Shown: positions 1 through 64,000 of the stretch, piece after piece
Layout of the letters: each line of letters starts with the position of its first letter
Numbering within the stretch: the stretch's first letter is position 1
IMG/VR virus record: IMGVR_UViG_3300045911_000130
Span: 1-64,000 of that record
Origin: a virus
Direction: 5' to 3' (one strand)
DNA: 64,000 bases
The notes under the pieces: generated by a model
Seen by the model: only the letters and a program-made list of their open reading frames with translations
Told to the model about the DNA's origin: nothing
The model's database searches: none
Position numbers and translations under genes: made by a program

Positions 1-600
1 GGGGGATTAGCAAAGACGGGCCGGTTGGTGGTGGCGGGGGCGGGGCGGAGTATGAAGAGGCAGGAAGAGTATTGGGAGAGGTTGAGCCGGGAGAGCAGTC
101 AGGTGGCTGGGGACATGAGGGTATTGGTGGGGGGTGTGAACGGGCTGGTGGGGGATGCGCGGCAAGAGTTGGAGAAGACGGGGAAGTTGCGAGATGAGGT
201 AGCTGGAGAGATCAGTGGGCGAGTTGTGAAGATGCTGGATTTGAGTAATACGAGTCTGGCGGGGTTGAGCAAAACAGGGGAAGAGTTGAGCGCGTCAGTA
301 TTATTGAGCGCGAAGAACGTCGAGGGGATGACAGGCAACATGGTGGGGGTGACGGGGAACCTGGAGAAGATTACCGCGTCCGGCGTGGTGATTGGGAAGG
401 ATGCGGAGGTTGTGTCAGCCGGGGTGGCTGCGTGGTTCAAGCCGCAGAAGACTCCGTTTTGGAGAAGTGTGCTGGTGGGGGTGGGCCGGGAGCTTGTGCC
501 GGTCGGCGTCCGGGCATTCTTGCCCCAGCGAGTACAGGTTGTCGGGTCTAGTACTATTCGAGTCGAAAGTAGCAGTTTGGGGGATACCAAGAAGGACTAG
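1..600 (+). CDS. Hypothetical protein, 5'-truncated (helical, hydrophobic C-terminal segment)
   Basis: Frame is open from position 1 to TAG at 598-600; helical/coiled-coil-like composition. Confidence 0.6.
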   Translation, partial: GGLAKTGRLVVAGAGRSMKRQEEYWERLSRESSQVAGDMRVLVGGVNGLVGDARQELEKTGKLRDEVAGEISGRVVKMLDLSNTSLAGLSKTGEELSASVLLSAKNVEGMTGNMVGVTGNLEKITASGVVIGKDAEVVSAGVAAWFKPQKTPFWRSVLVGVGRELVPVGVRAFLPQRVQVVGSSTIRVESSSLGDTKKD

Positions 601-620
601 GCGCGTGTAAGCTGGGAGGC

Positions 621-1127
621 ATGAGTGAAGACCAGCAAGAAACTCGGCAAGAAATAAAGAGGCCGGAGATGCCGACCAACGAGCTATTCATCGTGAAATA
701 CACGGATGGAGAGATCGATGATGGTGAGGGGCATGGCAGCTTTACGGTTTACCTGGATCGCGCATCAGCACAAGAAATGCTGGATTGCGTGGAAGACGAA
801 GATGCTAAGGTTGTGCGGTTTGTGCGCGAAGATATCAGCGTTGTGCAGGCCGAGCGCCAGCGGGCCGCCGTTCGATTCTTGCGGTATAGTTCCGCCGTTC
901 CGTGCGCCGAGTGCGGGCGAATGTCTAAGCATCATTGGTCGATGATAGTCGCGTTCCAGGCGAAGATTTTTCCGAAGGGCATCGGCGGATTTATCCAGAG
1001 TCACGGCATGGTGCATTTGCCGTTGACGCCGGTTTGTCGAGACCACTTGTTGCAAGAACTGGACAAGCCGACTTACATGAGGCCGTATATCGAGCCCACC
1101 AAAACGAAGAAGCCGCGCAAGGCTTAA
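621..1127 (+). CDS. Hypothetical phage protein with Cys/His (possible Zn-binding) motifs
   Basis: GGAGG upstream; CAECG...HH and CRDH motifs. Confidence 0.6.
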   Translation: MSEDQQETRQEIKRPEMPTNELFIVKYTDGEIDDGEGHGSFTVYLDRASAQEMLDCVEDEDAKVVRFVREDISVVQAERQRAAVRFLRYSSAVPCAECGRMSKHHWSMIVAFQAKIFPKGIGGFIQSHGMVHLPLTPVCRDHLLQELDKPTYMRPYIEPTKTKKPRKA

Positions 1128-1145
1128 ATAAAAAAGAGGTTGAGT

Positions 1146-1583
1146 ATGTTGAGAATTTTGATGGACACGCCAGCCGTGTCGAATAAGTTTCTGTGCCCAG
1201 ATTGCATGGAAGGCGAGAGCAGACAGGTGAACGGAGTGGTCGAGTGGTATTGTGAGTACGACACTTTTAAGAACCCAGAAACGCGAGGCAGGCTGAAAGG
1301 CGTTGTTACGCAGTGCAGTGCTTATACCCCTTCAAAAGATATAAAGGAGCGCGAGATTCAGGATAAGCTCATCAAGCGCTACCGGAAAGCGATCAAGGTT
1401 TTAGCCGAGGTTCGCGTTAGCCAGCATGATGCTTCGATTTTAATGTGGGTTGATGCAGAAGAGGCTGAGAATCAGAGCTATGGCAACGGCTGGAGCCACA
1501 AGACCCGCGCCGCCGCTCTTCGGAAATACGAAGAGATGAACGGGCTTGCTGTTACATCCGAAGCGGAGGATGATGAGGACTAA
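1146..1583 (+). CDS. Hypothetical protein, N-terminal CxxC cluster
   Basis: GAGG upstream; stop overlaps next start (TAATG). Confidence 0.6.
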   Translation: MLRILMDTPAVSNKFLCPDCMEGESRQVNGVVEWYCEYDTFKNPETRGRLKGVVTQCSAYTPSKDIKEREIQDKLIKRYRKAIKVLAEVRVSQHDASILMWVDAEEAENQSYGNGWSHKTRAAALRKYEEMNGLAVTSEAEDDED

Positions 1584-2281
1584 TGAGCAACCAAGAAACA
1601 ATTGCACGGCGATTCGATCCTGAAACGCTACCTGCCCGAATCCGGGCGTTGAAGGTCGATCCAAAGCGCGGCTATCCGGTTCCCTGGTTTGTTCAATGGC
1701 TGTCGGACTCCGAAGGTAAGCCATATCCAGAGTTCCGGGCGATGGACGCGAAGAAGCTTGTTCGCGCTGTCAAAGAGCGCCTTTGCTGGGTCTGTGGAGA
1801 GAAGCTGGGTGTGCGCATGACGTTTGTTGCCGGGCCGATGTGCGGCATCAATCGAACAAGCTCGGAGCCGCCGTCGCATCACGAATGCGCCGAATGGAGC
1901 GCCAAGAACTGCCCCTTTCTCACCAAGCCGCAAATGGTCCGGCGGGAAGACGACCTGATCGACAATAAAAAGCTTGTCGAAACCGCCGCCGGTGTGTGCT
2001 TGCCGCGCAATCCAGGCGTGACGATGCTGTGGACTACGAAGAGCTACAAGCTATTTCAGCCGCCCGGCGGGGGAGGTTTTCTCATTGAAATGGGCGAGCC
2101 CGAGATGGTCGAGTGGTTCCGAGAGGCGCGACCGGCGACACAAGACGAAGTGCTGGACAGCGTAGAAAGCGGCCTGCCAAGCCTGGAAGAATTAGCGGCG
2201 CAAGATGTGAACCCCAAGGCCGCATTACTCGAAGTAGAGCAAATGGTGGTTGCGTTGAAAAAGTATTTGCCGCAGGATTAG
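1583..2281 (+). CDS. Conserved phage hypothetical Zn-binding protein
   Basis: RGYPVPWFV, CWVCG, EPPSHHECA and CPF motifs resemble a recurring phage family (recall). Confidence 0.7.
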   Translation: MSNQETIARRFDPETLPARIRALKVDPKRGYPVPWFVQWLSDSEGKPYPEFRAMDAKKLVRAVKERLCWVCGEKLGVRMTFVAGPMCGINRTSSEPPSHHECAEWSAKNCPFLTKPQMVRREDDLIDNKKLVETAAGVCLPRNPGVTMLWTTKSYKLFQPPGGGGFLIEMGEPEMVEWFREARPATQDEVLDSVESGLPSLEELAAQDVNPKAALLEVEQMVVALKKYLPQD

Positions 2282-2329
2282 CTCTAGTACTAATCGTGGC
2301 AAATATATCTTGCCATCTTTTCTTGAAAT

Positions 2330-2345
2330 GCTATGCTTGAGTAGC
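2330..2345. promoter_or_regulatory. Palindromic operator-like site GCTATGCTTGAGTAGC over an extended -10 (TGcTATGCT); -35-like TTGCCA at 2310-2315
   Basis: Same GCTAY-N6-GTAGC pattern at 4939, 12854 and 21514; ATG follows at 2346. Confidence 0.65.
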
Positions 2346-3038
2346 ATGGACGAGCAAGTACAGAAGATAGACACCAAGCTGCGCGGGTGGATCGGTGTTG
2401 ACCTGGACGGGACGCTGGCATATTACGATCACTGGCGCGGATCGCATCACATAGGCGAGCCTATTATGCCGATGGTTGAGCGCGTCAAGAAATGGCTGGC
2501 GGATGGGATTGAAGTGCGTATCTTCACCGCTCGCGTCAGCGACGGGAGGGATAGCAATGCCGCGATAATTCAGGATTGGGCTGAAAAGCATATTGGAGTG
2601 CGCTTGCCGGTTACCAACGTCAAAGATTTTGCGATGTTGGAGTTGTACGACGACCGCTGCGTTCAAGTAATCAAAAACGAAGGATTGCTGTTGAACGCAG
2701 GTCAATTTTGGGACACGATGCGGGCAATCGCCGTCGATGGTTTGGGTTTGACAGATCCTTGGGATGTTGATAAGCCGATGCCGCTTCCCGAAGATTGGGC
2801 GGCGTTTCCGACGATGAGCGCCAACGTCGCGGCTGTGCGCCGGGAGCGCGACGAGCTTCGCGAGTTGGTGGTCGAGATCGGCAATATTGCTGGAGCACAG
2901 CTTACCAACAAGGTTTCCCACGAGTTCTTGAAGCTGGTCAAGGATCAAGTGGCGGGCAGGATTGGATATCTTCAGAATCTTGTTAAAGAGCTTGAGGCCG
3001 AATCCAATATCTATAACAAGGCAAAGCCATCGTTATGA
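2346..3038 (+). CDS. HAD-superfamily phosphatase (polynucleotide kinase-phosphatase-like) with C-terminal coiled coil
   Basis: GVDLDGTLA (DxDGT), IFTAR and LYDDR motifs. Confidence 0.8.
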   Translation: MDEQVQKIDTKLRGWIGVDLDGTLAYYDHWRGSHHIGEPIMPMVERVKKWLADGIEVRIFTARVSDGRDSNAAIIQDWAEKHIGVRLPVTNVKDFAMLELYDDRCVQVIKNEGLLLNAGQFWDTMRAIAVDGLGLTDPWDVDKPMPLPEDWAAFPTMSANVAAVRRERDELRELVVEIGNIAGAQLTNKVSHEFLKLVKDQVAGRIGYLQNLVKELEAESNIYNKAKPSL

Positions 3039-3463
3039 AAGCTATCAGCATTGTTCAGCCGTGGGCGCATTTGATTCTGCATCACGGCAAGGACATCGAA
3101 AACCGGACTTGGCTAACAAGGTTTCGTGGCCGAATTGCCATTCATGCGAGCAAGTACGTCAAGAGTCAAGATATTGACGAGGCGCAAGACGTTCTCGATC
3201 AAGTTGACCCTCAGTGGAATCTGACTCGAATGGTCAATAGCGGCGAGATTGTGACGGGGGCGATTATCGGCACGGTCGAAATTGTCGATTGCGTGCAGAA
3301 ATCGGAATCGCCGTGGTTCTTTGGGCCATTTGGATGGGTTTTGCGGGAGCCGCGCATTCTTGCGAAGCCGATTCCTTGCAAGGGCTCTCTTGGGCTCTGG
3401 AATGCGCCGCAAGACATCGTGGACGAGTTGGTGAGACGAGTAGAAGCAGGAGAATTCAAGTAG
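3035..3463 (+). CDS. ASCH domain protein
   Basis: KAISIVQPWAHLILHHGKDIENRTW...RGRIAIHAS...GAIIG...GSLGLW. Confidence 0.9.
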   Translation: MKAISIVQPWAHLILHHGKDIENRTWLTRFRGRIAIHASKYVKSQDIDEAQDVLDQVDPQWNLTRMVNSGEIVTGAIIGTVEIVDCVQKSESPWFFGPFGWVLREPRILAKPIPCKGSLGLWNAPQDIVDELVRRVEAGEFK

Positions 3464-3892
3464 ATGCCGACATCGAGAAGACGACCGGAAGAGCCGACAA
3501 TGTTTCCCGTGAAACATCAGGACAAGTCTGACTGGCGGGAGCCCAAGCACGGCGACATGCGGATTTGGCACAACCCGCAAATCCCTGGAAAGTCGTTCGT
3601 TTGGCCGGTGGCGAGCATCGAGGAAGCCGCCAAGATGCTCGAATTGCTAGCCCACTACGATGGTTTTTTGTTGAATGAGCGTCATCGCGTTGATTACTCC
3701 AACTGCAACGGCCTTGTCGTTTGGGATTCCAACCTGGACCCGGACGAAGATGGCGAAAGGTGGACCGATTGGGAGTCGGAAAATGGTGAGAGCATCGACG
3801 ACCTGGAACCGCACCAGTGGGCGACAGCCAAATGGTGCTGCGCGAATCACACGCCAGATCAGCCCAAGCTGCCGCTTGTGGAGAATATGTGA
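3464..3892 (+). CDS. P22 gp17-like protein (often annotated 'superinfection exclusion' family)
   Basis: RIWHNPQIPGKSF..PVASIEE...LAHYD...DYSNCNGL...WTDW resembles the P22 gp17 pattern (recall). Confidence 0.7.
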   Translation: MPTSRRRPEEPTMFPVKHQDKSDWREPKHGDMRIWHNPQIPGKSFVWPVASIEEAAKMLELLAHYDGFLLNERHRVDYSNCNGLVVWDSNLDPDEDGERWTDWESENGESIDDLEPHQWATAKWCCANHTPDQPKLPLVENM

Positions 3893-4380
3893 CCATTCGA
3901 GCACCAGGGGCGGGTTTGAAGCCGTGTCCGTATTGCGGTCCAGGGCAGAGCGTGGTCCGCTACTACGACGATCATTTTAAGGACGGAACCATGTATCATG
4001 CCGTTGCGTGTGGTCGATGTGGGGCACACTCTGGCGTCCGACCACAATCCGATCCAGACGGCAAGGAAAAGGTGATCGACTCCTGGAATAACCGTCCTGT
4101 TGAGGCCGCGAAGGACGCGCAAATTGCTGTCCTACAAAGACGCATTACCGATTTGCTGGAGTCCAACAACCGCTACGAGGCTCGCTACCGCAAGGCGAAA
4201 GAGATGTTTCGGGACATATTCTTGGCGGGCGCAAAGTGGTGGGAATGGCACAAAACCGGCTTGCCGGTCGATCAGGGCGGCATAGGCGCAAGCGCAACTA
4301 TGTGGCAGTCGGATCAGCGTTTGGTTGTTGAAGAGTTCGACAAGAGGCTTGCTGATGGGAAATACAGAATCGATTTTTAG
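3889..4380 (+). CDS. Lar-family restriction-alleviation-like Zn-ribbon protein with C-terminal extension
   Basis: LKPCPYCG...CGRCGA...WNNR signature; GTGA overlap with the upstream gene. Confidence 0.75.
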   Translation: MTIRAPGAGLKPCPYCGPGQSVVRYYDDHFKDGTMYHAVACGRCGAHSGVRPQSDPDGKEKVIDSWNNRPVEAAKDAQIAVLQRRITDLLESNNRYEARYRKAKEMFRDIFLAGAKWWEWHKTGLPVDQGGIGASATMWQSDQRLVVEEFDKRLADGKYRIDF

Positions 4381-4648
4381 CCGAGAACTGGCCGATGGCC
4401 GGTTGATCGATGTCATCCCGTTGACGTTTGGCCGAGCCCGGATCGGCATTCGAGGCCCAAATCTCAGCGACGGTTCGCCGGATATGTATACCGACGTTTG
4501 GTGATACGACAGCCCAACCGTGGCGGTCGTCGCGGCGCAAGTATGGAATCCAGATTCTCAGCCGGAGCCGCAAGGCTGGATGCGGCATCCGCAAAGCGGA
4601 CGGCGCAGGCCGGATGGCGATGCTGAACAGGAGTATGTGAATCCGTGA
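4355..4648 (+). CDS. Candidate selenoprotein, 97 aa, in-frame UGA at codon 50 (4502-4504)
   Basis: AAGAGG SD; the frame continues after the UGA to EPQGWMRHPQSGRRRPDGD..EYVNP; SECIS-like hairpin; the final stop overlaps the next start (GTGA 4645-4648). Confidence 0.7.
4518..4535 (+). promoter_or_regulatory. Putative bacterial SECIS hairpin (CCGUGGC-GGUC-GUCGCGG)
   Basis: 7-bp stem with two G-U pairs; apical loop GGUC begins 20 nt after the UGA. Confidence 0.6.
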
Positions 4649-4842
4649 AACCGGAATTAAGTTCGGTCAACAAGCTGCTAGCACGCAACGGTTCAGATCG
4701 GATTCTGACAGAGTATAAATGCGGTTGCACCTGGGTAGGCAGGCGCGACGAAAAGCCGGATTACTGCGAAAAGCATGGCGGTGATGTGCTCAATAACATC
4801 GCTGTGGTAGATAAGTCGTGGAAGACTGGCTGGGCGCATTAG
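4645..4842 (+). CDS. Small Cys/His protein (CxC...CxxH)
   Basis: AGGAG upstream; last gene before the terminator. Confidence 0.6.
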   Translation: MKPELSSVNKLLARNGSDRILTEYKCGCTWVGRRDEKPDYCEKHGGDVLNNIAVVDKSWKTGWAH

Positions 4843-4860
4843 GTCCCCTCCAAACACTCA

Positions 4861-4898
4861 GCCCGCGCAAGGTTCGCCAAGCGCGGGCATTTTTTTTT
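4861..4898 (+). terminator. Rho-independent terminator
   Basis: GCCCGCGC...GCGCGGGC stem followed by a run of 9 T. Confidence 0.85.
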
Positions 4899-4938
4899 GG
4901 TCCTGGTACTATTCCGTTCAAAATATTCAGCAAGTAAC

Positions 4939-4954
4939 GCTACACTGTTGTAGC
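4939..4954. promoter_or_regulatory. Palindromic operator-like site GCTACACTGTTGTAGC over a -10-like TACACT
   Basis: Matches GCTAY-N6-GTAGC; intergenic, just after the terminator. Confidence 0.6.
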
Positions 4955-4963
4955 ATTGCTTGT

Positions 4964-5233
4964 ATGGACGAACGGACGGCAACACCTATTTTCATTGAGG
5001 TTTGGGTAAAGATCATTGAGCCTCAAAGGCTTGTTACCCCATTCAAGATGAGCTTGAACATCAAGCAGATCCTTGCGGTCTACTGCCACGAAAGCCCAGA
5101 GGGATATCAAGCGTCGATTGTGACGGTGGATCTCGGGCAAATTTTCACCACGGATTCCTACGCTGAACTTACCTCGAAAATTGAGGTTGCCAAGAATGAA
5201 TGGATTGAGCGTCTGAAATTGACGCAGGTGTAG
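4964..5233 (+). CDS. Hypothetical protein
   Basis: ORF in a co-oriented gene string. Confidence 0.55.
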   Translation: MDERTATPIFIEVWVKIIEPQRLVTPFKMSLNIKQILAVYCHESPEGYQASIVTVDLGQIFTTDSYAELTSKIEVAKNEWIERLKLTQV

Positions 5234-5234
5234 C

Positions 5235-5507
5235 ATGGCCGAGAAACCCGGTGCGTGGATTCCAGAGTTGTCGAGAATACTTCAAGCGAACAATTTGCAG
5301 ATTACGTTCTCGATTAACTGTTACAGTGGCATAGCTCATGTTTTGCCGCCGGAGGATCGTAAATGCGAATGCTGGCGTTGCCGGAAAGAGCGCGGCCTGG
5401 AGTCAAGCGAGGAAACGGAGAAGTTGGCAAAGGAGCGCTCGCAGTTGGCGCAGAAGTTGTTCCGAGAGGAGTTTTGGCGATGGCTAGACAAGAGAAATAT
5501 GAGCTAA
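5235..5507 (+). CDS. Hypothetical protein (CxCxxC)
   Basis: ORF tiling; Cys cluster. Confidence 0.5.
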   Translation: MAEKPGAWIPELSRILQANNLQITFSINCYSGIAHVLPPEDRKCECWRCRKERGLESSEETEKLAKERSQLAQKLFREEFWRWLDKRNMS

Positions 5508-5923
5508 CCGACTGCGACAAGAGGCTGGCCGCAGCCGTCCGGGAGGTTCATCGCACCTATGGCAGCAACATCCAAAAATTCTTTGAGGATGCCCGCAAAG
5601 CTATAGAAAAGCAAAGGCTAGAGCGCGAAGCCATGCAGTCCGTTCAACCTGCCGGAACACGCTCTGAGGATTATCAGAAGCAGGAGCCGCTTGTTGAATT
5701 TGAGCAATATACTAAACGCGGCGCAACGGTTTGTATTCGGCGGTCTGTGGTGGCTGGCGTGTCGGCGGTGAATGTCGAGATCACGAACATACGCGATAAG
5801 TCCGGCGGCAACTTTTACGTTGCGCATCCCATCGATGAGGTCTTGCGTAGGCTTCAGATTGAAGTTGAGCGGAAACCCATAAAACAGCCCAAAAAGCCAT
5901 TAAAACGGCCAAAAAAGGCTTAA
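5480..5923 (+). CDS. Hypothetical protein with Lys/Pro-rich tail
   Basis: GAGGAG upstream of ATG 5480. Confidence 0.55.
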   Translation: MARQEKYELTDCDKRLAAAVREVHRTYGSNIQKFFEDARKAIEKQRLEREAMQSVQPAGTRSEDYQKQEPLVEFEQYTKRGATVCIRRSVVAGVSAVNVEITNIRDKSGGNFYVAHPIDEVLRRLQIEVERKPIKQPKKPLKRPKKA

Positions 5924-5951
5924 AACAGGCATTTTTGGAGCTACAAAAGCC

Positions 5952-6356
5952 ATGCACTACAAGCGCAGACCGTTCGATTCAGTAAGCGTCTCAAGGCGAA
6001 CGGATGAGAATTTGAGGCATGTTCGAGACATTGCGGCGCGTCTTGGCCGGTACGAGGCCGATGCCGAAAAAGATGTTCGCCTGGGCGACAAGAAGCACCT
6101 TTGCCGGTATTGCTATTACTACGCCACTAGCCGCATCGGTGGCTCTGCCGTAACTAGCTCCGAGTGTTCGTTGTGCGATAACACTTTGCATTCCGGCAAT
6201 ACCTGTATCGACCTGCTTTGCCTGGAGTGCGCCAAGCGTAATAACCTGTGCCAGCATTGCGGCGCGGACACGAAAGACAGGGTAAGACGGCGGGAGCCGA
6301 TCACGAGCAATTTCAATGCAGCAAGCGACAAGCAAGACGATAATCAAGCGCGATGA
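5952..6356 (+). CDS. Cys-rich Zn-finger protein
   Basis: Four CxxC pairs; GGAG upstream. Confidence 0.65.
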   Translation: MHYKRRPFDSVSVSRRTDENLRHVRDIAARLGRYEADAEKDVRLGDKKHLCRYCYYYATSRIGGSAVTSSECSLCDNTLHSGNTCIDLLCLECAKRNNLCQHCGADTKDRVRRREPITSNFNAASDKQDDNQAR

Positions 6357-6498
6357 GGACCGCTTTCAAATTTTGGAAGACGAGGCTGGCCGCCCGGCGA
6401 TTTTGTGCAAGGGATGCACGCGCGTAAGTTGGCACCCTCAAGATGTCCAGCATCGCTATTGTGGCTACTGCCATGAATTTTTGGACTCGGAAATTTAG
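6316..6498 (+). CDS. Small Zn-finger protein
   Basis: CKGC..SWHPQD..RYCGYCH pattern. Confidence 0.6.
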   Translation: MQQATSKTIIKRDEDRFQILEDEAGRPAILCKGCTRVSWHPQDVQHRYCGYCHEFLDSEI

Positions 6499-6506
6499 GA
6501 GAAGAT

Positions 6507-6881
6507 ATGTCTCAGCCTGAGAATGAACAACTTGGAAGCGTCATATGGGCGCAAAGCGGGATTGCGAAACGCAAAGATGGTGTTGAGCCGTTTGTCCAGT
6601 TGATGAAGGACGATAGGGTCGTCGGCCAGTTTACGGTTGAACTGGCACGCGAGTTTGCAGGAAACCTTCTCGCCGCAGCGGAAGCCGCCGAATCGGACGC
6701 TATCTTTACCATGTTCTCGACAAACGAGCTTCGCATGGATTTGGAGACGGCTAGTAAGATTTTGGTGGCGTTCCGCAAGTATCGCGGAGCCAGCGGCAAG
6801 CCGAGTAACGCGACTTCGCGGAATGAGTTTGTTGTCACCGATCAGCATGTGAAGCCGGACGAGACGGAGGAAATCGGATAA
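6507..6881 (+). CDS. Hypothetical protein
   Basis: AGGAG SD; TAATG coupling to the next gene. Confidence 0.65.
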   Translation: MSQPENEQLGSVIWAQSGIAKRKDGVEPFVQLMKDDRVVGQFTVELAREFAGNLLAAAEAAESDAIFTMFSTNELRMDLETASKILVAFRKYRGASGKPSNATSRNEFVVTDQHVKPDETEEIG

Positions 6882-7807
6882 TGATGAGTCCGAAGATACC
6901 GACGTTGATGATAAGCTGCCGGAGCCGATTCGTCGATCAGGTTGGGTTTGCGGACGTGAAGGCCGACGACGAGAAAGACGCAATCGGGTTTGGGATTAAC
7001 AACCTGTTCGGGCAGGGGCCTTCGCGTTCGGCCTGGAGCGGCTTTACTGAGCAATTTGCAGATATCATCCAGCCACGGCTTACCTATCTGGCCGGTGGAG
7101 AGCAGCCCGACATTTCCGTTTATTCTCCCAATCGCCGGGTGCTGTTGTGCGTGCATGGCTACAACAGCGATTGGCTCCGTGTTCAGGCTCGGTATGTGCA
7201 GTTGATAGAGCAGATTGCCTACCGGGATTACATTGGTCCATATTTGACCCAGACTCCGAAGTCTTGGCAGACCAAGCCGTCAACAACGATTCCGGGAGCC
7301 CGGTACGATTGCCTGATCGGCTATTTGTGGCCGAGTGGGCTCACGGCGGGGCCGATTGGCTGGATTACGGCGAAGGCGCAAGTGCGCGAGGCCGCCAAGC
7401 GCCTGAGGACGCTTCTGGGCTGGTTGAACGCCATCAATGTACCTGTGACGATCTCCGCGCACAGCCTGGGCTGCGCTGTGGCGCTCCGGGCGCTCGAAGG
7501 GAACACGGATAGCTCCGTGCAGAAGGTCATCCTTGCCGGTGCGGCTGTCCCATACGATGAGCTACGCAGTCAAGGTGATGGTTTTGGCTATGGGGCCGGT
7601 AGGGTGAAGGTGGCCTATTCGGGCCGGGATCGCGTTCTGAAGTATGCCTACCGCGCTCTGCATCCCTTTACCCCGGCGCTGGGTTCGAGGGGGTTAAAGC
7701 CGGGCGAGCAGTATGCGGCAAACATCGAAGCTTTCGATTTGACCAGCAGCGTGTTCGACCACGGAGGTTACAACGATTCCGACGATTTCGTGGGGTTGTT
7801 TGAATGA
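6881..7807 (+). CDS. Alpha/beta hydrolase, DUF900-like esterase
   Basis: VHGYN oxyanion motif, YLWPS, AHSLG nucleophile elbow, D in SGRDRVL, H in DHGGY. Confidence 0.8.
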   Translation: MMSPKIPTLMISCRSRFVDQVGFADVKADDEKDAIGFGINNLFGQGPSRSAWSGFTEQFADIIQPRLTYLAGGEQPDISVYSPNRRVLLCVHGYNSDWLRVQARYVQLIEQIAYRDYIGPYLTQTPKSWQTKPSTTIPGARYDCLIGYLWPSGLTAGPIGWITAKAQVREAAKRLRTLLGWLNAINVPVTISAHSLGCAVALRALEGNTDSSVQKVILAGAAVPYDELRSQGDGFGYGAGRVKVAYSGRDRVLKYAYRALHPFTPALGSRGLKPGEQYAANIEAFDLTSSVFDHGGYNDSDDFVGLFE

Positions 7808-8058
7808 GCAAGGCGCTTTCTCATGACGAGTTGATTACATTGAGCAATCTTCCTGTCGGTAGCCAAATAACCGTGACGCCTGAGCTTAGAACGGCTTTCA
7901 TGTTTATGGCGTTCAGTGGCAGGAGTGACAGGATTTTTAGTAATGGTCCGGTTCGGGCGTGTAATAACTGCAAAGATTTGCACATTTGCCCAATCGCTCA
8001 AGAGTTTGTGGGCGAATCTGAGCGCGAGATATTTTGCTGTACGGGGCACTCCAAATGA
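7804..8058 (+). CDS. Small Cys-rich hypothetical protein
   Basis: ATGA overlaps at both ends. Confidence 0.55.
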   Translation: MSKALSHDELITLSNLPVGSQITVTPELRTAFMFMAFSGRSDRIFSNGPVRACNNCKDLHICPIAQEFVGESEREIFCCTGHSK

Positions 8059-8579
8059 AAGTCATCTTCCTGGACATCGACGGCGTTTTGATAACTTCCA
8101 AGTGCTTTGGGGCTTCAAGGCGCTACACCCAAAAAGAATGGCCTCTCTACCATGCCGATGAGGATGCGGTTCGCAATTTCAATCGCATCCTGGCGGAGAC
8201 CGGCGCGGTGATCGTTGTTTCGAGCACATGGCGCTATCACGGCATGTTTAAGGTCAAAAGTGCGCTGCAAGAGTGGGGTGTCGATCTTGGGCCGAATACA
8301 GAGCGTTTGCTGGACATGACGCCGGATTTGCGGGCCAAGTTGGATCTTCGCCTGAGGGAAGGGCTCGACTTGTATGCAGCCGTGACGCGGGGTGCAGAGA
8401 TCCGGGCATGGCTGGATGCTTTCGATAGGGCCGATGCCGGTGAGGACATCGAGCGATTTGTAATTCTCGATGATGACGACAACATGGGCGGTCTGTATGG
8501 AGACCTGATCCGAACTGATTTTTCGGCTGGCGTGACTCCAGAGATCGCGGATATGGTCATCAAGCGTTTGAACGGATAG
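8055..8579 (+). CDS. HAD-domain protein (Swiss Army Knife RNA-repair-like, HAD_SAK_2)
   Basis: VIFLDIDGVL, VVSSTWR, RGAEIRAWL, FVILDDD. Confidence 0.85.
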   Translation: MKVIFLDIDGVLITSKCFGASRRYTQKEWPLYHADEDAVRNFNRILAETGAVIVVSSTWRYHGMFKVKSALQEWGVDLGPNTERLLDMTPDLRAKLDLRLREGLDLYAAVTRGAEIRAWLDAFDRADAGEDIERFVILDDDDNMGGLYGDLIRTDFSAGVTPEIADMVIKRLNG

Positions 8580-8581
8580 CC

Positions 8582-8761
8582 ATGTTTGTTTGGATGTTGC
8601 TGGAATTCCTTGAGTCGGTCGGGCTGGTTAAGTTGCGGTGCCGGAAGTGCGGAGAGCGCCTAAAGCTGCTTCGATCTTGGGATGTTATGGTGGTGCATTT
8701 TTGCAAACGGCCAAATAGTAACGAGTACCGTGTAGTACTAAAATCTGTCTCTGGTCGGTAG
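8582..8761 (+). CDS. Small hypothetical protein (59 aa, CxxC), below the ORF-track cutoff
   Basis: Translated by hand: MFVWMLLEFLESVGLVKLRCRKCGERLKLL... Confidence 0.4.
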   Translation: MFVWMLLEFLESVGLVKLRCRKCGERLKLLRSWDVMVVHFCKRPNSNEYRVVLKSVSGR

Positions 8762-8783
8762 ATTGCATGATAGCCTAAGGGGC

Positions 8784-9380
8784 ATGACGATCCAATTAGA
8801 CGGGAAAGCTCTTGAAGCTCTATTGTGTGCGATGGGGCCGGATGGCAAGCTGCAATTGATTCAAGGCGTCATGGAGATTTTTGCCCAGAAATACGTGAAG
8901 GGCATCATGAAGTCTGAAGTCGCAGAAACCATCCAAGCTGTTGTAAAAGAAGAGGTAAAGGCTATAAAGCCAGAGTTGCAAGAGATGGTGCGTTCGGCTG
9001 TTTGCGGCTATCTGAATGGCGGCGTGCAAGTTCCTGTGACGAGTGGAGCCAAGCAAATAGTTTTGACCAAGGAAGCGCAGGATGCGATAAGGCAGTCAGT
9101 GCAGGTTAGGTTGGCGGCAGCTATTGTAGAAGAGGCTCGGCAGATAACCGACGCCGCTCTTAGCGATGGAGCCCGGAAGAGGGTCCAGGCAGAGATCGGT
9201 GAACTGGCAAGGAAGTTAGGGGTTGCGCTCGGTAAGGAATTCACTGATAATGTCCTCAAGACTGTTAGGCAGCAGCACGAGGTTACGCTGGAGGCCCTAA
9301 AGAATGCCTCGATGGTGGCACAGTTGAAAGGACGGATAGAAGATGCTTCTGACCAATTGCGAAAAATCGAATTTGACTGA
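8784..9380 (+). CDS. Hypothetical helical protein
   Basis: ATG 7 nt after a -10-like TGaTAGCCT. Confidence 0.65.
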   Translation: MTIQLDGKALEALLCAMGPDGKLQLIQGVMEIFAQKYVKGIMKSEVAETIQAVVKEEVKAIKPELQEMVRSAVCGYLNGGVQVPVTSGAKQIVLTKEAQDAIRQSVQVRLAAAIVEEARQITDAALSDGARKRVQAEIGELARKLGVALGKEFTDNVLKTVRQQHEVTLEALKNASMVAQLKGRIEDASDQLRKIEFD

Positions 9381-9681
9381 GCGCAAGCTTTACCCGCATT
9401 TGAAGCGGGTTATTCGTGTCGAGCGTTGCGCCTATCAGCAAGCGGACGGAAGCTACGCGCCGCCGGTCGAACTGGCCCGAATCAAGGAAATGCGCTTCAT
9501 TTACGTGGCTGAGGACGAGCCGGACAAGCCGTATGTCCGCATCAAGCGGACGAAGTTCTACCTTACTTCGGTGGAAGTTCCGGTGTACGAAGTCGTCTAC
9601 AAGCAGTTGCATTTGGCCGCGCCGCGTGTCGCATTGAGTGCGCGGCGCGGGAAGATGGCGCTCGAAAGAAAGGCAGCCTAA
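9343..9681 (+). CDS. Hypothetical protein
   Basis: ORF tiling. Confidence 0.5.
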   Translation: MLLTNCEKSNLTERKLYPHLKRVIRVERCAYQQADGSYAPPVELARIKEMRFIYVAEDEPDKPYVRIKRTKFYLTSVEVPVYEVVYKQLHLAAPRVALSARRGKMALERKAA

Positions 9682-10192
9682 CAAGTTGAAAATCAAGCCG
9701 GTCGATTCCATCCCATCCGCCGATCTACAGAAAGACTTCCCAAGCGCGGGTTTCATGAAATTCCGGCTAATAGGTGTTGCTTGCGGCAATCCTCCAGAGA
9801 ACGAAGACCCGTCCGTAATCTTGAAAAAGGCAGAAGAAACCGCTAATGGCATGATGGCCTTGGCGATTGAAGCTGAGTGCATAGGCCGCTCGACGAATGC
9901 TAATCCTATCCTAGTCGAGAGGCAGGAAGAGAAGGCGCTTTTGAATGTCGTGATCGGGATGCGATATGGACTCTGGTTGATGCTGGGTTTGCTTTTGATG
10001 GAGCACGTTTGGTTTGCGCTGGTCTACCGGGATAGACCGAACGTGCATGATTCGTTCATAGTTCTATACATTGGCGTGGGCTACTTGATGTTCATTCTTA
10101 CGCGCAAGATCGGAAAAATGATCCAGAGCATCAACGATCATTCGCATGGGCTCATGGAAAACCTGATTGCTTTTCTGTTGCGGTACAGATAG
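9638..10192 (+). CDS. Putative membrane protein (two TM segments; start uncertain)
   Basis: Hydrophobic stretches GLWLMLGLLLMEHVWFALV and FIVLYIGVGYLMFIL. Confidence 0.55.
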   Translation: MRGAGRWRSKERQPNKLKIKPVDSIPSADLQKDFPSAGFMKFRLIGVACGNPPENEDPSVILKKAEETANGMMALAIEAECIGRSTNANPILVERQEEKALLNVVIGMRYGLWLMLGLLLMEHVWFALVYRDRPNVHDSFIVLYIGVGYLMFILTRKIGKMIQSINDHSHGLMENLIAFLLRYR

Positions 10193-10285
10193 TACTTTTT
10201 TGGTTCTTTAGGGTTCTCAAAAGTAATAACTGCGTGATATTGTCAAGATGTGGCAATGATAGGTTAGCCGACCGATATTATTGAA

Positions 10286-10441
10286 ATGGATTATTTGGTT
10301 ACGATGGGGAAGGTTTTCATGGTAGATTTTGGCCTCCAGAACTGCCATGATAGGGCAATCCACTGCATGATAGAAAACGACATGGATTACGTGGAAGTCC
10401 CGCCGGAGATACTGGCAAGGATAAACGCCAAACAGGTTTAA
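10286..10441 (+). CDS. Small hypothetical protein (51 aa), below the ORF-track cutoff
   Basis: Translated by hand: MDYLVTMGKVFMVDFGLQNCHDRAIHCMIENDMDYVEVPPEILARINAKQV. Confidence 0.35.
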   Translation: MDYLVTMGKVFMVDFGLQNCHDRAIHCMIENDMDYVEVPPEILARINAKQV

Positions 10442-10531
10442 CGATCTCCAAATGGTCCGACTATGCGCTATATGCTCGGGCCTCCCTCCTAAACCCGCTG
10501 GCCGCCGGGTGGAGAAAGCGGCCATAATCTT

Positions 10532-10957
10532 ATGTTTCATGGATTCAGTGTTGGGGATAGAGTGTTGCAAGTCGGATCGCTGGATAAAAAAACCGGCATC
10601 GGCATGGTAGGCAGCATTACGGCTTTGGGCGGAGCCAAGGCCGCAGTTCGCCTAGATGGTCAACCGGCAGTTGTTCGTTGGGTGCATTATCGATTTCTTC
10701 AGAAGTATACGGAGCCGTTTGCTTTAGATGAAGTCGAGACCTTGAAGAAACTCAAGGACCGCCTCAAAGACCTTCACCACCTCCACGTTCAATCAGTGGA
10801 AAACCGGCGATTGGTAACGGGTACTATTATAGCAAGATATAGTACTTTCCGAGGAGGGAATGATGCGGTCACCCTTCACGAATGCGATAGCATGAATGAA
10901 GAGCAAGCGGCTGAAGCGCTGGAGGCTCGAATAAGGAGTTATTGTGACGGCATCTAG
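10532..10957 (+). CDS. Hypothetical protein, SH3/KOW-like N-terminus
   Basis: FSVGDRV...G.I...AVRLDG pattern. Confidence 0.55.
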   Translation: MFHGFSVGDRVLQVGSLDKKTGIGMVGSITALGGAKAAVRLDGQPAVVRWVHYRFLQKYTEPFALDEVETLKKLKDRLKDLHHLHVQSVENRRLVTGTIIARYSTFRGGNDAVTLHECDSMNEEQAAEALEARIRSYCDGI

Positions 10958-11198
10958 CGAAGGCAATCAGAGTAATAACAAGCTCGCGATTGACTTTTTT
11001 CAGTTTTTGCAATCGGCGAAAATGCCGGTTACGGTGCGTCCACGCTTGCCGCGCATAGGTGGAAACGATGGCTTTGAAATTGTTATGGGCTGGGGCGCGG
11101 ACACGCGGCTGACCGTTTCCGACGACAAGACGCTGGCGGGTGCGGTGGAGAAATTGCTGGTGGCGACGGAAAAGAGCAGAGAAGATGCCGCAAGTTAG
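10944..11198 (+). CDS. Hypothetical protein
   Basis: AAGGAG SD before GTG. Confidence 0.6.
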   Translation: MTASSEGNQSNNKLAIDFFQFLQSAKMPVTVRPRLPRIGGNDGFEIVMGWGADTRLTVSDDKTLAGAVEKLLVATEKSREDAAS

Positions 11199-11613
11199 GC
11201 TGGGAATGATTAACGAGATGTTGGCCGTGTTCGTCAGGCCGGTCGATTACCCTGCCTGCGTCGTTGTGCGCCGGTTCGCCAATCTTGTGGATGGCGTGGG
11301 GATGCTCGATGTGAAAGGTAAGTTGAGCCTGCCGCCTTCCATTGTTGAGCGCCAGCGCGGGGATACGACAAAGCCCATGCAGGTCGAAATCAAGAGCGCC
11401 GAATTCACGCTGAATCAGCAGGCGTTCTACAGCGCCGGGGAAACGTGGCTCCGGGCGGACCCGGATCTCATCATCCCCATCGAAGACGAAGTGGGCAAGC
11501 GTGAGGCCGACCGCATTGCTATGGCGCGGGCATTCTGCCGCGATTGGGGAGCCCAGGTCGCTCTTACTCCGCTGCCGAACGATCCGCCGCAATTGCTGGA
11601 GGTCTGGCTGTAA
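11185..11613 (+). CDS. Hypothetical protein
   Basis: ORF tiling; TAATG coupling. Confidence 0.55.
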   Translation: MPQVRLGMINEMLAVFVRPVDYPACVVVRRFANLVDGVGMLDVKGKLSLPPSIVERQRGDTTKPMQVEIKSAEFTLNQQAFYSAGETWLRADPDLIIPIEDEVGKREADRIAMARAFCRDWGAQVALTPLPNDPPQLLEVWL

Positions 11614-12215
11614 TGATCTCCATACCGATACCAGATGCTCCTGGAGTTATCGCGAAAAAAAGCGAAGACAATACTCGCTTTGCTATTTTCTCTCATGATG
11701 AGAAGTATAGATACTGTCTAGCGGTAGCTTTTACTACAAGGGGCTGGAAGCTCGGCGATAATCGTTGGATAAACTATCTGATGTTGAATCCTTCAACCGC
11801 AGACGAATTTTCTAATGATCCAACGATTGAACGCTGCCAGCGCCGGGCGATGATGCTCGGGTTTTCCGGTTTGGTGGTCACGAATTTGTTTGCGTATCGT
11901 TCAACGGACCCTTGGGATATGAGAGGACAAGCATATCCTGTCGGAGAGAACAACGACTATTACATCGATATGATCGCTTCAGCTTGCGATGTGATAGTTT
12001 GCGGATGGGGTGAGCATGGCATGTATACGGGGCGTGGGGAGAAAGTCTTGAAGCGGTTGTCAGGGAAGTTTCATGACAAAATGTATCATCTTGGCTTGAC
12101 GGAAAAGAATGAGCAGCCGCGCCATCCATTGTATGTTAGTTACAAACAGCCGCTACTGCCGTTCTCCGAAAATTCAAAGCCAATCATGATAGAGAAATTA
12201 CCAGCTTCTCGATGA
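11613..12215 (+). CDS. DUF1643 family protein
   Basis: MLNPSTAD..NDPTI.RC, NLFAYRSTDP, CGWG, PRHPLY. Confidence 0.9.
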   Translation: MISIPIPDAPGVIAKKSEDNTRFAIFSHDEKYRYCLAVAFTTRGWKLGDNRWINYLMLNPSTADEFSNDPTIERCQRRAMMLGFSGLVVTNLFAYRSTDPWDMRGQAYPVGENNDYYIDMIASACDVIVCGWGEHGMYTGRGEKVLKRLSGKFHDKMYHLGLTEKNEQPRHPLYVSYKQPLLPFSENSKPIMIEKLPASR

Positions 12216-12583
12216 CACCTATGTCCATGCCAACTACTCGATCTATTGCGTTACGGGCTAAATGGAATGGCGCTATGGCTGATCCAGGTCGCAATCCGGT
12301 CGGCGCGTTTGAGCTTGTCGGCTGGGATGTGGAAAACAATAAGTTTGGGAAAAAGTGGTGCGTATGCGTCGGGGAGCGCATTTGTTGGGCGACGGCAGAT
12401 CGAGATGAGGCTTTGGAACAAGCGCGGGCGGTGGCAATGGGGCGGCCCGGCATGTTCGAGAAATATGCCGACTCCGATCTAAAGTTTGAGATTTTTCCGC
12501 TGCAAGTTGAACTATATAAGAAAACCAATGGAAGTTCAGGATTGCGCCGCCGGATCGAGCAAGGCTCAAAGCCCGAAGTGTAA
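12212..12583 (+). CDS. Hypothetical protein
   Basis: ATGA overlap. Confidence 0.5.
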   Translation: MTPMSMPTTRSIALRAKWNGAMADPGRNPVGAFELVGWDVENNKFGKKWCVCVGERICWATADRDEALEQARAVAMGRPGMFEKYADSDLKFEIFPLQVELYKKTNGSSGLRRRIEQGSKPEV

Positions 12584-12809
12584 TTGCGGAGAGTGCCGTG
12601 GGTGCAGAATACGGCGCTCCAGGCAAGCACAAATCGACCGGCCTCTGGGGCGTGGGGAGCTAGAGCTACAGGGCGACGAGTATTGGAAGACGGGAGATCA
12701 GTCTGCCCTTGACCTGTTCTATGCGGAAGTGCGATCAAGGACATCGGTAAGCGCAGCGTTGCGCGGGAGCCGCCGCCGGAAGCGCTTGGGTTGCGGACCA
12801 GACTTCTAG
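12528..12809 (+). CDS. Hypothetical protein with CxCxxCxxC
   Basis: ORF tiling; Cys cluster. Confidence 0.45.
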   Translation: MEVQDCAAGSSKAQSPKCNCGECRGCRIRRSRQAQIDRPLGRGELELQGDEYWKTGDQSALDLFYAEVRSRTSVSAALRGSRRRKRLGCGPDF

Positions 12810-12853
12810 TACTTTTTGCAAAATATAAATTGCACTTGCAGGTTCAACGTTAT

Positions 12854-12869
12854 GCTATGCTGGCGTAGC
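12854..12869. promoter_or_regulatory. Palindromic operator-like site GCTATGCTGGCGTAGC over an extended -10
   Basis: Matches GCTAY-N6-GTAGC; ATG at 12871. Confidence 0.65.
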
Positions 12870-12870
12870 A

Positions 12871-14676
12871 ATGATAGTCAAGATCACAAAAGAAGACTGG
12901 CCCCCCATCAAAGAAGTTTTGCTTGAACTGGAGAAGACGGGGCGCTTCCCAACTTGCGGTACTTCCACCCTGGAAGAGACGATGGATGCGGACGATTGGG
13001 AGCGATCCGCGCTTGAATCCACTGAAGGCAAGCTGACTATTTCAGAGTTGGTATTCGAGCTTGAAAACTCGAAGCGTCGATGGGGATATGAAGAAATCAG
13101 CTTGGATCTTTCCGACTTCAGTTCCGAGTTGGTTGCGGAACTGGATTCAGCGCTGAACCAGAAAAAGTTGAGTTCGCGCAGTCTTCGCATCGCCATCAAT
13201 GGCTATCATCGCGTGAAGTCCGATCCGTCCGGCGTTGTGCCAAAGAGCCTCCCTGAGCTTGCTATGGCAATCAAGATGCTCATAGTTGAAAATTGCAATA
13301 AGGTCAACGGCGATGGCTGGCTTTATCGCGTGAAGGAATGGCCTGGGATCGGGAACATACTGGAGCCTTACTTGGTTGATGAGGTTGAGTACCATCCCGG
13401 CTTGAAGAAAAACCGTGGGGATCGAGACCCGTTTGTTGGCGTAACCCTTGAGTGTGACGGCATTTCTGTTCCGCGTGACAGCGATCATGTCTGCGATGTA
13501 AGCAGGCGCGACAGTACGAGTATCACTTTTGAAAAAGATAGCCTTGGCACTCTTACGGTGATGCAGCTTTTGGAAAGCAAGGGTTGGTTGCTTGAGAATG
13601 CCGAGATGAAACAGGAGTATCTTTTCCGTCAAGAAAGATTTCATAAGTATCTGGAAATGAAGAACCAACAGTTTTGGGTTCGTCATTTCATGTATTTGCC
13701 GGAAAATGATCGTGACCGTTCTTGGCGCAATTGGCACAGCTTGCAAATCATACAACCGGCCCGCGTTGTGCAAGATATGGGCAGAGTCACTTTTAAGTAC
13801 TCCACTCCGCGCAAGATGCACAAGTGGCAAGCGGCTGGAGCTACTCGTGGATTCACGCAAGTACCGTTTTCTCCGTGGCTTGTGTGTTTTCACTTAAGCG
13901 ATCACGAAATTGGCTTGGCGCACGTCGATTGCCTGGAGCCCTACGAGTACGACACGTCGATCCGCGAGAAGATTGTTCTGCCGGATCACCACCGCGATCT
14001 AATCGAGGCGTTGACCAGCGAATTGGCGTTGTTCGCCGACGACGTGGTGGCGGGGAAGAGCGGCGGCATCAACATTCTGTGCGTTGGGCCTGCCGGGACG
14101 GGCAAGACCCTGACGGCGGAGATTTACTCGGAAGTGACCAAGCGGCCTCTTTACCGCGTGACGGCGGCGCAACTTGGGATTAACGCCGACGAAGTGGAAG
14201 AGAACCTGCGCTTGGTCATGTCTCGGTCCCAGCGCTGGGGCGCTGTGCTCTTGCTGGATGAGGCCGACGTGTACGTTCGAGCCCGCAAGGACGATGTGTC
14301 TCACAATGCGATTGTGGCCGCGTTCCTGCGCTCGATGGAGTACTTTGACGGGCTCACGTTCATGACCAGCAACCGGGGCGGCGACATCGACGATGCGATC
14401 AAGAGCCGCTGCATCGCCACGATCCGGTATGACATCCCTGGCGCGAACGAGGCGAAGCGCATTTGGCGTATCCAGTCAGAGGCGCAAAAGGTGCCTTTGA
14501 ATGATGCCCTGATCGATTTGCTCGTCAAGACGATGCCGCGCTTGAGTGGCCGCGACATCAAGGAGCTTCTGAAGCTTACGTCGAAGTATCTGAATGCACG
14601 CGGCGAAAGCTTCAACGGGAAGGCATTCATTAACTGTGCGCGGTTCCGTGACATCGAGATCGTAACAGGCAAGTAG
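12871..14676 (+). CDS. AAA+ ATPase with long N-terminal domain
   Basis: Walker A GPAGTGKT, Walker B LLLDEAD, sensor TSNR, D.AIKSR arginine finger, SGRDIK. Confidence 0.9.
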   Translation: MIVKITKEDWPPIKEVLLELEKTGRFPTCGTSTLEETMDADDWERSALESTEGKLTISELVFELENSKRRWGYEEISLDLSDFSSELVAELDSALNQKKLSSRSLRIAINGYHRVKSDPSGVVPKSLPELAMAIKMLIVENCNKVNGDGWLYRVKEWPGIGNILEPYLVDEVEYHPGLKKNRGDRDPFVGVTLECDGISVPRDSDHVCDVSRRDSTSITFEKDSLGTLTVMQLLESKGWLLENAEMKQEYLFRQERFHKYLEMKNQQFWVRHFMYLPENDRDRSWRNWHSLQIIQPARVVQDMGRVTFKYSTPRKMHKWQAAGATRGFTQVPFSPWLVCFHLSDHEIGLAHVDCLEPYEYDTSIREKIVLPDHHRDLIEALTSELALFADDVVAGKSGGINILCVGPAGTGKTLTAEIYSEVTKRPLYRVTAAQLGINADEVEENLRLVMSRSQRWGAVLLLDEADVYVRARKDDVSHNAIVAAFLRSMEYFDGLTFMTSNRGGDIDDAIKSRCIATIRYDIPGANEAKRIWRIQSEAQKVPLNDALIDLLVKTMPRLSGRDIKELLKLTSKYLNARGESFNGKAFINCARFRDIEIVTGK

Positions 14677-14678
14677 CC

Positions 14679-15170
14679 ATGACCCCGAAGATAAGGGTGA
14701 AGCCTATTCGTTGTTATTGTAGCAAGTGCCACAGTTTGTTTTTTGGTGAGATGCTTGAAAACATTAGTATTACTGTGTTTGTAAAGCATATCGCTACTAT
14801 TCGATGTCAAGATTGTGGCGCGTCATACAAGAAGATAGAATTGGTCACATCAAGAAAAGGCGAAGCGCTAATCCGCGAAAAGCATAACTTAGGCGACATG
14901 CCTTTGGAAGCAATCGCATTTTGGGATGAGGCAGAAAAACAGAATGAACGACATCAATTTCAACGCGCCGGGGTTAATGCGAAAGCTGCGCTTGCTGGGC
15001 GGCCAGAAGAAACGGGAGCCGAAGCCGCCGCCGCCGCCGAAGCCATTGAAGGGGCGCTGGACGCAGATCGGGCCAAGGACGTTTCAAAGGGAAGACGGGG
15101 CGCTCGTCGTCGAGTTCCCTCTGGGGTGGCGAAGGGACGAATACCCAGCGATTCCGGTAGCGGCGCTTGA
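14679..15170 (+). CDS. Zn-ribbon hypothetical protein
   Basis: CSKC and CQDC. Confidence 0.5.
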   Translation: MTPKIRVKPIRCYCSKCHSLFFGEMLENISITVFVKHIATIRCQDCGASYKKIELVTSRKGEALIREKHNLGDMPLEAIAFWDEAEKQNERHQFQRAGVNAKAALAGRPEETGAEAAAAAEAIEGALDADRAKDVSKGRRGARRRVPSGVAKGRIPSDSGSGA

Positions 15171-15507
15171 CGCCATCGAGCGTTCAGACCGCGTGAATCA
15201 ATGCGCCTGGACGCTCATATCGCCGAAGGGCGTGGTTCCGATGAAGCGTGGGCCGGTCGGGAACACTCCGGGCTCGATGCGCAACGGCGTGGGCGGTCCC
15301 CTTGCCCGGCGGACGGTAAAGAGCCGCGCCGTATACTTCGCGTCTGAGCAACGGGCGATGAAGTATTGCGACGAGTTGTACCCGCCTGCGATTGGCTATC
15401 GAGGGCATGGGTTCGAGTATCCTTTCCGTGACATGACAGAAGAGCAGATTCAAAGCCGCAAGAAGGTTCTGGAGAAATTGAAATATGGAAGATATAACCG
15501 TTTTTGA
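14944..15507 (+). CDS. Hypothetical protein
   Basis: GAGG upstream; Pro-rich segment. Confidence 0.55.
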   Translation: MNDINFNAPGLMRKLRLLGGQKKREPKPPPPPKPLKGRWTQIGPRTFQREDGALVVEFPLGWRRDEYPAIPVAALDAIERSDRVNQCAWTLISPKGVVPMKRGPVGNTPGSMRNGVGGPLARRTVKSRAVYFASEQRAMKYCDELYPPAIGYRGHGFEYPFRDMTEEQIQSRKKVLEKLKYGRYNRF

Positions 15508-16492
15508 AGAGCGAACCGGAGACGATAACATCGACGCCACGCTCGAAGATGAAATTCGCGCATATTGGAATCAAACCCGTCGCCCTGCGCGGACCAAGGT
15601 TTATATGTGCGAGGATTGCGGCCAAATACAGGTTTGGGCAACCTACGAAGCGCCGGACTTCATCAAGAAAATGTTGATGCGCGAAATTGAGCAGCGTGCG
15701 CTGATGCAGGCTCCGGTTGGTAAGCCAATGAAAAAAGGAAAGCCAGCCATCGCCTTCATGACCATTGATGAAAGTCGGGAGTTTCAGCAGCGCTTGGCGG
15801 ATGAGGCACGCGAGAAGGTCATCAAGTTTATGAATGCTTGCCATTTGTCGCTGATGCCGGAAACCATCGTAAAGCTCGATGGGAAGGTGATATCGGGGCA
15901 CGATGCGACACAGACTCCGCTTGAAGAAGTCAGTAGCGGAAGCCTGATTAAGTGTGGCTGGGGCCGCCTGTTGATGGCGTTTGACAATCCCACGGAAGCG
16001 TTTAACTTGGCAAACGATATCAACGAAACGGTGTATGCCTACGCGATTCTCGGGCACGTCCGCGTGGTGGCGGCTAAGTTGGTTGGAGATATGTTCGACT
16101 TCGCGACAAGAGCCGGAGAATCTTACCCAGAGGAAATCGCCAAGCTAGTTACGGAGCGTTTCCGTGGAAGGTTTAGCCCGGATGCGTTTGCGCAGCGAGC
16201 GGCAGAGGGTAACATTACAGTTGATGAAGAGCGAAAGCTGAATCGGCTGTACCAAGAAATCATGGAGGATGGAAACTATCCAGACGAACAGAAGTTGAGT
16301 ACCATCGTCCAATCACATGCCGCAGTACTTGCTGTTGACATGATGCAGAATTCCCTGCACGCCGCAATTGCCCTAAAGCGTGGTCCATCGATCAACCAGG
16401 GCAATGTCTCAGAAATTATTCGAGAGGCCATGAAGGATTACTTGGAGGGTATGCAAGATCAGCAGAAAGAGAAGAAAGAATGGAACCAGTAG
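15485..16492 (+). CDS. Hypothetical protein
   Basis: 335-aa ORF; CEDC. Confidence 0.7.
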   Translation: MEDITVFEERTGDDNIDATLEDEIRAYWNQTRRPARTKVYMCEDCGQIQVWATYEAPDFIKKMLMREIEQRALMQAPVGKPMKKGKPAIAFMTIDESREFQQRLADEAREKVIKFMNACHLSLMPETIVKLDGKVISGHDATQTPLEEVSSGSLIKCGWGRLLMAFDNPTEAFNLANDINETVYAYAILGHVRVVAAKLVGDMFDFATRAGESYPEEIAKLVTERFRGRFSPDAFAQRAAEGNITVDEERKLNRLYQEIMEDGNYPDEQKLSTIVQSHAAVLAVDMMQNSLHAAIALKRGPSINQGNVSEIIREAMKDYLEGMQDQQKEKKEWNQ

Positions 16493-17109
16493 AAGACATC
16501 ATCATCACCGCGCTCAATCCGTGGCGGCCAGAAGAAGGGAACATCTCTCTTACTCCAAGGGAAGCCTTTCAGCATTACCTAAACTCGTTCCATGATGCTT
16601 TGTTCCGCTTGGACGAAATGAAGGCGTGGGCCGAAAAGGTAATGGTCGGCATGAGCGAAGAGCAGCGCGTCGAGGCTCAAGCTTCGATGCCGGAATGGCT
16701 GAACGGCGAGAACCCGGTCGCGATTGGTGGTAACATGCTTGTCGATCCAATTCTGGTGGATTGGATCGAGCGCCTGGAAGCTTTGACGGCAGAACACGAT
16801 CACGGCGATGAAGGGACTTACGTTTCCCAAGTGCGCAATTTGCTGGACGAGTTACCAGAAGATGCACGAGGCAGGCTTGTAATCGAGCGTGATTTTGCCC
16901 AGAACGCATTGCGCTACTTGTCGGCGCTGGACGAGTTTACGTGCGAAGGGCTAATTAAGCCAAATGCGGATCGATCTGGATTGGTCGTGGATGGCGTCAT
17001 TTTTACCATCGGCGCTCCGGGGGAACCGGATTATCGAAGGATCAAGGCCGCTGATTTTGTGCGAGCCATTCAGGAAGCGATGATAAGGGCAAATGGAACC
17101 CAAGGCTAG
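16480..17109 (+). CDS. Hypothetical acidic protein
   Basis: 209-aa ORF. Confidence 0.65.
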   Translation: MEPVEDIIITALNPWRPEEGNISLTPREAFQHYLNSFHDALFRLDEMKAWAEKVMVGMSEEQRVEAQASMPEWLNGENPVAIGGNMLVDPILVDWIERLEALTAEHDHGDEGTYVSQVRNLLDELPEDARGRLVIERDFAQNALRYLSALDEFTCEGLIKPNADRSGLVVDGVIFTIGAPGEPDYRRIKAADFVRAIQEAMIRANGTQG

Positions 17110-17389
17110 CCACCAGCCGACCCTCCAGGCAGTTCCACCGCAGCCGACCTTGGCGGAGCTTAAGCGGGCCTGCCGGGAGGCCATTGAAGCCGAGCAGAAG
17201 CTTCAGGAGGCGCTGTTGAATGTGCAGCGCTTCCTTGTCGAATACGGCAAGCATCGGTCCCTTGCTTCGATGGCGAAATTCGTCGGCAGCACGCGGAGCT
17301 ATGTCTGTGGCTTGCTGGGATACCGGCGGCCAATCAGCCTGGAAATGGTGAAGCGAATCTATGACGCAACACCGCCGACAAACCGTTGA
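17093..17389 (+). CDS. Putative Cro/XRE-type HTH protein
   Basis: SLASMAKFVGSTRSYVCGLLGYRRPIS HTH-like pattern. Confidence 0.55.
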   Translation: MEPKASHQPTLQAVPPQPTLAELKRACREAIEAEQKLQEALLNVQRFLVEYGKHRSLASMAKFVGSTRSYVCGLLGYRRPISLEMVKRIYDATPPTNR

Positions 17390-18419
17390 CGATAAATCGG
17401 CGCTTGGGATCATCGTTTCATCGCGGGCACTCAAGCCGATCAAAGATGAGCCCCCACCGCCACCAAAGTTCGGTCAACTAGAATTCGACCTTAAGCTTGC
17501 GCAGGCTCACCAACAATATTGCCCTGGGGGGAAGCCTCTCAAAAAATATAGATGGATAGAGCTTGAACGGTATTTTGGTAAGATTTGCATGAAAATTAGC
17601 TACTCACGTCCGGTTTTCGGTAATCCTGAAGAAATGCAATCTCTTGCGCATGAAATTACAAGTATGGCCTTGTATGATGTCGCGGGGATGAAGTTTCTTC
17701 GGGACAAGGCGCATCTTGCAATTCTCGATGGTTCAAGTAACTACTATCTTGGGTCTGTCAAAAGCTGGGATGGTGGGAATCGTGACAATGGTAGCCGGGA
17801 GATTGCTTTAGCCTTTCAGCAAAGGATTGAGCAAGCATTGGAAGATTTGGCGGCGCTGACTGGCGTAGATGCCATCAAGTCTTCTTTCCTGGTGAATTCT
17901 AAGTCCATAGTGGATATGTGGCCTTTCGTCGATGTCAATACCGCGCACGCTGTTGGCGAAGGCATGGGGAAGCTTCTATGTCCTGAGTTTTGCGGGCACG
18001 CTTCCTATCAGGAAGCCGCCGGTTACGTTGACCAACGCTTTGGCGAAATGGTCACGGAAAGCATAATGATGCAGGTTGACCGGGAAACTATCAGGACGGA
18101 CATGCTAGCATGGACCGCCTATGTTTCCGGGCGCATCCGTGGGTATCTTGACGCGACAATGGCTCTAAATTGGAAAACTAAATACAATCAAGCCACTGCT
18201 GAACTTAATAAGGTAAAAATAGAACTAATGCGCGAGCAAGGAGATATCAAAGACCTGATTCGTGAAGTAGAACAATTGAGAGGTTCTGTTTCAAGCGTAG
18301 TTCGGCAGCGCGACATCCTGGATGACCAATTGCGAGAAGTTGAAGCAGCAAAGAGGTTGCTGGAATCCAAACTGGAACCCGGCAAAACTGGCGTGCGTTT
18401 GATCGAGTTCCATGAGTAA
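17361..18419 (+). CDS. Hypothetical protein with C-terminal coiled coil
   Basis: 352-aa ORF. Confidence 0.7.
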   Translation: MTQHRRQTVDDKSALGIIVSSRALKPIKDEPPPPPKFGQLEFDLKLAQAHQQYCPGGKPLKKYRWIELERYFGKICMKISYSRPVFGNPEEMQSLAHEITSMALYDVAGMKFLRDKAHLAILDGSSNYYLGSVKSWDGGNRDNGSREIALAFQQRIEQALEDLAALTGVDAIKSSFLVNSKSIVDMWPFVDVNTAHAVGEGMGKLLCPEFCGHASYQEAAGYVDQRFGEMVTESIMMQVDRETIRTDMLAWTAYVSGRIRGYLDATMALNWKTKYNQATAELNKVKIELMREQGDIKDLIREVEQLRGSVSSVVRQRDILDDQLREVEAAKRLLESKLEPGKTGVRLIEFHE

Positions 18420-18744
18420 GAATGTTGTCTATGCTCCGCCGCAACCGCCTGCCCGAAAGTGTATTTGCGGCGGCCAGACTTATCGCAAGGACCGCATGGA
18501 TCACTTTTGGTATTGCGTGGCGTGTGGCCGGTGTACCGGGCGATCTGGCGCGGACAGGTGGGGATTTTGGCCGGTTTTCCAGTGCTATAACTGCAAGCAG
18601 TATCTCTGTTTTAAGAGAGATCCGACAAGACAAAGCTGGACGTGGTTTTGCACGCATTGTAACGCCTATCAGTTCGATGAGCATTGGATGGTGGACGGCT
18701 TTATGAATCTGGACCTTGAGGGATTGGAGAATTTCGACTTATGA
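18412..18744 (+). CDS. Cys/Trp-rich double Zn-ribbon protein
   Basis: CIC, CVAC, CYNC, CTHC. Confidence 0.65.
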   Translation: MSKNVVYAPPQPPARKCICGGQTYRKDRMDHFWYCVACGRCTGRSGADRWGFWPVFQCYNCKQYLCFKRDPTRQSWTWFCTHCNAYQFDEHWMVDGFMNLDLEGLENFDL

Positions 18745-19100
18745 GAAGAAAAGTGTCTCAGGGAGAGACGTTGGATCAGAGAGTTTTTCGGGCTGAAGCC
18801 GAAGCGCACTCCGGCGAATTGACACTGAAGGAATACATTGAATGCCGTGACTTCGTGGAAGCACGCATTCGGCATTGGATACACTTATTGGGCTTGCGCT
18901 GGTGGGAGGTAGTTACTAATTACTACAATACCGAGAAGAGCGCCGACGGGGAAGATTCTATCGTTATGGCGCGGTGCTGGACGGAGTGGGAGTATCGCAA
19001 GATTATTACTTCCTGGTACATGCCGACGATTAACAGGACTATTGGCCGGGATCAAGTGAAGCTGGATAGGCTCATTATCCATGAGTTCATGCACGCCATG
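18741..19100 (+). pseudogene. HExxH metallopeptidase-like gene interrupted by the IS605 insertion
   Basis: IIHEFMH motif immediately before the IS right end; the ORF runs 6 codons into the IS before stopping. Confidence 0.6.
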
Positions 19101-19250
19101 TTGACATCCTCCCCGGCCTGAAGGCCGGAGATTCCTACGGCGCTCAGGCGCGGCATTGAGCCGCCCCTGAGTCGCTTCGGTGGGTTCCTGCTGCTGGCGG
19201 CATTACCGCACCGCTCACTTCACAGGCTAACCGGGCGTGCCCCGCCCTTA
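19081..19250 (-). ncRNA. Predicted TnpB omega/reRNA (scaffold in the IS right end, guide from the flank: CATGGCGTGCATGAACTCAT); boundaries approximate
   Basis: Established TnpB architecture; RE hairpin seen; transcript not observable. Confidence 0.55.
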
Positions 19251-20364
19251 GAACGTTGATCGCGCCGACCACATCGGCGTTTTCCTCGAAGCCGCATTCC
19301 ACACACTCAAAACGGGCTTGTGTCCGGCGATTCTGTGCCGACACATGGCCGCAACAGGGACACGTGCGGCTCGTGTTCTGCGGCGGCACGGCAATGAGAT
19401 GACCGCCGTTCCACGCCAACTTGTAGTCCAATTGGCGGCGAAACTCGAACCAGCCCTGATCGAGGATGGACTTGTTCAGGCCAGACTTGGCCCGAACGTT
19501 TCTTCCTGGCGCATCTGCTGTGCCTGCCGCTGACCTGGACATGTTCCGCACCTGCAAGTCCTCGATGACCACCATCGCGTGGTTTTGGCTGATCGTGGTC
19601 GTGACTTTGTGCAGGTAGTCGCGGCGGGCATTCTTGACGCGGGAATGAATCTTCTGGACGTGGGCTTTGGCCTTTTTCCAGTTGTTGCTGAACTTGACCT
19701 TGCGGCTCATCGCCTGCTGCGCACGGCGCAAGCGCGTTTCATGCCGCTTGAAGCTGTTCAGCGGCGCATAGAAGCGCCCGTCCGAGAGCGTAGCAAAGCG
19801 TGCCACACCCATATCGATGCCAACCGCGCCGCCCTTCGGGATGGGTTGTTCAACCTCGCGCTCGGTCTGGATGCTCACATACCACTTGCCGCAGGCCTGG
19901 CTGACGGTGACGTTCTTCACCGTGCCCAGCACGTCCCGGCTATTGCGGTAGCGCAGCCAGCCCAGCTTGGGCAGAAACAGGCGGCTGTTCGCTTGGTCAA
20001 GCTTGATCTGTTTCGGGTCGGGATAGCGAAAGCTGTCGTGTTGGCCTTTCTTCTTGAAGCGCGGGAAGTCGGCCCGCTTGGCGAAGAAGTTGCTGTAGGC
20101 CCGCTCCAAATCCTTGAGCGCCTGTTGCAAGGGATGGACAGGCGACTCGGCCAGCCATGCCGTTTCCGCGCCGTTGCGCCACGCGGTAAGCAGCTTGCAC
20201 AACCCGGCATAGCCGAGCTTCTTTTCGCCTTGCTCGTAACGCGCCTTCTGCAAAGCCAGCGCCTTGTTGAATACGAAGCGGCATGAACCAGCAAAGCGGC
20301 GCATTTGCCGCTCTTGCTGGCCGTTTGGCCGCAGTTCGTACTTGTAGGCTGACTGGATAATCAT
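19144..20364 (-). CDS. tnpB: RNA-guided endonuclease TnpB
   Basis: HTH_OrfB N-terminus, RuvC D (GIDMG), E (IEDL) and D (NAD) intact, CPCC/CVEC Zn finger. Confidence 0.95.
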   Translation of the reverse strand: MIIQSAYKYELRPNGQQERQMRRFAGSCRFVFNKALALQKARYEQGEKKLGYAGLCKLLTAWRNGAETAWLAESPVHPLQQALKDLERAYSNFFAKRADFPRFKKKGQHDSFRYPDPKQIKLDQANSRLFLPKLGWLRYRNSRDVLGTVKNVTVSQACGKWYVSIQTEREVEQPIPKGGAVGIDMGVARFATLSDGRFYAPLNSFKRHETRLRRAQQAMSRKVKFSNNWKKAKAHVQKIHSRVKNARRDYLHKVTTTISQNHAMVVIEDLQVRNMSRSAAGTADAPGRNVRAKSGLNKSILDQGWFEFRRQLDYKLAWNGGHLIAVPPQNTSRTCPCCGHVSAQNRRTQARFECVECGFEENADVVGAINVLRAGHARLACEVSGAVMPPAAGTHRSDSGAAQCRA

Positions 20365-20960
20365 GCCGTACCAGCCGCTCGCCTTCGTTCGTGGTAGGCG
20401 CGCTTGCTGGACGCGATCTTGGCTCTTGTCTCCGGCGACAAAGTACGCCGTCTATTAGCTTCAGATCGTTTGCGCCTGGTTTCTTCGGATAGATTTTCGC
20501 GCTTCTTGGATTCCGATATTTTTCGCTTCGTTTCATCGTCCCATTTGCGAACCTTGGCATTCTCAGAGCGTAGCTTTCTGACGTGATTTGGCGTTGGCCT
20601 GCCTTTGTTCTTCTCAGACATCTTCCTGCGCGTTTCTTCAGAAGGGTTTTCAAGCCCTTCCCCGCCGTCTGTGCTGTTCACCAGTGTCTCTCGGTACTCG
20701 GCAATAAAGCGTTTCTCGTGCGCCTGCCATCCATTAGCAGGCACTTCAGCAAGCAGCCTAACGACTGGGATTACCCCATCTGCCAAAAGCGCCCTAATCC
20801 AGTATCCACGGTGATTTTTCAATCCTCGGCGTGCTTCACCGACATGGCGCATTCTGCGCGTTTCGATCTTCATGTACGTCTTACCGACGTAACGTACTAC
20901 ATCCGGCCTTTGTGGGTCGAACAAGGCGTAAATGTAAACGGTTTCTTGAAGTCGTTGCAT
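20361..20960 (-). CDS. GIY-YIG homing endonuclease-like protein with NUMOD3-type repeats
   Basis: YIYAL..RYVGKT, R..H, E, N motifs; four SEETRRKMS-like repeats. Confidence 0.85.
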   Translation of the reverse strand: MQRLQETVYIYALFDPQRPDVVRYVGKTYMKIETRRMRHVGEARRGLKNHRGYWIRALLADGVIPVVRLLAEVPANGWQAHEKRFIAEYRETLVNSTDGGEGLENPSEETRRKMSEKNKGRPTPNHVRKLRSENAKVRKWDDETKRKISESKKRENLSEETRRKRSEANRRRTLSPETRAKIASSKRAYHERRRAAGTA

Positions 20961-20982
20961 AGCTCAATCATACTCTTGGTAT

Positions 20983-21396
20983 ATGAGCGATGACAACGAT
21001 ATTAGGCACGGACGACACTGCGTTTTCAAGATGCACGTCCATTTGGTCTTTGTGGCGAAATATCGCCGTAGGGTGTTCGACGGCGACGCCATCAACCGGC
21101 TGCGTACCATCTTCGCCAAGGTCTGCGCCGACTTTGAGACGCAACTGGTCGAGATGGACGGTGAGGACGATCACGTTCACCTGTTGGTTGAGTACCCGCC
21201 CAAGGTGGCCGTCTCGAATCCGGTGAACAGCCTCAAAGGCGTGTCCAGCCGCTTGCTGCGCAAGGAGCGGCCCGACATCCAGAAACGCTACTGGAAGGGC
21301 GTGCTGTGGTCGCCGTCCTACTTCGCCTCCTCCTGTGGCGGTGCGCCGATTTCCATCGTGCGCCAGTACATTGAACAGCAGCAGACACCCTACTGA
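20983..21396 (+). CDS. tnpA: Y1 HUH transposase TnpA
   Basis: HLVFVAKYRR, DHVHLL (HUH), LWSPSYF, catalytic Y in RQYIEQQ. Confidence 0.95.
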   Translation: MSDDNDIRHGRHCVFKMHVHLVFVAKYRRRVFDGDAINRLRTIFAKVCADFETQLVEMDGEDDHVHLLVEYPPKVAVSNPVNSLKGVSSRLLRKERPDIQKRYWKGVLWSPSYFASSCGGAPISIVRQYIEQQQTPY

Positions 21397-21513
21397 AAAG
21401 CTTTGCTTTCTGCGAAGCAAAAACCAAGGACGGCAACAAAGTCCGCGCTATCCTTCCCCGCCCTGAACGGCGGGGCTTGTCGCGCACCGGGTCAATCGAC
21501 TAGTACTCTTTAT

Positions 21514-21529
21514 GCTACGACTGCGTAGC
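21514..21529. promoter_or_regulatory. Palindromic operator-like site GCTACGACTGCGTAGC
   Basis: Matches GCTAY-N6-GTAGC; preceded by TAGTACT at 21501. Confidence 0.6.
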
Positions 21530-21565
21530 GCTTTTGGGAAATTACTGATACTATTGGAAACGCGA

Positions 21566-21769
21566 ATGACTTACGAAGGGGAAGTGACGATTGAAGGGGT
21601 GCGGTACTTGCCGCTGAAGCAAGCGGCGACGTTGCTTGGTGTGCATGAGGTTACAGTTCGCAAGTGGTTGAGCAGCCGTTCTGACATTGAATCCATAAAA
21701 TATCTCGACCGGCAGTTTTTGGCGGTCGAGTGGATTGAGAGGGAGATGGAGGATCGCTGTGACGGCTGA
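21566..21769 (+). CDS. Excisionase/MerR-like HTH DNA-binding protein
   Basis: YLPLKQAATLLGVHEVTVRKW. Confidence 0.75.
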   Translation: MTYEGEVTIEGVRYLPLKQAATLLGVHEVTVRKWLSSRSDIESIKYLDRQFLAVEWIEREMEDRCDG

Positions 21770-23408
21770 GGAACTAGATTCATGGATCGCGAACAAGACC
21801 GGAAACCCGATGAGCAGTGTTTTTCAGGAATACGGTATCAGCGATGTCAGCTTTCAGATTGTCAATTCCAGGCGGCAAAAAATTCACCGCCATCCATTGT
21901 TTCAATGTGTGAGCTTGTTGCAGCAACAGAATGATGTGGCCGGAAAAAGTCCCGCCGAGGTTGGGGTGATGTTGATGGGGAGCATTCCGGTTGCCTGTCA
22001 GTATGTCACGCTCCAAGCGTTACGGAATGTTGCCAGATTCCCTATACCCATGGCAAACGCAGCGGAACGCAAGCGCTTGTATTTAGAGTTTATGGACTCC
22101 GTGCAGGCTGATATTCCTAGCAAAGATGTGTTCATCCCAAGCATTGTATGGACGGCGATGGTACAAATGCTCGGCGGCGGCAATACGGACACTGAGTTTG
22201 GAGAATTTGCGGTAATACTAACTGCAATGGCAAAAGGCTCTACGGAACGGATGAATCCGCAAATCGTGGCGCAGTTGGCGAATTACTTCGAGTTTGACTC
22301 TAAGCGCTCCGATGTCGTCAATCGATACTATGCGGAATGGTATGGGTATGGGTATGGGTTGAACAAGCAGGTTGTTTTGGCTGCTTACTGTATCGGCGCG
22401 GAATGCGCAGCATATGACTCATTGATGCAATCTGGATCTACTCCATCAATAGATGGCATATGTGCCTACATGGACGAGATTGCCAAGGTCATCGAATACT
22501 GGATGCGTCCCAGCCCCGGACAAAGATGGATGAAACAGCAAGAGGGTGTTGTGCGGGCGATGGTGATGAGCGACGAATACTTCGGGAAGGTGCTTTCATA
22601 TAATGAACGCGGTCCTTTTATCGAAGCTATCATTCGGCGATACCCAGAGGGCTCAACGATAACACGGCAAAATGTTATAGACGAACTGTTCTACGAAAAG
22701 ATTCTCAGGCAGGCAAATGCCGGTATGCTGGAAGGCTTCAATTTGAGCACGTTCATCCAGGAGTACAAAGGCATGAAAGGATCACCCAAAAAGTATTCGG
22801 ATTATTATGCCGAGATGACGGAGTTGGCTAATAGGTATGGCATCCCTGTTAAGATCGGTGCGCCTGGGTGGTGGGATTTATTGCTGAAGAAGGCTTGGGA
22901 TGCCGCAGCAAAGGACATGAAAGATGGCATCGCGGCAGTTTACAATCTTGCCGTTGCTCGCGCCAGCTTCCAGGCGGGTAGGGTGGCCGCGCTGTTAAGA
23001 GAGACACAGCTAGAGAGCGACAAGGCCATAATGACAGCAGCTATATTCAATGTGATGTTGTCTGGTGAGTATGTTTTAGGCGAGCGGGAAACCGACGACC
23101 AGATACGCCTTGAGTTCAATAATATTCGCGCAAAGAATGCCGCAGCAGCGGAAATAGAGCGAGTCCGAAGCAACCAGAGGCGCAATAACGAGATGCGGCA
23201 GCCGCCGCGCCAGCAGCCAACCCAGCTTGAAAATGTAGCTTGGAAGTCAGGTGTAGCTGTAACCTTTGCTCCTGGGTTTATCTTGCCGCAACGGCAGGAA
23301 TCGAAGCCGCGAGCGAAGAAGGGCAAGCCTGATCCGACTCCAAGCGAGCCCATCGAACTGCAAGTCGATCCGTTGACGAGCCCCAGAAAATTCAACTTTG
23401 AGGAATAG
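21759..23408 (+). CDS. Large hypothetical helical protein
   Basis: GGAGG SD before GTG; about 550 aa. Confidence 0.75.
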   Translation: MTAEELDSWIANKTGNPMSSVFQEYGISDVSFQIVNSRRQKIHRHPLFQCVSLLQQQNDVAGKSPAEVGVMLMGSIPVACQYVTLQALRNVARFPIPMANAAERKRLYLEFMDSVQADIPSKDVFIPSIVWTAMVQMLGGGNTDTEFGEFAVILTAMAKGSTERMNPQIVAQLANYFEFDSKRSDVVNRYYAEWYGYGYGLNKQVVLAAYCIGAECAAYDSLMQSGSTPSIDGICAYMDEIAKVIEYWMRPSPGQRWMKQQEGVVRAMVMSDEYFGKVLSYNERGPFIEAIIRRYPEGSTITRQNVIDELFYEKILRQANAGMLEGFNLSTFIQEYKGMKGSPKKYSDYYAEMTELANRYGIPVKIGAPGWWDLLLKKAWDAAAKDMKDGIAAVYNLAVARASFQAGRVAALLRETQLESDKAIMTAAIFNVMLSGEYVLGERETDDQIRLEFNNIRAKNAAAAEIERVRSNQRRNNEMRQPPRQQPTQLENVAWKSGVAVTFAPGFILPQRQESKPRAKKGKPDPTPSEPIELQVDPLTSPRKFNFEE

Positions 23409-23411
23409 GAA

Positions 23412-23912
23412 ATGAAAATTGGAAGCCTGAACCGGCATCAGATTATGGGATTTTTGGGGCGTGACGCCGAGGCGCGTTTCACCCCTAACGGTGTAGCCGT
23501 CGCTACCTTTAGCGTGGCGACCACGCAAAGCTGGAAGGACAGGGATAGTGGCGAGTGGAAAGACAAGTCCACTTGGCATAATGTCGTCTTGTGGCGCAAG
23601 GAAAACCTTCACGAAAAGCTCGTGAAGGGGGCGCTTGTCTACGTCGAGGGGCGCTCGGAAACACGCAAATACACGGACAAGAACGGACAAGAACGCTACG
23701 TCACAGAGCTTATTGCCGACGATGTTGCCGTGATTCCGTATTCTAAATCAGAGTGGGGGCAGGGCGGCGGAGACCGCTCGATGGCGTCAGAACCGCGTAG
23801 GAATCAGCAGCAAGGAATGAGGAAAGGGCAGCCGGTGGGCAGTGACAACGGATTCCCGGATTTCGACGGGCCGCTGGATTTTAACGATGACGACATGGAC
23901 GTTCCGTTTTGA
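23412..23912 (+). CDS. ssb: Single-stranded DNA-binding protein
   Basis: OB fold G.LGRDAE.R, WHNVVLW, KGALVYVEG; acidic tail DDMDVPF. Confidence 0.95.
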   Translation: MKIGSLNRHQIMGFLGRDAEARFTPNGVAVATFSVATTQSWKDRDSGEWKDKSTWHNVVLWRKENLHEKLVKGALVYVEGRSETRKYTDKNGQERYVTELIADDVAVIPYSKSEWGQGGGDRSMASEPRRNQQQGMRKGQPVGSDNGFPDFDGPLDFNDDDMDVPF

Positions 23913-23947
23913 GTCATCAAGCGCGAATGCAAATATAAGCATCGAAA

Positions 23948-24727
23948 ATGACAACGATAAGGATAATTGATATGACAAACCTTGAGATTTTTCTGGTCTG
24001 TATTGTACTAGTACTATTGGTGGGTCTTGCCTTGTTTGGCGCGATCCTGATGATGACAAAATGGGTGTCGGGTCGAATTGGGGCAATCCACGCAATCCTG
24101 GACTCTCATTCTGCCAGCATCCGAGAAACAGGAAAGAAGTTCGGAGACGCCGTGGAAGCAATCGAGAGGTCGTCGAGCGGCTTGCAGGGGGCCGTCTCGG
24201 AAATGAGCAAACAGGTGGCTGGGTTGATAAATTCGGTTGCGGAGGCGCGTAGTTTCCATGAGCGCGTATTGTCCGGCATGACTGAAGAGTTTGCGGCGGC
24301 GTACTCTAAGCAGTACGAACGGGGCACCAGGGAGATCAAAGAGGCGATGGATCAGGTGGCGGCAAATGGAAAAGCGCTGGAGGCCGCCGTCTTGGAATTG
24401 CCAAAGTATGAGCAGGGCATGGTCAGGATCGTGGACAAGCTTGTCTTGCAAGTCCAGGAATTGACCTATGCCGTGGAATCGTTCCGGCGCATGATGTTCC
24501 CTGGGGATAGTTCTCCCCGCGAAAGGCAGCGCGACCGGGATGCTCTCATTCCATACCAACCAGACGAAGCGTTCATCAAGGCTGAAAAAGACGAGCTTAT
24601 CCGTTCCGGCCTTCTACCGTCTGAAGCTGAAGCTCAAGTGCGCGATGCGGCTGCAAATGCTTCGCGATTCATTGAGGAAGCGCTGGGGGAGCAAAACGAC
24701 GTTTTCGGAAAGATGGAGCTAAGATAA
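23948..24727 (+). CDS. Membrane-anchored coiled-coil protein
   Basis: N-terminal TM segment followed by a coiled coil. Confidence 0.65.
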   Translation: MTTIRIIDMTNLEIFLVCIVLVLLVGLALFGAILMMTKWVSGRIGAIHAILDSHSASIRETGKKFGDAVEAIERSSSGLQGAVSEMSKQVAGLINSVAEARSFHERVLSGMTEEFAAAYSKQYERGTREIKEAMDQVAANGKALEAAVLELPKYEQGMVRIVDKLVLQVQELTYAVESFRRMMFPGDSSPRERQRDRDALIPYQPDEAFIKAEKDELIRSGLLPSEAEAQVRDAAANASRFIEEALGEQNDVFGKMELR

Positions 24728-25452
24728 TGCGCGAAATCATCATCCGGGCTCTGTTGGACTGCAAAAACAAGGGCGTTGGCGACATTTCGCAGATCGCCGA
24801 CCGCGTGGTGGATTTTCTTGAGATCGCCGGTCAACTCCAGGGGACTGGCGGCTTGGTGCAGGCGCAAGGAGCCATTTCTCCATCAATTCAAGCGCCTGCA
24901 CCAAAAATCGAATTCGGTACGCTCGTGGGCGGCCTTGGTGGTGGCCTTGTCGCTGCTTCGCCGGATGATATCGTGATGGCGCAGAGAAGCGCAATCGATA
25001 CGGCGGTAGATCGCAGCCGGGCGATTCCAGCGCCCGCCATGAACTTCGATGCGCCGATGCCCAAGCCGGGGCAGGAGCGCGAGTATTGGGGCGACGTTTC
25101 GGATCTTGCGGGCTATTTGTCGCCGATGTTGCCGCCGTCGATAGTCATTCGGGCGACCGGCATGAGCGAAGACTTGACGCTGATACGCCAAGTTCAGATG
25201 CTTCCAGGCTCCCAAGAGGTACTTGGCGGTGGAAGCGTCAAGATCAGCTACCTGCCGCCGGGCATGACGATTGGCCCATCAATGTCGTTCAACACTTACC
25301 AGAAACCGCCAACATCCGCTGAAATCCAGGCGGAATTGAACGGCTTGAAGCAGTTGGCCGCGCAGACCTATGGGCGCAAAACGGTCAACGTGCAGGCTCC
25401 GCCGATCTCCAGCTATTCGCAAAGCACAGCAATGGAAGGTGGAGACGTATAG
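24727..25452 (+). CDS. Hypothetical protein
   Basis: TAATG coupling. Confidence 0.65.
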   Translation: MREIIIRALLDCKNKGVGDISQIADRVVDFLEIAGQLQGTGGLVQAQGAISPSIQAPAPKIEFGTLVGGLGGGLVAASPDDIVMAQRSAIDTAVDRSRAIPAPAMNFDAPMPKPGQEREYWGDVSDLAGYLSPMLPPSIVIRATGMSEDLTLIRQVQMLPGSQEVLGGGSVKISYLPPGMTIGPSMSFNTYQKPPTSAEIQAELNGLKQLAAQTYGRKTVNVQAPPISSYSQSTAMEGGDV

Positions 25453-25504
25453 CTGATTTTGCACGAATACAGTATGCTGAGTGGAGACTGGACTTCGCTC
25501 GGCC

Positions 25505-25529
25505 TTGAGCCCGGCTTGTCCGGGCTCAA
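25505..25529. other. Perfect 10-bp inverted repeat in the leader of the fibre module
   Basis: TTGAGCCCGG-cttgt-CCGGGCTCAA; no U tract. Confidence 0.6.
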
Positions 25530-25561
25530 TTGCGTCTGGATGCAGAAAAGAAAGGGGCCGC

Positions 25562-25912
25562 ATGGCGACCTATATTGAATCCACAATTTCACGCCTCTTG
25601 ACGCTTGCAAGTTCTGCAACCGTGTATAACCTTCACACGTTGCTGCAAGCGATCAATCCTAACTATCCAAAGATGGTGAAAAGTCTGCGTATCATGATGC
25701 AGGCAAATGGTTCCGATGGCACGGTCTATATTGGCGATGCCACTATGACCGGAGGTAGCGACACTGGCTATGCTGTTACCCGTAACGCTACAGATAACTT
25801 CCTTAACGAGTTTTCTCTTGATGGAAGTTTTATGAACATTGATCTTTCGGCTTTTAACCTACGTCCGGCGGCAAATAACTTGACGATTCAGGTTTTCGCA
25901 AAGGTGGAGTAA
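25562..25912 (+). CDS. Small beta-rich putative structural protein
   Basis: AAAGGGG SD; N.GTVYIG motif. Confidence 0.6.
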   Translation: MATYIESTISRLLTLASSATVYNLHTLLQAINPNYPKMVKSLRIMMQANGSDGTVYIGDATMTGGSDTGYAVTRNATDNFLNEFSLDGSFMNIDLSAFNLRPAANNLTIQVFAKVE

Positions 25913-25913
25913 T

Positions 25914-28900
25914 ATGAAATTTTTTGCGCTGTTTCTTGCGGCGGGGTGCCTGTTTTCGCAAACCCCGACTTCTACTATCCGCGTCGTAGGCCCTGCAAGC
26001 AACGGCGCGACTCCAGGCGGCAATCCTGTTCAGGTTGCCGGTTGGGATGGGACTTTGGTGCGCTCCATTCGCACCGATTCATCCGGCAATCTGCTCGTCA
26101 CGCTTTCTTCTGGATCGCTCGCAAGCAACATCCAGGGAACGCAGGCGGAAGGCGCAGCGGCGACGGCAAATCCCGTTCGCGTTGGTGGCTGGGATGGCAC
26201 CAATTTGCTGACGCTCAGGACAAATTCATCCGGTGTCGTCGTGAATTCCGTGACGAATACCGGCGCGGATGGGGTGGCAAATACGGCGCTTGCGCGTCTG
26301 GTAACTGCTTCCGGCGACGGCGTTTTGGGCGTGGCTCCCATCGTTTTTAATGGTGCGACCTGGGATCGCCTTCGAGGAACGCCTACCGGGCTCTTTGTCC
26401 AAGGCAACGTCACGGCAGGCACTTTGACGACGGCAAATCCGTTGCTGGCCGGTGGCGTGGATGTTGGGGGCGCGGCGAGGGCGCTTTTGACTAGCACCGC
26501 CGGGCGCTTGTCGGTCGAGGTCAATTCGGGAACAATTGCTGTGACGCAGGCCGTTGCGGCGGATCTGAATGCTACGGTCGTCGGAACCGTCACGGCAAAC
26601 GCTGGAACGGGTAACTTCACGGTGGTTCAGGGGACTGCCGCCAATTTGAATGCGCAGGTGGTGGGCACGGCGGCCAACGGCGCGGCTGCATCCGGTAATC
26701 CGGTTTTGGTGGCTGGCTCGGATGGAACGAATGCGCGTTCGCTTTTGACAAGCTCTGCCGGGCGCTTGTCGGTCGAAGTCAACTCTGGGAACGTGACGGC
26801 CACGGTGTCCGGCAATGTAACCGTGATTCAGCCTACCGCCGGAAACCTCAATGCCACGGTCGTAGGTACTGTCACGGCGAACGCTGGGACGGGTAACTTC
26901 ACAGTGGTTCAGGGGACCGCTTCTAACTTGTTGTCTCAAGTGAGTCAACCCACCGCTTCCAACTTGAATGCTCAGGTCCAAGGCGCTGGGGCCTCCGGGG
27001 CGGCTGTGACCGGAAACCCGGTGCTGACGGCTGGCTCCGATGGCACCAACGCCAGAACTGTTTTGACTGACACTTCTGGCCGGATAATTTCGGTCGGCGC
27101 GGCGGCCTCCGGGGCGGCGGTGGCCGGGAATCCAGTGTTGACCGGCGCATCGGACGGCACCAACGCTCGCTCTTTGCGGGCAACGACCGATGGCGTCTTG
27201 GCGACTACGAACGGCATCGCAAGCGCGGATGGCGTGGCGAATGTTGTCGGCTACGCGGCGCATCTTACCGGATACGCTCCCCAGACGACGTTGCCCATGC
27301 TGTTCAATGGGACCACGCTTGACCGGCTCAGGGGCTCGACGACCGGCCTCTTTGCGCAAGGCCCGGCGGCGGCTGGCTCAGCCGTGGCTGGCAATCCCCT
27401 TTTGATGGGCGGTTCGGACGGCACAAATGTTCGCGCTCTGGCGGTGAGTACCGCCGGGCGCTTATCCGTGGATGTGAACGGTGGCACCCTTACGGTTGTC
27501 GGCTCCGGGAACTTCACGGTCGTTCAGCCAACAGCCGCAAACCTGAATGCGACCGTTCAGGGTACGGTGACAGCCAACGCCGGGACTGGCAACTTCACGG
27601 TCGTTCAAAGCACCGCTTCCGGCCTCAATGCTCAGGTGTTCGGCGGCGCGGCCAATGGCGCGGCGGTTTCCGGCAACCCGGTGCTTGTCGCTGGCTCCGA
27701 TGGCACCAACGCAAGAAGCTTGGCGACGGATGCCAGTGGCAGGCCGGTCGTCGTCGGGGCGGCGGCCTCGGGCGCGGCGGTGGCCGGGAATCCGGTACTC
27801 ATGGGCGGCTCTGATGGCGTCAATGCCCGTTCACTGCTCACCAGTTCGGCTGGCCGGTTGTCGGTCGAAGTCAATTCCGGCACAATCACAGCCAACGCGG
27901 GGTCAGGCACTTTCACGGTTGGACAGGCTACGGCCTCTAACTTGAACGCTCAGGTGTTCGGCGGCGCGGCGTCTGGCGCGGCTGTGTCGGGGAATCCGGT
28001 ACTGATCGGCGGTACGGATGGCACCAATGCTCGAAGCATCTTGACCACGGCGGCTGGCCGGTTGTCGGTCGATATCAATTCAGGGTCGGTCACTGCCACG
28101 GTTTCGGGGAACGTGACGGTAGTCCAGCCGACAGGAAGCAACTTGAACGCAGTCGTGACGGGCACGGTAACCGCCAACGCCGGAACGGGCAATTTCTCCA
28201 GTAACTTGACTCAAGTTGCCGGGAACCCCGTTGTGACGGGCGGCATTTCTGGGGCGCTTGGCGTGGGTGGCTTGGCGGCCAACGCGGCGGCAATTTCTGG
28301 GAATCCGGTTCTTATGGGGGGCTCTGATGGCACCAATGCTCGCAACCTGCTCACCGATACGGCTGGCAGGCCAAATGTTGTCGGCGCGGCGGCCTCCGGC
28401 GCGGCGGTGGCAGGAAATCCAGTATTTGTTGCCGGGCGAGACTCTTCCGGTAACGTGCGGGCTCCGTTGTTCACGACCGGTGGAGCGCTCGCTACGGTGA
28501 TCGCCGCAACTCCGGCGGATGCAGCATCAAACTCAGCCGCGAATCCTTACACTGACACGGCAACGAATGTGCCCCTTCAGGTGTTTCCATCGGTCTTTAA
28601 CGGCACAACCTGGGATCGCTTGCGCGGTACGACCAACGGTGTTTTTGCACAGGGCGCGGCGGCGGCTGGATCAGCCGTGGCCGGAAACCCAGTCATGATG
28701 GGCTTGAGCGATGGCACTAACGCTCGCCGGGTGTTCGGTAACTCTGGAGGCGTACTAGCGACTCTGCAAAATGATGGGGGCCTGTCGGATGGAATGGCAT
28801 TTAACCGTGCGGCTAGGCTGGTGGACAGTAACGGAAATGGCTCTATCGTTGGCGTGGCTCCCACGTTGTTTAATGGCTCAACTTGGGACTTGCAGCCTGG

Positions 28901-29297
28901 ATCTGCTGCTTCTGGTATGAGAGTTGGCGGCAGGGGCTCCGACTCGGTAGGCGTGAATGCGCCGATGCCGGTATGCGACCAAGTGGCAGTCTTTTCCGTT
29001 GGTGCGTCGTCTACTTCGGCAATTGTAGCGGCCTCCGGCTCAAGGCGTGTGCGGGTATGTCAAGTGACTTTTGGTGCATCCGCTGCCGGGACGTTCCGGT
29101 TTATATCCGGCACTGGAACAAATTGCAATACCGGTACAACGAACATTACTGGACAGATACCAATTGCAATAAATACTATCTACCAAGGTGGTTCAGGAGT
29201 TGGTATGATAATGCAATCTGTCGGCGGAGATGCTTTGTGTATACAAACAGCTTCGTCGGCGGCTGGCGAAGGTTATCTGACTTTCGCCCAGTACTAG
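25914..29297 (+). CDS. Gly/Ala/Thr/Asn-rich repetitive fibre-like protein with N-terminal signal peptide
   Basis: MKFFALFLAAGCLFS|Q; about 13 GNPVxxxGSDGTNAR repeats, GTVTANAGTGNF repeats, 4 FNGxTWD-like motifs. Confidence 0.8.
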   Translation: MKFFALFLAAGCLFSQTPTSTIRVVGPASNGATPGGNPVQVAGWDGTLVRSIRTDSSGNLLVTLSSGSLASNIQGTQAEGAAATANPVRVGGWDGTNLLTLRTNSSGVVVNSVTNTGADGVANTALARLVTASGDGVLGVAPIVFNGATWDRLRGTPTGLFVQGNVTAGTLTTANPLLAGGVDVGGAARALLTSTAGRLSVEVNSGTIAVTQAVAADLNATVVGTVTANAGTGNFTVVQGTAANLNAQVVGTAANGAAASGNPVLVAGSDGTNARSLLTSSAGRLSVEVNSGNVTATVSGNVTVIQPTAGNLNATVVGTVTANAGTGNFTVVQGTASNLLSQVSQPTASNLNAQVQGAGASGAAVTGNPVLTAGSDGTNARTVLTDTSGRIISVGAAASGAAVAGNPVLTGASDGTNARSLRATTDGVLATTNGIASADGVANVVGYAAHLTGYAPQTTLPMLFNGTTLDRLRGSTTGLFAQGPAAAGSAVAGNPLLMGGSDGTNVRALAVSTAGRLSVDVNGGTLTVVGSGNFTVVQPTAANLNATVQGTVTANAGTGNFTVVQSTASGLNAQVFGGAANGAAVSGNPVLVAGSDGTNARSLATDASGRPVVVGAAASGAAVAGNPVLMGGSDGVNARSLLTSSAGRLSVEVNSGTITANAGSGTFTVGQATASNLNAQVFGGAASGAAVSGNPVLIGGTDGTNARSILTTAAGRLSVDINSGSVTATVSGNVTVVQPTGSNLNAVVTGTVTANAGTGNFSSNLTQVAGNPVVTGGISGALGVGGLAANAAAISGNPVLMGGSDGTNARNLLTDTAGRPNVVGAAASGAAVAGNPVFVAGRDSSGNVRAPLFTTGGALATVIAATPADAASNSAANPYTDTATNVPLQVFPSVFNGTTWDRLRGTTNGVFAQGAAAAGSAVAGNPVMMGLSDGTNARRVFGNSGGVLATLQNDGGLSDGMAFNRAARLVDSNGNGSIVGVAPTLFNGSTWDLQPGSAASGMRVGGRGSDSVGVNAPMPVCDQVAVFSVGASSTSAIVAASGSRRVRVCQVTFGASAAGTFRFISGTGTNCNTGTTNITGQIPIAINTIYQGGSGVGMIMQSVGGDALCIQTASSAAGEGYLTFAQY

Positions 29298-29316
29298 TTG
29301 AGTAAGGAGAAAGTTT

Positions 29317-29751
29317 ATGTATTGCATTGATTGGAAAATAACGATGCGCTCGGCGCTGTCGTTCATTCTGCCAATTGTCATGGTTGTGGTTGTGGTTGCG
29401 CTGATCATCTGGGACAACCATAACTTGCAGGCTCAGACGACCAACCCTAATGCCACCGTCACCACTCAGGCTGGACCGGCGGCTCCGGTGGCGTTGACCA
29501 TTGAGGATCAGGCGCGGGTGCGTTCGCTCCAGGCGGAAGCTTTGAGCGCCGAGAGCGCGGCTAAGCAGTTGTTCAATAATTGGTTGCTTACCGAAGATGG
29601 CCGCAAGTTCAGTGAGATCAATCAACGTGCCGTTCAATTCAACGGCGCTTTGGAAATGACCATCAAGAATTTGCAGACGAAGTACGGAGCGAATGGCTAT
29701 GAACTTCGTTCGAGCCCAGACGGCAGTTCTTTGGTCTGGGTGAAGCAGTAG
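29317..29751 (+). CDS. Membrane-anchored or exported protein
   Basis: AAGGAG SD; strong hydrophobic segment followed by LQAQ. Confidence 0.65.
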   Translation: MYCIDWKITMRSALSFILPIVMVVVVVALIIWDNHNLQAQTTNPNATVTTQAGPAAPVALTIEDQARVRSLQAEALSAESAAKQLFNNWLLTEDGRKFSEINQRAVQFNGALEMTIKNLQTKYGANGYELRSSPDGSSLVWVKQ

Positions 29752-29777
29752 TCTCAAGTTGAGATAAGGAGCGTCGT

Positions 29778-30428
29778 ATGACACCAACAGCCGGAACCGC
29801 ATACATGCGGCCAATGGCCTTGCAGGATCTTGCATTGACTACCAATCCCAATGGGGAAACATTTGTTGATGAAGTTTGGGGCGCTGGTCCTCAAACACTG
29901 GACAAAATACCGGCGCTTCTTCTGACCAGCCTGATCCAATCGGCCAACGATGGCACGGCTGAGGCGTCTGGAGTTCAGCCGTCTCAGCTTTACTACAATA
30001 CGACCTTCAAGGCTCCGGCGGCTTTGGCGGCTCCGCGCCAAGAAATACCAACCGGCTTCGTCAATGGCGCGAATGTAATTTTCTCGCTGCTATTAAATCC
30101 GATCCGATTGCTTCTCTATCGGAACGGCATGATTTTGCGTGCCGGTGTGGATTACAGTGTGGCGGCTAACGTCATTACCCTGCGTGGGTTTAGCGGGCTT
30201 TGCAACACGAACGGGACCGCTGTAACTTTGGTGAGTGGAAGCAACTTCCGTTACTCTATGCAGGGCCTCAACATCGTGATCAATAGCGTTACGTACACTA
30301 TTGTTAACGTGCTGGGTGGAAATACATTGATTTTGAACGCGGCGGCTCCTGTGGCGACCAATGTGAACTGGTCAACCACTGGTGCGCCAATTCTGGGAGA
30401 CGAACTGAATGCTTACTACTGGCGTTAA
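29778..30428 (+). CDS. Putative tail/structural protein
   Basis: AAGGAG SD; PTG.VNG.N..F...LYRNG...G.DY domain. Confidence 0.7.
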   Translation: MTPTAGTAYMRPMALQDLALTTNPNGETFVDEVWGAGPQTLDKIPALLLTSLIQSANDGTAEASGVQPSQLYYNTTFKAPAALAAPRQEIPTGFVNGANVIFSLLLNPIRLLLYRNGMILRAGVDYSVAANVITLRGFSGLCNTNGTAVTLVSGSNFRYSMQGLNIVINSVTYTIVNVLGGNTLILNAAAPVATNVNWSTTGAPILGDELNAYYWR

Positions 30429-32580
30429 GATCGGCTTGTTGCTTGTGGCTGCTCTGGCGTTTGCCCAGCAGCCGACGCCGCTGCAATACACGGCGATCAA
30501 TGGAATTACAAGCAGTACCGCAATCGACAATCGAAGCGAGACGACGCGGAGGAACGACTATCACGGATTTTGCGTAACTGGATTTTCTCCTACATACTCC
30601 GTTCAGATTCAGTATTCGGATAGTTCCAATACTGGGCCTTGGACCAATTTTTCGGATCTTGCCAGCCTTGTGCAGAACGGCGCGGCGACTTGTTACGGGT
30701 ATGGGATTGGTTATCATCCTTGGATTCGGTTCAACATAACCGGCTCAGCGTCAATAGCCTACACCGGGACTCGTGGTTTCAATTATCCGTATGGTGCTGG
30801 GACGCTTACAACGATTGCGGCGCAAAACGTCACCTATACTTCTTCGGCTTCGGGAGCAATCGCAACAAATGTTAGAGCAAAACTCGATCAAATTTTTAGT
30901 CCTCGTGATTTTGGCGCTGTTTGTGATGGGGTTACAAACGACACCGCCGCAATCCAAGCGGCGATCAATGCGCTTCCGGCCTACGGAGTCTTGGACGGTT
31001 ATGGGTGCTATTCGGCGGTTACTTCGGTCAATCTCAAGTCAAAAATGACTATTCGTAATTACCGGCTGACAGTTCTTTCGGCGGGTGATACTGCGTTTTT
31101 GACGGCTCTATTGATAAACGGCCTACAAACTTCTTCTGGGGCTCGGCCTCAGGGCACGATAGGAGGATTAGAGCAAATTCGCGTTGAAAATGTCCATATC
31201 AATGGAAACCGGGCGCTGACAACCAACATCGTTACGCCTTCGCAGGAAGATGGGGGCAACCATTGCATCGCCGCGCTTGGGTGGGTGAGGGATTTGTGGA
31301 TTGAGAATTCCAGCTTCACTTATTGCGGCGCGGATGGCATCGAACTTGCAGGGTATGAGCAGCCCCGGACTACGCCAAATACGATATGCCCCAGCGATGA
31401 AGCGACTTGTCTTCCGATTCAACATGTGACGATAATCAACACGGATACGAGTTATAATCGGCGTCATGGCGTTACGCTGAACGGCGTATTTGATTACAGT
31501 TTCATATCTTCGACCGCCACTAATAACGGGCGCACGCTCAACGGCGAGACGGTCAATACCAACGGCAATTTTTGCGCTACTCTGGGTGCCCCGGACTTCC
31601 GGTGTTACGCTACTGGTACTTGGTATGAAAACGACGGCCTCAGCCCGTCCGGCGGTGGCTTAAATAGCGTTAACATTATCAGTTCAACGTTCAGGGACAA
31701 TGAGGCGCGGTCCTTGTATTTCTATAGCATCGGGGCACCAACAAATCCTCTCTTCCGTCCAAGGTGTAATGTTCGCGTCACTGATTCATACTTGGATCGT
31801 GGCCGCACGCTAGGATTCGTCAATCCTGCCGCCTTAGCGGTGCAGTTGCTTTATAACACTGTGCATGACGGCACAGGCACCATTTATTGCAATTTTGAAT
31901 TTACAAATAATTACATTGAGGGGCGCTTTGCCGTGCGCGGCGTCGATGGGTTTAAGGTCTTCGGTGGCGAGATAAAGACTTTGGGTGCTGAGATAGGATA
32001 TCGTGAGTTCTCGACTAATGTCGGCTTGACTAACGTTCGAGTAACGCCAACCAGCAATCAAGTTTTTGCTACAGGAGGCAACCGCACGCCAACAAATACT
32101 ACTCCAGCAATTTACACAGAATCTGTTGATAAATCCTGGAAGCAGCAAACCGTCGATCATTTTGATGTTCCGTTAGGACGCTCGTATGCATATTTCCCAA
32201 ACGATTTCTTCACTGACCCAACCATATCTACCAACTCGGGACAGATGAGAAGTTACGGATTACAGTGGAGTTCGGTGGCAGGATTCCTAAATGGACCGGC
32301 TGCGCTGTTGAGCGGGTACGGCGGTCTGCGGTTTTATGCGCAAAATACGCCATCTATGGAAATCAAATTCCAGCTTGGCATGACGTTGCCAAGGACAATT
32401 ACCCCATCGCTTCAACTGGGATTAGGAACGACGGTTCATGGCGGCCAAGTGTGCTCGTCCGACCATGAGGGGCTGTTCTTTTTCGATAGGCGCACTGTTT
32501 CGTTGAATAGTTCCCTTTGGATTTGCGGAGCTACTTCTGCCGGTGTATATTCCTGGAAGCAGGTGCTAACGTGGCCGTAG
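30409..32580 (+). CDS. Tailspike/depolymerase-like beta-helix protein with N-terminal signal peptide
   Basis: GLLLVAALAFA|QQ; SPRDFGAVCDGVTNDTAAIQAAI pectate-lyase-3-like start; DGI/HG beta-helix repeats. Confidence 0.75.
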   Translation: MLTTGVKIGLLLVAALAFAQQPTPLQYTAINGITSSTAIDNRSETTRRNDYHGFCVTGFSPTYSVQIQYSDSSNTGPWTNFSDLASLVQNGAATCYGYGIGYHPWIRFNITGSASIAYTGTRGFNYPYGAGTLTTIAAQNVTYTSSASGAIATNVRAKLDQIFSPRDFGAVCDGVTNDTAAIQAAINALPAYGVLDGYGCYSAVTSVNLKSKMTIRNYRLTVLSAGDTAFLTALLINGLQTSSGARPQGTIGGLEQIRVENVHINGNRALTTNIVTPSQEDGGNHCIAALGWVRDLWIENSSFTYCGADGIELAGYEQPRTTPNTICPSDEATCLPIQHVTIINTDTSYNRRHGVTLNGVFDYSFISSTATNNGRTLNGETVNTNGNFCATLGAPDFRCYATGTWYENDGLSPSGGGLNSVNIISSTFRDNEARSLYFYSIGAPTNPLFRPRCNVRVTDSYLDRGRTLGFVNPAALAVQLLYNTVHDGTGTIYCNFEFTNNYIEGRFAVRGVDGFKVFGGEIKTLGAEIGYREFSTNVGLTNVRVTPTSNQVFATGGNRTPTNTTPAIYTESVDKSWKQQTVDHFDVPLGRSYAYFPNDFFTDPTISTNSGQMRSYGLQWSSVAGFLNGPAALLSGYGGLRFYAQNTPSMEIKFQLGMTLPRTITPSLQLGLGTTVHGGQVCSSDHEGLFFFDRRTVSLNSSLWICGATSAGVYSWKQVLTWP

Positions 32581-32966
32581 ACTTCTCTGGCGACTTTATC
32601 GAACAGGACGCGAGCAGCAAAAGCTGGAACGAATACCGGTTGATGATCCTGAATGAGCTTCGGCGCGTCTCAAACGGGCTAAAGGATTTGGCTACGGAAG
32701 TACGCGAGATGAAGACTGCGCTGGAGCTTCAAAAGAAGGAAAACGAAGCGATTAGCGATATCCAGCATTCCGTCGAGGCCGAAAAGATTCGGGTGACCGC
32801 CATAGATGCTCGCGTGCAAATGCTGGAGATCGCTGAAAAGGCCAATGGCAAAACGCGAGAAGCCGTCCATGATCTCAGCAAAAAAGCCTATGCGGCTGTT
32901 TTGCTCATCGGCGTATTCGGCCCAAAACTTTTGGACTACCTCTGGAGCCTCATAACGGCAAAGTAA
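32571..32966 (+). CDS. Coiled-coil protein with C-terminal TM (XhlA/holin-like architecture)
   Basis: WNEYRLMILNEL, coiled coil, hydrophobic C-terminus. Confidence 0.55.
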   Translation: MAVDFSGDFIEQDASSKSWNEYRLMILNELRRVSNGLKDLATEVREMKTALELQKKENEAISDIQHSVEAEKIRVTAIDARVQMLEIAEKANGKTREAVHDLSKKAYAAVLLIGVFGPKLLDYLWSLITAK

Positions 32967-32967
32967 A

Positions 32968-32997
32968 TTGAAGACCACATAGTACTCATGGTATTCT
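32968..32997 (+). promoter_or_regulatory. Sigma70-like promoter for the terminase operon (TTGAAG-18-TATTCT, extended TG)
   Basis: ATG 6 nt after the -10; TAGTACT in the spacer. Confidence 0.5.
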
Positions 32998-33003
32998 TGC
33001 AAC

Positions 33004-33558
33004 ATGAACGCGGAAGATGCAGTAATCGCATCGGAGCCGGTTCAGCCAGCCTTGCGGATAGTAACAGTCTCTCCGCCGTCCGCCGACTCTGAACTCTCCC
33101 CTCCGGTAACGCAAGAACAACAAACTCGCGCCGTAACAGCGAAAAAAGCGCGAAGGGTTACGCCTCGAAACGTTGCCAAGATTCGACAACAGCAGATTCT
33201 TGACAATTTTCATGAACTGTCGGGCATGTTCCTGGACTTTCTTCGCAAGGGAGCGCGAAACGGCGATCCGCGAGCGGGCAAGATGCTCGGGGAAGTATTG
33301 GGCTACCTGGAGACTGCTTCCCCCAGCGGCAGCACCATCAACATCACGCAGACCAACAAGGTCGATGCCAGCCAAGACAATCGAACGATAGTCGCAACGG
33401 ATTCGCGTGGCTTTGAGAACATTGTGCGCCGCCTGGAAAAGCGCACTTCATCGGTACAGCTATCGAACGCTGACGCCGAAATCATCGAAGTCAAAGCGTT
33501 GCCATCCGCCGAACCGGCTGAGGACATCGACAAGATTCTCGATGAATTCACCCTATGA
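33004..33558 (+). CDS. Putative terminase small subunit
   Basis: Directly upstream of TerL with an ATGA overlap; size fits. Confidence 0.55.
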   Translation: MNAEDAVIASEPVQPALRIVTVSPPSADSELSPPVTQEQQTRAVTAKKARRVTPRNVAKIRQQQILDNFHELSGMFLDFLRKGARNGDPRAGKMLGEVLGYLETASPSGSTINITQTNKVDASQDNRTIVATDSRGFENIVRRLEKRTSSVQLSNADAEIIEVKALPSAEPAEDIDKILDEFTL

Positions 33559-36500
33559 GGTTTCTGGAGCCTAAGAGAATTTCAGGGCGCGATGCCGGGA
33601 TCGCGGAACTGATCGAGTACTTTGACGCCGATGAGCGCGTCGGGCGCTGGGATCTGTTGACCGACAAGGAACTGGAGATCATCGAAGGGGAAGCTACGCG
33701 CTGCAAGGAGCATTTTTCCTATGCGGCGCGTAACTATTTCAGCATGGTCAACAAGCGCCGTGAAGAGAAGATATTTGAGTTTTGGGAATCCCAAATGCTC
33801 ATTCTCGACCGGCTGCAACAACTTCAAGACCGCAGGCGTCCGGGGAAAATACTAGTCGTCAAGGCTCGACAACTTGGAGCCAGCTTGCTTCTGGAAATGC
33901 TAGTGGCCTGGAAGAGCATGTTTTTCCAGAACACGAACAGCGCCGTCGTAAGTTACGACCCGGACCATTCAGCCTACTTGTTTTCGCTCATGCAGTATGT
34001 GTATGACCGGATGCCCTGGTGGCTTCGCCCGATGTGCTCCAGCCGCGAATTCAAGAACGGTCTGGTATTTGAGAATCCCAGCTACGAAGATCGCCGGAAG
34101 AATCCTGGATTGAATAGCCGGATCACGGTGCAGAGCGCCAACAAGCTCACTGGCGTCGGCCAAGGCATCAAGATCAACGTCTTTCACGGATGCCTTGTTC
34201 CTTCTACGGCAATCCATCTCGCCGATGGAACGGTCAAGCCGATTTGTGACGTTGAGCCGGGCGATCTGGTTGTGACCTCAGAGGCTCGGGTGGCTTCAGT
34301 GAAGCACCGATTCCTCAGCGGCAAGTCGAACGAGGAAACTGCCAAGATTCGACTGTGGGGCAACAATTCATGGCTGGAGACAACGCTGGATCACAAAATC
34401 CTGACTCCGGGCGGCTGGGTGGAAGCTCAGCACATCCAGCCAAACGATAAGGTTCGATTCTCTGTTCGGCCAATTGAAGAGAATCAACGCGCTTTGGAAG
34501 TTTGGCAGTATGCAATTGGGGGCGATTGGAAAAAGCCAAAGCCGGTTCAGAGTGAATTGGTGCCTGTTGATTACGCATTAGGTCAGTATCTTGGATGGTA
34601 TCTAGCCGAAGGCAGCTTAAAGAAAACCAAACGCGGCGGCAAGGATTATGGATATCAATCTGTGTATTTCAGCGTTCATCGGAATGAAGTTGATTATATA
34701 AAGAGCATCATCCTAGCAATCGACAAAAATGCTAACATCAGAATTGAAAATGCAAAAGGTTCTCTAACTTCAAATGTTATTCATAACTCTCGCAGATTCG
34801 CTCGCTTGGTAAGCGAGGTTTGTTCTGTGACCGATACAAAGCACTTCCCAGCGTTTGCCTGGTCGTCTGGTCGAGACTTTTTGGCTGGGCTTGTGGATGG
34901 AATGTGGGATGGAGACGGCAACATTGGATCGACCGCTGAGAGAAGGGTGAAGTTCACAACTGTCCGTCACGCGATGGCTTTGGATATGCGGATGGCGATG
35001 GCGAGCCTAGGTTATGGTTGGTGCGCCATGAAATCGCGAGAGGCTGGTCGTCGCTACGGGCGGAATTGCAAAAAGGTGTGGATTGTTGAAGCGCTTGGCC
35101 GCACTTTCGACAGTTACATGAAAGTTCGCGGGATTCCCACTTGGTTGAAGCGTCAGGCCGGTCAAGATGCAGTTCAGCGTTGGGAATGGGCCGAAAACGG
35201 CAAATTCATCGACATCAAAGTCAAAGAGGTGGGCCGGGGCTTCAGCGCTACCTTCTGGGATCTTGAAATAGATGCGGCGGAGCATAGTTTCCAGACAGAG
35301 CACTGCGTTGTTAAAAACTCGGAAGTCGGCGATTGGGCGAACGCCGCCGAAGTCATCGACGGCGACTTGGTGAACGCGCTCGTGGAAGATTGGGATACCA
35401 TCGCGGCGCTCGAATCCACCGCCAAGGGCTCCGGCAACTACTTCCACCGCCTCTGGCTCCGCAACGTGGAGCTTGGCGAATCCGCCGAATGGCATCCGAT
35501 CTTCATGCCGTGGTTCTTTGAGGCTACGCGCGTTCTTGCGCCGCCGGGCGGATGGCGGCCAAAGCCGGAAGAACTTCAGATGCAGCAGCAGGTGGAGATG
35601 GAATGGCTGCGATGCAGCAACCCCACTTGCAAGCAATACCACGAGCGTTTGTTCCGGGATCGAGACCGTTCGGGTAGCGTGTGCCCGACCTGCACCAATG
35701 GTTTCCTGGTGGCGTACAAGCTGAGCCCGGACCAAATGTTCTGGCGCGAGGTCAAGCGCCTGAATTCGGATCGCGACGAGGTAAGCGCCAAGCTGCTCAA
35801 GCAGGAAATGGCGACGACCGCCACGGATGCGTTCCAGTCAAGCGGCTATACCCTCTTCCCTGAGGTCTGTCAGAGCTTCGTGCAGCAAACAGTGCGCGAG
35901 CCCCGGCTGAAGGGCCACTTTGACGGCAAGGATCAATTCCACGCGATTCACCCTGTCACGCTCCAATGCGTCCTCAATGGATGCGGCGCGGATCACTACG
36001 CGGACGGCAGGGATGTTTGGATCTGGGAATTGCCCGATCCAAATTCCGAATATGTGATGGGTGCCGACGTTGCGGAAGGTCTGGGCGGCCCGGACTCCGA
36101 CTTCTCGGTGGCTGTGGTTTTGCGCCTGGGCAAGAACGGCGCACCAGACCGGCAAGTCGCCAAATTCAGAAGTAACACCACAAGCCCGATTGAATTCGCC
36201 TACATGATGAAAAGCTTGGGCAAGTGGTATAACACTGCAATGATAGCGGTCGAACTCAACAAGTATGATATTGCGGCGGGTACGCTGCGATTCAACTTGC
36301 AGTATCCGAATCTGTACCGCTGGAAGGCTTTGGACGCAACGAACATCCTGACGAATAAGTTCGGCTGGGTGACGAACCAAGTAACGAAGCCAAGGCTCTA
36401 TCAGACCTTCATTCGCTACCTGAAGGCTAACATGGTCATCATTCGCAGCAAGAATTGCAGCGAAGAAATGAAGACTTTCCAGAAGGAAGATATGCAAAGC

Positions 36501-36848
36501 CGGGCGGCAGAAGCGGCGCTTGGAGCGTTCGACGACGAATTGATGGCGACCATGATTGCGTTGTATTGCGGCCATGAAGCGGAATATGACGACAATCTGG
36601 GATACCAACCTTTTTCAAAAAGGGTTACACTTGATAACGCGCCGTGGATTATGTCCTGTGGCGCATGTGGGGAGAAGTGGGGGCAAGAGGCTCCAAACGA
36701 GCGCGTGAACTGTCCGAAGTGCAATTCCATTCGCATCTATGGGCAGAAAAACAGCGACTTCGTAAAGGATGAAATGAAGGAGACTATAACCGACGAGTTA
36801 TTCGACCCGCCGGAATCGTCGTTTGCCAAGGAATACGAATTACTCTAG
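33555..36848 (+). CDS. terL: Terminase large subunit containing an intein
   Basis: Walker A KARQLGAS, split Walker B VFHG/SEV, ESTAKG coupling motif, nuclease GADVAEG..D, DDELMA. Confidence 0.92.
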   Translation: MRFLEPKRISGRDAGIAELIEYFDADERVGRWDLLTDKELEIIEGEATRCKEHFSYAARNYFSMVNKRREEKIFEFWESQMLILDRLQQLQDRRRPGKILVVKARQLGASLLLEMLVAWKSMFFQNTNSAVVSYDPDHSAYLFSLMQYVYDRMPWWLRPMCSSREFKNGLVFENPSYEDRRKNPGLNSRITVQSANKLTGVGQGIKINVFHGCLVPSTAIHLADGTVKPICDVEPGDLVVTSEARVASVKHRFLSGKSNEETAKIRLWGNNSWLETTLDHKILTPGGWVEAQHIQPNDKVRFSVRPIEENQRALEVWQYAIGGDWKKPKPVQSELVPVDYALGQYLGWYLAEGSLKKTKRGGKDYGYQSVYFSVHRNEVDYIKSIILAIDKNANIRIENAKGSLTSNVIHNSRRFARLVSEVCSVTDTKHFPAFAWSSGRDFLAGLVDGMWDGDGNIGSTAERRVKFTTVRHAMALDMRMAMASLGYGWCAMKSREAGRRYGRNCKKVWIVEALGRTFDSYMKVRGIPTWLKRQAGQDAVQRWEWAENGKFIDIKVKEVGRGFSATFWDLEIDAAEHSFQTEHCVVKNSEVGDWANAAEVIDGDLVNALVEDWDTIAALESTAKGSGNYFHRLWLRNVELGESAEWHPIFMPWFFEATRVLAPPGGWRPKPEELQMQQQVEMEWLRCSNPTCKQYHERLFRDRDRSGSVCPTCTNGFLVAYKLSPDQMFWREVKRLNSDRDEVSAKLLKQEMATTATDAFQSSGYTLFPEVCQSFVQQTVREPRLKGHFDGKDQFHAIHPVTLQCVLNGCGADHYADGRDVWIWELPDPNSEYVMGADVAEGLGGPDSDFSVAVVLRLGKNGAPDRQVAKFRSNTTSPIEFAYMMKSLGKWYNTAMIAVELNKYDIAAGTLRFNLQYPNLYRWKALDATNILTNKFGWVTNQVTKPRLYQTFIRYLKANMVIIRSKNCSEEMKTFQKEDMQSRAAEAALGAFDDELMATMIALYCGHEAEYDDNLGYQPFSKRVTLDNAPWIMSCGACGEKWGQEAPNERVNCPKCNSIRIYGQKNSDFVKDEMKETITDELFDPPESSFAKEYELL
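34191..35318 (+). mobile_element. Intein (376 aa) with LAGLIDADG endonuclease
   Basis: C1 CLVPST, block B TLDH, LGWYLAEG and LAGLVDGMWDGDG, block G VVKN followed by S+1. Confidence 0.9.
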
Positions 36849-36856
36849 GAGAGTTT

Positions 36857-37468
36857 ATGTCGAAGAAACAAAATCAAGTTCAGCTTGTGCTGAATGTTTT
36901 CATGGGAGAATCGGACGCCGCCAAGCTGGCCGAAGTCTATAAAGATACTCCCGACCAAGTTCCCGCGCTCGCCGGTTATCTCTTGACGCAGTATGCGCAA
37001 GGCGGCCTGATGTTCAAGGCTGAAGAGATGGAAAACCTTCAGCGATTGACCGGCGGCAAGATTGCCAACAGCGCAAGTATCACGCAGTTGGTGGAGAAAG
37101 CCCTGGAGCGCCGCGAGGGAGGCTTTACCGTGCAGGCCAACATCGACCCGTCTCTGTTTGAGCCGATCAAGGAAACGGCCAAAATGATGGGCATGGATGT
37201 CAACATGCTGATGACTGATGCCTTCAACACGATGCTGCAAAATGGCTGGCTATATTCATTTACGCCGTCCGGCGGCCAGTTGCTTTTAACCAAAGAGCAA
37301 AATGAAGCACTGGTCGAACGATTTGGTGGCTTCCCTAGCACGGAGCAATTGTTCAACGCTTTGAAGATCAAAGTGAAGTCGCCTGCCGGGGTTCAGACGT
37401 TTGAAGAGGATGCGCCTGTTACGTCGCCGTCTCGGGTGGAAGTGGACGCAGTTCCAGCGGAGGTCTAA
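36857..37468 (+). CDS. Hypothetical protein
   Basis: AGGAG SD. Confidence 0.7.
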   Translation: MSKKQNQVQLVLNVFMGESDAAKLAEVYKDTPDQVPALAGYLLTQYAQGGLMFKAEEMENLQRLTGGKIANSASITQLVEKALERREGGFTVQANIDPSLFEPIKETAKMMGMDVNMLMTDAFNTMLQNGWLYSFTPSGGQLLLTKEQNEALVERFGGFPSTEQLFNALKIKVKSPAGVQTFEEDAPVTSPSRVEVDAVPAEV

Positions 37469-37478
37469 TCGAGGCCTA

Positions 37479-37886
37479 ATGCCAATCTACGAATACACCT
37501 GCCATGACGCCGCGTGCTCGGAGCGCGGCGTCACCAAAGACCACTACCAAAAGCGCTCGGATTCTCCGGCCCCGGCGTGTCCTCAGTGTGCCAATGAGAT
37601 GCAGAGGGAGCCGGTCAGCCAGTTTCAAGTGTGCTGGGCGCGACCCTTGAGCTTCTACGACAGCAAAGCCGCACAGCAGCGCGGTATGGATAGCCACGTT
37701 GCGTATCGTATTCATTCAAGCACTAGTGGAAAACCTGAGCCGGTCGTCATAGACTCGATACAGAAGCAGCGCGACTTCTGCCGAGAGGAAGGTTTGCGGA
37801 ATCCCAGCGATTTGAACCCGCACGCCGAAATCAATGAAAGCGGAACCAAGCTGCAAACCGCCGGGACGAAAGGCCAATGGGTGTAA
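37479..37886 (+). CDS. FmdB-family Zn-ribbon protein
   Basis: MPIYEYTC....C...CPQC. Confidence 0.8.
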   Translation: MPIYEYTCHDAACSERGVTKDHYQKRSDSPAPACPQCANEMQREPVSQFQVCWARPLSFYDSKAAQQRGMDSHVAYRIHSSTSGKPEPVVIDSIQKQRDFCREEGLRNPSDLNPHAEINESGTKLQTAGTKGQWV

Positions 37887-37895
37887 CCCTGCATC

Positions 37896-39890
37896 ATGAT
37901 TCCTCGTGGACCAATATATCTTGAAGCGACCCGCGATACTCCTGAAGTGCCGGGCACCTATCTGGAAGAGATGCTGGCGTGGCGGGAAGCCGCACGCCTG
38001 GAAGCGGTTAGGACAGCGAAGCTGAATCCTGAAGCCGGGCGCGTTGCAAGTTATATTGATTGGATACAGGGCAATCAGTGGGACTTGCGCCGGGCTCGCT
38101 ATCGGTCGAAATTATTCGACAATCGGGTAGATTTAGCGCGTACCGATACTATATCCATTCTTACTTCTGGCAAGCCAACGATTGCAGTAACTACAACCGT
38201 TCCTGAGTTTACGCAGCAAGCCAATATCTCAGAGATGGTGATTCAGGCGGAATGGCAGCGCAATTCGTCGGATCTCCAGTTGGCAACCGCCATCGACTTG
38301 GGCATGTTATGGGGAACATCATTCTGGAAACTCGGTGCAGCGATGCCCGGCATGATGCGGGCAATTCCGTGCGGCCCAGACAATGTTCTACCCATTCAGC
38401 CTGGGTGGCATATTCAAGAAAGTAGCGCTGTTCTGTACAGGACGTGGAAACCGGTATCCTGGTATAAGCGCGTCTACCCCTACCGTGCCGCCGGGATCGA
38501 GCGCGAGGCGCAGAGTTACGACGTCCGCACGGCAAGCCCTTGGCAACGACCGTCAAACATCGACGAATACACTTGGAACTCGATGAGCCCGCAAATGCGC
38601 CGCCTGATGGGAACGCGCGTTTCACCGCAGGAAATTCCCAGCCGTGGCATGTATCAGGCGGTTGAACATCAGGAGTTTTACATCGACGACCAAAGCATCA
38701 ACCAGAGCAACCGAGATGTTCTGGTCAAAGATCCGTATCTGCCCACCGATCAGCACAACTATTGGTATTGGGTGAAACCGGGCCAGCGCCTTTATCCGCG
38801 CAAGCGACTTGTGGTTTTCGGTGGTCGGCGCTTGCTCTATGATGGTCCGAGCCCGTATTGGCACGGCCTGTATCCATTTGCCTGTTTGCGCCTCGATCCG
38901 GTGCCATGGAGTTTTTGGGGCAAAAGCTTCTATCGCAATCTGATGCCGCTGAACATGGCGATTAACGAGACGGCGGCGGGCGTAATGGACATGATTAAGC
39001 GGGCGCTCAACCCTGTTGCCATTACGAAGGAAGGCGCGGTGCCTCTGACGGCATGGAAAGAATTCTTCACCGACATGCCCGGTGCCAAAATGCGCATGGG
39101 GCCGCTGGGTGACCCCAGTCGCGACATCCGTTACATGGAGCAGCCCCCAATTCCGCCTTGGGTATTCCAATTCTTGCAACAGTATCTTATCCCTGAATTT
39201 GACCGGTTGTCTGGGCTAGTCGATATGACGCAGCTTGCAGGCAAGAATCAAGCTCCGGGCGGCGACACGATTCAGGCAATGAAAGATTCATTCCAGACCA
39301 GTGTGCAATTAAAGGGACGCAGGATCGAAGATTTCTTACGGGATGCGGGCGTGCAATGCCTGTCCAACGTGTTTCAGTTCTACACCGCCAAGCAGCGCAT
39401 GATGATACTTGGATCTGACGGCATTACTCCGCAGGATTTTGACTTTGATCCGGGCTCGCTGGTGCCAAATAGTTCGATGGAGCGCTCTGCCCATTGGCGC
39501 AATTTCAGCATGACGGTCATCCCAGGCTCCCTGCACAGCGGCGCAAAGGATCGAGACAAGCAGACGGCGATGGCCCTGTACAAGATGCAGGCAATCAGCC
39601 GTAAGAAGCTTCTCGAAACGCTGGACATCAACGACGTTGAAGGCGTGGAGCGTGAGATTTACGAGGAAGTTGCGCAGATGAAAGCTGCAATGGCTCCGCC
39701 GCCGCCGGAACAAGCGATGTCGGGCGCGGGCGCTATCCCGCCTGAAGTCGCTCAACTCCTGCAAGCCATGCAAGCCGGAGGCGGTGCGCCGTCTCCGGGA
39801 GGCGGAGCGGGAGGGCCAGCGCCAGCCGGAGCGCCTCCGGGCGAAAGCGAGCGTATGACTCGCGGACAGCGTAACGGGCGGCCGATCTAA
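37896..39890 (+). CDS. Portal protein
   Basis: Position after TerL; YPF...DPVP.SFWG.S...L.PL..AIN motif; Pro/Gly-rich tail. Confidence 0.85.
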   Translation: MIPRGPIYLEATRDTPEVPGTYLEEMLAWREAARLEAVRTAKLNPEAGRVASYIDWIQGNQWDLRRARYRSKLFDNRVDLARTDTISILTSGKPTIAVTTTVPEFTQQANISEMVIQAEWQRNSSDLQLATAIDLGMLWGTSFWKLGAAMPGMMRAIPCGPDNVLPIQPGWHIQESSAVLYRTWKPVSWYKRVYPYRAAGIEREAQSYDVRTASPWQRPSNIDEYTWNSMSPQMRRLMGTRVSPQEIPSRGMYQAVEHQEFYIDDQSINQSNRDVLVKDPYLPTDQHNYWYWVKPGQRLYPRKRLVVFGGRRLLYDGPSPYWHGLYPFACLRLDPVPWSFWGKSFYRNLMPLNMAINETAAGVMDMIKRALNPVAITKEGAVPLTAWKEFFTDMPGAKMRMGPLGDPSRDIRYMEQPPIPPWVFQFLQQYLIPEFDRLSGLVDMTQLAGKNQAPGGDTIQAMKDSFQTSVQLKGRRIEDFLRDAGVQCLSNVFQFYTAKQRMMILGSDGITPQDFDFDPGSLVPNSSMERSAHWRNFSMTVIPGSLHSGAKDRDKQTAMALYKMQAISRKKLLETLDINDVEGVEREIYEEVAQMKAAMAPPPPEQAMSGAGAIPPEVAQLLQAMQAGGGAPSPGGGAGGPAPAGAPPGESERMTRGQRNGRPI

Positions 39891-39947
39891 AGTCAATAGG
39901 CCAATTCACAATCAGTACTGTTTTGCATCTTGACTTGTACTGATGGG

Positions 39948-39976
39948 TTGACAGATACTTGTGACGGAACTATATG
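39948..39976 (+). promoter_or_regulatory. Sigma70-like promoter for head genes (TTGACA-17-TATATG)
   Basis: Consensus -35 in the intergenic gap after portal. Confidence 0.5.
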
Positions 39977-40023
39977 GCGTACACCCATTACAGGGTAGAG
40001 CCGTAACGAAAGAAAGGCGAAGC

Positions 40024-40140
40024 ATGAAACGGAATTCCAAACATGCCGATGCCGCTCAGGACCGAAAGCTGATTCGGGAAATGATGAATGAGCGCGGAAC
40101 CAAACGCCCCGCAAAGGGCAAGCGAGTTCCGAAGCGCTAA
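40024..40140 (+). CDS. Small basic protein (38 aa), below the ORF-track cutoff
   Basis: GAAAGG SD; MKRNSKHADAAQDRKLIREMMNERGTKRPAKGKRVPKR. Confidence 0.55.
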   Translation: MKRNSKHADAAQDRKLIREMMNERGTKRPAKGKRVPKR

Positions 40141-40167
40141 TCATCGATCAAGACCAAGGAGGTCCAT

Positions 40168-40446
40168 GTGGCTGACAACAATATGCAAGTCATCGGTGAC
40201 AAGGAAAAGTTGAAAAACGAACCGCGCACCGTAACCCCGACGCCGTTCAGCGGCGGCAAAATGCAGGCGGTTGGTGACACGATCTCGCAGATGAAGGATA
40301 CGCCGGTGAGTATGGCTCCAAAGGCGTTTGCCGGTGGGACCATTCAGAAGGTCGGCAGCGACGTTGCGTTGAAAGACACTCCTCGTCACGGCTGGCAAAG
40401 CTTTGACACGCCAATGTCTCAGCGAGCAATCAAACAGAGCAAGTAA
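40168..40446 (+). CDS. Small protein with internal repeats (F.GG..Q.VG / KDTP)
   Basis: AAGGAGG SD. Confidence 0.7.
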   Translation: MADNNMQVIGDKEKLKNEPRTVTPTPFSGGKMQAVGDTISQMKDTPVSMAPKAFAGGTIQKVGSDVALKDTPRHGWQSFDTPMSQRAIKQSK

Positions 40447-40462
40447 GCCTCAGGGGTGATTT

Positions 40463-40852
40463 ATGGCGATGAATGATTTTGGCGCAACCGGCCCAAACCC
40501 TCCCCAGCCTCCGAATCTGCGTCAGGGCATGAGCGCAATGGGACAATTTGCGGCTGGGATGCCCGCCGCCGGTAGTGGCATTGCTGGAGCGGCCCCCGCA
40601 GAGACGCTGCAATTTGCAATGGCCTCCCTTGCCAATGTCGAAAGCGAACTAAGCAAGGTAGCTCAAATTTTGGTAGTAGAAAAACCGGAAGTAATTCCGT
40701 TGCTGAAGATGATGGCGCAAGCGGGCCAGCAGCTTAAGCAAGCGTTGGGTGGTCAACAAACACAAGGCGGCATTGGGCAAGGCGCGTCGGCTCCGGCGGG
40801 ATCTCCAGGTGAGGCTCCGGCGGGCGCGGCTTCTTCCATGCAAATGGCGTAG
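40463..40852 (+). CDS. Low-complexity head-module protein
   Basis: Typical position between portal and scaffold. Confidence 0.65.
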   Translation: MAMNDFGATGPNPPQPPNLRQGMSAMGQFAAGMPAAGSGIAGAAPAETLQFAMASLANVESELSKVAQILVVEKPEVIPLLKMMAQAGQQLKQALGGQQTQGGIGQGASAPAGSPGEAPAGAASSMQMA

Positions 40853-40897
40853 GCGCAAGAGCGTTTGCCTTAGCCGTGTCCGCCGGAGGTGGAGACG

Positions 40898-41746
40898 TTG
40901 GCAGGAAATGGATTCGCAGACATCCTAGGTTTGATTGCAGACGAAAGCGAAAGGGTTCAATTCGAGCAAATCGTAAGCAAGTATCCGCAGGTCAAGGAAG
41001 GTTTTCTACGGCAAGAAGATTACAGCCGTAAGTTGGCCGAAACCGAAGAGCAGCGGAAATACGCTGAGGCGTGGGACATCTGGAAGCAGAACAACTGGCT
41101 TGCAGATCATAACATGACAAAGCAGCAATACGAAGCATTGCTGGAGAATGAGGCCCTGAGGCAACAATTACAGAAAGCGGGAGAACCAATGGATTTTGCA
41201 CAACTTGACAAGTACCTTGGCGAGAAAGGGTACGTTGCGAAGAAAGACGTAGAAGAGTTACTGGCGACTAAGGAGCCTGAGGTGGAGCAACTGGTGGACG
41301 GTCGATATGCGGCGCTGAGCGCGGTCATGTCGAAAACGATGCCTCTCGTTGTGAAGCATTTGAAGGAATTCGACGAAGCGCTCGATGTGGACGCGATGTA
41401 CGCAAATGCGGTGAAGCTGGGTATCAATGATCCTGACGCAGCCTACAATGCGTATGTGTCCGACCGCCGTGCTGAACGCATGAAGCAGGATCACGAGAAA
41501 GCCGTCAACGAAGCATTTGAGCGCGGTAAGCAGACCGTGCAGCAGCAGATCGCAATGGGCGCGGAAGGCCGGATGCCTGTCGATCTCAATGGTCCCGAAA
41601 TGGGCCACTTGCAGAACTCCTTAAGTCAGACCCCGACCGACGCTGAAAAAGCGGCGAACGTGGTTCCTGAGAACGTCGAGCTTGGCAAAGGCGTGTCGCG
41701 TTTTGTGGCCGCTCATTTCCGCCAAAAAGAAGCCGGAGCCAGCTAA
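40898..41746 (+). CDS. Putative scaffolding protein
   Basis: LRQEDYSRKL motif, helical, directly upstream of MCP. Confidence 0.75.
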   Translation: MAGNGFADILGLIADESERVQFEQIVSKYPQVKEGFLRQEDYSRKLAETEEQRKYAEAWDIWKQNNWLADHNMTKQQYEALLENEALRQQLQKAGEPMDFAQLDKYLGEKGYVAKKDVEELLATKEPEVEQLVDGRYAALSAVMSKTMPLVVKHLKEFDEALDVDAMYANAVKLGINDPDAAYNAYVSDRRAERMKQDHEKAVNEAFERGKQTVQQQIAMGAEGRMPVDLNGPEMGHLQNSLSQTPTDAEKAANVVPENVELGKGVSRFVAAHFRQKEAGAS

Positions 41747-41814
41747 GCTTACGCAAGGCGTAGCTTCGGTCTTCACCGCCGTAATTGGCGGAATTGAACA
41801 AATAGGAGAATACG

Positions 41815-42882
41815 ATGCCTCTGGCTATCACCGAAGTGAACGCCTTGACAAATCTGTATATTGTCCCCCGGACAACGGATTTGATTTTCAAGAACGATCC
41901 TCTCCTGACTCGCTTGATGAACCGCCGTATGGTGCGCTTCGATGGCGGTCAGTTGATCCAACGCCCACTGATCTACGCCGAACTCAACGGCGATTTCTTT
42001 CTCCGCGGCGACACCTTCAATATCGCCTACGTGCCCACCGACACGGCACTGCAAGTGCCGATGAAGTATGCGTATGTCAACATTACGCTGTACGGCACCG
42101 ATGACGTGTTGAATCGTGGCCCCGAAGCGGTCTTTTCTCAGGTTGAGACGAAGATGCTCAATGCCTCCTTGCGGATGGCGAAGGTGCTCTCGACTAACCT
42201 GTACAAAGACGGTCAATCCGATGCTGCCGCTGTGACCGCCTCCGGCGGTGTGCTCAGCACCTCCAATGCCTTCGCCGGGCTCTTGGCCTGGGTCGATGAC
42301 GGTAACTCCGGTTCGGGCTACCCGACCGCTACCGGCGTCACCAAGTCCTTCCCCTCTGTGGGTGGCATTACCCGCAACGACATTACGGCGACACCCTCAT
42401 CCGGCACTGCCACTCCGAACGCCAACATTGGCGGTCTTAATGCATATACCAACCGTGCGTTTACGACCTTCCAGCTTTCGGAAGTGCAAAACGCCTACGG
42501 GAAAGCATGGTTTGGCAACGACTTCCCCGACTTGCTGATCGGGCAGCAAAATGGTTGGGACAAGTTCTGGCAGAGCACTCAGCCACTCCAGCGCTACATG
42601 GACGACAAATCCGACGTGGCGAAGGTGGGTTTCCAGACGCTCCGATTCAACAGCAGCGAAGTGGTCATCTCCAAGTACGCTCCTGAGCAGGTCATGTTTG
42701 GCCTGAACACGAATTACCTGGAGTTTTACGTCACCACGAATCCGAAGTTCCAGTTCGGCTTCACCGGCTTCAAGGAAGCGCAGAACTCGGTTGACGTGTC
42801 GGGCCAGTTCTTGTTCTCGGGCAACCTTGTTGTCCCCAACCCGCGCACCTGCTTCAAGCTAATCGGGAGTGCGCTCGCCTAA
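41815..42882 (+). CDS. Major capsid protein
   Basis: AGGAG SD; D.IF..DPLL, DGG..I..PL.Y, GF..L.FN, GNL...NPR motifs; position. Confidence 0.85.
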   Translation: MPLAITEVNALTNLYIVPRTTDLIFKNDPLLTRLMNRRMVRFDGGQLIQRPLIYAELNGDFFLRGDTFNIAYVPTDTALQVPMKYAYVNITLYGTDDVLNRGPEAVFSQVETKMLNASLRMAKVLSTNLYKDGQSDAAAVTASGGVLSTSNAFAGLLAWVDDGNSGSGYPTATGVTKSFPSVGGITRNDITATPSSGTATPNANIGGLNAYTNRAFTTFQLSEVQNAYGKAWFGNDFPDLLIGQQNGWDKFWQSTQPLQRYMDDKSDVAKVGFQTLRFNSSEVVISKYAPEQVMFGLNTNYLEFYVTTNPKFQFGFTGFKEAQNSVDVSGQFLFSGNLVVPNPRTCFKLIGSALA

Positions 42883-42922
42883 GGGCGGCAGCTAACCAAG
42901 CAAGGAAAGAGAGAAAACAGAA

Positions 42923-43390
42923 ATGGCACTTCCCACCAATCCCCCACTCCCGGCAATCAACTATGGCAGCGGCGTGCCGACAGAGGGTTACTGGGCGCAG
43001 GGGCAAATCATCATCAATGTTCAAGCCGAAGCGGGCGATGCAATTGGATGGGTCTGCACGGCAGCCGGTACTCCCGGCTCCTGGGTAGCTCTCGGATTTG
43101 CTCAGCCCACGACGCTCACTACGGTTTCCAGTTCGGGCTCGACGCTGGCGTCCGGTTCGCGCTACAACTTGCTGACATCCACCACGGCATCTTCGTACAC
43201 GCTCCCGGCGGCTGGCTCGCAGGGCGCAGGCACAGTGCTTACTGTGCTGAACGCCGGTGGCGCATCGGCAGTCACGTTGGCGGCTCCATCCGGCAACACG
43301 ATTGTTGGTGGCCCTGTGTTGACGACCGTTGCGAATGCTCGCTTGAGCGTTCTCAGTGACGGCAACACGACTTGGTACAACGTCAGCTAA
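42923..43390 (+). CDS. Putative capsid decoration protein (paralogue 1)
   Basis: Follows MCP; G.IIIN...G.AIGW.CT shared with the next gene. Confidence 0.6.
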   Translation: MALPTNPPLPAINYGSGVPTEGYWAQGQIIINVQAEAGDAIGWVCTAAGTPGSWVALGFAQPTTLTTVSSSGSTLASGSRYNLLTSTTASSYTLPAAGSQGAGTVLTVLNAGGASAVTLAAPSGNTIVGGPVLTTVANARLSVLSDGNTTWYNVS

Positions 43391-43449
43391 CAAAGGAGTT
43401 GAGCGCCTGAGGTGGGGCTTAGGCCCCGCCTCAGGTCTCGCAAAGAAAC

Positions 43450-43926
43450 ATGGCACTCAACGTCTTTAATCTTCCACTCACTCCGAATCAGCCGACGCCG
43501 GTAATCCGGTTCGCTGATTCGACGCCAACCGAGACTGGGCTGAACCTTGGCGACATCATCATCAATACGGCTTGCGGTCCTGGTGAAGCAATCGGCTGGA
43601 TTTGCACCGATCCCGCTTCCCCTAGTTTCACGCCTATCGCCGTAGGTGGACTTACCGGTCCAGTGCAAGCAAAAACGGCGGCGGGAACGATAACGGATTT
43701 TCCGGGCATCGTTACCGTGTCGGGTTTTGCGGGGAACCTAACCTTGGCTTCTCCGACTGTTTTTTCTGGTGGCTTTCAGCAGGCCATCTTGGCTTTAACG
43801 ACGCATTCGGTTACGTTGGTGGCACCATCCGGCGCTTCTATTGTTGGCCTGAATGCGGCCATAACAAGCAACACGGCTGCCGCAAAGGTTGTTCCGGTCG
43901 GCACCATTTGGTATCGGCTTCAGTAA
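43450..43926 (+). CDS. Putative capsid decoration protein (paralogue 2)
   Basis: GDIIIN...GEAIGWICT, VTL.APSG..IVG, WY terminus. Confidence 0.6.
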   Translation: MALNVFNLPLTPNQPTPVIRFADSTPTETGLNLGDIIINTACGPGEAIGWICTDPASPSFTPIAVGGLTGPVQAKTAAGTITDFPGIVTVSGFAGNLTLASPTVFSGGFQQAILALTTHSVTLVAPSGASIVGLNAAITSNTAAAKVVPVGTIWYRLQ

Positions 43927-43953
43927 TCAGCAGTAAGGATATGGGAGGCGCAT

Positions 43954-45102
43954 TTGCAATACCAGGAAACATTGGCAAGCATGGTCGGACACGTCCGGCG
44001 TTTCAAGCCAAATGCGCCTCCTGATCTAACCCGCGATTGGCTAAATTACAGCCAGCGAACCATTATCAACCGCCGCCCGCAATGGGCTGGTCTTTTCAAG
44101 CACGCAACAATTTACCTGCCAAACGTCTACGACACCGGGCAAGTCGAACTTATCACGAACTCGAACTTGATGCTCGGCACCAATACGGATTGGCCGGTAA
44201 CAGACTACATTTCCACGTCTATTCCGGCTGGTGTAGCGCAGCCCGGCGGCCAGTGGGTGACACCGGCTTCGATGGACAACATCGACGATAATTCATGCCT
44301 GTATGTTGGTGACGGCGAGACGTACCCGGAAATCGTTCCGGTCCGCAAAGTCAACCAAACTCAGTTCTACGCTGTTTTTAAGTATCCGAAAAATCAAAAC
44401 ACTCTTGTTTGGCAAAGCAGCTTGGTTCATCGCCAACTTCGCATGACTGAGCGCAATCCGATTTACAACATTATTGCGGTAACATCGGATTCTATCGCCG
44501 TTTTGGATAAGCCCTGGAGTGGCGCATCCGGTGCTGCAATGTCTTACCAAATCGTGAAAATGTATATCACGATTGCGAGCGATTGCAAGTCGGTTATGTC
44601 TTGCATTGATCCCATTCGTGGTATCCAGATGGAAGTCAACGTCCCTCAGGCTCGCGTCAATGCGGCGGACCCTTGGCGGCAAAGCGTCAACACGCCTATC
44701 TGGCTGTGCAATAACTACCCCAATATCAACGGCAACGAAACCCAAGAAGTCTATCCTCCGCCGACGACTTCACGCCAACTGAACATCATGTACCAGCAGG
44801 AATGGCCGGACATGAGGGCGCAGAGCGATATCCCGTTGCCTTTTGTCGCGCCAAATGTTTTGGTTTGGGGTGCACTTTCGCACGCCTTACGGCACAAGGC
44901 TGAAGTCAACGACCCCTACTATGATCCGCGCATGGCAGCGGAATATGAGCGCCAATTTGAAAACGGCATCAAGGATGCCATGTACGCCGATGATTACAAG
45001 GCGCAAATGGCCTATTCCTGGCAGTATGAATCGCTGTATGGATTTGGAGGCGCTGATTGGTGGCGAGCCCATGATGCCGATGTCTATTACGGAAACGTCT
45101 AA
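43954..45102 (+). CDS. Head-tail adaptor-like protein with inserted beta domains
   Basis: GGAGG SD; WLN.SQR.I, VYP.P, LVWGAL...YE..F adaptor pattern. Confidence 0.65.
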   Translation: MQYQETLASMVGHVRRFKPNAPPDLTRDWLNYSQRTIINRRPQWAGLFKHATIYLPNVYDTGQVELITNSNLMLGTNTDWPVTDYISTSIPAGVAQPGGQWVTPASMDNIDDNSCLYVGDGETYPEIVPVRKVNQTQFYAVFKYPKNQNTLVWQSSLVHRQLRMTERNPIYNIIAVTSDSIAVLDKPWSGASGAAMSYQIVKMYITIASDCKSVMSCIDPIRGIQMEVNVPQARVNAADPWRQSVNTPIWLCNNYPNINGNETQEVYPPPTTSRQLNIMYQQEWPDMRAQSDIPLPFVAPNVLVWGALSHALRHKAEVNDPYYDPRMAAEYERQFENGIKDAMYADDYKAQMAYSWQYESLYGFGGADWWRAHDADVYYGNV

Positions 45103-45129
45103 GAGGTAACCAGAGGTAACGAGGTAACA

Positions 45130-45393
45130 ATGCGAAAAGCCGAAAAACCATGTCCTGATGATCTTCGCTCGAAGGCGATGACGCCGATTTTTACACCTGA
45201 CAATGCGTTGAATGACGCGGCCAAGATTCCTCAGATGCGGGAGGCAAGGCGCAACGAAATGGATTTGTGCGAGCCTATTCCCAATTCCATTTGGGAAAAC
45301 CGGTGTGACTTCAATCGCCGATTTGGCGGGGATGGGGGGGGTATGACGTTGGCGAAAGACAAGGATGACCCGAATGACCCCGGCTGTTGGTAA
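45130..45393 (+). CDS. Hypothetical protein
   Basis: Triple GAGGTAAC upstream. Confidence 0.5.
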   Translation: MRKAEKPCPDDLRSKAMTPIFTPDNALNDAAKIPQMREARRNEMDLCEPIPNSIWENRCDFNRRFGGDGGGMTLAKDKDDPNDPGCW

Positions 45394-45709
45394 GCTGTTC
45401 GCAGCAATTATCGAGGAAGTTCTAAAAAACAATTACAAGCCAGAGGATCTTCGGGCTTGGTCGAAGGCATTGGCTTTTGCCATGCTGGGCGGTTTCATTT
45501 CTGCTTTCATCACTGGCTTGAGTGATTATTCTGCTATTATCATGGGCGATTCGCACGCTTGGCAGCGACTTTTCCATATCGGGGTGGGTGGCGCGGTTGG
45601 AAGCGGCTGGGCATACTTAAAGAATCCAGTGCCAAGGCAACCCATAAAGGAGCAGGACGAGCCCGAAGATAAGGACGCGCAATGCCCCAAGTTACCCTTG
45701 AAGAACTGA
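45365..45709 (+). CDS. Putative holin (two TM segments, YLK.PVP tail)
   Basis: Two hydrophobic helices and a charged C-terminus. Confidence 0.5.
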   Translation: MTRMTPAVGKLFAAIIEEVLKNNYKPEDLRAWSKALAFAMLGGFISAFITGLSDYSAIIMGDSHAWQRLFHIGVGGAVGSGWAYLKNPVPRQPIKEQDEPEDKDAQCPKLPLKN

Positions 45710-46329
45710 TAGAAGAAGTATATGACCGCGTTGAAAATAATCGAATCTTTTATCCTCGCGATGAAGTTGTCGATGTTATCAATGAGGGCATTTGCATTTT
45801 CAATTTGTTCATCGGGTTTCTTCAGGCCACAGTCGATCTTCCAGGATTGACCGTCGCCGGTCGCGTCATCTACGACGTTCCGGCTCCCATCATCATTCCC
45901 ATCCGCATCCAATACGAAGGGCGCATGTTGGAGCCATGGGCTACTGGCAATATCGGATATACCATCCCGGACTGGATGCAAAAAACCTCGGCAATGGAAG
46001 GGTATCCGCCTCAGCATTGGGTTCCAATCGGCATCAATAAGTTTGGGTTGCATCCCGCAGATTCGGAGGGCGGGCGAGTAGTCAGCATTACTGGCATCAT
46101 CGAGCCCACTCCGCTTGTCGATGATGATGACGTGATTCAGTTCCCGATAGAAGTAGGTAATAGCTTCTCGGACTATTGCGCTCATGTGCTGCAATTGGAC
46201 GAAGGCGGAATGACATTCAAAACATCGGAGGCTATTTACGATTCTTTCCTGGCTGATGTTTCGGCGCAGAGCTATCTTGCGACTTTGCGGCAACCTTACA
46301 AGAATTCTGTGATAAGGAATCCTAAGTGA
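45682..46329 (+). CDS. Head-tail adaptor-like protein
   Basis: TL.ELI..V..R...INEG; G.P..W...GLHP pattern. Confidence 0.65.
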   Translation: MPQVTLEELIEEVYDRVENNRIFYPRDEVVDVINEGICIFNLFIGFLQATVDLPGLTVAGRVIYDVPAPIIIPIRIQYEGRMLEPWATGNIGYTIPDWMQKTSAMEGYPPQHWVPIGINKFGLHPADSEGGRVVSITGIIEPTPLVDDDDVIQFPIEVGNSFSDYCAHVLQLDEGGMTFKTSEAIYDSFLADVSAQSYLATLRQPYKNSVIRNPK

Positions 46330-47144
46330 TGGCAACGCGAATTCGGTCTATCTATGTTTCAGTAATCCGGCCATTGCTTGAGCCCGATGGTTTGAATCTT
46401 GGCCTAATCTCCGAATCCAATATCATCAATCAAATTGGAATCGTTATCCAGGACTTTGTAGAAAAGGCTGGCCTCGTTAAGGGAATAGCGTGCCAGCAGG
46501 CGCGTTTGAATCAGGGGGTTTACACCGGTCCCAACAAGCTGAGTAACGTTGATGAAGTGTTCTACGACCAAAGCCAGTTGTTTGAAGATAACACGTTCCA
46601 AATCAGCAATGCGGATTACGATTGGGACCAAATGCTACCATCCAATCCTGAAAAGTACAGGGAGGATGAATTACTTCCAAAGCGGTTCGGCATTTATCCA
46701 AAGCCGCAAATGACAGGCCCGCAGTTCGCCACGAATCTCGGCAATCCCTTCTATGGGACTGTTGCAAATTTTGTTGCGGGATCTGAATTAACCTTGACGC
46801 CGCCTACGTCTGGATATGGCGTTATATCTAGAATCGCCGGTCCTTGTTACTTCGACACGCTTGGCGGAGGGTTTGGCACGTTGAGCGGCCTCAGCCTCAA
46901 TCGTCAAAACATCATGCAAGTTGGTACTGTGCAACCAACTTTTCAGGTGGCTCAACTTGAAGACATCATCACACAGATACCGGATTCGTTTTTGAAATAC
47001 ATACGGTACGGTGTGCTCCAACGTATCTTTGAGAATGACGCGGAACTCAAGGATACGATGCGGGCGAAGTATTGCGCTCGCCGCTACCGCGAAGGGATTG
47101 CGATTGCCTCGGCGGTTAATCGCGAGATCGTTGGCAACCAATGA
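46329..47144 (+). CDS. Head-tail adaptor-like protein (paralogue)
   Basis: FGIYP.P; IP..F..YI.YGVL...F..D.E. Confidence 0.65.
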   Translation: MATRIRSIYVSVIRPLLEPDGLNLGLISESNIINQIGIVIQDFVEKAGLVKGIACQQARLNQGVYTGPNKLSNVDEVFYDQSQLFEDNTFQISNADYDWDQMLPSNPEKYREDELLPKRFGIYPKPQMTGPQFATNLGNPFYGTVANFVAGSELTLTPPTSGYGVISRIAGPCYFDTLGGGFGTLSGLSLNRQNIMQVGTVQPTFQVAQLEDIITQIPDSFLKYIRYGVLQRIFENDAELKDTMRAKYCARRYREGIAIASAVNREIVGNQ

Positions 47145-50100
47145 AACCGCAAAGCACTGTAACCAGTAAATTTCTTAATCGTGGTCTCATTCTGAGAAAG
47201 GACCAGGATTCCCTAGAGCCCGGAGAGTATTACGAACTGCTGAACATGCAGAGCGTGCAAGAGGGCGCAATGACTTTGCGTCTGGGCAATGCCGATCTTG
47301 CTCCGACGCTTGCTGCTTCTCTGTGGCCTAACACGTCTGGCAACCGCCTGCACACGATCACCAAGCTCACGCTTTCTCCTGACAATACGCAAAATCCAAG
47401 GTACATCGGATATGGGAACCTAATTTACAGAACCACGCCACAGGCAAATGGGGAATACACCAGCGCCACTTCTATTGCCCTAGACGGCTCTGAAGTGGCG
47501 GGTGCGCCCCCGGTCCCGAATCCGCAGCCGTACTTGCAGAAAAATGAGCGATGGGGAAGCGCTGTCTACAATACCGGAACGCAAGGACAGAGCAGCCAGT
47601 ATTTTGCGACTTCCAAAGGATTGGCGCGGCATGACGGTGGCACCGGCAAGCTGCAATTGTGGGGTGTTCCGGCTCCACTTGCGCCCGCCGTAGCGGTCGT
47701 TGGCGCGGCATCCATCGTCAATGTCCTGACTCCAAATAGTGGTCCATTCCGCATCCAGATACAGATTACCGGATCGACGCCGATCAGCGTCATTGGCACG
47801 GCTGGATACTACCGCTACAGCTACAACGTTGTAAGCGGGCAGCCTCCGGCGGAGAACATGATTCTCTACAATGGCTCGGAAACGATCCAAGTAGCAGCAA
47901 TCGATCCCGCAAGCAACTCATTCTTCGCTTACACCAACACAGCCAAAACCGGTGTCTGGTATGATCGCGGAACGTCGCTGCAACCTTCGACGGCTGGCGT
48001 TGTGCAGGCAACCGTATCTTTTTTCGCGGCGAAAAATCTCAGCCTAAATGGAGATCCAAAAGACCAATTTGATACGGTCGATCCGGTTTATATCTCGATC
48101 TATGTTGACCAGCCGCAGGTGATTCAGGATCTTCGTATACGGCTCGGAGTGGGAGAAACAGCAGATCCGGGGGGCAATCCGACTAATTTTTACGAAACGG
48201 TTGTTACTCCGTCTACCATTGCGCCGGTCGTCACGGCAGCGACGGACCCAGCCAATCAGGCGAACGTTTACGACTATGCACGGCAACGCGCCGATTTGGT
48301 GAATCAGGGTATTGTAGGCGATTTCATCAATGAGAACGACTATCTCTTGCAGCAGACGCGCCCGCAGGAATTTCCTCCAACGATCTTTGGTGAACCAGTC
48401 TGGGTGCAAATCGGGCCGCAGAAGCGCGAATTTGTGACTGTGGGCAAAGCTGGACAGCCCGGTTTTGACTGGCGCTCAATTACGTCCGTCACGATCATCG
48501 CCCGGTCGCAGAATTCGGCCATAACAACGCCGTTCAATGTCGCCTTGGGCAACGTGGCGGCGGTCGGTGGCGGTGGCCCAGATGCCGCGCAGCCGGGCTA
48601 TTTCCCGTACAACTACCTGTACCGTTATCGCAACGCCAAGTCGAATGCGCCGGGCAATCCATGCGTAGATCAGCCGGATAACAGCGGCGTGATCCCCAAG
48701 CGCCAGTCGGTTATTGTCCGGGTGCGCGGGACGGAAACCGCCGTGGCGGGGCAGCCGCAACGCGACGACTTGTATGGCGCTGGAACTCTCCAGGTGTTCC
48801 GGCGGGGAGGTCTATTTTCGGACGGCCTCTATCGATTGGTCAAGAACCATTTCAACCCTTTGACCATCACCGGAACGATTTCGGGAACGACCCTGACGAA
48901 GACGAGCAACGCCAATTGGCAATTTGCATCGTTTTTGGTCGGCGCAAGCGTGACGTACACCAACGGCAGCGTGCCGCGCTCGACCACGATTACGGCCATC
49001 TTGTCCGGCCAACAGGTGCAACTTGCAGACGCAGACGCCTTTACCGGTGTAATTCAGATTGGCACCATTGTCATTGACAACACAGCCGACGAAGATATCC
49101 TTGGCGCTGAAGTCATGGAATTCGACAATGACCAGCCAGTCACCAGCACGCTCAAGCAAGCGGTGTCCGGCGTTATTGGTGCATTCCTATTCGGAGGCGG
49201 CGGCATTGGCATCAACCGGATTACGGTGGGCTCACAGCGTGGGGATGCTCCCGCTGTTAGAATCGGCTCAATCATTAATATCGGAAGCGGCTCAAGTTAT
49301 GAGCAAGCTCGAATTATTTTCATCTACGGCAACAATCCGCTCAACATCGAAGTGTACTTCCAGAAAACTCATACCGTGGGAGAGCAGATCGAAGTCAATG
49401 CGGCAGCCGGTCAACCTTGCACGCTTACGTGCGTAGTGGGCGATGCAGCTTTCATCGCGGGCGACCCAAATAATGAAGGCCTGTTATACAAAAGCAAACA
49501 GGGCAATCCTGAAGCGTTCCCAGTCGTCAATCAGGTAACTCGCAACTTAAATATAGTGCAGGTTACCGCGCCGTCGCAAAGACTTGTCGAGATCACCGAA
49601 TGGAATGGCGAGGTTTGCGCTCTTACGTCCGTCGGGATTAAAACCATTCGCATCTGGAATGGGGATCTTACTCCGCCACAAGAAACTCCAGCCAACCGTG
49701 GCTTGATGGATCGCAGATGTTACGCCAAGGGCGACAATCGCCTCTGGTATCTCTCTTATGATGGTATCTATGCGTGGACTGGCGGCCAAAGCCTAAAGAT
49801 TTCTGAGGCAGTAAACTGGATCTTCCAAGGGCGAACAGTCAACGGGATTCCTCCTCTCGATTACAATAATCTGACTTTTGCCTGCATGGAGTACGCGCAG
49901 AACACGCTGTATTTCAGTTATCTTGCACAGAATGGATTGTTCTACCGGCTGCGTTATGAAACGATGTTCGACCGGTGGCATTTGGACATCACCAACAGCA
50001 CGGCTGGGAATACGGATGTTGTCACTGCGTACTATCGAGAACTTGATACTGGACACTTGCTGGGCGCTCGATTAAATTCTGATGCGCCATCGCGATTTCA

Positions 50101-53100
50101 GTTCATTCAGGAACTCGCCTCCGGCACGGTGGGAAGTTCTGACACATTCCCGATCACCGATGCTACCGGCCTGGGTGGCAACGCGATTAAGTTCAGCATG
50201 GCGACTCCGGCATTTACTGGTGGCTCGCCGGAAACGCAGAAGCTCTTCACGCAAGTAATCCTAGAGCTTTCCAACCCGGATAGCGACGTTGCGGTTGTAC
50301 CGTATTACGATTTCGCCAGTATCCCAGGCGGGGACAGCTTTATCATTCCGGCTCAGCGTGGGACCTGTACGGTTACGGGGACGGCGTGTGCTCGTAATAC
50401 TGGCGTGCTATTCACTGCCGACATGGTGGGATCAGCAATTCGGTTTTCCAATGGCACGCTGAACGTCATAGCGGCTTTCGTCAATGCGAACGCAGTGACG
50501 CTACAAACTGCGCAAACTTTTAGCGGTACATTCTATCTTCTCAGGCGTCGGCGTGTTCCGTTGCCTTTGAATCAGACTCAAATAGTCGGACAAACCCTAG
50601 GGCGTGAAGCCTACGCGATATCTTACCAGATCAGCGGCGAAGGCCGCATCGCTCCGACTTTTAACAGTCTCACGTTCGACTTTGCTCCGCTTGCTGAGAT
50701 ACAGCGCGGCAAGAATGTTGACTGGGATGATCTTGGATATCCCTATGATAAGTGGCTGAAAACCTTAAGCATCGAATACAACATGAACGGGCAAGACGTT
50801 CTAATGTATCTCGACACGATCAGCGGGATTGAAGGCGAAACGCAGACGCTCGGAGTAATGCAGTTTTCTTTAGGAGGCACTGGAACTGGACGCTCCAAGG
50901 CGAATATCCCCGTTGTTTCGCAAGCCACGGATCGCGTTATCTGCAAGATGATGCGGCTTCGGCCAGCGGTTCAAGGTTCTAACATTCAGATTTTTGATTA
51001 CAATTTAGACTTTGAGCAATACCCGGCTGATATTACGCGCTTCACCGACCCCAGCGACTACGGCAAGCCATGGGAAAAGTATTTCAATCAGTTGGTCATG
51101 GAGGTTGATACTGGCGGCGTGGCTGCGCAGGTTTTCATCTTCATTGACGGTTCGGGCACTCCAGCGCAAGGTCTGACGGTGACATCCACCAACACCGACC
51201 GAATGCGGCTTCTCACGTTGAGAAACGGAATTCGGGGCCGCATGGCGCGGCTTGCTGTGATTCCAGGTGTGGGCGGGAAGTTCCAGTTATTTAAGCACGA
51301 CTTCGTGACGACTCCGGCTGACAAAGGGCCAGTTACTCATACCTACGATTGGAGCAATCTTGGGCATCCAGACGACAAGCGCATGTACCATATGTCGTTT
51401 GAGTACGAAGTAACCAATACGATGGAAGTGCAGTTGAGCGGAACTGTCGGTATTGGTAATTCGCAGGTTCCACAAAACATCACGACGTTTACGCTGACTC
51501 CTGGGGGCCGCAAAGAAGTAACGTATCAATTCCCGATTAATTCGGTGTACAAGCTGATCCGCTTGCAGCCGACGCTGACTAATCCACTTACGGACGCCAA
51601 GATCTACGTTCCTCAGTGGCAATTTGAAAAGTATCCACCGGACATTGTGCCTTACACGGAGCCTTCCAATTGGGGCTCACCATACCGGAAATACTTTCAG
51701 CAATTAAATTTGGATGTGGATACTGGCGGCGTCAATGCGACTGTGCAAATCGAAATTGACGGCAATATAGTGCAATCGCTTACCGTCAACACAACAGCGC
51801 TGAATCGTCTAGTCAATCTGACGTTGCTTGGTAACTTACTCGGGAGGCAAGCCCGCATTATCAATACTGCGGGGCCGGGCGGCAAGTTCCAACTTTTTAA
51901 CCACGAATTTATTACGCTTGCAGCCGACAAGGGGCCGGTTCTTCATACCTATGACTGGACCAACAACGGCCATCCCTATGACAAACGGTTTTATGAAATA
52001 GCATTTGAATATGAAGTTCCAGTGCCGATGAATATGGTACTGGAGGGCCGTTCTGGAATCGGCGGGAACCAGACGACGACCGTGATTACAACGCTGGCTT
52101 TGACGCCGGGCGGTCGCAATATGCAGAATTACGCTTTCCCGAACAATAGCGTATACAAGCAAGTCCGTCTGAGGCCGGAAGCCGGAGTACCGCCGGAAGG
52201 CGCTCGCATCTATCAGCCGGTATTTCAGGCAGAGAACTATCCGCCTGATGTAGTGCCATTCACCGAACCATTAGACTACGGCACTCCATACGACAAGTAC
52301 TTTAATCAATTGGACTTGGACGTGGATACTGGCGGAGTGACCGCTACGGTCCAAGTGGAAATTGATGGCGCGGTTGTCCAAACCTTGCAGGTGACGACCA
52401 CTCAATACGACCGTAAGCGTAACTTAACCCTATTGCCGCAGTTGAAAGGCAAGCTTGGCCGCATTGTCAACACAGCAGGGCCGGGCGGCAAATTCCAACT
52501 ATTCAATCAAACTTTTATTGTGGTCCCGGCTGATCCGGGGCCTGTGGTTCATAGTTTCGATTGGGACAATTTAGGACATCCTTACGATAAGCGCTTAAAG
52601 AGTGTAACTCTTGAGTACGACCCAGACGGTGTAAGCGGTGTCAACATGTTGATGGACACTATCACCGGCAACGATGGGACCATCCTTACGTTGGACGCAT
52701 TGACGTTCCCGCTCGCTGGGAGTGACCGCAGCCTACAGACATTTCCGATCCCAGATGGGACCGTAGTCAAGATGATTCGCTTTCATCCTCAGACTACTGG
52801 CGTCAATTGGAAGCATTGGAAGTATACCTTTGACTTTGAGCGGATGCCGCAAGATACGCTTCTGTTTACGGAGTTCGACGATCTTGGCTATCCATGCGAA
52901 AAGATACTTCGCAGCATTAACATTGATGCGGATACGGGCGGAGTGACAGCAGATTTGCACCTTGAGGTAGACGGACAAATCTCACACACTTTCCAGGTGC
53001 AGACGACTGAATTCGACCGAACCAGAGTTTTGACGCCTCCCAGCGACATCATCGGATTCCGGTTCCGCATGAAACTTGTACCAGGGCTGGGCGGGAAATT

Positions 53101-53542
53101 CCAGTTATTCAAGTACCAATACGACCGGCTCTTGGAACCGTGCCGGGTAAACCGATGGGACAGCTATGAGCAAAGTTTTGGCAGTAATGGGTACAAGTTC
53201 ATGAAGCAAGTTTGGTTGGAATACACCAGTACTTGCTCATTGGCAATGTTCATCTATCGGGATGACGGCGAATTGTTTCACGTGGAACCTCTTCCGGCGC
53301 ATGACACGCGGTCCGTTTATCGCTTTTTCGTGCCCAAGGTTGGCGACCCTTCTGTCGTTGGTGCCGAAAAACGTTACAATAAGAGCAAAATTTATAGGTT
53401 TGTGATGGTGGCCGACAATACAGACGGCTGGTTTAAGTTCTACCGGGATGCGTCTCGCGTTGAGACGCTGAACACTGGACAGGATCAGCGGGCTGGATAT
53501 CAGCAGCACTATCTGTTTACGCAAATGCCAATTCCGGTGTAA
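47141..53542 (+). CDS. Giant tail nozzle/stabilisation-like protein (2133 aa) with C-terminal tandem repeats
   Basis: N-terminal GL......L.PGE...L.N; propeller-like LS.DGIY...G....KIS; position after the adaptors. Confidence 0.7.
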   Translation: MKPQSTVTSKFLNRGLILRKDQDSLEPGEYYELLNMQSVQEGAMTLRLGNADLAPTLAASLWPNTSGNRLHTITKLTLSPDNTQNPRYIGYGNLIYRTTPQANGEYTSATSIALDGSEVAGAPPVPNPQPYLQKNERWGSAVYNTGTQGQSSQYFATSKGLARHDGGTGKLQLWGVPAPLAPAVAVVGAASIVNVLTPNSGPFRIQIQITGSTPISVIGTAGYYRYSYNVVSGQPPAENMILYNGSETIQVAAIDPASNSFFAYTNTAKTGVWYDRGTSLQPSTAGVVQATVSFFAAKNLSLNGDPKDQFDTVDPVYISIYVDQPQVIQDLRIRLGVGETADPGGNPTNFYETVVTPSTIAPVVTAATDPANQANVYDYARQRADLVNQGIVGDFINENDYLLQQTRPQEFPPTIFGEPVWVQIGPQKREFVTVGKAGQPGFDWRSITSVTIIARSQNSAITTPFNVALGNVAAVGGGGPDAAQPGYFPYNYLYRYRNAKSNAPGNPCVDQPDNSGVIPKRQSVIVRVRGTETAVAGQPQRDDLYGAGTLQVFRRGGLFSDGLYRLVKNHFNPLTITGTISGTTLTKTSNANWQFASFLVGASVTYTNGSVPRSTTITAILSGQQVQLADADAFTGVIQIGTIVIDNTADEDILGAEVMEFDNDQPVTSTLKQAVSGVIGAFLFGGGGIGINRITVGSQRGDAPAVRIGSIINIGSGSSYEQARIIFIYGNNPLNIEVYFQKTHTVGEQIEVNAAAGQPCTLTCVVGDAAFIAGDPNNEGLLYKSKQGNPEAFPVVNQVTRNLNIVQVTAPSQRLVEITEWNGEVCALTSVGIKTIRIWNGDLTPPQETPANRGLMDRRCYAKGDNRLWYLSYDGIYAWTGGQSLKISEAVNWIFQGRTVNGIPPLDYNNLTFACMEYAQNTLYFSYLAQNGLFYRLRYETMFDRWHLDITNSTAGNTDVVTAYYRELDTGHLLGARLNSDAPSRFQFIQELASGTVGSSDTFPITDATGLGGNAIKFSMATPAFTGGSPETQKLFTQVILELSNPDSDVAVVPYYDFASIPGGDSFIIPAQRGTCTVTGTACARNTGVLFTADMVGSAIRFSNGTLNVIAAFVNANAVTLQTAQTFSGTFYLLRRRRVPLPLNQTQIVGQTLGREAYAISYQISGEGRIAPTFNSLTFDFAPLAEIQRGKNVDWDDLGYPYDKWLKTLSIEYNMNGQDVLMYLDTISGIEGETQTLGVMQFSLGGTGTGRSKANIPVVSQATDRVICKMMRLRPAVQGSNIQIFDYNLDFEQYPADITRFTDPSDYGKPWEKYFNQLVMEVDTGGVAAQVFIFIDGSGTPAQGLTVTSTNTDRMRLLTLRNGIRGRMARLAVIPGVGGKFQLFKHDFVTTPADKGPVTHTYDWSNLGHPDDKRMYHMSFEYEVTNTMEVQLSGTVGIGNSQVPQNITTFTLTPGGRKEVTYQFPINSVYKLIRLQPTLTNPLTDAKIYVPQWQFEKYPPDIVPYTEPSNWGSPYRKYFQQLNLDVDTGGVNATVQIEIDGNIVQSLTVNTTALNRLVNLTLLGNLLGRQARIINTAGPGGKFQLFNHEFITLAADKGPVLHTYDWTNNGHPYDKRFYEIAFEYEVPVPMNMVLEGRSGIGGNQTTTVITTLALTPGGRNMQNYAFPNNSVYKQVRLRPEAGVPPEGARIYQPVFQAENYPPDVVPFTEPLDYGTPYDKYFNQLDLDVDTGGVTATVQVEIDGAVVQTLQVTTTQYDRKRNLTLLPQLKGKLGRIVNTAGPGGKFQLFNQTFIVVPADPGPVVHSFDWDNLGHPYDKRLKSVTLEYDPDGVSGVNMLMDTITGNDGTILTLDALTFPLAGSDRSLQTFPIPDGTVVKMIRFHPQTTGVNWKHWKYTFDFERMPQDTLLFTEFDDLGYPCEKILRSINIDADTGGVTADLHLEVDGQISHTFQVQTTEFDRTRVLTPPSDIIGFRFRMKLVPGLGGKFQLFKYQYDRLLEPCRVNRWDSYEQSFGSNGYKFMKQVWLEYTSTCSLAMFIYRDDGELFHVEPLPAHDTRSVYRFFVPKVGDPSVVGAEKRYNKSKIYRFVMVADNTDGWFKFYRDASRVETLNTGQDQRAGYQQHYLFTQMPIPV

Positions 53543-53544
53543 GC

Positions 53545-56500
53545 ATGGCTAAAAACACCATAAGCGATTTGACGATTTCGGACCTGCAAGATCCAACACT
53601 GTTTCGTCTGAATTCGGTTTTGCGTTTTCTTGCGCAGCAAGTGACAGCCGTTCAAACTGGCAGTGGACCCTATCGCTTTGTAGACCGCATTACGGCTCCA
53701 GCTATGTTTCTGGATACGGATGCCATTCCAACCGATCCGTTGGCTGTGCTGACAAAGGGCGCGGCGGACAAGCTGTACAGCCCGGAAGCGCTCGGAGCGG
53801 CTCTGAGCACTGGTCGCTTTGAGGGCCAACCAATCGGAGGCGGCGGTGTTGGCGGCGGTAGTGGAACCGGCGGCGGAAGCGGCAGCACTACGCAAGTACA
53901 AGTTTCCTACGGCGTGTTTTACGCCAATTCCATACAGCGCCAACTCAATCAGAAGCTTGGCGATCAGGTCTCGGTTCTCGACTTTGGCGCGGTCGGAGAC
54001 GATACCACTGACAGCACAATGGCATTTCAGAATGCGCTGGACGCGGTGCAGGCCGCCGGGCGCTCGACGGAAATCTTGGTGCCAGCCGGAACGTATCGTC
54101 TGCGGCAAGTCAAGATCAATCCAAACACACCGCCGGTGCGCTTTGTGGGGCAGGGGGAAGGTTCAGTACTGAAGTTCTGGACACGCTACAATACGGCGTC
54201 GGAAACCTGGGATGTGCCAGCCGGGGAAGGGCGCATATTCATTCAAAGCTCTAATGTCGCATTCAAGGATCTTGTATTGGACGGCAATCAAACGGTGCCA
54301 GTGCAGTTTAGCTACGATGCTATCCCGAATAGAGACATGCTCTCCAATGTGGTGACGGATCGCTCGATGATCTGGGTAAAACCCACTTCTGGAAATCCAG
54401 TATCCGGTATCAACTTAAGCGGCGTTATCATGCGCCATGTGCTAGGGCATGGTTTGATTCTCGATACCTCCTCTGCGGCTATCCGCGATGTATGCGTGGT
54501 CAATGTCAGGTGGGAGCAAACACGCTCTGGTCTGTTCGGCGTAACTACCGTCTCAGCGGTGGTGAATCGGACGGGCGCTTCCGTGGCGCGGGTGTCCGGT
54601 GGCGTATTCGTCGGCGGCATGGCTGGGCAGTACGTGGTCATTGGATCGCGAGCCTATCGCGTGCAGTCTGTTGTGGATGGCAACACGTTGACGCTCGCCA
54701 ACGACGAGGCCGGGAATCCCCCATTTGGCTCAGAGACCGGGGTGAGCTTCTGGTGGGGCTCAGACATGCAGTATGGTGGGCCGATGGCCTGCGTCTACTA
54801 TCGCGGCAACGGGCAGGCGCAAGGCGACCCGATGCTAAGCAATCTGGTCATCGTGGGCAACACTTTCCGGCGCTTCAACGGCGAGTGCGTGAAGGGAGAC
54901 GCCTTGGGCATCGAGGCGCTTCATTCCGGGATCAGCATATCTGGCAACGTGTTCTGGGAAATCGGTTACGGAACGGCGTGTCCGGGCTTTAGCGATGGCG
55001 TGACGGTAAGCGGCAACGGTGGCCGCCGGATCGGTTACGTGACCACTTCGGACGCGGCGGCGGCAATTCCCAAGTATCTTGCCAACAACAATGCGTCCGT
55101 AATGCGAACTTACGGGCTGGTTCGCTCGTTCTCTGTCACCTGCAATTCTTTCTTGAATTTCAACGGCAACGGCATCTGGCTTAGTGGCGCTTCCAATGGT
55201 TCTTGCACAGGCAACGCGCTTGCGATTGCCAATCCAGGCACGTCGCTGTTCAATGAAGATAGCGTCGGAGGATACGGCACCGTTGGAAATAACCTCAGCA
55301 CTGGAATCTATGTTGATAACTACTTTCAGGAACAAGGCGCGGACCGTGTGGTAGTAGCGGCCAACTCTATCACGAATACGGGATTGGGGGGCATACTTCT
55401 CCGAAATGCACGTCGGTGCGCAATCAAGACTAATAGCATTTCGTTGAATTCGACTGCCTTGGAAATTCCTATATTCATCACTAACTTTAAGGGGATTGTC
55501 GGCGGCGCACTGCAAACCTATGCGCAGTGGCAAGCGAGCAGCAATCATCGAAGCTACGACAATGACATCTGCGACAACGTTCTTTACATGGAAAATGGCG
55601 TCAAGGTGGGAATTCAAGAAGTTACGCTAAATGATCCTACAACTAACAATCCTTTTCTGTGGCAATCGACTGATGTAAACCGCATCTTCGACAACCGGAT
55701 GCTGGGCACCAACAGGGGAGAGTTTATCAAGGCTGCGCAATCCGGCAGTTATGTTGGCGCAAGTTGGTCTTCCCCGGACCCGGCGGCTACCGGCATCAGC
55801 CGTCTGGATCTCATTCGGGATGGGTTTGCCAGCACAGCGCGAACCACATGGCGCGTCAATGAAAGTGGCACGGTAAGCGAGATCATGCGGCTGTTGGATG
55901 CCAAGCCGCAATTGCAGATAGGTGCGGATACGGCGGCCAAAGGCATGGTGCTGACAGGCAACCGATCCGGGCTGCAATTCAACGATCTTGTCGGCACCGG
56001 CAAAGTGTACCTGGACGGATTTTTGTGGGTGCGGGCAGACACGTATAGCGCCGCTGAAGCCGACAGCCTTGACGACACGCAAGGTCTCATTGCATGGGAT
56101 GCCGCGAACAAAAAGCTTGTGGCAAGCGAAACGACCAACAGCGGCGCTCGCGTTTGGCAGAATCTCTTGGGCCAGGATACGGACCCCGGTGGCCCGGATC
56201 AGGCGATTCAGTTCAATAACTCTGGAAGCTTTGCGGGCTCTGCAAATTTGCTTTTCGACTCAGCGACACGCCTAGTTTCTCTCCTGGGGACTATGCACAT
56301 CGTGGCAGACGCGGCAAACAACGCCGACATCGTGTTAATAGTCCGGGCAGCGGCTGGTCAGACTGGCAACTTGCAGGAATGGCGCGATGGCAATGGCAAT
56401 TCTCTTGTGGCTATCGCTCCGAACGGTGGCTTGTATTTTAGGACGGCGGCGCTTGTTCCAGCCGGTGGCGTAGGAGTTATTGGTTATAACACGGCTACCG

Positions 56501-57099
56501 GGAAAATGCAGGTTTCTAATAATGGGGGTGCCTTTGAAGATATTGTGATCGGACCGGTCATTAAAAGCATTAACGGCCTGACCAATTCGGCTATCAGCAT
56601 TGTTCAGGGAGACGGTATCATTGTCAGCAATTCTCCGCCCGGCACAATCTCCATCGCAAACAACGGCGTATTATCTTTCAATGGTTCTGTCGGCCCAATT
56701 TCGTTAGCGTCGGCTGGACTTCCAAATGGGATAGTTATAAGTCCGGTTGGACCATCTAGTTTTGTAATATCGTTGCCTCAGCCTCTTGGGACGACCGCTG
56801 GGCCTCAATTCGATACACTCCTGCTTGTGAATCAATCCCAATCCATACAGGCGTTTGGTAGTATCGTAATCCTTCCATTTGACCCAAATGTAGGGTATTT
56901 TATGGGAGGCACCAAAGTCATCGACAACGCAGGAAGATTTGTTGGTAGCGCGATTCTGACGCCGGGGCAGGCGCAGGCCGGCTCGTTCGTAGCTCCTCAA
57001 TACTTCAGCAGTGCATCCGGTACGCCGATTCCGGGAAGAACAGGCAACATTGTTATAAGTGGAACGACTATTACTTGTTCCGGCGGCTTGATTATATGA
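53545..57099 (+). CDS. Tailspike/tail fibre with beta-helix domain
   Basis: VSVLDFGAVGDD..DST.AFQNAL, VP.GTY, GN-ladder repeats, GGPDQAIQFNNSG.F.G. Confidence 0.8.
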   Translation: MAKNTISDLTISDLQDPTLFRLNSVLRFLAQQVTAVQTGSGPYRFVDRITAPAMFLDTDAIPTDPLAVLTKGAADKLYSPEALGAALSTGRFEGQPIGGGGVGGGSGTGGGSGSTTQVQVSYGVFYANSIQRQLNQKLGDQVSVLDFGAVGDDTTDSTMAFQNALDAVQAAGRSTEILVPAGTYRLRQVKINPNTPPVRFVGQGEGSVLKFWTRYNTASETWDVPAGEGRIFIQSSNVAFKDLVLDGNQTVPVQFSYDAIPNRDMLSNVVTDRSMIWVKPTSGNPVSGINLSGVIMRHVLGHGLILDTSSAAIRDVCVVNVRWEQTRSGLFGVTTVSAVVNRTGASVARVSGGVFVGGMAGQYVVIGSRAYRVQSVVDGNTLTLANDEAGNPPFGSETGVSFWWGSDMQYGGPMACVYYRGNGQAQGDPMLSNLVIVGNTFRRFNGECVKGDALGIEALHSGISISGNVFWEIGYGTACPGFSDGVTVSGNGGRRIGYVTTSDAAAAIPKYLANNNASVMRTYGLVRSFSVTCNSFLNFNGNGIWLSGASNGSCTGNALAIANPGTSLFNEDSVGGYGTVGNNLSTGIYVDNYFQEQGADRVVVAANSITNTGLGGILLRNARRCAIKTNSISLNSTALEIPIFITNFKGIVGGALQTYAQWQASSNHRSYDNDICDNVLYMENGVKVGIQEVTLNDPTTNNPFLWQSTDVNRIFDNRMLGTNRGEFIKAAQSGSYVGASWSSPDPAATGISRLDLIRDGFASTARTTWRVNESGTVSEIMRLLDAKPQLQIGADTAAKGMVLTGNRSGLQFNDLVGTGKVYLDGFLWVRADTYSAAEADSLDDTQGLIAWDAANKKLVASETTNSGARVWQNLLGQDTDPGGPDQAIQFNNSGSFAGSANLLFDSATRLVSLLGTMHIVADAANNADIVLIVRAAAGQTGNLQEWRDGNGNSLVAIAPNGGLYFRTAALVPAGGVGVIGYNTATGKMQVSNNGGAFEDIVIGPVIKSINGLTNSAISIVQGDGIIVSNSPPGTISIANNGVLSFNGSVGPISLASAGLPNGIVISPVGPSSFVISLPQPLGTTAGPQFDTLLLVNQSQSIQAFGSIVILPFDPNVGYFMGGTKVIDNAGRFVGSAILTPGQAQAGSFVAPQYFSSASGTPIPGRTGNIVISGTTITCSGGLII

Positions 57100-57422
57100 A
57101 ACTACAACTATTCATGAACACGCGAATATCCTTGCATTACATGCTGAGGATGGCAAGCGGAACGCTCGCAGAAATGTTAGTTTTGGGGGACATCAATAAT
57201 AAGATTGCTCCATCCAAGGAAGAGATATCGCAGTACAGCGCGATCACGAACGACGGTCGAATAGTTATCAAGAATTCCGCCAAAGAATGCGAGCCTCTGA
57301 TTGTCGAATTGGCCGCAGAGGAAGGCAGGCGATTGGTTAAATTTTTGCAGAACTATCCAACTTACAGCATGGAGGATGCCGTATGGGCAAACGAAATAAT
57401 TCGATTACTCGACCGCCAGTAA
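57096..57422 (+). CDS. Hypothetical protein (possible fibre chaperone)
   Basis: ATGA coupling to the tailspike. Confidence 0.55.
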   Translation: MKLQLFMNTRISLHYMLRMASGTLAEMLVLGDINNKIAPSKEEISQYSAITNDGRIVIKNSAKECEPLIVELAAEEGRRLVKFLQNYPTYSMEDAVWANEIIRLLDRQ

Positions 57423-58057
57423 TTCAATACGAACGGATGAGCAAGGATGAATTTGCTTATGCGTATCGTTACAACGATCTGTATTGTGTTGGTTGCATAC
57501 CGGATAATGTTGCCCAATATCTTGCTGACAACTTTCATGCGCAGATGGCCGAAAAGCTTTATCCGGCAACGCAAGATTGGGCTGATTGGGTAAAGCAGCG
57601 AACGGCCGATTCATTGATGCGTCCGGCGGTGATGTTTGTGATAAATGGGGCGGATGGGAAAGCCGAAATAGCCGGTGCATCCTGGATCGAAGATTCCAGA
57701 ATGATCTCGGATGACAAGTGGGCTGGAGAAATGGCGTTTGCAATTCTACCTGGCTACCGCGAGTATTCATTCTTGTTCGCACGCATGGCGATTGAATGGG
57801 CGTTTCGGGAAACGATTGGCTTGAGCACGCTGTATTCGTTCATCCACGTCGATAATCGCCGGAGCGTGTGGTTTGCGGGTCAACTCGGCTTTGAAGTGAG
57901 CGCACCGATGCCCGGCTTCTTTGGGCGGCGTGGCAGCAGCCATCGGGGTCATTTGGTGAGTCTCACGCAGAGACATTGGAATCGGCTTGGGACCATTGAA
58001 GAGAAAGTGGAACAAGTTGCAGATATGGTGCAGAATGTAAAAGTGGCAGGTGAATAA
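57383..58057 (+). CDS. GNAT-fold acetyltransferase-like protein
   Basis: AILPGYR, EWAF, DNRRS..FA..LGF. Confidence 0.75.
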   Translation: MGKRNNSITRPPVIQYERMSKDEFAYAYRYNDLYCVGCIPDNVAQYLADNFHAQMAEKLYPATQDWADWVKQRTADSLMRPAVMFVINGADGKAEIAGASWIEDSRMISDDKWAGEMAFAILPGYREYSFLFARMAIEWAFRETIGLSTLYSFIHVDNRRSVWFAGQLGFEVSAPMPGFFGRRGSSHRGHLVSLTQRHWNRLGTIEEKVEQVADMVQNVKVAGE

Positions 58058-58617
58058 TGAGCGGCAAGAGCAATCGTCAAAAGCAACTCGAACAGCAACA
58101 AGACAAAACAACGTCGGACCTTTTGAGCATTGCGAAAACCCAGCAAACACAGGGCACACAAGAACTGGCTCAGCGCAACGAACTTCGCCAGCCGTTCATC
58201 GATCAGCAAAAGGCGCTCGCCAGTGGTAACATGAACGCCATCCGAACCGCCGCTTCGCCAGTGTTCGGCCAAATCGAAGCCGAAGCTCAGGCGCAGGCCA
58301 ACCAAGTTCGCAATACGCTTACGGGCGCGAGTCGCGACTTTGCACTGGCCGAAGTCAATCGTGGCAAGACGAGTTCCATTTACGATTTCATTCGCAAAGC
58401 GTATCTTCAGGCTCCTGCTAACTTGGCGGCCTTGGGGACTGAAAATGCTGGAGTTGGACAGGGTTTGTTACAAGGCGCAACCGGCGCGTTGTCCGGCGGC
58501 ATAAATGCGATGAGCAATCAGCAGCAATTAGAGGCGCAACGCCGCGCTCAATCGCTTGGTTTGGTTAGCAACTTATTCAACTTTGCCGGAATGGCGGCAG
58601 GAGGGTTTGGTAAATAA
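58057..58617 (+). CDS. Putative ejection/pilot protein
   Basis: Gln/Gly/Ala-rich with hydrophobic C-terminus; TAATG coupling. Confidence 0.65.
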   Translation: MSGKSNRQKQLEQQQDKTTSDLLSIAKTQQTQGTQELAQRNELRQPFIDQQKALASGNMNAIRTAASPVFGQIEAEAQAQANQVRNTLTGASRDFALAEVNRGKTSSIYDFIRKAYLQAPANLAALGTENAGVGQGLLQGATGALSGGINAMSNQQQLEAQRRAQSLGLVSNLFNFAGMAAGGFGK

Positions 58618-60806
58618 TGGGAAACATGTTCACACCCCCACGCAGCCAAGATATTCTTGGCCCTTTTGCATCGCCGTATGAACAGCCTACCGTTCAACGC
58701 CTTCAACCGACCGGCAATGAAGGCGAAGGGACGGCCCTGGGGATGTTTGCTACGTCATTTCTGGAGGGATTCCGGCAGTCCAAATTGCAAAAGATGCAGC
58801 AGCAGGAAAACGCACTGATCCGCAATGTCAAACTGGCGGAAGCGGACCTGAATGCCATCATGGCAGACGAGAACATTGCTCCCGAAGCGAAGGAGCAAGC
58901 TCGTCGCGCTTATCAGCAGTACATCGGCAATGCGCTTGCGACAAACACAGCTAAAGGCGCAAAGAAGAATCCCATTGTGGGATTTATCAATCAATTTGCT
59001 CAGGGCCTCACTGGCGGCCAAGTACAAGACAAGGCCGCGCAGAGCGATCCGAATGAATTTTTCCGGCTAACTTCAGAGCTTCGTACAAATCCCGAATACA
59101 GCATCAAGAATCGTCGCGAAATGGCGCGTAAGCAACTTGGCGATGCTTACAGCCAGATCATGAAGATGGGCGAGGCGGGCCCCTACACCACGCTCAACGA
59201 TGCGCTGCAAGACGCAAATTTCCGGCAAGCCTACGAGGCCGCGCAAAATGCCGGGCTCGATCCCACGCAAGACGCTCGATTGGTGTTCGCCGGGCAGCCT
59301 CGCACGACAGAAGAGCAAATTCTTCGGCTTCGCGCCATCGACAACTTCAAGCAGATGCGCCAGTCTCAGCAGCAGGCCGAGCAGCAAGCGCAGCAGCAGC
59401 AATTCCAGCAGGGGATGGCGCAGTTGGACCCAGTATCTGCTTCGGCGACTATGATCGGGGCTGGACCCATGATTGCCGCTGCGCGGGCGGCTACGCAACC
59501 GCCTCCGACTCCGCCAAGCATGGCAGCGACTACTCCACCGTCTCCGGCAGCCGGACAGCTGTTTCGTTCCGGTGGCGTAACACTTCGACCGCTGGCGGCT
59601 CCGCAGCCCACCAAACAACAGCTTGAGCAGGCGAAAATGACGGGCCGCTCAACGTTTGAAACCTTCTATGACCCGACTACCAAGCAGCCGGTTACGCTCA
59701 TGGTGGTGCAAGACAAACTGGGCCAGTGGGACGGCATCTACGACCCGCAGTCCGGGCAGCGTGTTGATCCGTCCAATCTCAGCAAGGACGTGCCTAAGGG
59801 CGGCGGTCCCCCCGACCCGGAAGATATCGCGTCCAACAAGCAACTTGTGCGAACCATTTTGCAGGGGGCTCGTGACGCAGGCGTCATTAAGCAATTGGAT
59901 GCCGACCGCTTGCTGGGGACGGCGGACTCGCAGATTGATCGCGGGCAATTCGACAAGGCTCTTGGGTTTATCAATCAATTCATCTCGATGCAAGAGGCCG
60001 CCGCAAGCCGGAAGGCCGACCGTGAAAGCGCAGCATCGAACGCCAACGCCATGCGTCAATTTGGACAGCAGATGCAGAGGCTCAATTTTGGCCTTAGCCT
60101 AGACAAGGCGTTCGATTCTTCGCCAACGGGCAAAGGCTTCATTGCGGTTGCCGATTCGCTCGGGCGGGCGAAAAATATGATTGAAATGGCGCTAACGAAT
60201 CCTAGCCAATATGATACGGCTCAAGTCCATTCGGCCATTTTGACAGCGTTTGCCAAAATGCAAGACCCTAACTCGGTTGTTCGTCCATCGGAATTCGATG
60301 AAGCAGCAAAGACTCTAGGCTACGTCAACTATAACTTTAACCGTCTGAAAGGGGAGCTTGCGGGGCGTGGGAATACGCGCATGACCCCTCAGGATATGCA
60401 GAAGTTTTTGCATGTTATGGAAGTCGCCGCCAAGATCGGTTATAAGAACGCCGAGAAGAAAGCCGAATCCTACGTCAAGATGGGCCAAGCCGCTGGTTTG
60501 CCTACTACACTGGACAGTTTCCCGGCCATTCAAGTTTTCCGTGAGCAGTTCCCTGAAGTTGTGCAGCAGGTTGAGGCGGAACGTCGCGTCAAATCCGCAA
60601 CGCCGCCGTCGAGGCCAAACCCGCGCCCGGCTCCAGCAAACAACGCAACTCCGCCAATAGATCCGAATTCGCCTCAGGCCAAGCAGCGCGTCAATCCTTG
60701 GGTGATTCGCGTTCCGCAGCCCACCCCTGACGGTGCAGGCGCGGCTCCGGCTCAACCCACGGCTCCAGCGCCCGCTCAGCCTGGGAGACAGTTGAGGGCC
60801 TTCTAA
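58617..60806 (+). CDS. Putative internal virion/ejection protein
   Basis: FAKMQDPNSVVR.SE motif typical of podovirus ejection proteins (recall). Confidence 0.7.
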   Translation: MGNMFTPPRSQDILGPFASPYEQPTVQRLQPTGNEGEGTALGMFATSFLEGFRQSKLQKMQQQENALIRNVKLAEADLNAIMADENIAPEAKEQARRAYQQYIGNALATNTAKGAKKNPIVGFINQFAQGLTGGQVQDKAAQSDPNEFFRLTSELRTNPEYSIKNRREMARKQLGDAYSQIMKMGEAGPYTTLNDALQDANFRQAYEAAQNAGLDPTQDARLVFAGQPRTTEEQILRLRAIDNFKQMRQSQQQAEQQAQQQQFQQGMAQLDPVSASATMIGAGPMIAAARAATQPPPTPPSMAATTPPSPAAGQLFRSGGVTLRPLAAPQPTKQQLEQAKMTGRSTFETFYDPTTKQPVTLMVVQDKLGQWDGIYDPQSGQRVDPSNLSKDVPKGGGPPDPEDIASNKQLVRTILQGARDAGVIKQLDADRLLGTADSQIDRGQFDKALGFINQFISMQEAAASRKADRESAASNANAMRQFGQQMQRLNFGLSLDKAFDSSPTGKGFIAVADSLGRAKNMIEMALTNPSQYDTAQVHSAILTAFAKMQDPNSVVRPSEFDEAAKTLGYVNYNFNRLKGELAGRGNTRMTPQDMQKFLHVMEVAAKIGYKNAEKKAESYVKMGQAAGLPTTLDSFPAIQVFREQFPEVVQQVEAERRVKSATPPSRPNPRPAPANNATPPIDPNSPQAKQRVNPWVIRVPQPTPDGAGAAPAQPTAPAPAQPGRQLRAF

Positions 60807-62683
60807 TGCCCAAAGTCAAAAGCCTCACGACTGGCAATGTATTGACTGAATTTGAAGCGGCAAAGAAGTTCCGCGAATCTCCAGATTTGCCGGATACTTA
60901 CAAGGCGATGTCGAACGCCAATATGCTGCGTGCGATTACTAGGGATTATGGCGACCAATATGAGATGGTCCCAGATGATCCTCCGGCGCGGCAGACGAAT
61001 CCGGCGGCATTTACGCGGGAAAGTATTGGTCAAGACATTGCCGAAGGCGGCTGGGGCTATCTTCGAGCGCCCGCCAAACTTGGCGCAAACATCGTTTCCA
61101 GTGTGGGCAATCAGGTGTATCAGGTCGTAAGCGCACTGCCCGATCTTGCCAAATTGCCCATCGACAAGAGCCAAGCCCGGATGCGGCATCAATTCCTTAC
61201 GCAAACGCGCCAAGGTTTGGACCGCAACGATCCGAACTATCAAGCTGTTTTAGCCGAAGAGGCGCAAGCTCGCAAGGATGCGGCGTTCCCGACCATCGGC
61301 GAAATTTGGGATGCACTCTCCGCTGACTACAAGCAAAGATACGGTAGCCTGGATGGCTTCAGCCGGGCAATCATCGAAGATCCAGCCTCTGTGGCGGCAG
61401 ACATCGCGACTGTAGCGACCGGCGTGGGCGCGGCAGCCCGAGGCGTGCAATTGGCATCGAAGGGCGCTGCTGGAATGAAAGCGGCGCAAGTCGCAACTCA
61501 GGCCAACCGTATGGCAAGCGCCGTTGATCCGTTCAATGCCGTAGCGGCGGCGGGGAAGTCAGTGATTCCGTTTCGCAAAGACATAGCGCGTGCTGCGTAC
61601 AAAACGGCGCTTGACGTTGGATTCCGCGATCCTAGCCGACTCGCTTCGGTGGCCGATACCGGCCTGGAGCACGGCATTGTCGTCGCCAAACAGGATGAAA
61701 GCACGAAGATGAATCCGTTGCGCAGGCTGGTAGGAGATGCTGAAGTGGTTCCGAGCCGGGCACGCGCCGAAGGGCGAATCAAAGAACTCACTAAGCAAGT
61801 TGACGACATCGTGGCGAACGCTCAACAGGGCGGCGCGTCTATCAATACGCAAGATATGGTTAATCGCATCGAAAACGAGCTTGTATCTATGCGTAGAACA
61901 ATGTCTGGGAGGCAGCAAAGTGATGTTATTTTCAAAAATATCGATAGGTGGCTAGAGGATAACAATCTTGTTGGCAGGGATGCGGCTGGAAATGTTGTTC
62001 GGGATGCTCAAGGCAGGCCCTTGCAGTATCTTCCTATGTCGCCAGAGCAAGCACTTGATTTGCGCAGGGCATTGACGGCTGATTTACAGCAGCCCTTGAA
62101 TCGCGTGGCGCAGAGCAGCCCGATGTCTCCATATGAGATTCGTAGTACGCTTCGCGGCGACGAAATGGCCCGCCGCGAACTTGTAGGAGAATTGAATAAG
62201 ATCGATCCGTCTTTGGCTGAAATCGGCATGGAGCAGCGCGATCTTATCGACATCATGAATTCCATCGATACGCTGCGTGGCAAGAAGTCGGGCGTCGTAG
62301 ACTCGCGTGACGTGTATGCCGCTCGTGGTGCGGTTAGTGGTGCCAACACGGTCTACAACACGATCACACTGGCAACACGTCTATTACAGCTTCCTGGGGT
62401 GCTTAGCACGCTGGCGATTAAGCTGCATCAACGTGGGATTAAGCCAAATACGCGCTTGCAGAATATCGTCCGGCAGGCTGGCTTTAACTTGGCGCGATTT
62501 AATCAGGCGGCGGAGACGGGTGAAGCAAAGAACCTGGAAGCACTGGAATCCGGGCAAACTTTGCCTGCCGGTAAAGTCAAAATCGACCTTCTGAAAGCCC
62601 GCGAAAATCCGTATGGGGCAGTTACTCAAGTGCCTCCTACGCAAGCGCCTCCAGAAAAACCAGAGAGGAATCCGTATCGGTAA
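60806..62683 (+). CDS. Putative internal virion/ejection protein
   Basis: DYKQRYGS....AIIEDP...AD pattern; TAATG coupling. Confidence 0.65.
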   Translation: MPKVKSLTTGNVLTEFEAAKKFRESPDLPDTYKAMSNANMLRAITRDYGDQYEMVPDDPPARQTNPAAFTRESIGQDIAEGGWGYLRAPAKLGANIVSSVGNQVYQVVSALPDLAKLPIDKSQARMRHQFLTQTRQGLDRNDPNYQAVLAEEAQARKDAAFPTIGEIWDALSADYKQRYGSLDGFSRAIIEDPASVAADIATVATGVGAAARGVQLASKGAAGMKAAQVATQANRMASAVDPFNAVAAAGKSVIPFRKDIARAAYKTALDVGFRDPSRLASVADTGLEHGIVVAKQDESTKMNPLRRLVGDAEVVPSRARAEGRIKELTKQVDDIVANAQQGGASINTQDMVNRIENELVSMRRTMSGRQQSDVIFKNIDRWLEDNNLVGRDAAGNVVRDAQGRPLQYLPMSPEQALDLRRALTADLQQPLNRVAQSSPMSPYEIRSTLRGDEMARRELVGELNKIDPSLAEIGMEQRDLIDIMNSIDTLRGKKSGVVDSRDVYAARGAVSGANTVYNTITLATRLLQLPGVLSTLAIKLHQRGIKPNTRLQNIVRQAGFNLARFNQAAETGEAKNLEALESGQTLPAGKVKIDLLKARENPYGAVTQVPPTQAPPEKPERNPYR

Positions 62684-64000
62684 TGGCTGACACTACTGCA
62701 CTGATAAAGGGAACGCCTCTCGATGATACAGGCAAAGCAACCTTATACGATAAGTTCTATGCGTCTAAAAGTTCGCAGGAATTGACATCGTATCTGGATA
62801 GCACGCCTCTGCCCAAAGAGGTTAAGGCACAGCTATGGGATCAATGGAATACGGAAGTCAAGCCGTATTATGCCAAGCAGTCTGCCGGTGGTGCGGCTCC
62901 TGTAGCTCCAGTAAATCCGCCTGAAAAGCCGGGCGTATTGTCTTCATTGGCGCGTGGCGCGGTGTCCGGTGTCGTTCAGGGCACGATGGGCACTATTGGC
63001 GGTCTTGCGCAACTTGCGGGCGATGTTACCGGCATCGAAGGCTTGCAGAAGCTTGGGCAAGAATATACCGGAACGGCGGAAACCCTGGGGCGTGAAATCT
63101 ACGGCCAGCAGGGGGAAAACCGCGTCGGCGGATTTGCCCAGCGTGGCGCGGAAGTGTTCACCGATCCTTCCTGGTGGGCTCAGACCGCCGGGGAAGGCAT
63201 GGGCAACTTGCTGACTATGATCGCCTCCGGTGGCGTCACAAAAGCCGCTATCGATCAGGCCATCAAGCGCGGTTTGGTGACAGGGACCGCCGCCAAATTC
63301 GCTCAGAGCAATGCGCCTGCCATCGTTGCCGGTGGCGTGGGCGGCGTGCAGGCGGCGGCCAACACGTATGCGCAAGCCAAGGCGTCTGGTGCCGATGATG
63401 CAACGGCGCTTAAGGCCGCCGGGATGGACTTTGTGCAGAATGCCGCTTTGGGTGCAGCCGGGGCGAAAATGGGCATGTTCGGCGGCGGATCGCGTGGAGC
63501 CACGGTTGCTCGTACCGCTGTGGCGGAGCCCGCTACCAACGTGGCGCAGGCTGGCTTGTCCAATTTGATTGCACAGCAGACGTTCGACCCAAATCGCAGC
63601 CTTCAGGAAGGCGTGGTCGAAGGTGTCGTCCAAGGCGCGGCGGCGGCTGTGCCTGGAGGGGTGGCGGGATCGAAGATTCAAGCCCGCAGGCCGCAGGCGG
63701 ACGCAATAGTCCAAGAGCTTGCGCCAATTGTCCAGAACGCGGCGACGATGGATGTCGCGGCGGCTGAAGGTGTCATTGCCAAGGCAATCGACACGCTCGA
63801 TACACTCGTTCCGGGAACGCCGGAATATCAGGCCGTGGTCGATGCCGCGACTCAGGCTGAGACGGCGCTGACCCAACGTGTCCAGACTGAAACCCGCCGG
63901 GCGGATCAAGACCGGCTGAAGCAAAGCCTGCAAGCTCGACAGGCGCTTCGCAATGCGAAAGTACCCGATGCGCCGCCGGAGCGACCTTCGACCGCATTGG
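62683..64000 (+). CDS. Putative large ejection protein, 3'-truncated (absent from the ORF track)
   Basis: ATG 62683 overlaps the upstream stop; translation MADTTALIKG...DPSWWAQTAGEG... appears open to the window end. Confidence 0.7.
   Translation, partial: MADTTALIKGTPLDDTGKATLYDKFYASKSSQELTSYLDSTPLPKEVKAQLWDQWNTEVKPYYAKQSAGGAAPVAPVNPPEKPGVLSSLARGAVSGVVQGTMGTIGGLAQLAGDVTGIEGLQKLGQEYTGTAETLGREIYGQQGENRVGGFAQRGAEVFTDPSWWAQTAGEGMGNLLTMIASGGVTKAAIDQAIKRGLVTGTAAKFAQSNAPAIVAGGVGGVQAAANTYAQAKASGADDATALKAAGMDFVQNAALGAAGAKMGMFGGGSRGATVARTAVAEPATNVAQAGLSNLIAQQTFDPNRSLQEGVVEGVVQGAAAAVPGGVAGSKIQARRPQADAIVQELAPIVQNAATMDVAAAEGVIAKAIDTLDTLVPGTPEYQAVVDAATQAETALTQRVQTETRRADQDRLKQSLQARQALRNAKVPDAPPERPSTAL

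Follow-up and report, generated by a model that had tools for sequence, protein, structure and literature searches.

A GIY-YIG endonuclease gene between codons 5 and 6 of tnpB in a phage-borne IS200/IS605-family element

Homing endonuclease genes are found within introns and inteins and also as free-standing genes of phages. The locus described here raises the question how a gene of this kind came to lie within the coding sequence of a transposon-encoded nuclease, and whether it homes there. The window (the whole stretch of DNA analysed, 64,000 nucleotides) is part of a record that represents a complete 103-kb phage genome, and this genome holds an IS200/IS605-family element in a single copy. 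With a GIY-YIG gene in tnpB, tnpB in an IS and the IS in a phage, the locus is a three-level nest of selfish DNA, of which no description was found in the literature searched; nor did this search give a paper placing a protein homing endonuclease within tnpB. An earlier note on this DNA had proposed that a phage-type endonuclease gene was inserted at the 5′ end of tnpB, captured its start and supplied a new, coupled start. Colinear alleles, shared codons, the full-length TnpB and the GC3 values support this proposal. Table 1 gives an overview of the features of the locus.

Table 1 Features of the IS200/IS605-family element and of the inserted cassette (positions in the window)
Feature	Position	Strand	Remarks
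Whole IS200/IS605-family element	19101..21490	- (oriented by tnpB)	2390 bp; 1794 bp without cassette
Flank 3′ of right end	19081..19100	-	starts CATGGCGTGCATGAAC; presumed guide-matching sequence of omega-RNA
Right end	19101..19290	-	hairpin 19113-19128; presumed omega-RNA scaffold overlapping tnpB 3′ end; from sequence
tnpB	19144..20364	-	406 aa; starts MIIQSAYKYEL; residues 1-5 are MIIQS replacing MQRLQ
Homing-endonuclease cassette	20350..20945	-	596 bp; placement ambiguous by 2 nt (AG); between tnpB codons 5 and 6
GIY-YIG + NUMOD3 endonuclease ORF	20361..20960	-	199 aa; starts MQRLQETVYIY
ATGA stop/start overlap	20361..20364	-	endonuclease stop and TnpB ATG; couples TnpB translation; read from sequence
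Original tnpB codons 1-5	20946..20960	-	ATG CAA CGA CTT CAA; now the first codons of the endonuclease ORF; identical in L058
Promoter-like site	20967..20996	-	TTGTCA, 18-nt spacer, TATGAT; -10 ends 6 nt before ATG
tnpA, Y1 (HUH) transposase	20983..21396	+	137 aa; Pfam Y1_Tnp PF01797, E 3.9e-45
Left end	21397..21490	-	hairpin 21456-21475; homologous left ends in Methylocalor, B. pyrrocinia, L059, L061
TGAC	21491..21494	-	directly 5′ of left end; presumed target/TAM

The element shows the features of the IS200/IS605 family, namely a Y1 HUH transposase, a full-length TnpB, subterminal hairpins, no inverted repeats and a fixed tetranucleotide 5′ of the left end. The tnpA and tnpB genes are divergently transcribed. 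The tnpA match spans profile positions 1-121 of 121 of PF01797. TnpB has kept its normal length and the Pfam domains HTH_OrfB_IS605, OrfB_IS605 and Cas12f1-like TNB, its residues 2-383 align with residues 2-378 of ISDra2 TnpB (8h1j/8exa, E 7e-57), and the D/E/D motifs GIDMG, IEDL and NADV are present (alignment, by eye). In the window tnpA, TnpB, both IS ends and the catalytic residues of the endonuclease are all intact. The borders of the element were located by the matches of relatives, which start at 19097-19101 and stop at 21494-21499. A solo copy of the right end in L058 (1217-1389) is 99.4% identical across 173 nt. The tetranucleotide TGAC adjoins the left end in three independent elements, and the flank TGAC followed by CCGGTGC is common to the Methylocalor and B. 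pyrrocinia elements; TGAC probably serves as target/TAM. An omega-RNA may be encoded at the 3′ end of tnpB, where the 173 nt of the right end are strongly conserved and Rfam gave a weak HgcC-like match below threshold (19088-19168, 22 bits). If the published TnpB model (10.1101/2023.11.20.567912) holds for this element, the flank 3′ of the right end would be the guide-matching sequence. An IS-free relative of the phage showing the empty site was looked for and none was found.

The earlier note had located an insert of 596 bp with AG at its junctions and had expected a colinear IS lacking it. BLASTN against L058 yielded two collinear pieces with 95-95.7% identity, window 21284-20945 matching L058 2662-3001 and window 20350-19097 matching L058 3000-4254. 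Thus, exactly 596 bp are missing in L058, with an overlap of 2 nt (AG), and the N-terminus across the empty site reads MQRLQAYKYEL. For L059, L060 and L061 the matches are interrupted at these two coordinates as well, so that the insert is precisely missing in all four records, and plasmid megablast matches end at 20350 or begin at 20946. Nucleotide identity of the colinear insert-free alleles was 95.7% for L058 and 86%, 85% and 86% for the three more distant ones. This precision of the junctions, recurring in independent records, is far beyond chance. Codons 1-5, which head the endonuclease ORF, are homologous to sequence of B. pyrrocinia and L061. The starts of the two ORFs (MQRLQ-ETVYIY and MIIQS-AYKYEL) and their ATGA overlap, read from ORFs and sequence, were as the note had given them.

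The insert is coding along all of its 596 nt, as had been claimed, and no Rfam intron was found in 18500-22000 at E ≤ 1, which rejects a group I intron or IStron. An intein was rejected as well: a length of 596 nt is not divisible by 3, the ORF runs into a TGA stop, and the restart of TnpB lies in a different frame. The GC3 of the insert (0.535) lies far below that of tnpB (0.759) and tnpA (0.797), a base composition foreign to the IS genes.

The encoded protein is predicted to consist of an intact I-TevI-like GIY-YIG domain followed by NUMOD3 repeats. An AF2 model (pLDDT 87) showed a catalytic domain of the order b-b-a-a-b-a, then five helices, and matched the catalytic domain of I-TevI (1mk0) with Z 10.2 and rmsd 2.6 over 93/97 residues; 5hmC-specific GIY-YIG restriction endonucleases, T4 EndoII and UvrC were the next structural matches. 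A PDB profile search also gave 1mk0 (E 7e-4). Residues Y24, G26, R35, H39, E82 and N95 are invariant across 42 homologues, and Y11 nearly so. C-terminal to the catalytic domain the family consensus has repeated SEETRxK-type units, and NUMOD3 (PF07460) was detected with 26.9 bits at a cut-off of 20.4. Pfam GIY-YIG (PF01541) gave no match to the endonuclease at E ≤ 0.01; homologues at 32-51% identity do carry PF01541, and this probably reflects a limit of model sensitivity and not an absent domain. The search for PF01541 gave no match on the genome at E ≤ 1 either, and no other GIY-YIG genes were found in the phage.

The endonuclease ORF opens with the promoter region, the ATG and five codons of tnpB. 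The cassette itself has no start codon and is translated from the tnpB ATG, while its last 15 nt provide TnpB with a new ATG and four codons. In 25/31 unique insert-free loci a -10-like hexamer (≥ 5/6) precedes the tnpB ATG by 6-7 nt, and in none of the 31 was a Shine-Dalgarno-like 4-mer found before it. Leaderless expression of tnpB in this IS group therefore appears likely. The presumed target region of the endonuclease is the most conserved stretch in the surroundings of the tnpB start. The note had stated that TnpBs of this group start MQRLQA(F/Y)KYEL; indeed, of the 120 nearest TnpBs about 105 have a start of the type M[QKRE]R[LFI]Q-A[FY]K, as do 31/31 unique viral loci.

About ten clusters of related endonucleases, 62-99% identical, were found in metagenomes, and in 8/10 of them the protein begins with the tnpB-type start M[QKL]R[LI]Q, in one of these as a read-through from antisense tnpA; the homologues P0006 and P0007 begin MSDKL and MNNKI, not MQRLQ. 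From JGI metagenomes only L008 and L009 were recovered, both ending inside the endonuclease. They come from other samples than the window and have the same 5′ junction, and L008 is an independent bacterial metagenome contig with chromosomal context, adjoining ahpC. The complete insert-bearing locus was read as DNA only in this window. Comparison of the window and L008 endonucleases gave a dN of 0.25 with saturated dS, which indicates purifying selection on the endonuclease. No close copies of the endonuclease were found in IMG/VR, in PLSDB plasmids (one match, 37%), in INPHARED phages (all under 41%) or in GTDB contigs, where a scan restricted to exact peptides of the window protein gave one distant match.

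Presence of the cassette can also be traced through TnpB. The longest contigs of the endonuclease and TnpB clusters share their sizes (20093 bp for P0242 and P0181, 2127 bp for P0006 and P0123), and from these sizes together with codon logic we infer that other endonucleases adjoin TnpBs of the MLVLS, MFIKC and MLIKQ types. From residue 6 to the C-terminus, TnpBs whose first five residues are replaced (MIIQS, MLVLS, MFIKC) match TnpBs of the MQRLQ type with 95.3%, 99.75% and 100% identity; for the window TnpB this is P0126 (residues 6-406). Thus, presence or absence of the cassette is polymorphic within IS lineages. P0181/P0244 (100%) and P0123/P0141 (99.75%) presumably are presence/absence pairs like the window and L058. 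On the TnpB tree, those with a replaced N-terminus occupy four separate positions, and four changes are required by the starred branches.

Relatives that natively start MIIQSAY would have spoken against an insertion, and in appearance such relatives exist, since the cultured Ralstonia phages Dimitile and Cimandef start MIIQSAF. In both, however, about 45 nt from the 3′ end of the endonuclease gene remain upstream. This cassette scar implies that their alleles descend from an insert-bearing allele, and with MIIQS in 1/120 of the nearest TnpBs it was rejected as a native start. The 45-nt scars and a truncated endonuclease copy of 111 aa (P0011) appear to be decay stages of the cassette.

According to these data, a GIY-YIG homing endonuclease gene of the free-standing type probably colonised tnpB of an IS605-family element between codons 5 and 6 and homes into insert-free alleles. 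In the proposed scheme tnpB would be expressed from a leaderless or near-leaderless mRNA by way of the conserved -10 element. With the insertion site just inside the ORF, a cassette lacking promoter and start codon could thus gain expression while neither tnpB nor the divergent tnpA is silenced. The endonuclease would recognise a conserved stretch at the 5′ end of the tnpB coding sequence in insert-free alleles, around the putative site ATGCAACGnCTnCAA followed by GCCTnCAA, which insertion would disrupt. Insert-free alleles would be cut, and repair from an insert-bearing copy would bring the cassette in. TnpB would be re-initiated at the endonuclease stop with its length unchanged. The cassette may spread in this way among IS copies of chromosomes, plasmids and phages, and may in addition be carried along by the IS through TnpA transposition and TnpB-driven retention. 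The endonuclease would act as a parasite of the IS, at a cost kept low by the coupled restart. Against this reading stand the starts of P0006 and P0007, the missing PF01541 match and the rarity of the insert. We lean slightly towards a further-reaching reading, in which a GIY-YIG lineage has specialised on the gene of an IS-encoded RNA-guided nuclease as its homing site. It would be a true hyperparasite, a gene drive within a gene drive, moving between chromosomes and phages, and its cassette would be adapted to a leaderless gene by having no promoter, no start codon and a built-in coupled restart.

Alternatively, the cassette might be an old passenger that entered once in an ancestor and is now cargo of the IS through TnpA and TnpB, decaying or otherwise kept, the insert-free alleles arising by gene conversion and no homing taking place. 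The scars and truncated copies agree with this, as does the rarity of the insert, which was present in 0/68 related tnpB loci of IMG/VR. Endonuclease divergence tracks or exceeds that of the IS: between IS lineages amino acid identity is 68-78% for the endonuclease, 80% for tnpA and 85-89% for TnpB, in agreement both with long co-divergence and with homing across lineages. The missing co-conversion signal would also be in line with a passenger; a co-conversion tract beside the insert was sought and none was visible, but with flanks that match L058 without a difference over 36 and 96 nt this search carries no information. Nevertheless, the catalytic residues are invariant in homologues that share 62-78% identity with the window protein, and dN lies well under the saturated dS, which argues for continued selection on nuclease function. 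Moreover, the insert-bearing TnpBs are dispersed over the tree, with near-identical insert-free TnpBs beside each of them. This requires repeated exact events, for which homing is the simplest explanation. An old passenger is considered unlikely.

Still less probable is a recruited helper, which would cut DNA other than tnpB (competing phages, the host or IS-free target sites) to the benefit of the IS or the phage, like the marker exclusion by Seg/Mob endonucleases. The IS does reside in a phage, the distant relatives of the endonuclease (30-46% identity) occur in viral contigs and phages and are annotated as Seg-like or intron-associated, and in phages, free-standing endonucleases frequently cleave a gene nearby and not the point of their own insertion (PMC2988022). 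However, the same cassette occupies the same tnpB site in the chromosomal context of L008, its distribution tracks the IS and not the phage, and the phage has no second GIY-YIG gene. An assembly chimera or sequencing artefact joining a phage endonuclease gene to the IS, weighed only since the record is a metagenome assembly and supported by nothing found, can be dismissed for practical purposes, because the identical endonuclease protein lies on 4 contigs and the identical TnpB on 3, the 5′ junction recurs in L008 and L009, the isolates Dimitile and Cimandef have the 3′ junction, and frame-keeping junctions with ATGA coupling are not expected from a chimera.

If the endonuclease does home into insert-free tnpB, the locus would be a clean natural example of one selfish element living as a parasite on another, with a target site that is short, conserved and testable. 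Its expression would follow a compact scheme, namely capture of a leaderless start followed by coupled translation. The locus would also provide a GIY-YIG endonuclease of new specificity and a TnpB variant in which an altered N-terminus is tolerated, and IS copies of phages and chromosomes would draw on one pool of such cassettes.

The cassette shares features with several known systems. Like the free-standing GIY-YIG endonucleases of phages (T4 Seg family) and I-TevI, its protein has the I-TevI fold in the N-terminal part and NUMOD3 repeats in the C-terminal part, and the gene shows presence/absence at a single fixed site, with neither intron nor intein. The I-TevI tail has a zinc finger and an H-T-H, whereas the cassette endonuclease probably lacks such a tail. 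The host gene differs as well, being tnpB of a mobile IS and not a phage or cellular housekeeping gene, and the cassette, which lacks a start codon, uses five codons taken from its target. An endonuclease gene within a coding sequence, without intron or intein, is also found in Aeh1 nrdA split by mobE (PMC3045599) and in other ‘fractured genes’ (PMC2677866), which retain the host function through separate expression of the parts. Here, in contrast, the upstream ‘part’ amounts to five dispensable codons that now belong to the endonuclease ORF, and the coupled start supplied by the cassette restores TnpB as a whole, so that no assembly of protein fragments is needed. TnpB elements are RNA-guided homing systems that are also combined with group I introns (10.1101/2023.11.20.567912). 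Such IStrons, made of a group I intron and an IS605/IS607 tnpB, likewise have a second selfish module on a TnpB-bearing IS, and the likeness makes one ask whether two homing strategies conflict or cooperate here. The module found here is a protein endonuclease inside tnpB and not an intron wrapping the IS, and since Rfam detected no ribozyme in the insert, neutrality is not reached by splicing. All parts of TnpB-guided homing of IS200/IS605 elements (10.1101/2023.11.20.567912) are present (Y1 TnpA, full-length TnpB, subterminal hairpins, TGAC at the left end), and nested among them is a second, protein-guided nuclease that presumably targets the IS itself and not the empty site.

The virus record is complete (103,463 bp with direct terminal repeats, its first 64 kb forming the window). 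The table gives an overview of the IS200/IS605 element that it carries. ISDra2 TnpB, for which a structure has been solved, aligns with residues 2-383 of the tnpB product (E 7e-57). The endonuclease TGA and the tnpB ATG overlap as ATGA, and this overlap as well as both protein starts (MQRLQETVYIY and MIIQS) read as claimed in the earlier note. On the tnpB strand TGAC directly precedes the left end of the IS, as in two unrelated plasmid copies. Adjoining the IS is the 3′ part of a phage ORF (18741-19121), with ..HEFMHAM as its last residues, at 19100. Deletion of 19101-21490 fuses this ORF in frame to 21491-21769, a region with a weak HTH match (HTH_17, E 9e-4); a 212-aa phage gene may have been split by IS insertion. 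Counter to this reading, a promoter-like motif reported earlier (TAGTACT at 21501, palindrome at 21514) occupies the same spot.

Features of the IS200/IS605 element in the window
Feature	Position	Strand/location	Remarks
IS200/IS605-family element	19101-21490		one copy
tnpA, Y1 transposase	20983-21396	+	Pfam match E 3.9e-45
tnpB, 406 aa	19144-20364	-	three of three TnpB Pfam domains
Endonuclease ORF, 199 aa	20361-20960	tnpB strand, between tnpA and tnpB	start MQRLQETVYIY
Left-end hairpin	21456-21475		of the type expected
Right-end hairpin	19113-19128		of the type expected

BLASTN revealed the same IS on the viral contig L058 (95-95.7% nucleotide identity), in two collinear pieces joining at L058 3000/3001, which corresponds to window 20945 and 20350. 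Thus, L058 lacks 596 bp, and the pieces overlap by 2 nt (AG). L058 reads ATG CAA CGA CTT CAA directly followed by GCC TAC AAG and encodes MQRLQAYKYEL, exactly the insert-free product that had been predicted from the window. Three further collinear alleles lacking 20350-20945 (L059, L060, L061; 85-86% identical) are interrupted at these two coordinates as well, plasmid copies end at 20350 and Xylella copies begin at 20946. About 105 of the 120 TnpBs closest in the first 45 residues start with M[QRKE]R[LFI]Q and continue with A[YF]K; among these 120, MIIQS is found in the window protein only. The native start is present in all 31 unique insert-free viral loci, and both data sets fit the group start MQRLQA(F/Y)KYEL given in the earlier note. 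The insert was found in none of 68 related tnpB loci of IMG/VR.

NUMOD3 is the sole Pfam domain scored on the endonuclease (26.9 bits); PF01541 (GIY-YIG) gave no score. A profile of 42 homologues matched the I-TevI catalytic domain in the PDB (E 7e-4). An AlphaFold model (pLDDT 87, order b-b-a-a-b-a) superposed on the structure of this domain (1mk0) with Z 10.2 and an rmsd of 2.6 Å over 93 of 97 residues, followed by 5hmC-specific GIY-YIG restriction endonucleases, T4 EndoII and UvrC. This shows that a GIY-YIG domain is present despite the silent PF01541. Residues Y24, G26, R35, H39, E82 and N95 do not vary, and Y11 hardly does. Comparison with the metagenome contig L008 yielded a dN of 0.25 with saturated dS. 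GC3 of the endonuclease ORF (0.535) differs from that of tnpB (0.759) and tnpA (0.797) and is near the overall G+C of the phage (0.52-0.54). According to these data, the endonuclease gene is foreign to the IS, intact and under selection.

The cassette lacks an ATG of its own, and the endonuclease ORF opens with the ATG and five codons of tnpB, identical to L058. Upstream of this ATG lies a promoter-like site (TTGTCA, 18-nt spacer, TATGAT), its end 6 nt away from the ATG. Of the 31 unique insert-free loci, 25 have a TATAAT-like hexamer (5 or 6 of 6 positions matching) located 6-7 nt ahead of the ATG; a Shine-Dalgarno-like 4-mer precedes tnpB in none of the 31. Translation of tnpB in this IS group seems to start on mRNA that is leaderless or almost so; just inside the ORF would then be the spot at which a promoterless cassette gets expressed. 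The final 15 nt of the cassette (ATG ATT ATC CAG TCA) replace the five lost codons and thereby leave TnpB length unchanged. The overlap suggests that TnpB synthesis re-initiates at ATGA. The insert does not disturb the 37 nt that precede the tnpA ATG.

A collection of 5.8 billion proteins contained ten clusters with 62-99% identity to the endonuclease. Eight of them start with MQRLQ, MKRLQ, MKRIQ or MLRLQ, including one over-called through the antisense of tnpA. The metagenome contigs L008 and L009, which stop within the endonuclease, show the divergent tnpA and the 5′ junction as in the window, and a peroxiredoxin (ahpC-like) ORF upstream of the IS. In three more TnpBs the first five residues are swapped at the same position, to MLVLS (P0123), MFIKC (P0181) and MLIKQ (P0168). 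Compared from residue 6 through to the C-terminus, the window TnpB shares 95.3% identity with P0126; P0123 reaches 99.75% with P0141, and P0181 matches the MQRLQ-type P0244 completely (100%). The four odd-start proteins require four changes on the TnpB tree, all forced by well-supported branches. Longest contigs (20093, 2127) common to endonuclease and TnpB clusters, together with the C-terminus fit, suggest that P0123, P0181 and P0168 also adjoin an endonuclease: by codon reasoning from the proteins, the termini ..AACL-stop and ..GQC-stop would fit an overlap with ATG TTT ATA and ATG CTA GTN, respectively. The endonucleases thus form a family, and presence of the cassette is polymorphic within IS lineages.

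The homologues P0006 and P0007 (72-73% identity) begin not with the tnpB-derived MQRLQ but with MSDKLELVA and MNNKIDLVA, and P0006 seemingly shares one 2127-bp contig with the MLVLS-type P0123. Their 5′ junction could differ, or they could represent a form that has its own start. In two metagenome contigs (L024:4001-7344, L025:2069-5421) a distant TnpB (25% identity) is preceded, at a distance of about 2 kb, by a distant endonuclease relative with 46% identity across residues 10-120; this may reflect chance or a second, independent association.

Relatives natively starting MIIQSAY would have spoken against an insertion. The cultured Ralstonia phages Dimitile and Cimandef do have a tnpB starting MIIQSAF, but about 45 nt before it are homologous to the endonuclease ORF 3′ end; this stretch is the scar of an insert-bearing IS. 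Beyond it, no endonuclease, tnpA or left-end homology was found around tnpB. P0011 is a truncated endonuclease copy (111 aa). In Dimitile (L002:2546-3842; same in Cimandef) tnpB is intact (406 aa) and phage sequence with TACAAT lies upstream of the scar; this TnpB may be phage-retained and run from a phage promoter.

A homing endonuclease gene is the most likely mechanism, matching the pattern in four points: the site is fixed and lies in conserved sequence, nearly identical alleles occur both with the insert and without it, the nuclease is intact, and decayed copies exist. The endonuclease would cleave tnpB alleles that lack the insert, close to the conserved 5′ coding sequence, which the insertion splits, protecting the carrier allele. 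Repair from an insert-bearing copy would spread the cassette, and the coupled TnpB restart would keep the cost to the IS low. If homing operates, endonuclease, IS and phage form a three-deep nest with three different DNA-breaking enzymes. Nevertheless, between IS lineages the endonucleases differ no less than the IS genes do (window and L008 share 68% aa identity in the endonuclease and 80% in tnpA), and no co-conversion tract is visible at the insert. Both observations count against recent cross-lineage homing; long residence in each IS lineage with turnover within the lineage fits equally well. An old passenger that has lost homing is rather unlikely, and a recruited nuclease with another target is considerably less probable still. 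An artefact can practically be dismissed.

The nearest known systems are IStrons (10.1101/2023.11.20.567912), the free-standing GIY-YIG genes found in T4-like phages (PMC2988022) and genes interrupted by a free-standing endonuclease gene (PMC3045599, PMC2677866). Unlike these, the window has a protein homing endonuclease inside tnpB, an arrangement for which a full-text literature search returned no report.

In L058, a 173-nt stretch (L058:1217-1389) with 99.4% identity to window 19101-19273 forms a solo copy of the right end/omega-RNA region; a truncated tnpA (L058:2662-3001; homology only from window 21284) lies 1.3 kb downstream. A rearrangement or a second copy in decay may account for this. 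Three places in Ralstonia phage Eline match the last 55 nt of the window right end (19101-19155) at 100% identity. Matches to the left-end hairpin region (21445-21495) occur at 95-98% in Ralstonia phages Claudette, Gerry, Alix and Gamede, and further ones in twelve Pseudomonas aeruginosa phages, whose annotation calls the region a pseudo tRNA-Gly (104 nt); ARAGORN detected no tRNA in the window copy. Such phage matches are probably solo IS ends and give a hint of a Ralstonia or Burkholderiaceae host.
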